From Collodictyon triciliatum (Eukaryota), in contig JBHJMP010000862.1 in assembly GCA_043381765.1 (NCBI GenBank), positions 1 through 41,130 of the forward strand: a stretch of DNA of 41,130 bases, written 5' to 3'. Below, one piece after another: positions 1 through 41,130 of this stretch. The notes beneath the pieces were generated by a model. It worked only from the letters and a program-made list of their open reading frames with translations, ran no database searches and was not told where the DNA came from. The position numbers were made by a program, and so were the translations under genes. Positions within the stretch are counted from its first letter, which is position 1. The number at the start of each line of letters is the position of its first letter.

Positions 1-3
1 TTT

Positions 4-34
<31 letters not shown>

Positions 35-40
35 CCCTTC

Positions 41-84
<44 letters not shown>
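1..84. repeat. Poly-T/pyrimidine tract
   Basis: Directly visible upstream of the LRR gene. Confidence 0.9.
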
Positions 85-87
<3 letters not shown>

Positions 88-299
88 CGTGGTTGTGATG
101 CTTTCCTCGATCCGAGCGATGATGGCTGGCCGCGTTCACAGCCCCCCTTTCATAGTGACAAACATACCAACATTTATCCGTCTTGAGAATAAGATATTGA
201 TGCACATTTTTTTTTTTTGGAATCTTCTTCGAGCTCGCCTGGGACTGGTTTGTGATCTGTTATTTTACATCAAACCTCTTGACATGAATAGCTCTGCAG

Positions 300-5428
<5,129 letters not shown>

Positions 5429-5922
5429 CTCGATTCTTGGAGTTTATTAAAGAAGCATATATTTATATAATACCCTCTCATCGAAACCAGCCGGCTGTTT
5501 GCTACCCTAACACCAAATCAAAAAGGAAAAGAAAAAAAGGATTGCGAAACAGGAGCAAACTCAAGTACAATTGCGGAATATAAATATACAATAATGATAC
5601 AATCACAAGAGAGTTATTTGACAATAATTAATCCAAAGAATAGATAACATTATAGTTTATGATGAATCATATACGAAGCACATTACTTACGAAATGAGAA
5701 TGAACCAATAAAGAAATGCAGTGAGAATTATTCGCGCACTGTTCGCAACCACAATGATCACAACAGAAATCAAACAGCGAAGCCGGCACAATAGAAAAAA
5801 AGAGGCCGAGGCCAGTGGGAGACAGACACAACCCACTTGGGACAGAACTAAAGCCTTCATGACTTCAAAAACAATACTCACGTCAGAAACCACACAAAAC
5901 CACGCAGATCCCTGGCTGAGGA

Positions 5923-8783
5923 ATGAATCCGAGCACACGGCGTAAGACTCTGGTTTTCTCACCCTGATTTTTTTCTCCTTTCTTTCTCTTTTGCGACCTT
6001 CAAAAACCTTGTCCCCGTGCAACCCTTGCAAAGACAAACTTTGCTGACCATCCCTTTCAACAAATAAGCGTCCCAGAAGCGCCAGGCAAACAAGCGGGTG
6101 TTTGGTGAGCTTCTCGGTGTTGTGCTGGAGAGGCAGCGTGCTGCTGGAGTCCGTCTCCCGATACCTGTGGTGATTCAAGACTGCGTCACGTATCTTGTGC
6201 GAGAAGGTTCTATCTTAACCTCTATTTCTATTTCTATTTCTATTTCTATCTCTATTTCTATTTCTATTTCTATTTCTATTTCTATTTCTATTTCTATTTC
6301 TATCTCTATTTCTATTTCTATTTCTATTTCTATTTCTATTTCTATTTCTATTTCTATTTCTATTTCTATTTCTATTTCTATTTCTATTTCTATTTTTTTC
6401 CAACGTTAAAATAGGTGTTCCATCTGCTAAAAGGAACGAACCCTTTTACATCTGCACATAATACTCTTGCAAAAATTTACTGCTCTTACTTGCCCTATGT
6501 CTGATTATGTCATACTTTATTTTACTCTTCTTTTTTTTTTCGGCCGCTTTTTTAACGTTCACTGTTTTTGCCTACTTAGCTCTTAAGGTCGAGGGAATTT
6601 TTCGTATTCCGGGAGCAAAGACCGAAGTTGCCTCTCTGATAATGAGATATAATGCAGGTAAGCCTTTTATTTCCTTTATCCGTTCGTTGGGTTCTATTCT
6701 GCTCATAAATAATCCTCCATCACGCTTCTGCTAGCTCAAGGTGGAAATCATATTTCGGGAAGCAAATTCAACTACATTAGAAATAGCACTCTCACATCCA
6801 CTAATCACAATAGGAGAGAACGTAGATTTGTCATCGGTATCTGATCCTCATGTAGTGGCTTCTCTTTTCAAGCAGTATCTGCGTGACTTACCTGAATCCC
6901 TTATCCCTATCAGCTCTCTACAGCGATTCGAGAATTGGGAAAGAGGTCACTAGGCCACATGTTTACATACTTGTTATGTCTTATCTTTTTATTATTTGTG
7001 TTATGATATTTCCTCGTTTTCTATTTTTATCATCGAAACGACTCGATATATCATACCAAATATAAACCGGAATGATAATTTTTTTATACCATAATATGTA
7101 TTGCTGGATGTAGAGCCATCACAAGATCTTTTTGAGCTCCGACGAATCCTTTTCAAGATTCCTGAAAATAATCGCAAGTTATTGGAATGCGTTGTTACAT
7201 TATTGCTATTTATTTCAAAGCATTCAGAGGAAAATCGCATGACTGTCGCAAACTTGGTATGAGCTCATTACCCCTAGAAGCTTTTTTATAGGAGATATTT
7301 ATTTCGAAGTTTAGAAAAATAGCCTGCTTAGATGAAATATTCATCCAACTACACATTCGCTCGCTGAACAATCACTGTTCTTCATATTTTCAATTAAACT
7401 TTCTAACGTATTTTTTTTTTTTTGGATGCATTGACCAAGGCGGTAGTAATTGCGCCGAATCTTGTCCGGTCAAAGTCAGGTTCGGTGACAGTAGACACCT
7501 ACAACCTCCCAGCTAGACTAATGGAGTAAGCTTTTACATTTTATACATCGTTTTAAATGTTTATGAGATGTTGATTTCAGATAGACTTGTACCCTGTCTG
7601 TGGACTCCGGACAAGGGTATAATGATAAAAAGTGGTGCATTTCTATACCGATTATAATTTGGAATACCCTCTTAGGATTCTGATAAGAAACTACGGTATA
7701 TTCACGGTTCAGGAGTCTGAATGGGCCAAGCTCCATCTGAAAAAGACAAATTCCTCAGAGTCCACCCCGAACCAAGGATCCGGCGCTCTGTCTGAGAAAT
7801 CTGGTGGATCAGTTAGCGGGACCCCTAGAGAGATTCCCTTCATTACAGGCAGTATACTTTTTTTTTCATACGCAAACCTAGCACCCATTTCTTATCTTTT
7901 CTATAATATGCCTAGATTTTCTTTTCCCAAAAATAATCTCAGATAACATACAATTTTGGGTGCATATGGATATATGGATATACGGATTTTTTCAACCAAA
8001 AGTCTATGAATAAAGCAAATCTTTTCATGTATACCCCTATTATTTTCACAACAGAGAGCCGTCACCCGAACGATCTAATGCTGGCTAGTGTCCGTTCATT
8101 GCTTGGAGTGAGTTGATACATACTCATTTCAAGTCATGTCAAAATCTCTATTTCTCGGATGTAATTTTATACAGACACTTTTCATTTTGCTGAGAGTTTT
8201 GATAACATTCCAGTTTCTTGAGGGAGAAATGCAAGTGTGCGCAAAGAAAGTTGCAGAGGTCCCCCAAGGAGCTGAGTATGACCCTCCTTACCAAAAACTA
8301 TGTCCCTGAAATGTGTTTCTTTAGATTAAAAAACCCACGAAGCAATCCCTTAAACAAGCTCCTCTAAATATTATATCAACATCATCTTGTTATTGGAGAA
8401 CATTTATTCTCTTATTTTTATATCCCTACTGTTCTAAAGGAAACCGGTGGACACTCAAAAGAGGCTTGAGGCTATTCAGACTCTAATTCTTCAGTATGAA
8501 ATGCTGACGGGAGCCTACGGTGATTTCTCGGATACAGGTAGTGACCGTGGCCCTTTATCAGAGAGATCCCGGTCCTCCTTGCATGATTACATGAGTGAGC
8601 ATGGAACTGAATATATGTCGTACAAACAAGATGACAACCATTCAATGACATCTCAAGGAACAATCAACCAGGTCTTCTGCCCACCATGATTTGTCACAAA
8701 TATTTCTTACACAAGATTTTCTACGAAACATGAAATAATAGTCGATAAAATAATAAAAAAAATATTACGATAAACAACAACTA

Positions 8784-8828
<45 letters not shown>

Positions 8829-11800
8829 TAAACAATAACTAAAAAAAAANNNNNNNNNNAAAAGTAAAAGTAAAAGTAAAAGTAAAAGTAAAAGTAAAAG
8901 TAAAAGTAAAAGTAAAAGTAAAAGTAAAAGTAAAAGTAAAAGTAAAAGTAAAAGTAAAAGATGATCGACCGATGGCCCATTCAATAATTTATTTTCCTAT
9001 TGTTAGGAAGAATTTGAAATTTTAAAAGACCTTGTTGAAAGTCAAAAGCGTGACATTGAGACATACGACGAAAAACTTCGCGAGATAAATCTGCACATGC
9101 TGAAGAAGGAGCAAGAGTATAATGAATCACTTCGAGAACATGAAGTACTCCGTGTTACCAACAATCGAAACATGGAGATTATCACAAGTCTTTCACAAGA
9201 CAAACTTACTCTGGAACACCATCTTATTGAGAAGAACAAAATAATTCAAACTTGGCTTGACGGAGCAGTTCAGGCCAGATTAGTGGAAGGGCACATTTCC
9301 GTCGAGAATATCTACTTTGATGAGGGAGACAGTTTCAATCATCAAGCACCTAATTCTTCTCGCCGTACAAATGCAAGCTTAATTCGAAATCGCATCGTAA
9401 ATGTAGCCGGAGAACTCAATCAAGCAAAATTGGATTCCTCCAAGCTTTTGACTCAAAACAAGGCTTTCCAAGATCAAATCCAAACGCTAAAGGCTCAGTT
9501 AGAATCAAAAACAAGCGAGGCCAGCAGACTAGAGGATTTAGTGTCTTCTAGTCAGAAAGGCTCAAATGAAAGCTCCACTGAAATAGAGAAATTGAGGGCA
9601 CTGCATCAGGAGAGGTCTGCCCAAATCGACAGATTAAAAACCATGATACTCGAAAAAGATAAAGAGATTGAGAAATGGAGCGACGCCCATTCACAAACGA
9701 ACGCCGAGTTGCTCAAGATGAAGGGAGCCTTGTCTTTAAAGGATAAAGAGATCAATATTTTACAAACTTCCATCAAAGCACAAAACGATGACACAGAGCG
9801 ACTAAGAGAGTCTATCACGGGACTGGAGACAGACCTGGAGCGGCGCACTACACAGTTGCGAGTGTCAAACGAAAAAATCATCAGTCTAACCAAAGAAAAA
9901 GAGGAATCTGCGAAAGTAGTTCTGGGTTTGCAGCAGTCCTTGAAAGGCATTCAATCACAGCTATCCGATTTCTCTCAGTACCGTTCTGAAACTGATGGCC
10001 TTAAACAGGAGCTGATTGAGGTGAGCGATGTCATGAAAGGTGTTATATCAACAATCGAAACTCACAACGCAAGAGGACAGCCACAACCCGTTCGCTCGCC
10101 CTTAAAAATGGCACGCCACATCGAGTCTCTTGTATTGGCTATGATTCGATACCTCAACGAGCAGGCTGATTTTCTCACATCAGTTTATGACGAGCTGGAT
10201 ATTGACCCGATGGAGGCCCATTCGACGTTGCTCCTTAAAGCTAGCGAACTGAAGAAGACCGACACAGCATATAAAGAACTGATGGTATCATCCCAATCGA
10301 CCACGGCTGAATACAAAGGTTACCTATCAAGTATTCGGGCTATCTTGGAGGAGTACGAGTCTATCCACGGATTCGCTTCCACCAGTGGAATTTCGTCGCA
10401 AAAATATGACCTTTCCATCTCCCACAATATATCGGCATCAGTGAAGAGCAAGCTTTACTTCTTGCATTCACAACTGAAAAACTCAGAGGGCATTATTAAA
10501 CAGAAAGACCAACAAATCGAGCAGCTGATGACTGTGTTGGACGCCACACGCTCAGAATACAAAAACCTTAGTCGTGCCAAGTCTCTTGATGCAGAAAAAC
10601 AAGGAGATATACAGAGTCGTCTCACCGTGACTCGCCAAAATTACATCCGTTTGTGTTCCTCCATCATCCAAACATTCAATTTATTGGTCAAGATCGAGAA
10701 GCCGAATGCTTCCACTATTCCTTTTGATATTGAAACACTCGACAAACGGGACATTCAAATATCCGAGGCATCTAGATATTGGAATGCAGTCCACCGATGC
10801 ATGGACTCATCATTTGAATTTGCAAAATTCAATGGCTCCATTCGAGATGAAGTGATTGATTGTATCAAGGCTGATAATGCCATCGAGGGAATTTGGAGAG
10901 AGAAAAACCTTCCCCGAGAGGCGCCTGGAACAGTATTTGGTTTTCATGAACAGTCCATAGATATCATACTAAACTTGCAAAAATATCTAAAGAAATACGA
11001 TGAATCAATTCACCAGCTTTACGCAGCCATGGGTCCCTTTCTTACACGAAGCACTTTGCCAACTGATGTAAATTCCTTCCAAAAACTTAATTTTGTGAAC
11101 GCTTTCATGGAGAAGCAGATGAAAAGGCTTCAAAAAATCGAGTCTGAAGCGATTCGTATTCAGAAATCCGAAGAAACCCTTCGTGCTCAGGTTACTGAGT
11201 ACGAAAACAAAGCAGCCGTCAACACAGAGCAAGAGAAAATCCGCACTAAGGAGCTGCAGGTCCAACTTGGAGATTTTAGGCGACTGGAAAGCGAAGTGGT
11301 GAGATTAAGAGGAGTTGAAAGCAAGCTCCTCGAAATGGAAGGAGTTCAGCATCTGTACACTCAATTGCAGGAAAATGAGAAGCACTTGTCAGAGAAGTAT
11401 CAGAGACTTGAGCAAGCCTTTTCAAGAATACAGGATAAAGAAAAGGCTCAATCTTCTCGTTGTAATGAACTGGAGTTGGAAGTTGTTCGTCTTCAACAGG
11501 CAGAGTCCAAACAGAGCCAGGTACAAATGTCCGAGGCAGAGAGAAAGCAATCTCTCAATCACGAGGCTGAAATTCAAAAGCTAGAGGCGACCATCAGACT
11601 TCTTACAACGAAAAGCGAGCAACTTGAACAAGAGAATACACAACTACGAAGATTAGAGTCCAAAGTGGCGAAGTTGAAAGAATATGAAACTGAAATCCGT
11701 CGATTGGAGAGTGTAGAAAAGGCCCTCGAGGAGAAATGTGGACATCTGGAACAAGAGAATATACAACTTCGAAGATTGGAGTCCAAAGTGGCGAAGTTGA

Positions 11801-12984
11801 AAGAATACGAAACTGAAATCCGTCGGCTGGAGGGTGCAGAGAAGGCCCTCGAGGCACAATACGAACAGTTGGAGAAAGATACGGCCCGTTTGCGAAGCAT
11901 GGAGCCGAAGATGCGAAAAATACCGGAGTATGAAGCCGAGATTCAGCGCCTGCGAAAAGCACAGACGGAGCCCCAAGAGGGAGATTTGGAGCGACTGCAG
12001 CAGCTGGAGCGAGAGCTCGGTCGAATCCAAAAGCTGGAATCAGATATCACCAAGTTACAGAAAGTGGAGGCTGAGTATCTGCGTCTGCAGACCCGATATC
12101 AGACTCTGGAGTGCGAGCGAGACATTCTCACACGTGAAAGCCAACAGTATCGCAAGGAGCGAGACATATACAAAAACTCGTATGAAACCCTGCAATCAGA
12201 CCACGCATCGACGCTGGACTCCATGGAGACCCTCCGTGTGAAGCTGAAGGAGGCCCACGCATTCGGAAGAAAAGAGAGCGAAGAGCGAACGAAACTGATA
12301 GAAGAACTGAACGAACTGCAGCAAAAGGACCAAACAAAGGCTGCCCTTCAGACGCCAGAGACCCACAACAGAGGCGACTCTGCCCGCCAAGTCGAGGCCC
12401 ACCGAGAACCCTTGTCCGCAGACGCCAATGCCTACCTCCAAGGCGCACACAGAACACTCGCAACATCCTCCAAATCACAGCAGGTGATTGCAACCATGGC
12501 TGGTGCAGCAGATACTCCAAACGCCCCAACCAACCTGACAAGGCACACCTCTTTCCAATCGTCAGGAAACCCATCATCCTCTGTGATGTACCCCAATGCA
12601 ACGGCAGTGAGTTCGTACTCGAGTGTCAACAAAGCGCAGCCGGGGACAAACATGAGTCTGCAGCGGACATTGTCTGCTGGCGAGGCCAAGTATGAGAGCA
12701 TGTATGGCAGCGTCAAACATGCGTCCTCAAGCGACTCGTACCGCTCAGCTGCATCCGTCTCTACAGACATCGCTGCGTCCAGTCAGCAGCAGCAACAACA
12801 ACAACAGCATCATCAGACGCAATACGCTGGGCATCCCGGCGCTCCTTCGGGCTATGGTGTGCCTCATCAGGTCGGCTTCGTGCATCCGGGGCAGCCTGGC
12901 ACGGCATATTGGCCCGGACAGCAGATACCTGGGAGGGTCAATACTGGAGGGACCAACCCGACGCTGTATTATCACAGGAGCTAG
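5923..12984 (+). CDS. RhoGAP domain protein with very long C-terminal coiled coil and low-complexity tail; 11 exons
   Basis: Exons 5923-5941, 6069-6206, 6580-6657, 6814-6945, 7114-7256, 7440-7525, 7676-~7851, 8055-8107, 8214-8275, 8440-8671, 9007-12984. RhoGAP motifs VFG...IPVVIQDCVTYL, VEGIFRIPG (arginine finger), DPHVVASLFKQYLRDLPESLIP, ENRMTVANLAVVIAPNLVR. The last exon is a 1.3k-codon E/K/L/Q-rich heptad ORF. Confidence 0.9.
6220..6396. repeat. (TCTATT)n microsatellite in RhoGAP intron 2
   Basis: Directly visible. Confidence 0.95.
8785..8960. repeat. Poly-A plus (AAAAGT)n microsatellite in RhoGAP intron 10 (with short N gap)
   Basis: Directly visible. Confidence 0.95.
11626..11960 (+). 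repeat. Coding tandem repeat, 123-nt (41 aa) unit; two near-identical copies plus a diverged third
   Basis: Units begin at 11626, 11749 and 11872: EQENTQLRRLESKVAKLKEYETEIRRLESVEKALE / EQENIQLRRLESKVAKLKEYETEIRRLEGAEKALE / EKDTARLRSMEPKMRKIPEYEAEIQRL. Confidence 0.9.
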
Positions 12985-13039
12985 GGCCATCAAAGAGTGC
13001 ATCGGTGGTTGGATGGAGAATCAAAGTATGCCTTTTATT

Positions 13040-13692
13040 NNNNNNNNNNNNNNNNNNNNNNNNNNNNNNNNNNNNNNNNNNNNNNNNNNNNNNNNNNNNN
13101 NNNNNNNNNNNNNNNNNNNNNNNNNNNNNNNNNNNNNNNNNNNNNNNNNNNNNNNNNNNNNNNNNNNNNNNNNNNNNNNNNNNNNNNNNNNNNNNNNNNN
13201 NNNNNNNNNNNNNNNNNNNNNNNNNNNNNNNNNNNNNNNNNNNNNNNNNNNNNNNNNNNNNNNNNNNNNNNNNNNNNNNNNNNNNNNNNNNNNNNNNNNN
13301 NNNNNNNNNNNNNNNNNNNNNNNNNNNNNNNNNNNNNNNNNNNNNNNNNNNNNNNNNNNNNNNNNNNNNNNNNNNNNNNNNNNNNNNNNNNNNNNNNNNN
13401 NNNNNNNNNNNNNNNNNNNNNNNNNNNNNNNNNNNNNNNNNNNNNNNNNNNNNNNNNNNNNNNNNNNNNNNNNNNNNNNNNNNNNNNNNNNNNNNNNNNN
13501 NNNNNNNNNNNNNNNNNNNNNNNNNNNNNNNNNNNNNNNNNNNNNNNNNNNNNNNNNNNNNNNNNNNNNNNNNNNNNNNNNNNNNNNNNNNNNNNNNNNN
13601 NNNNNNNNNNNNNNNNNNNNNNNNNNNNNNNNNNNNNNNNNNNNNNNNNNNNNNNNNNNNNNNNNNNNNNNNNNNNNNNNNNNNNNNNNNNN
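13040..13692. other. Assembly gap (N run)
   Basis: Run of N. Confidence 1.
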
Positions 13693-14268
13693 AAATCACG
13701 CAATCACATCAGCGAGGCAGTTTCGTGGGTATTTCCCTACATCGGTCGCGTCAAAGTTTCATGCAGGATTTATTCGGGGATGTGGGATTAAATCGACAGG
13801 CTGCACGAAAGAACCCCCCAGGCTCCAGCCGCACAGGCACAGCATTCCCCACAAAACCACTCTTTTGTGATGCTCCAACGCGTGATTATGGAAAGATAAG
13901 CAACTGCCCAGTGACATTCGTATGGTTATCCGTCTATATGTGTTTCCAGTTGCGCGTCACCCATAACACGCATAAAAAAAAAAAAAAAAAAGTAGATATG
14001 GTTGACACCTTAATTGAATGCCACGGCAAGGATACGCCAAAAAAAAAAAGAAAGCATGACAATTTGGTAACATAAGCTCAGAAAAGCGCGGCATCGCGAA
14101 GCTCACCTCCTTTGACGTGCGCAGGCTTTGCTAACTAAAAACATTCCATGCAGGCTGTTACGCTCGGATCACACGAGAACTATACATAAAGGAAAAAGAA
14201 AAAACAACTACCCGCTGCAAAGCTTCCTCGTTCTTGGCTTGTGCGCGCGGCGTTCGCAAGTCGAGCTT

Positions 14269-16512
14269 ATGGGTATGGACTATGCTGCAAAGTTTGAACT
14301 CTTTCGCATTTGCTACGGGACCTTTGTGCTTTTTGTCCTGGCTGCGCAAACGCGACGAATCATGCTTCTGATTCGCAAAATCCCTCAACATTTGAGTCCC
14401 CAGTTTTCTGTGCCTCTTTTGTCGCAAACGTCAGCACAGTAGGTTTCCTTCTTTTCTTCTCTGATATTCTTTTCGCTAATTTTCTTCATTTTCTTCATCT
14501 CCATCATCTTCATCTTCATTCATCTTTTAGATTTATTTCCGAAGGTAAATATATATTCTCTTNNNNNNATTACTATTACTATTACTATTACTATTACTAT
14601 TACTATTACTATTACTATTACTATTACTATTACTATTACTATTACTATTACTATTACTATTACTATTACTAATATACTTATAAAGTTTTACATTTTCCTG
14701 CAGATATAAAATGTCTGTGATTTTCATTCTCTTATTTCTTTCTTCAAAGCAACGATGAGCCTTGGATTGGGGCGGGTCGAAACATCTACAGGCATTTTCT
14801 TCCCAAAGACTATCGACTGGCCATCCCTTCTCTAGTTATTCTGTTCCACATAGGTATGGAATCAGGAAGTGCCGATTGATAATGTGATTTCCCTACCAAT
14901 ATGGTGTAATAAACATATGTAGCCATCAAAACTAGGATAATTGAAGATGTATTCATTCTAACGAAATAAACAAATCAATTAAAAATAAAATAAACAAATA
15001 AACAAATAAACGGTATAATACTATTAGTTCTGGTGGTTCATGCCATATGCAATCTGACCCTCAACTTCCGTTGCCTACCCAGCGAGGCAGAAGATGATTA
15101 CTGCATCCAAAGCGATGCGAGCATCCGATTCGGTCAAGTCTTCCTCATCGTGTGCTTATTCCTCATCAAGTTTTCAATTCTAATCCACCAGGTGGACATG
15201 TGGTATGTCCCAAGGAATACGAGCCTTTTATAATGCCATTATGGAGATTGGGTCGAATTATTTGATGATGATAGTACCGCCTGTCAGCTCGCCCAGGACT
15301 CTTACTTTCGCCACATAGTGGAGGTATTGCGGCCAATTTGTTTTCCCTCTAACATAAAACTTTTTCTTTATCACAGGACGAAAATAATTGAAACTGCAGA
15401 AGCTGTCGCCCCAAACATCAACTTTTCTCACACTCTGCGCAAAATAATTACCTCATTGGGGATCATCGAACTTGTTACAATCCCATTATGCATATTCTTT
15501 ATTTCTTACCATACAACTATTGGGAATGAAAAAAGCTATAAGGTGAATGGTCAATAAGATGTACCTTTTTGGATTGCTATAAAGAACGTTTTTCCAATTT
15601 TCTTAATTCTGTTACGAAATAAATTATTTGATGTCATTTATTATCTATGCGTTAAATATTTTCTTTTTTTCATCATTTTTTCTCTCACTCGTGTGATTTC
15701 GTGCAGTTGACAGATAATATCCTAACGGGCTTGAGGATATCATCATTCGTATTCCTCTCGATTGATCTGTTCATCCTTTTCGGACACAGACAGGCACTGG
15801 CTTACGTTCCGCCTAAATACCCTCAATGCATCGCAATTATCAAGAAAGTATGTGTCCAACATTCAGGATGAAGATATGCATCCATTGTTATATACATATT
15901 TCCGAATTTCGAAGATATTTTCCGTTTGCCCCATGATTGAATTTACTTAAAATTACTGTATTTCGATTGTTGACTTTACTAACCACCCTCTATGACAAAA
16001 TGAATGCATATCTGATATGCCACCACAGTTTATGTTTTTTATGCAGCAAAGAGTGGTGATTTTTATTCTACAAATGATTGCCTTCGTATTCATGCCATTC
16101 GTCCCGAAATCAAACGAGTTTTCCTCGACATTCATGTACCCCAAGGTACAGTATGCGCAAATATGCATTTATTTATTTTTTTCTCACTGGTTTTCATTTT
16201 TCTTCAAAGTGCACAACCCCAAAAATTTCTTTTTTTTTTTTACAAAATGCAATTTCTTCTTGAAAACAGGAAGGAGTGATATGGGTGTATTATTCACAGA
16301 ATGTGCTGCAAGGAATAACTAATATATTCCTGCTATATATATTGAATCAAAAGTTTGTTCCATTTACATTTTATCTTATTTTCCCTTATTAAAAAAGTAG
16401 TATATCCTTGATTGTAGCAAAAAACCTTTTTGAAAGGCTTTCGAGCAGTAGAATAATTTTAATGCATCATAGATATGTCTTTGCCACAAACTCCACTGCA
16501 TCTGCTTATTAA
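14269..16512 (+). CDS. Orphan seven-transmembrane protein (about 300 aa; possibly THH1/TOM1/GPR137-like); 8 exons, last exon tentative
   Basis: Exons 14269-14438, 14750-14853, 15028-15202, 15377-15542, 15707-15847, 16047-16145, 16270-16352, 16473-16512, all phase-consistent. Seven hydrophobic segments: ICYGTFVLFVLA, AIPSLVILFHIVLVVHAI, QVFLIVCLFLIKFSILI, LGIIELVTIPLCIFFI, ISSFVFLSIDLFILF, VVIFILQMIAFVFMPFV, VLQGITNIFLLYIL. Confidence 0.75.
14569..14670. repeat. (ATTACT)n microsatellite in 7TM gene intron 1
   Basis: Directly visible. Confidence 0.95.
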
Positions 16513-17705
16513 AGAATCGGACGTCATATAACTGGGTAGCAGACGAATATATAGCTCTGTTTCATTTTCGACGTGCTTTACCTTCTATTTTCCTATCCTT
16601 TCATGTGGCCGTGCAAATAAAATAGCACCAATCACTTTTCATATTGTATGTGTGTGATGCCGGTGGGATGAGTTTTATAAATATGTATGCAGCACAAGTC
16701 TGATAATTTTAATGCAACACGACCCCAGATTTTCACTAAATCAGTCTTTCATGGTGCATTTTGATGTATTGTAAGTGTGAATGCCAATCTGTTTGGTTAC
16801 CAGATATATTTAAGTCGAAGAATTTGGATCAAAGTACGCAAGGGATCTCCCTTATGTCATGCGGATGGATATGGTAGACACCAGTGTCAGTGCAGCCTAA
16901 CAATTGAACTCTATGCGCGCTTCACATAATCGCTCCGAACAACGTAATTGATGACCAGATAAAAAAAATTAACTATTACATGTAGAGGAATTGTAATATA
17001 CGATGAGCCCATTTGAATGATGAAAGTACATCATAGGGAGGCTCAGCAGCACCCTATTTAATATGAACGTGATTTCATCCACCAAGAAAGACTGGGTGAG
17101 ATATGTAGTGGGACAGAAATATCTAGGTTTTAATCAACGCTCAGGCAGCCCGTTTGCAAATGTCTGAATCGTTGGCGTACATGACAGACGCTTTATCCAC
17201 ATAAAATTGGATTGATTTTGAATGTGTGTGCACCTATTTCATTTCGTCGTGTAAGTGGAGATACTGCACAGTGGACATATATTTGAATAGGCTTTTAAAG
17301 CTTCGCCTCTCGTTGCTGCTGGTGTTGGCTGAGGATAATCGTAAAACCTTCAATAGATATCGTTATGGTACGAATTCTAAGGCGTATCTGATGCTTGATG
17401 ATAGACGGTACCCTGTGTAAGAAACTTGCTTGTTTGTTGTTTATACAATAATTTGCGTTTTGATGGGAATGTGCTTACCAATCACCTAGGTTGCTCAAAT
17501 TCTTGATTTTCCGCTGCCAGTGGGGTTTGGGCCGTTTCATATCATACCCAACCCTTGCTACCCATACAGCCAATCAACCAGTCGGATTGCCCGCATGACC
17601 AACTTTTATCACTGTGGGGAAATAGGGACATGAATAAACAGAGTTAGGTGAATGCATCATCACCTTCAAAGGTAACAAAGAATAAAAGAAGCAGAAAATG
17701 GTTCG

Positions 17706-18580
17706 CTAATATCGAGGCCAGGTGCGACTGACCTCCACGATAAGGTCTAGAGCGGCTCGGATGGGGAGGTTCCTATTCTCTGGAACAAGGTTTTGCAAGT
17801 CTCCCTCTGCCATCAAAACATATTCACGCCCACCGACCTCATTTTAATTGCAGGTCTGAATCAACCTCTGGTTCGCCTTTTTAGTTTTTAGATAGACTTC
17901 AAGCTCCTCGATGTCCATATCCTTTACAGAACCCAACCTTGGAGTAGTCGGGAACTGGGGCCGGATTAGTGGTAATGTATTGAGCCCAGTCTCGACCTGT
18001 TGGGCAGTGGTGCAAGTCTTGTATGTTTCCTCACAGGACTAGTCTATCAGAGCTGCGAGATTAGAAGGGCAAATGGGAGGGAGGGAAAGCGTTTTACTAC
18101 TGGCCACAAAGGCTCCGACCTCGCCGCTATTCATTTCATCATATAGAGACTGATCACTCAGCACAGACCGGAGGGCCACGCCGTATGTGTAGATGTCGCT
18201 CAGTGGCTAATGCCCTCACCAATCTCGAAGGCCTCGGGCGTGTATGCAGAAAGATAAGACCCTGGATGATGTGCAGCCTGTAGTTGAGGGTCGATTCGTT
18301 GTCGAGTGCTTTTTATTATTATGATGAGTGTGCACATGTCTCTACCTTCTGCAAAATCCAGGACAAAGAGGATGTTTTTGTTGCGATACCCAAAGTGATA
18401 TTGTCTTCATGATTGGGTGCTTCAGTCAGAGCATCAATTCACCCTGCTTCTCGGCGTCTGTGTGCATGACAATTGCGTGCATCTCTGCGTTGGAAATAAA
18501 CTTCACGACGAAGAGGCCCTCCCTCGGCTATGCCTTGAAGACCAGTCCGAAGTTGCCCTTGCCGAAGAGGTTTTATTTCT
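17706..18580 (-). pseudogene. Disrupted TKL-type protein kinase with C-terminal SAM-like domain
   Basis: Minus-strand translation gives LFGKGNFGLVFKA*PREGLFVVKFI (P-loop/VAIK, ~18570-18500), ELML*LKHP, RLHIIQGLIFLH (~18280-18244), (Y)TPEAF, SDIYTYGVAL...LPPICPSNLAALID*, then SVKDMDIEELEVYLKTKKANQRLIQTCN*NEVGGREYVLMAEGDLQNLV (SAM-like). Multiple stops and frameshifts; HRD and DFG segments are missing. Confidence 0.85.
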
Positions 18581-18699
18581 AGCCAAAGTCCGTGGCCAGG
18601 CGGCTGATTAGTGCTGCGTTGGGTTGCTGTGAGATGTCGCTATGAGGTAGTTGTCAGGGGATGTTGAGCGACAGGTAAACGGGTCTAACTTGCTTGATG

Positions 18700-20000
18700 C
18701 TTCAGCTTTGCGGATTTCTTCAACCTCACAGACCACGGCTGCAGTGTCGACCTGATGGGAGCGTGTTGGTTGTACGCTATGGCGTGTGTGAAGCAGACTT
18801 TGCTGGCCGATGACAACCTTGAAAGAATGAAAAAGATGTAGTACAACGAGCTTTTCCCCTTTATTCGAATCACAATTCAGGAGGATGAAGCCATATACGA
18901 GTGGAAAGTTGCACGAGGTAGAGAAGACGCAAGAAAAAGAGAGTAGCGGCAGATGACGGGTCTGATACAAAGTTTGTGATGGTGAGTTGGCCAGGCGAGT
19001 GAACAACTGACTGATTGACCGGTCAATTAAGTTGCTGGTGCTGTATATACATGTTAAGGACTGAATATGCGATGGAATATATCTCGCAACACATTCTCAC
19101 CCCTACCTTTGCTTGCGGTCAGAGTAGCTATGAATGTGGGCGTCTTTCAATGACTTATCTAAGACACTGTATTGTATGATGTCCTCCAGCTCCTTCAGCC
19201 TCTTGAGATTCAGCAAAGTGCCTTTCATGTTGTAGATAAGGGTCGACAGCATAACTTGGTTCCACAACCTTACTTTCCGACGTCCGAGAGATGAAAGTCG
19301 CTCCACATCGATATTTTCGTCTTGATATCCTCAACCAGGCTTGTCTATTTGTTATCCGATTTTGGACCGAAGATGATACCAAGATACTTGAGTGGATGTG
19401 ACGGTGGCTTCCACACAATGTTCCTGGAAACATAATTCCATCTTGAAACCCAAAAGAATTCCATCTGTCTTGTCGTAGTTCATATCTATAGTCAATACTC
19501 GACTGTGATTTCACCCGCCAGCCCGCAAGTTACAGGTGTTTCCTTTCTTTATTATCAACCACACTGCCACCCCTGTAATTCCTTGCGGTAGGTCACCACG
19601 AGACATAATTCCATCCAGAAAAGCCACCAAAAATATTTGTATTCCAACATTATATTTAACTCAAGCTTTATGCAGGGCTGTATTCATACAGTAACTTTTT
19701 CGTCTTCCACAAATATTACTGAAAGACACAATTAGCTTGGAATGATTAAAATGCGCACAATCAAATCATATGCGTTCTTCGACACAAGGCGGAGGTGTTG
19801 TTGTCTGACCTGAAAGCCCGCACATAATCTGATGGCGGATTATGCAACTCTTCGCAATCTATATGTTGTAGGGACTGATAACAAACAGTTCAGGTGCAAA
19901 AAGAATGCTCCACGAGAAAAGTAACACAGATTTCCATACTTTTAATCTTGTCTATGTTCAACAACACATGATTTATTGGCCTGACTATGTTATCTTTATG
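18700..20000 (-). mobile_element. Degenerate non-LTR retrotransposon (L1/Tx1-like ORF2 reverse transcriptase and C-terminal region)
   Basis: Collinear motif remnants on the minus strand across frameshifts: RPINHVLLNIDKI (~19982-19945), KNAYDLI (~19770), MNYDKTDGILLG (~19480-19448), PLKYLGIIFG (~19395-19366), IKTKISMWSDFHLSDVGK, LWNQVMLSTLIYNM, TLTASKGRG..LRDI (~19125-19078), and a possible degenerate zinc knuckle NCDSNKGEKLVVLHLF (~18880-18830). Confidence 0.75.
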
Positions 20001-20745
20001 TTGCTATACACCGCGATTGAAAGGCGAATCCCATGCAAACCTTGAGCCAATAATCCTTTGGCTGCAACAACTCTGGCCGTAAAATCTAAAGGGACGACTT
20101 CAACAGATGCGACCATACCGCAATATAGAGGCAAACGATTCTCGGACCGGTGCCGAGATACTCGAGTTTTGCCCGTCCACGCCCAAACAAGTTGTTGAAC
20201 AAAACACATTCTCCTGAAGTAAAGGATGTCAGACGTTCCATCTCTGTGGCTGTTTGCAAGAAAAGAGCACGAAAGCGCGACAAATAAAAACAATAATAGC
20301 GGTTGGAGAGACAGCGGGGGGAAACTGCCGGATACAATCAGTGCCATGTTCCGCTTACTTTTTCCTCCAGTTATCGGATGAAATAGTTTGCATCACGACT
20401 TTAGTTCGAGTTGATGATATCTTAAGTGGCAAAAAAAAAAAAAAAAAAAAAGTAGGAAATATAAGACATAGTTATAATACACAAACTGTCGATGCCATTA
20501 GCAAAACTGAGATAAATAATTCCTTATGGCAATTGAAATGGAAAGTAACGATTTAAGTTTGTGTCCTTGATGTTAAAATGACAGCATCTCGTAAAAATCA
20601 GCTGCACCGCATATTGGACATAATAAAGATAGCTAGTTGAATTAGAAAAGGAAGATTCATTTTACTATTTATAAATAGGAAGGTATTGTGTTCCATGATA
20701 CGCGGGGGATGAGGCAGATAGACAGAGTAAAGTTCACACGATTTT

Positions 20746-21115
20746 CTATTCGCCAAGGAGTTTCTTCTCCTTGACATTTCGGTCAGAGAGGATGCTGATT
20801 GTGGACTGGACAAAGTTCATATATCTGCAGAAGTCAGCATTAGATAATCAGAGAAGAATCTTTTTGTAACTACTAACAATGGATATATGAATATGATAAT
20901 TTCTCAATAAAATAAAATATAATATACAGGATATCCACCAAATGTTTTTTTCTGGAAGGAATTAATGTATTGTATATTACGATTTCGAGGAGGATTGCAT
21001 TTCTTTTTGTTCGTCTCTGTCTTTCACGGCCTCCGTTCTCTAAGTCGTTTACTCATTTAAAAAATAGAATAGAATGATACAGAAAGGACCTTTGCTATCC
21101 TCCTATGTTGCCGAT

Positions 21116-21146
<31 letters not shown>

Positions 21147-23366
21147 ACAAAACAAAACAAAACAAAACAAAACAAAACAAAACAAAACAAAACAAAACAA
21201 AACAAAACAAAACAAAAAACAAAAACAAATGGATTTTTTTCTTATAGCGATAAATGAATCCGTACGCGGTTGCTAGCCATGATTGTCTGGTGCAAGAATA
21301 ACAACTTATCCAGTCGGTCATTTATCGTGCAATAATGTTCTCTCATCTACATGTGCGCATGATTAATGGAATAATTAATATTATATTTAAAAAATTTTTT
21401 AAAAAAAAGGCAATCAGAGTAAACAGTAAACTTGGATAGATTCAATTATATGTGAAGAATGGCATTTGAGCGACACTGTGAAATAAACAAACATCATGGT
21501 ATCTTTTCATGGCATGCCGCAGCTTCTCAAATCGAGGCTGACGGTTTTCCTCTTCCACGCCGCCTGATAAAAAAAAACAATAATTATTTGTCTCCTTAAA
21601 ATTTATATAGAATTGGCAAAGACAGAAAAAAAATATTCGGATCCAAAGGAACACTACGAGTATGAAATTAATGAACAGGTACGATTGTTTATGCCACAAA
21701 GTCAACATGCACAACACAAGATTGTTTGTCACTGACCAATCAGATTTCCATAGCCAAGTTTTGCTTTGGTGGTAAAGTCCAAGAAGGCAGGATGGGGCAT
21801 GACTTTTGGTGTGAGCGTTATGCGGTCGGTTTCCTACGACATGATTGACTTTAAAAAAGCAGGCATATTCTATACGATGCATGTTGTGCGTTCGTTTTTG
21901 AGTTTCTTCGGTTTCGAAACCCTCCTGTTCCTAACACAAACCTGTCTTTCTTCTGGAGGCTCTATACGAGGGAACAAGGAGAAAGCCAAAAAGTCTGTTG
22001 ATTTCTTCTGGTCGTCTTTGAGCTGGGCAGGATAAATAAACGAGCCATATGATGGTAAATAATCATGAAAAGCACGTTTAAAAGGATGAATTGCGTGTAA
22101 TAAATCTACTTGAAGCACGTTTAAACTCATTCATACACAATGCATGCACCTGCATAGAGTATCCGTATCCATATATCCCATAGGTGAATATGATTTCCAA
22201 GTGGATTTCCCCCACATTCTGGTGATTGCTAAGCAAATCAAAACTGCCCCGGATTGGACTCCACTAGAAAGTATAGTGGAATATTAACTTCAAAGATGCT
22301 ATTTGTGAAGCAACGGACCACAATCTCTGCCAGGATCAGTAACGCGCTTATCATGGGAAAGTATCCCACCTTAATCACATCGTGCAGATGGAAAGCAACA
22401 GAGGCAACCTCCTGATGCTCATGGGCACTGCTGGCATCAAAGGCAAACAACTGGAGATGAAGCAGATTGAAAGGATGCTTTGGATTCCTTAAAACCTATG
22501 ATCAACCACAGTGAGTGTAGAAATTGAATCCAAATGACAAGATAACGAAGGATAACTCGAGCACAATTAATTGCAAATGACTATGCATTGCATATGCATG
22601 TGAACGCGTCTTTGTAACAAAGATATAGTAATAGAATGGAGGGTGCTCACAGAGACTGGGAAATGCTTCACTTGGTTCCACACAACATGGCCAAATTGAT
22701 TCAAGACAACACGCGTGCGCTTTGAAAGATTTCGGACAGACATTCGCACGTAAGTATTTCCGTGGCTGAGGTTGGAGCCTTTCATAGTATAATAGAAAAC
22801 ATAAGACGCTCATAGGCGGTAACGAGACGAGTCTACATTCACAACAACTTCAGGAGAATGACAGTAAGTGCAAAGTATACACATTCAGTATATTTTAAGG
22901 CTGCGGTAATTTGAAGGAAAATGAAGTGGGGGGATGCCCTGGGAGAACTTTTCAAAAGAAAATATTCTTTTGAGTCACAATTAAAGAGAAAAATAAAATA
23001 AAAGTCTGGTAAAACAATCGCAAGGGTGAGGTCATTGTGTGCGGATAAACCTTCAATGTAGAGTTTGCGGGCCTCCTTCACAACGACCGTCACAACACCG
23101 TACTGCAAAACATTGTGAGCGAAAGTTGAAGAAAGATTCAAGAGTTAGAGAGCAGAAAAGAAAAGAAAAGAAAAGAAAAGAAAAGGAAAGAAAAACAACC
23201 CATGATTCAGGATAGCACGGAAGAGAGAACCAAAAAGTACCACAGAAGGATGAGTTTCGTCCTCAATCAGGAGCTTCCGAAGATTTGCCGAACCGAAAGA
23301 GTTGCTTCCGCTCTCTTCGCCCATCGCGCCTCTCCTTGAGCTCCTTCTTTGTTCTCCTACAGGCAT
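20746..23366 (-). CDS. C2CD6: C2CD6/ALS2CR11 (CatSper-tau)-like C2-domain protein; about 11 exons, start codon (23366 or ~23324) and last two exons tentative
   Basis: Exons 23366-23241, 23102-23051, 22778-22651, 22495-22370, 22263-22150, 22022-21942, 21833-21737, 21563-21493, 21346-21266, 21039-20981, 20824-20746. Spliced protein YGVVTVVVKEARKL..TYVRMSVRNLSKRTRV..VVWNQVKHFPVSVLRNPKHPFNLLHLQLFAFD..VASVAFHLHDVIK..GEIHLEIIFTYGIYGYGYSMQLK..SLFPRIEPPEERQETDRITLTPKVMPHPAFL follows the recalled C2CD6 pattern (..HLYEVIQ..LEVEFMFSYGNFGYGFSHQLK..SMF....PPPER..TPQTVEYPAFL). Confidence 0.75.
21118..21228. repeat. (AAAAC)n microsatellite in an intron of the C2CD6-like gene
   Basis: Directly visible. Confidence 0.95.
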
Positions 23367-24184
23367 TCATGCAAGGATCGAAGCTGGTCTTGGTTATCAA
23401 CATCATTGGTATCTTCGACTCTGCGCGCTGCTGCCTTCGCGGTGTCTCCGTTCGATGATCAAAGTACCGTCCAGGCTGATGATCACATCAAAGTCTTTGT
23501 TGTGATTAATCAGCGAAAAATCTGTGTTTTTGAGGCCGCATCACATTGCAACGGATGTGCTTATTTGGTATCATGAAGTGGAATATCGACGGTTATTGGC
23601 TTCTGGGTTTGTTGGGTTGCGTGTCCGCATGTGTAAAAATTGGAAGGAGGGGCGTGGATGCATCGCTCGTCTGTGTTTTGGGACAAGAAAAGAAAAGGCA
23701 GAAGAAAACACAAACATAAAACTCAGACATGAATAAACACAAGATAACTGGAAGATAGGCACATCGTGTATGAGATTCGAGAGGAGTGTGCGACAGTTGA
23801 TGTCTTTTCTTTTTCTTTTTTGTTCGTGAATACTTTTGTTTATTCAGTGCATTTCTGCGTTGTGATTTGATATCGAGTGCAAATAGCGAGGCACGAGGTT
23901 TTTGAAGTGGTGTAAGGCTGGGCATTCTATATGAATTCGAGAGAAAGGCAGGATAAAAAGAAATGGAGGAAAGAATAAAGAGGATGTGGCTTAGTACCTC
24001 TTTTTTAAATATGTTCTAAAGGTATCCACAACGCAAACGAGGCAAAGTCATATAGGGAAACTGTATGTCATGTTTTGTCTTCAGCATCCGTTGGATTGCA
24101 GTGAAGAGCAAAATAGGGCTCCGACGAGAATCGATGTGGCCGCAAAGAAAAAAAAAACAAGGATGCGCATCGTTGATGTGTTGT

Positions 24185-28327
<4,143 letters not shown>

Positions 28328-28971
28328 TTTCAAGACTACGGCTACGGTCTCTTTCTCGATATGTGAAAAGTGGGTAGTGGTGTTCTTGACTTGTCCGTAT
28401 TGTTTCCTCGACGCGCAGGTTTTCCCAAGAGGTTCTCTTGAAAGAAAAGAGGAAGAAAAAGGCACAGGGCAGATTACGCAAACAAGAAGAAAAAAAAATA
28501 AGAAAGAATTATTACGGCGGTTTGTAAAACCCGCTGATTTGTGTGAGCAGTGTGTGACAGTGCCAACTTCTTTCGGGGAAACATAAGGCCGAGTCCTTTT
28601 GAAACTGTACGATTCGCGCCGACGATCACACTGATCACGTTTGATCACGCTCCTTTTTTTATGCCTGATTTCTGATCTCGGCTTCGTGGCAGGTTATAAT
28701 CACGGCAGCGCGACATATATATCGGCACACAGAGAAGAATTATTGTTCTGGAAATTACTTTTGCCGATTCAATGAATACTATCTATTCTGGAAAATAAAT
28801 TAGAAGCTTTCAGAATGTCATTTTCCGTGCTTGCTTTGTGGTTTTCCAAGGCTGAATCATTACTTTTTTGTTTAGTGTTCACATTATTGGGCTACTTCAG
28901 GCGTGCTACTATCGGACAATGATTTTCATGCAGGGGTAGTTGCGTTGATTTTTATCTGAACTAATGTTTGT

Positions 28972-31900
28972 TTAAAGATTCGTAGCTGGGCAGAGAGACT
29001 GGATAGCACTTGGGATTCGGTGGTTGCGCATCAGCAGCTTTGTCGACATGGTTGCTGATATAGAATCCAGGATGATAGATCTATGCATTTTCGGTAAAGT
29101 AGATTCCAGTTAAACCGAAAGAAAATATGGCTGGTGAATACTTATGGGGAAAAATGGACAAAATAAATAATAATAGTTTATTTCCCGTAAGTATGAAGAA
29201 TAAATAGTAAATATTAGCCTCCCATTCTACAAAGTAAATGATAAGAAAAACAATAAAATTATTTTTTGTATTCAAGGTATGTTGATTTGGAATAGTTTTT
29301 CTTGAAAATTTCGAAACTTATTACTATTGTTATTATCGTTATGATTGTTATCACTATTAGATCATGTAGGTGAACACAACGTTTGATATGCTCTTACTGT
29401 CCGTTTTGAAGTCCAATATCAATAAAGCCTCTGGTAACCTGCTGAATTAGTGATTTCATACCTTCCAGATTTCTAACCTGTTTCTTGTTCACCGTTTCTA
29501 CAACTGAGTGGACTACATTACGGCTGCTTTGCCGGTGTTTGATGAAAGTTTGAATGAAATAGGCGACTATTTTATTGTTTAAAAAGAGAATACGATAATT
29601 ATTGAAAATGAGGTCGCACTAAATGATTTTTTTTTGGTTTCTTTTCAACAGTTTATTGAGAGAAAACAAGAGGTCGCACTAAATGATAAAATTAAAAGGT
29701 GAGTACTACCTATAGCCTCTATTTGCACTATCTAAGAAAACATGAGAGATAACCACCACCTAAAATGTTTCAATTTTGAGCCGAGCAAAACAAATGACTT
29801 AGTTGAGTTGAACCAGTCTAATACTATTTTCCCTCGAACATATGTATCGAGCATTTAGGGATGACAATTCAGGCATTAACATCACCATCATGTCAAAAAT
29901 CACCTCTTGATCTTCATACTCCAAAGTTCCCTCCAGGGCCATGGATACAAGTTTTCTAGGTGCATCTTGTATCCTTCATAATTTTCGGTTCGAGATAAAA
30001 ATTGATTAAGAATGTGCTCATTATTCAAAATTATATTGAAAATTATCTATTTTGAGAGTATATGGCAGTAAAGAGTAGGCCATATGAACCATATTTTCAA
30101 CTATAAGATATACATCCAGACACACTACCAATTTGATCCAAATGTATGCAAATATGGTTGGCTTAGTGGAACGAAGACGTAGCCTCCAAATACAAAGTAT
30201 CTGGCAAAAATGAATAAAAAAAATTATGCTGATGAGATTTGTCATACCACCCAATTGATTGTGATGAAGCTGCATCAAATAAGATCTAAATATGAGGGGA
30301 AACCTGGCCTCCTTGCCAAGCTTTGTGAAAATGTTTGTCCCATCAGTAAGATTTTGTGAAAAGCGAATATCAAACAAATGATATCGGCTTTGGCATATTT
30401 TCATAGTTTACAATTCATAATGAGCAGTATATTTCCTTCATGAGACGATAGATAACCTGGTGAATGGGGACTAATGCACACACCGGCTTGGCGTGGATGA
30501 GGATGTCTTTTTCCTTTATTACAAAATTGAGGATAAGGAAAGCCTACTCGAGGGCCATATTTCGGTGAATTGTATTTTCGTAATTTTGCAAATTTACACT
30601 AACGTTCCCAGTGCGAAGAACTCTCAATTTTATTATATCTCCGGGCAATTTCATTGATACGAGATGATCCATGAGAATCGTCTCTAATAGTAGAAAGTAA
30701 AAACATAGCTAATACTAAAGAATCTTGAATGGTGATGTATTTATTTTTGGTAATTTTATTTTTTTGCGTAAAAATTTACTATTTCGAAAGGGAATGCAGC
30801 CATCGTTGCTAATAGATACATCGTCAATTGACATTATAATATCTCCCTATAAATGGGTATTGATAAAGTAAGGTCAATTAATAGGCTAGCAATCTTTGAG
30901 ATAAATAGAACAAAAATAAGATCATTCAGTGCATCTTATTTTTCAATATGCTAAAAATGTTTTCTGTGCAATTTTTACATAGTTGTGATTAAAAAAATAA
31001 TTACTTTGAGAAGTGCGCCATGTGCGGATGATGTTGGCTGAACTCGGTTAACCAATACTCCAGTCTTTATATTCAGGAATAAAAACCAGCAATTATTTTT
31101 CAACTACTTATCCCAAACATGTTGTCCTTGACTACCTGAGTATTTCTCATTCCATAGTATTTTCGTATATATTGGTTATCCATGGCCTGACACAACAAGC
31201 CTAGAGCTGGAAGCTTGCTCACCGCCCCATATCTACGTAAGGAGCCCAAAAAATTTTAAATGGAAATATAAGCACAGAACTGGAAACATCAGTGCCAAAA
31301 TAATAATAGAAAATAAGTTGTTATATATATATATATATATATATATTCTTGCATCAATGCTTTTGTTCAAAGATAACCTTTCATATTCTACCAAAAACCG
31401 ACGAATAACAGGTGTGGGTATCTATGAAAAGACATTATTTACAAATTTAGATTCCAAGATTTTTACACTAATGGAAAAGTTGATGAAACCAAATCATGAG
31501 TTCATTATCTCATTGAGTATTCGGCTCTACCCCTTATGCTTTGAATCGAATAGAGTGAAAAAATTACAATGAAGTTAGAGTTTTCTTCTGACTGGTTGCT
31601 TTGGAATGCCAGCCCAACAACCTGTATTACAACCAGATATAAGATATCAGTTAACCATTCGATTATTCGTGTTATATTTTGTCTCTTATCTTTGAATGGA
31701 ATAAAGGGAAAAAATATTTTGTCTCTTATGTAATTCATTTAGATAATAAAATATACACTGAGAAATAATAATAAATTAAAAAAAGTACACATAACCATAT
31801 TATCATATGAATGTCAATAATGATAGAGAAAACTTACATTACCATACTGAAAAACAGGCCCCCCGCTGTTCCCTGGTCGAATTTTTGCGTTTGAGCGCAT

Positions 31901-33592
31901 CATTAATAAAAAGGATGCACCTAAGTAATGAGGTCAGAAAGAAATAAAAAAAATTATTCAATATTGGCCCGATTCGAGAATCATTTGCTTCTATTTGCTG
32001 GTGAAAATAAGAGCGGATTGATTACTGTATGAATAATGTTGCACTTCGATATCCGACACGACTCCTGATGAAACAGAAACATCTATCTCTGTTTAATTTT
32101 ATTTGAGAAATAGTTAGTACCATTCCTAATAATTAAAAATTGAGAATGTAAGAAAATGTAGATTCTTTGGATTTACTTCTGGATTGATGTTATTATGCAA
32201 ATATTTTGTCGAATATACTGATTAAAAATAGCATTAGCTTAAAATTCAATGGATCAATGTGCTTCTCCCTCATGATGCATAATTTCGGGTACCAATCGAA
32301 TCGTTAAATTACCTTCAACTGGGAATCCAACGACATGGATGGGAGAAAGAACCTCCTATATTATATGAATATAATATTGCTATGAAAAGTCATTACCATA
32401 CTTAAGCTACTCACAACTAATTTCGCATTAAGATTTTGATGAGAAATTATATGGTGATTATTTTCTAACTATATAATCAAATAATCGCAGAGACCTACAG
32501 GAATGTCCCCAAAACGTATAACTGGCGCATTCTCCCAAAAATCTCTATCTTCTACTGTAAGAAGAGCCAAATCGCAATCGTGTGAGACCGCGAGAACCTT
32601 TAATTAACTTAAATGATTATGAAACTACAAAATCAATGATATCCTTTTTTTTTTCTCATTAAAATATAATAAAAAATTTCATAACGTGCGATTGTAATGA
32701 AATATTCAATTTTGCACAAGATATTGTGTACAAAGAAAAATACTTACGCGGGCTCTTGATAGTGTCCCTGTGGTGTTTGACTGGACCCTGATGTGTGAGT
32801 GATATGCAATCACATGAGCATTTGTAAGTATTCGTTGGTTTGGCAATAGCAACCCAGAGCCCACAGTCTCTGTCGCAGCTTTTTGTTTCCACTATCGAAT
32901 AATTTCATGGTACGTGTGACTACCGAATTGATGTTGATTTTGGATTTTATTTTTTAAAAAAAAAAATTCAATCTTTTCGCCAAAACGAATATCATCAAGT
33001 GATTTTTGTCCGGTACAAAAAAAATGTGTTGTGGGATTCATATGACCCAATATAATATATGACTCTGACATCTTCAAAAAAAAAACACCACATCCCATCC
33101 ACACATTCTTTTTGACTAAATACAGGGAAAGAATGATTTGGTGACGGGAGTAAGGGATAGGCTACTCACGATATCATATTTATCGTAAGAAAAGAAGGTG
33201 AAAGCATGACAAACATACTGGTAGGAACATGTCGCGATGCTCGTGTTTCGTCATAACTTGAATAATATTTTGTTCATGAAGTATGGTTATTCAATGCTTG
33301 GGCAGTGTGTATGTAATTGGATATTGTGGTTGGTACATGGAGAGGTGAAAAATGGAAGAAGAAGAAAAGGCTGAACACTTAAGTTCGCGATTCAGAATGG
33401 GGGGAAAGTAGAACTGGACCTACTTTTGACAGCACTCCGAGTGTCATACTCTTCGTAAACTGCGCTGTTTGAGTATGTTTTACTCTGCGCCATGTAGGCA
33501 GTAAAGGACCGTTTGACAAAGCAGTCTCGGTAGTTTCTCAGAGCTGGAAAAGAAAGGCCAAAACTCTGCCGCATGCCCCTAACCAGTTGCAT
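28972..33592 (-). CDS. Deg/HtrA serine protease, Deg10/Deg9-like (trypsin domain + 2 PDZ), probable mitochondrial presequence; about 20 small exons
   Basis: Spliced motifs AVKIMTKH..FLPWKQK, GSGLLL..RILTNAHVI (His), VLAVSHDCDLALLTVEDRDFWE (Asp), VVGFP, SSGVVS, PGNSGGP (Ser), VVGLAFQS, IPTPVIRRFL, GVLVNRVQPTSSA, GDIIMSIDDVSISNDG, YFVFGGYVFVPLSQPYLH and C-terminal RNHRIPSA. The N-terminus is Arg/Ser-rich and poor in acidic residues. Confidence 0.9.
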
Positions 33593-33669
33593 TTCTTGTA
33601 TTTGTACAGTTGTTCTCTTTGCCTGCCTAATAGGTTAAAATAAGGGGGCCTAAAGAAAGAATTCAAAGT

Positions 33670-34205
33670 CAAAGAGGTGAAAGAAGTGAAAGAAGTGAAA
33701 GAAGCGAAAAAAGTGAAAAAAGCGAAAAAAGTGAAAACAGTGAAAACAGTGAAAAAAGTGAAAAAAGTGAAAAAGTGAAAACAGTGAAAACAGTGAAAAA
33801 AGTGAAAAAAGTGAAAAAAGTGAAAAAAGTGAAAAAAGTGAAAAAAGTGAAAGAATTGAAAGAATTGAAAAAAGTGAAAGAAGTGAAAAAAGTGAAAACA
33901 GTGAAAAAAGTGAAAACAGTGAAAAAAGTGAAAAAAGTGAAAGAATTGAAAGAATTGAAAAAAGTGAAAAAAGTGAAAGAATTGAAAGAATTGAAAAAAG
34001 TGAAAAAAGTGAAAGAAGTGAAAGAAGCGAAAAAAGTGAAAAAAGTGAAAAAGGTGAAAAAAGTGAAAAAAAAAAGTGAAAAAAGTGAAAAAAAGTGAAA
34101 ACAGTGAAAACAGTGAAAACAGTGAAAAAAGTGAAAAAAATGAAAAAAAGTGAAAGTGAAAACAGTGAAAAAAGTGAAAAAAGTGAAAAAAGTGAAAGAA
34201 TTGGA
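33670..34205. repeat. Minisatellite, ~9-bp unit AAAAAAGTG with variants (AAAACAGTG, AAAGAATTG, AAAGAAGTG)
   Basis: Directly visible; intergenic between the SETD9-like stop and the Deg start; source of the spurious KKV/FSL/FFT ORFs. Confidence 0.95.
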
Positions 34206-34447
34206 AGATACCGACTCTTTGTGAGCAAATGTCACTTCAGGGCGGTTCTTTGCGTTTTGAATTTATTGTCTTAACTTATTTTATTTTCGTTTGTGCATTC
34301 ATTCGTTTTATATCACATCACCCAACACCCATGGATGAAGAACACAGCTCCGAATCATTTAAAACTCAATGACAAATCAGAATGACAGCTGATAACGCAA
34401 ACAGATGATTGTGTGTGTATTTGGATAAAGCAGATGACGACATCATG

Positions 34448-36122
<1,675 letters not shown>

Positions 36123-36224
36123 TTCTCGCTGCTGGGCGTTTATTGTCCTTGGGGCGTATGTCAATGAGCTGCGTAGCCTGGTATATCGATTCGGGTGGGT
36201 CGGTTTGCTATCTTCAGTTTCAGT

Positions 36225-36631
36225 TTGTTTTGGTTTTGGTTTTGGTTTTGGTTTTGGTTTTGGTTTTGGTTTTGGTTTTGGTTTTGGTTTTGGTTTTGGT
36301 TTTGGTTTTGGTTTTGGTTTTGGTTTTGGTTTGGTTTGGTTTTGGTTTGGTTTTGGTTTGGTTTTGGTTTGGTTTTGGTTTGGTTTTGGTTTGGTTTTGG
36401 TTTGGTTTTGGTTTGTTTTGGTTTGTTTTGGTTCGTTTTGGTTTGGTTTTGGTTTGTTTTGTTTTGNTTTGTTTTGTTTTGGTTTTGGTTTTGGTTTTGG
36501 TTTTGGTTTTGGTTTTGGTTTTGGTTTTGGTTTTGGTTTTGGTTTTGGTTTTGGTTTTGGTTTGGTTTGGTTTGGTTTGGTTTGTTTCGTTTTGTTTTTC
36601 GTGAGCATCCTGGCTCGAAGGGCTTTTCTAT

Positions 36632-36701
<70 letters not shown>
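36225..36701. repeat. (GGTTTT)n/(GGTTT)n array followed by (TTTA)n, upstream of the SETD9-like gene
   Basis: Directly visible: GGTTTT array 36225-36600, TTTA array 36629-36701. Confidence 0.95.
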
Positions 36702-36702
<1 letters not shown>

Positions 36703-37107
36703 CTTTTTGCTCGGTGCACAACTCACACGATGAAACTGTCGATGGCACAATCACTTCCCTCTCAAAACAGCCCGCTCGATTTATCAAACCAGGTGGGTTA
36801 CCTGCTCAGCAAATAAAAACAAAGATGATGACAACGATAAAAATAACATCGGAAAGGAGGTGAAGGGGGCTGGCAAGAAACAACGACAGACTTTAATGAA
36901 AAGCGAAATAGACGAATCTCTTTGCGGCTTCACCCACAAAGAAAGCTGGAGAGAAAGGGATGGAAACGCAGGAAGAAGAAATTGGGGAATGAAGAGAACG
37001 ACAAAACGATATAAAAAAAATGTACGTAAGCCGAAGATACTCAGAAACAGAAAAAAATGACAAAATAGAAAAGGAAAGGAAAAGAAAGGAAAGTATATCA
37101 GAGTGCA

Positions 37108-40100
37108 TCAGCTAAAGACATCAGGAACTGCGGCCCAATTGGCAGACTCGCGAGACTCCCAGTATCCGCCCAGATATGTCCACGTCTCGCAGCCCAAAGC
37201 CGGGTCGTTTCGGCGGGTGAACCAAAGCGGATGCCAAAGCGTCCCGTCTCTCTCGCGGATTCTGCGTGCCTCGCGCTGCTTTTCCTCAAGGCGCTGCTTC
37301 TCTCGTGTCGCGGCATCAAACTGGCCCTCTTCAAGGAGACGCTGGTCAGGACGCAGGCGTGTGTCTGTCGGAGGCAGAACCTGCCGGAGAGCCGGGCTGA
37401 TTTCGTTGAGTCCAAAGGAAAAGTACGAGAAGTGGTAGAACTGCTCGCTGTTTGGCGGGGTCGGCTTCACGGTCCAGAGCCGAGTCCATGCGCTTTTCGG
37501 GTCGCGCGGGTCTGTCCCGCTGTGATACGGCATGTACGAGAAGTGCTCGTTCCACATGCTGTGCACAAGGTAGATTGCCTGGCCGCGGCTGTCAAGGACC
37601 TTCCCGCTGACAAGATACTTTGTGTTGTCGAACCAGCCCTTCTTGTGGAACTCGAGCACGCATGTATCTCCGGTGGCGTGGTTGCGGATCTGCATTTCTC
37701 CAGAGTGTGTTAGGTAGAGCGCACCCACGACGAGGTTGTGTACGGTGGTGGAAACCTGTGTTTGTGCGCGATGGTGTAAGCATGTGAATGGGGTGGTCGC
37801 CATTGTCTTTCACTCGAGAACGAGAAAGAGAGTATGGTGCGAGACCATGCTTTTTGGTTGGGTTTGCTGGTGGTGGTAAACCATGAAGGTGATTGTGAGT
37901 GTACATGATGGTTCTTTTTTTTTTCGACTTTTTTTTTGTGGATAAGCAATTAAACAAAAGGAATAGCAAAAGGAAAAGGAAAAATGAAATGGCAAAGGAT
38001 TACTTAAAGAAAATAGGATAGTGTGGTTTACCTTGTTCCAACTGTACCGATGTTTATTGTCTCCAAACACGACGTTCACTGCACCTTCTGGAATGAGTTC
38101 GAGGTGTTTACCCCAGAATTTGTTTTTGAGTTGCATTTCTCCATAGATAGAGTAGCCGCACGCTTGTGCATTGAAGGCCGTGACCGGTGGATGGTGGCTC
38201 ACTTGCTCGGAAAAGAAGCGAATGTTGCTATCTTCGTATTCGTAGGTCTCTCCGAGGACAGGATTGAATGGTTTGCTGGTTCTAATACATTGAAATGAAT
38301 CGTGTAGGTTCTGCTTTGATTATTTTATTTATTTTTTTACTTTGATTTTTTTTTTTTTGCTCCGGTTGATTTCTCACAAATCAATAATTGTTTTTTTTTT
38401 TTTTTTAGAAAAAAAAGCGGCGATCGAATCAAATCGAAAAAAAAAGTGAATGAATGAGTCAATGACCTTCTTCATTCGATGAGCATTGGAGAATAGGAGT
38501 GGAAAGAAAGGAAAAGGAAAAGGTGTGAACCTGTGTTCTGTGTACCCGTATCCAGATATTGCAAATGCAGCCACATAGAGCATTCTCGTTAGTGGATCTT
38601 TATACTCCAGTCCTTTTCGAAGTAAGCCATGGTATTCTATCTCCTCGCAAGCACGCTGTAAAGAATTCAAGGGTTCGTTCCAATTTGCTGGGAAGGATAT
38701 TCGTGACAAGTCCTTTCCCACTGCGTCTTTCAATCCGCTCCATAGACTAATACCTTTCGAACACTTTGGGTGCGGTAGACTTTGGCGATGTTTCTCTTTG
38801 AAGACAGGTGTCCATAGAGTATTCGTCGGGCTTTCTTCTTGTCTAGGAGACACTTGGATGACACCTTTATTCCAGAATGTGCCCACTTCTCGAGATGTTT
38901 CTATTTGTTTTAGTGGTGGCACGGCAACTGGGATTTTCAAGTTTTCTAACCCATCAAAGTCACCAAATCCAGGGTTGGCATCATACACGGGTGTGTTTTC
39001 AGAATTATCAACAGAACCATCCCCACTCTCGTCTGAGTCTTCTCCAGCCTAATGGTGCATAGGGTTTAGTTCATCGAACTTATTAAGCAGGATTTATCAA
39101 GGCAAAATTTTAAGACTGTTTAATATCATCATAATGCATATCAGATCTACATACCATGCAGCTGTAGAAAGTTCCTTCATCGTCGAGAGTTTGTTTTTGA
39201 GAAGCCATGCTACGTGGCGATATGATGCTCCTTTGAACAAGGCGAACACAATCTTCCACGGATAATACGATATCTGATGCCAAGTCTTCAATGATTGAAA
39301 TTCCTTGTCTGTGAGTCAACCGAAGCTGTCGAAGTTGGGCTATAAAGCGACTTTTGTAAGTTTGAAGTTCCTGAAGCCTTTCAAATAATTGTTGCATTTC
39401 AGTCGATGGACTTTGCATGGGGTTTTGTTTCTCTCTGTATTGTATATGTAAGAATTATTAGTCATTCCTTAGAATTATGATAAATGAAGATATATTATAT
39501 GAAGCTTAGTCCTTTAAAGTCTTTCTTTGGGGATATAATATTTGGATAGATGTGGCAATTTAAACATATATTCGTACTGTACGACTGATTCTTGGCTAAT
39601 GTTTATGCCGAGAGTCAATATTTGAACCCAATAATCCCTATCTGTCTTGCTACCGAACTTAATTGTGAAATTTTTTGTTGAATCGATGATCATTTGATTT
39701 TGCTTTTCCTTGCACGGTGTGATGGTAGCATTTAATAACCTATGATTCACACAAATGCCTTGATAACTTGCTTCGAGAAAAAAAAGAAGTCTTCATTTAT
39801 TATCAGGCTTCAGCGCTCTGACAGAGGATTTTATATATATGAAAGAAAATCATAATTTGTTTCGCACTAAACAAAAGATTTATATTCATTTCTCTCATAT
39901 TAGAATATATTTTTCCATTTTTTCACAGATAAAAAAGGAACTGATGAATTAAAAGAGTCTGTACGTATATATTATAAAGAAAGGGGACTTAATGACACAC
40001 ATCGTCTGATNNNNNNNNNNNNNNNNNNNNNNNNNNNNNNNNNNNNNNNNNNNNNNNNNNNNNNNNNNNNNNNNNNNNNNNNNNNNNNNNNNNNNNNNNN

Positions 40101-40750
40101 NNNNNNNNNNNNNNNNNNNNNNNNNNNNNNNNNNNNNNNNNNNNNNNNNNNNNNNNNNNNNNNNNNNNNNNNNNNNNNNNNNNNNNNNNNNNNNNNNNNN
40201 NNNNNNNNNNNNNNNNNNNNNNNNNNNNNNNNNNNNNNNNNNNNNNNNNNNNNNNNNNNNNNNNNNNNNNNNNNNNNNNNNNNNNNNNNNNNNNNNNNNN
40301 NNNNNNNNNNNNNNNNNNNNNNNNNNNNNNNNNNNNNNNNNNNNNNNNNNNNNNNNNNNNNNNNNNNNNNNNNNNNNNNNNNNNNNNNNNNNNNNNNNNN
40401 NNNNNNNNNNNNNNNNNNNNNNNNNNNNNNNNNNNNNNNNNNNNNNNNNNNNNNNNNNNNNNNNNNNNNNNNNNNNNNNNNNNNNNNNNNNNNNNNNNNN
40501 NCGCTTCCTATGCAAAGAAGGGTTCCTTCATATTGTGGCTGCGGTTCGTTTCCGGGTAAAGTCTTCCTGTTTTCGTTGTTCTTTTGCTGTTCTTTTCTGC
40601 CTGGTAAAGCAGGCTCGATCGGCAGCAGATGCTTGTGTCTTTGCGTATCGGCGTTGTGTGGTTTTGCAGCTTCATTTTGCAACCTTCTTTGGCGCTTTGT
40701 TCTGCTCGTTGCGAAAGCGTGATCTGATTCGCCAATGTCCAGATTAAGCC
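37108..40750 (-). CDS. Oxysterol-binding protein-related protein (PH + ORD); 5' part interrupted by N gap, start not defined
   Basis: ORD motifs SLWSGLKDAVGKDLSRISFPANWNEPLNSLQR, KPFNPVLGETYE, EQVSHHPP (signature), KFWGKHLEL and LPPTDTRLRPDQRLLEEG..EKQRLEEKQR; stop at 37108. PH remnant ATITPCKEKQNQMII..SKTDRDYWVQIL (39750-39580); probable PH beta-1 QYEGTLL next to the gap (~40530). The upstream boundary is tentative. Confidence 0.9.
40011..40501. other. Assembly gap (N run) inside the OSBP-related gene
   Basis: Run of N. Confidence 1.
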
Positions 40751-41130
40751 CTAGAACTATCATATTTGGATAAAAGACATTAAGAAATACTGTACTTTTC
40801 TACTTGTTCCTATGTTTAGTATAATTATATACTATATTGCATATATTATGTTATGTAATCCATTTTTTGAGATGTATAGAAATATGCTTGCAATTTTATT
40901 ATTTTTTCCGTAAATAGATTGTGGCTTTGGGAATATCGCCTCAATCTTGACGTCACCAAGCATCAGCATTTTGGTTGCGTTTGTGACAAGTTGCCGCGTT
41001 GCCAATTATATGTGTCAAAGATAAGGTGTGGAAAGCTGTGCGGCACGACAGGGCTCTGATCTTTTCCACCATAACAAAACAAAAAAACAAAAAAACAAAA
41101 AAACAAAAAACCAAAAAAACAAAAAAACAA

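Follow-up and report, generated by a model that had tools for sequence, protein, structure and literature searches.

In the window, by which we mean the whole 41,130-nucleotide stretch of Collodictyon triciliatum DNA analyzed here, a minus-strand gene encodes a compact protein that, judged by its sequence, is an orthologue-grade member of the C2CD6/CatSper-tau family. In mice, male fertility requires C2CD6/CatSper-tau. Since a compact C2CD6 relative is encoded by a free-living flagellate, the protein family is, on this sequence evidence, far older than animals. The conserved core of C2CD6 can be described as a compact module made up of a C2 domain and post-C2 motifs.

Gene structure and splicing

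Translation of the gene can begin at an in-frame ATG at 23366 or at another ATG, at 23324, the latter matching the start of the Diphylleia orthologue described below; the stop codon ends at 20746. The spliced model has 11 exons, all on the minus strand, and encodes 323 amino acids, with GT..AG borders at 10 of 10 introns and a reading frame that is intact throughout:

Exon 1, 23241..23366, minus strand: N-terminal helix region LRKLLIEDETHPSV; donor after 23241; contig joint 23102>23241
Exon 2, 23051..23102, minus strand: first C2 strand YGVVTVVVKEARKLYIE; contig joints 22778>23051 and 23102>23241
Exon 3, 22651..22778, minus strand: C2 strands with the K.T and W.Q.KHFPV segments; from the spliced model and contig joints
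Exon 4, 22370..22495, minus strand: C2 domain, HPFNLL...FHLHDVIK; from the spliced model, alignment and contig joints
Exon 5, 22150..22263, minus strand: final C2 strands and the family-defining motif FTYGIYGYGYSMQ
Exon 6, 21942..22022, minus strand: LKDDQKK...SLFPRIEPPEERQ, with the proline-rich motif LK...SLFPRIEPPEER; from alignment, the mammal HMM and contig joints
Exon 7, 21737..21833, minus strand: TP....HPAFL motif ...TLTPKVMPHPAFLDF and linker; from alignment, the mammal HMM and contig joints
Exon 8, 21493..21563, minus strand: beginning of the helical region, RFEKLRHAMKRYHD; helices at 239-256 in the orthologue model
Exon 9, 21266..21346, minus strand: conserved helix MREHYCTINDRLDKLLFLHQTIMASNR, with the quoted motif MREHYCTINDRLDKLLFL; pLDDT ~95; contig joints
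Exon 10, 20981..21039, minus strand: short acidic/basic linker, 59 nt; from tblastn of P0001; joints 20824>20981 and 21039>21266
Exon 11, 20746..20824, minus strand: C-terminal helix and TAG stop ending at 20746; from tblastn of P0001 and contig joints

The original prediction had placed a gene with these quoted motifs at 20746-23366, and both the gene and the motifs stand; to its exon picture we add the 59-nt exon at 21039-20981, which a simple reading of ORFs misses. Neither the Rfam scan nor the tRNA scan gave a match in the window.

Contigs from two public runs of one study (X1 and X2, whose RNA label is a guess, no listed run with matching sequence being recorded as RNA) join across 10 of 10 introns exactly at the predicted borders and are 99+% alike to the window. 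They also extend upstream beyond 23400, and the 5' UTR is therefore longer than the listed exon 1. A freshwater metagenome (X3) contributes one unspliced contig of 348 nt, and run X17 yields no contig over the gene. The gene is real, intact, spliced and transcribed. There is next to no probability that the locus is instead a pseudogene, a set of ORFs lined up by chance or contaminating animal DNA in the assembly: nothing was found in favor of such an artefact, single exons alone giving almost no database signal, and it is contradicted by the intact 11-exon model with canonical splice sites, by the spliced contigs in two runs and by the 82% identity to a protist transcript and the position outside the animal clade in the tree, both described below.

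Assignment to the C2CD6/CatSper-tau family

The best relative of the window protein is a transcript of Diphylleia rotans (P0001), to which 266 of 323 residues are identical (82%); the genome is therefore probably that of a diphyllatean flagellate (CRuMs). Because the exons are too short, the Pfam CTSRT profile (PF15729) matched none of 10 single-exon ORFs of the window, and the Pfam test therefore rests on this 82%-identical orthologue. The only match among the ten was a weak C2 match of the exon-3 ORF (19.3 bits, E 0.0014), which falls under the cut-off of 22 bits for the classical C2 profile PF00168. P0001 itself exceeds the CTSRT gathering cut-off of 24.4 bits with a score of 38.5 bits (E 1.8e-9) and covers profile positions 7-143 of 143. 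It reaches 17.0 bits against NT-C2 (PF10358), under the cut-off of 25.2 bits and below its CTSRT score, and no PF00168 match is listed for it at E<=1. Run on P0001, the profile check that the original prediction had proposed gave a CTSRT match above the cut-off and no better match to another C2 family.

Homologues were first sought with a 61-aa ORF containing a 38-aa exon. A phmmer search with P0001 against 1.84e9 representatives gave 234 matches at E<=1e-3, among them proteins named 'cation channel sperm-associated targeting subunit tau' (rhino, E 1.1e-16, query positions 27-296), and the alignment with proteins named CatSper-tau or C2CD6 spans both the C2 domain and the post-C2 region. Names were available for 20 of the 150 listed representatives; all named animal matches looked up or listed are C2CD6/ALS2CR11/CatSper-tau or an unnamed equivalent. 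Aligned directly with human C2CD6, the spliced window protein shows 28% identity across 257 aa, at 84.7 bits.

This placement is further supported by an HMM built from mammals only (21 mammalian C2CD6 N-termini), which scores the spliced window protein at 106.7 bits over residues 28-310, with an E-value of 1.4e-25 when scaled to 1.84e9 sequences. The background consisted of 806 stop-to-stop ORFs of the window, and of these the exon-5 ORF alone gave a score (22.5 bits); the likeness is therefore beyond chance. The homology extends ~130 residues past the C2 domain, with invariant motif residues common to mammals. The post-C2 signature that the original prediction had described, looked for in animal C2CD6, is indeed present in the mammalian proteins, and the homology continues past the C2 domain into it. 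Membership in the C2CD6/CatSper-tau family, as had been proposed, is borne out by the Pfam score of P0001, the phmmer matches, the human alignment and the mammal HMM.

It is highly improbable that this is an ordinary C2 protein of another family, alike to C2CD6 through the generic C2 fold only. Some observations do point that way: the fold search matches many plain C2 domains; PF00168 passes its cut-off on three relatives (P0007, P0008 and P0016) and outscores CTSRT in P0016; and an Atlas feature search, a weak lead that returned nothing but C2 clusters at the 0.90 level and whose recognition value stayed under the threshold it sets, put an RPGRIP1-type C2 cluster level with the CTSRT cluster, both at 0.90. 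Against these stand the scores of the orthologue, with CTSRT over NT-C2 and PF00168 absent, and a likeness limited to the fold is contradicted by the motif alignment, with its shared residues beyond the C2 domain, by the alignment to human C2CD6 and by the mammal HMM.

Conserved motifs and predicted structure

The protein begins with a short N-terminal helix, which is followed by a C2 beta-sandwich (~residues 27-157) and the F.YG.FGYG.S.QLK loop, then by a SLFPR..PP.ER / HP.F(L/I) stretch and a conserved helical pair. The loop motif is invariant from protists to mammals. In an alignment of 20 sequences that includes five mammals, Y157, G158, G161, G163 and Q167 do not vary, and among 38 non-mammal members R261 is invariant and L268 nearly so. 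This conservation marks the invariant loop and the helices as residues likely to matter for function.

An AlphaFold2 model of the orthologue has a pLDDT of 81.3, with values >90 in the C2 sandwich and middling confidence in the post-C2 part. The modeled sandwich resembles solved C2 domains (target-normalised TM-score up to 0.83), and a Foldseek search of the post-C2 region against the PDB found nothing similar. A sequence search of the PDB found no solved family member, the only match being the Munc13-1 C2B domain at E 0.099. Two positions that are loop-1 aspartates in Munc13-1 C2B are Ala/Ser-type and Asn in the family consensus, and the loop-3 ligand positions vary across the family. Because the classical loop aspartates are not conserved in the family, as judged from alignment columns, the C2 domain probably does not bind Ca2+.

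Taxonomic distribution and phylogeny

Named members of the family come from Allomyces, Paraphysoderma, a chytrid, Chromosphaera, Paratrimastix, Rhodelphis, Lapot and a sea star. By sequence, the module occurs at least in CRuMs, Metamonada, Rhizaria, the Rhodelphis lineage, zoosporic fungi, Ichthyosporea and echinoderms. This range rests on 20 look-ups of matches, since the alignment search was swamped by mammals and a non-mammal alignment search returned six proteins.

In the tree, Holozoa and Fungi each form a clade alongside the remaining protists, and the window protein groups with Diphylleia at a support of 100. All animal-type sequences among the 56 rows of the tree share one clade, which Chromosphaera adjoins, and no competing paralogue appears. 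The topology is that of one family and is compatible with vertical descent. The original prediction had argued from neighboring genes that the genome is not that of an animal; this agrees with the Diphylleia transcript as best relative and with the placement of the gene outside the Holozoa clade, and the neighboring LRR ORFs on which it drew are real. Its further suggestion of a flagellated or gamete stage adds little, because Diphyllatea are already described as bi- or quadriflagellates in the part of the source available (PMC11603278).

The PF15729 assignment is in itself database-level knowledge, because automatic Pfam labels on protist records already carry it. The available text of the literature calls C2CD6 conserved in vertebrates (bioRxiv 10.1101/2021.07.06.451342). 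We did not find the distribution given above discussed in print; supplements and figures may hold maps that include C2cd6. Dembech et al. (2023) mention neither CatSper nor C2CD6.

A possible link to CatSper

The available text of the mouse study reports that the targeting of CatSper to the flagellum by CatSper-tau depends on the C2 domain (PMC8857959). By analogy, we consider it reasonably probable that the C2CD6-family protein of a Diphylleia-like flagellate is a membrane-associating adaptor for flagellar cargo. It would be a cytosolic protein that associates with membranes through its C2 domain, while its conserved post-C2 motifs would couple flagellar membrane cargo to ciliary trafficking. 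The likeliest cargo would be a Ca2+ channel of the CatSper type, provided that the organism possesses such a channel; the mouse targeting role is the reason for proposing it.

A bolder reading, which we advance tentatively and hold at clearly less than even, is that CatSper-tau, far from being added in vertebrates, was an ancestral, LECA-age part of flagellar CatSper Ca2+ signaling. Its original form would have been a compact protein of ~320 aa whose invariant post-C2 glycine/aromatic loop links ciliary trafficking to the channel or to the vesicles that carry it, and the CRuMs flagellate would possess both a working CatSper system and the subunit that targets it. The sources, as far as they are accessible, report CatSper to be older than the unikont/bikont split (PMC5362262) and present in the metamonad Carpediemonas (bioRxiv 10.1101/2021.03.14.435266); the latter preprint, which did not sample Paratrimastix, speaks neither for nor against co-occurrence there. 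Teleosts, birds, amphibians and protostomes are reported to lack CatSper (PMC2572835). Likewise from partial text, two lineages that hold a family member are reported with CatSper: Allomyces has CatSper genes (bioRxiv 10.1101/230292), and for echinoderms a role of CatSper in sea urchin sperm is reported (PMC11222122).

These two lineages also bear on the alternative that the protein is a true C2CD6-family orthologue acting without CatSper, either as an ancestral general C2 adaptor in ciliary or membrane trafficking or in some other role, and came to serve CatSper in animals alone. We regard this as rather unlikely, although several observations lend it some weight. Two published eukaryote-wide co-evolution screens recover one cluster of Catsper1-4, b-e, Efcab9, Tmem249 and Armh2, and C2cd6 is not named in the portions of either that are available; strict co-distribution with CatSper is therefore not documented in them. 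Members also occur in Paratrimastix, Rhodelphis, Lapot and Diphylleia, for which no CatSper report was found among the papers listed, and mouse CatSper-tau is described in the available text as reaching the flagellum by itself (PMC8857959). Besides the reports from Allomyces and echinoderms, a CatSper-independent role is opposed by CatSper targeting being the sole experimentally known function of the family. It is further opposed by the small size of the family, 234 clusters at 50% identity among 1.84e9 representatives, a size more in keeping with an accessory gene of patchy occurrence, as CatSper is, than with a core ciliary gene. An adaptor for flagellar cargo, most likely CatSper where it is present, is the role that we favor. 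Whether the targeting subunit belongs to an ancient CatSper core becomes a directly testable question, and the compact protist homologues are small and tractable for structural and cell-biological work.

Comparison with known systems

Classical Ca2+-binding C2 domains of the synaptotagmin, Munc13, otoferlin and dysferlin types (PF00168) share the beta-sandwich fold with the window protein, at target-normalised TM-scores of 0.7-0.83. They differ from the C2CD6 family in their loop aspartates, which the family does not conserve.

The closest counterpart, Diphylleia rotans P0001 (EukProt EP00002), is likewise 323 aa long and colinear throughout, and is a direct orthologue; it differs in 18% of residues, which places the window in another species or clade of the group, and its record is an unannotated transcript that lacks genomic context. 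Seven compact relatives from protists and zoosporic fungi (Allomyces KNE59416.1, Paraphysoderma KAI9137033.1, Gorgonomyces KAI8911702.1, Paratrimastix KAJ4454598.1 and the Rhodelphis, Lapot and Chromosphaera members) are 365-491 aa long and 33-44% identical to P0001, with nearly the whole query aligned. CTSRT scores 33.6-42.6 bits in Paraphysoderma and Paratrimastix, the two of these seven that were scanned, and 21.3-33.5 bits in three other protist-type relatives outside the seven. The compact relatives differ from the window protein in carrying C-terminal tails that are variable and of low complexity; no function has been described for any of them, and they are recorded as 'C2 domain-containing' or 'hypothetical' proteins. 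We also note that the automatic name on an Allomyces arbusculus record looks mistaken.

CatSper association, a protein level that depends on CatSper, testis specificity and flagellar localization are known from mouse and human only; the available text of two sources describes the association, the dependence and the localization there (PMC8857959; bioRxiv 10.1101/2021.07.06.451342). The mammalian protein (C2CD6/ALS2CR11/CatSper-tau, CATSPERT) is also much longer, at ~620 aa in the short forms listed and at least 1,800 aa in the long ones against 323 aa here, and the window protein has neither its ~100-residue N-terminal extension nor any of its long C-terminal part. What the two have in common is an N-terminal C2 domain, the F.YG.FGYG.S.QLK loop, the S(L/M)F..PP.ER and (H/Y)P.F(L/I) motifs and a helix with a conserved aromatic/leucine pattern, which together form a module of ~270 residues shared between the window protein and the N-terminus of mammalian CatSper-tau.

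Gene structure and transcription

The gene that the original prediction placed at 20746-23366 is borne out and lies on the minus strand. A scripted model, guided by tblastn of P0001 (a transcript-derived protein of Diphylleia rotans and the sole close relative), has 11 exons, and its 972-nt coding sequence yields a protein of 323 residues.

Exons of the window gene
23324-23241, minus strand, exon 1 (from the second candidate ATG)
23102-23051, minus strand, exon 2
22778-22651, minus strand, exon 3
22495-22370, minus strand, exon 4
22263-22150, minus strand, exon 5
22022-21942, minus strand, exon 6
21833-21737, minus strand, exon 7
21563-21493, minus strand, exon 8
21346-21266, minus strand, exon 9
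21039-20981, minus strand, exon 10 (59 nt)
20824-20746, minus strand, exon 11

All ten introns are GT..AG. The motifs quoted in the original prediction were all found, each within one exon (exons 5, 6, 7 and 9), but the short exon 10 had been missed. An in-frame ATG at 23366, the end coordinate first proposed, would lengthen the protein by 14 residues, and the ATG at 23324 lines up with the first residue of P0001; either of the two may serve as the start. Pentanucleotide microsatellites occupy intron 9 (21115-21228, about 20 copies of AAAAC on the plus strand) and intron 1 (23157-23200, a GAAAA/AAAAG-type run), and both were skipped as repeats when reads were placed on the window.

Two public sequencing runs, X1 and X2, whose RNA label is an index guess, contain about 0.28 of the words sampled from 20700-23400, similar to the exon share of this interval. 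Contigs from these runs (938 and 871 nt; 99+% like the window) are joined across all 10 introns exactly at the modelled borders, the skipped ends being CT..AC on the plus strand, i.e. GT..AG on the gene strand. Contigs lacking ten introns at canonical sites can come only from spliced RNA, and the window gene is therefore transcribed. The two runs count as one line of support because both come from one study. Intron 2 is kept in lower-depth contigs of X1 and X2 (22752-23079), pointing either to retention of that intron in a transcript or to the presence of some DNA in these runs. One loose contig end resembles a cDNA-amplification primer. Upstream of the likely start, 23366-23410 holds three ATGs in other frames (about 23406, 23403 and 23370) along with the in-frame ATG at 23366; these lie in the transcript leader, since contigs reach beyond 23400.

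Gene neighbourhood

The leucine-rich-repeat neighbours named in the original prediction fit two large ORFs at 1334-3647 on the plus strand (LRR_1, 51 bits each), one of which also matches DUF7630 (27.3 bits). A minus-strand ORF at 38374-39048 matches the first part of the oxysterol-binding protein family profile (PF01237, 79.3 bits, positions 1-78 of 368) and probably represents a single exon of a gene related to OSBP. Unusually for a neighbour of the short-exon CatSper-tau-like gene, 9007-12984 on the plus strand is one uninterrupted ORF of 1,325 residues, enriched in E, L, S, Q and K, with the look of a coiled coil, a Q/P/S-rich tail and no Pfam family at E<=0.001. Runs of N at about 13040-13700 and 40010-40500 (1,161 N in all in the window) account for the apparent very low G+C and the spurious all-frame ORFs there.

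Source lineage

A homologue search with the exon-5 ORF returned a single match, P0001, a complete 323-aa ORF in the EukProt transcriptome of Diphylleia rotans. The window protein is identical to P0001 at 266 of 323 positions (82%) over its full length and its next best relatives share about 43% identity, so the window most likely belongs to a different diphyllatean (Diphyllatea, CRuMs). The genome had been rightly called protist-like and not animal. Diphylleia is reported to be biflagellate and Collodictyon-type clades quadriflagellate (PMC11603278); the earlier suggestion of a flagellated stage adds little.

Assignment to the C2CD6/CatSper-tau family

Several comparisons support membership of the window protein in the C2CD6/CatSper-tau family. 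In a Pfam scan, P0001 scores 38.5 bits (cut-off 24.4) against CTSRT (PF15729) over profile positions 7-143 of 143, and no other C2 family matches better, NT-C2 reaching a sub-threshold 17.0 bits. CTSRT is entered in Pfam as 'Cation channel sperm-associated targeting subunit tau'. Four mammalian proteins score 217-278 bits against this profile and six protist-type members 21-43 bits, five of the six lying above the cut-off. An exhaustive phmmer search of 1.84 billion representatives with P0001 retrieved 234 proteins at E<=1e-3, of which 136 reach E<=1e-10 and 39 reach E<=1e-30. The top matches are 365-490 aa long and align with almost the full query; much longer proteins (1,573-3,352 aa) match query residues 27-296 with their N-termini, and all three that were looked up (rhinoceros, Peromyscus and Sminthopsis) are named CatSper-tau or C2CD6.

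The window protein aligns directly with human C2CD6 (28-274 against 106-352; 28% identity, 257 aa, 84.7 bits). An HMM built from 21 mammalian N-termini alone scores it at 106.7 bits over residues 28-310 (E 1.4e-25 at big-library size), and the exon-5 ORF itself (22.5 bits) was the one background ORF, of 806 in the window, to give a score. A 20-sequence alignment that includes five mammals shows no variation at Y157, G158, G161, G163 and Q167 of the F.YG.FGYG.S.QLK loop, and the SLFPR..PP.ER and HP.F(I/L) stretches are common to members.

Distribution and descent

Names were obtained for 20 of the 150 listed representatives. Beyond mammals, named look-up places family members in three species of Allomyces, Paraphysoderma sedebokerense, the chytrid Gorgonomyces haynaldii, the ichthyosporean Chromosphaera perkinsii, the metamonad Paratrimastix pyriformis, Rhodelphis marinus, the rhizarian Lapot gusevi and the sea star Acanthaster planci, whose record already bears the label 'C2CD6-like'; no organism is named for the others among the 20. 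Two members, P0010 (Allomyces arbusculus KAJ3375953.1) and P0270, bear the source name 'Hyaluronan and proteoglycan link protein 1', which looks like a mistaken automatic name.

A quick-search maximum likelihood tree of 56 rows, with SH-aLRT support only, places the animal-type sequences in one clade with Chromosphaera adjoining, the fungi in a second (support 99) and the remaining protists in a third grouping, where the window protein and Diphylleia are joined at 100. These groupings, and the lack of a second animal clade among the 56 rows, form the pattern expected of a single ancient family passed on by vertical descent. Support for the deep branches is weak and several rows have long branches, so that nothing further is readable from the tree.

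Predicted structure

An AlphaFold2 model of P0001, built with 87 aligned relatives (mean pLDDT 81.3), consists of a helix at 8-23, a beta-sandwich at 27-157 (pLDDT above 90), a motif loop at 163-167 (below 50), helices at about 239-274 (near 90-95) and a poorly defined tail. All Foldseek matches in the PDB were to ordinary C2 domains and spanned about 135 columns; they include otoferlin C2A (target-normalised TM-score 0.83), MCTP2, dysferlin, E-Syt and C2 proteins of Trichomonas. The post-C2 part had no match, and a sequence search found no family member in the PDB. Classical C2 loops bind Ca2+ through aspartates, whereas those aspartates are not conserved in the C2CD6 family: in the sole PDB alignment, a weak one, two loop-1 aspartates of Munc13-1 face Ala/Ser-type residues and Asn, and loop-3 positions vary across the family. 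The C2 domain of the window protein therefore probably does not bind Ca2+.

Possible relation to CatSper

In mouse, CatSper-tau has been shown to arrive in the flagellum by itself and to bring pre-assembled CatSper into flagellar nanodomains, and truncation of its C2 domain abolishes function (PMC8857959; bioRxiv 10.1101/2021.07.06.451342). In the proposed mechanism the C2 domain would associate with membrane, and the conserved linear motifs and helices would bind cargo or carrier. We only infer that the cargo in the window's flagellate might be CatSper. In favour, family members are few and patchily distributed, and CatSper is reported in two lineages that have a member, Allomyces (bioRxiv 10.1101/230292) and echinoderms (PMC11222122), as well as in Carpediemonas (bioRxiv 10.1101/2021.03.14.435266), and is reported to be older than the unikont/bikont split (PMC5362262). 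Counted as contrary or neutral, two published co-evolution clusters, in the text available, name Catsper1-4, b-e, Efcab9, Tmem249 and Armh2 and not C2cd6.

The window gene adds a member to an already known family, whose protist records bear automatic Pfam labels. C2CD6 is described as 'conserved in vertebrates' (bioRxiv 10.1101/2021.07.06.451342), and the literature text available nowhere states that C2CD6 forms a family spanning the eukaryotes whose ancestral form was compact, although figures and supplements may show more. The evolutionary placement of the gene is solid and somewhat unexpected, but it is not a new kind of system. In mouse CatSper-tau, the module that forms the entire window protein is the only part conserved as far as protists; read most economically, this module would be the working core.
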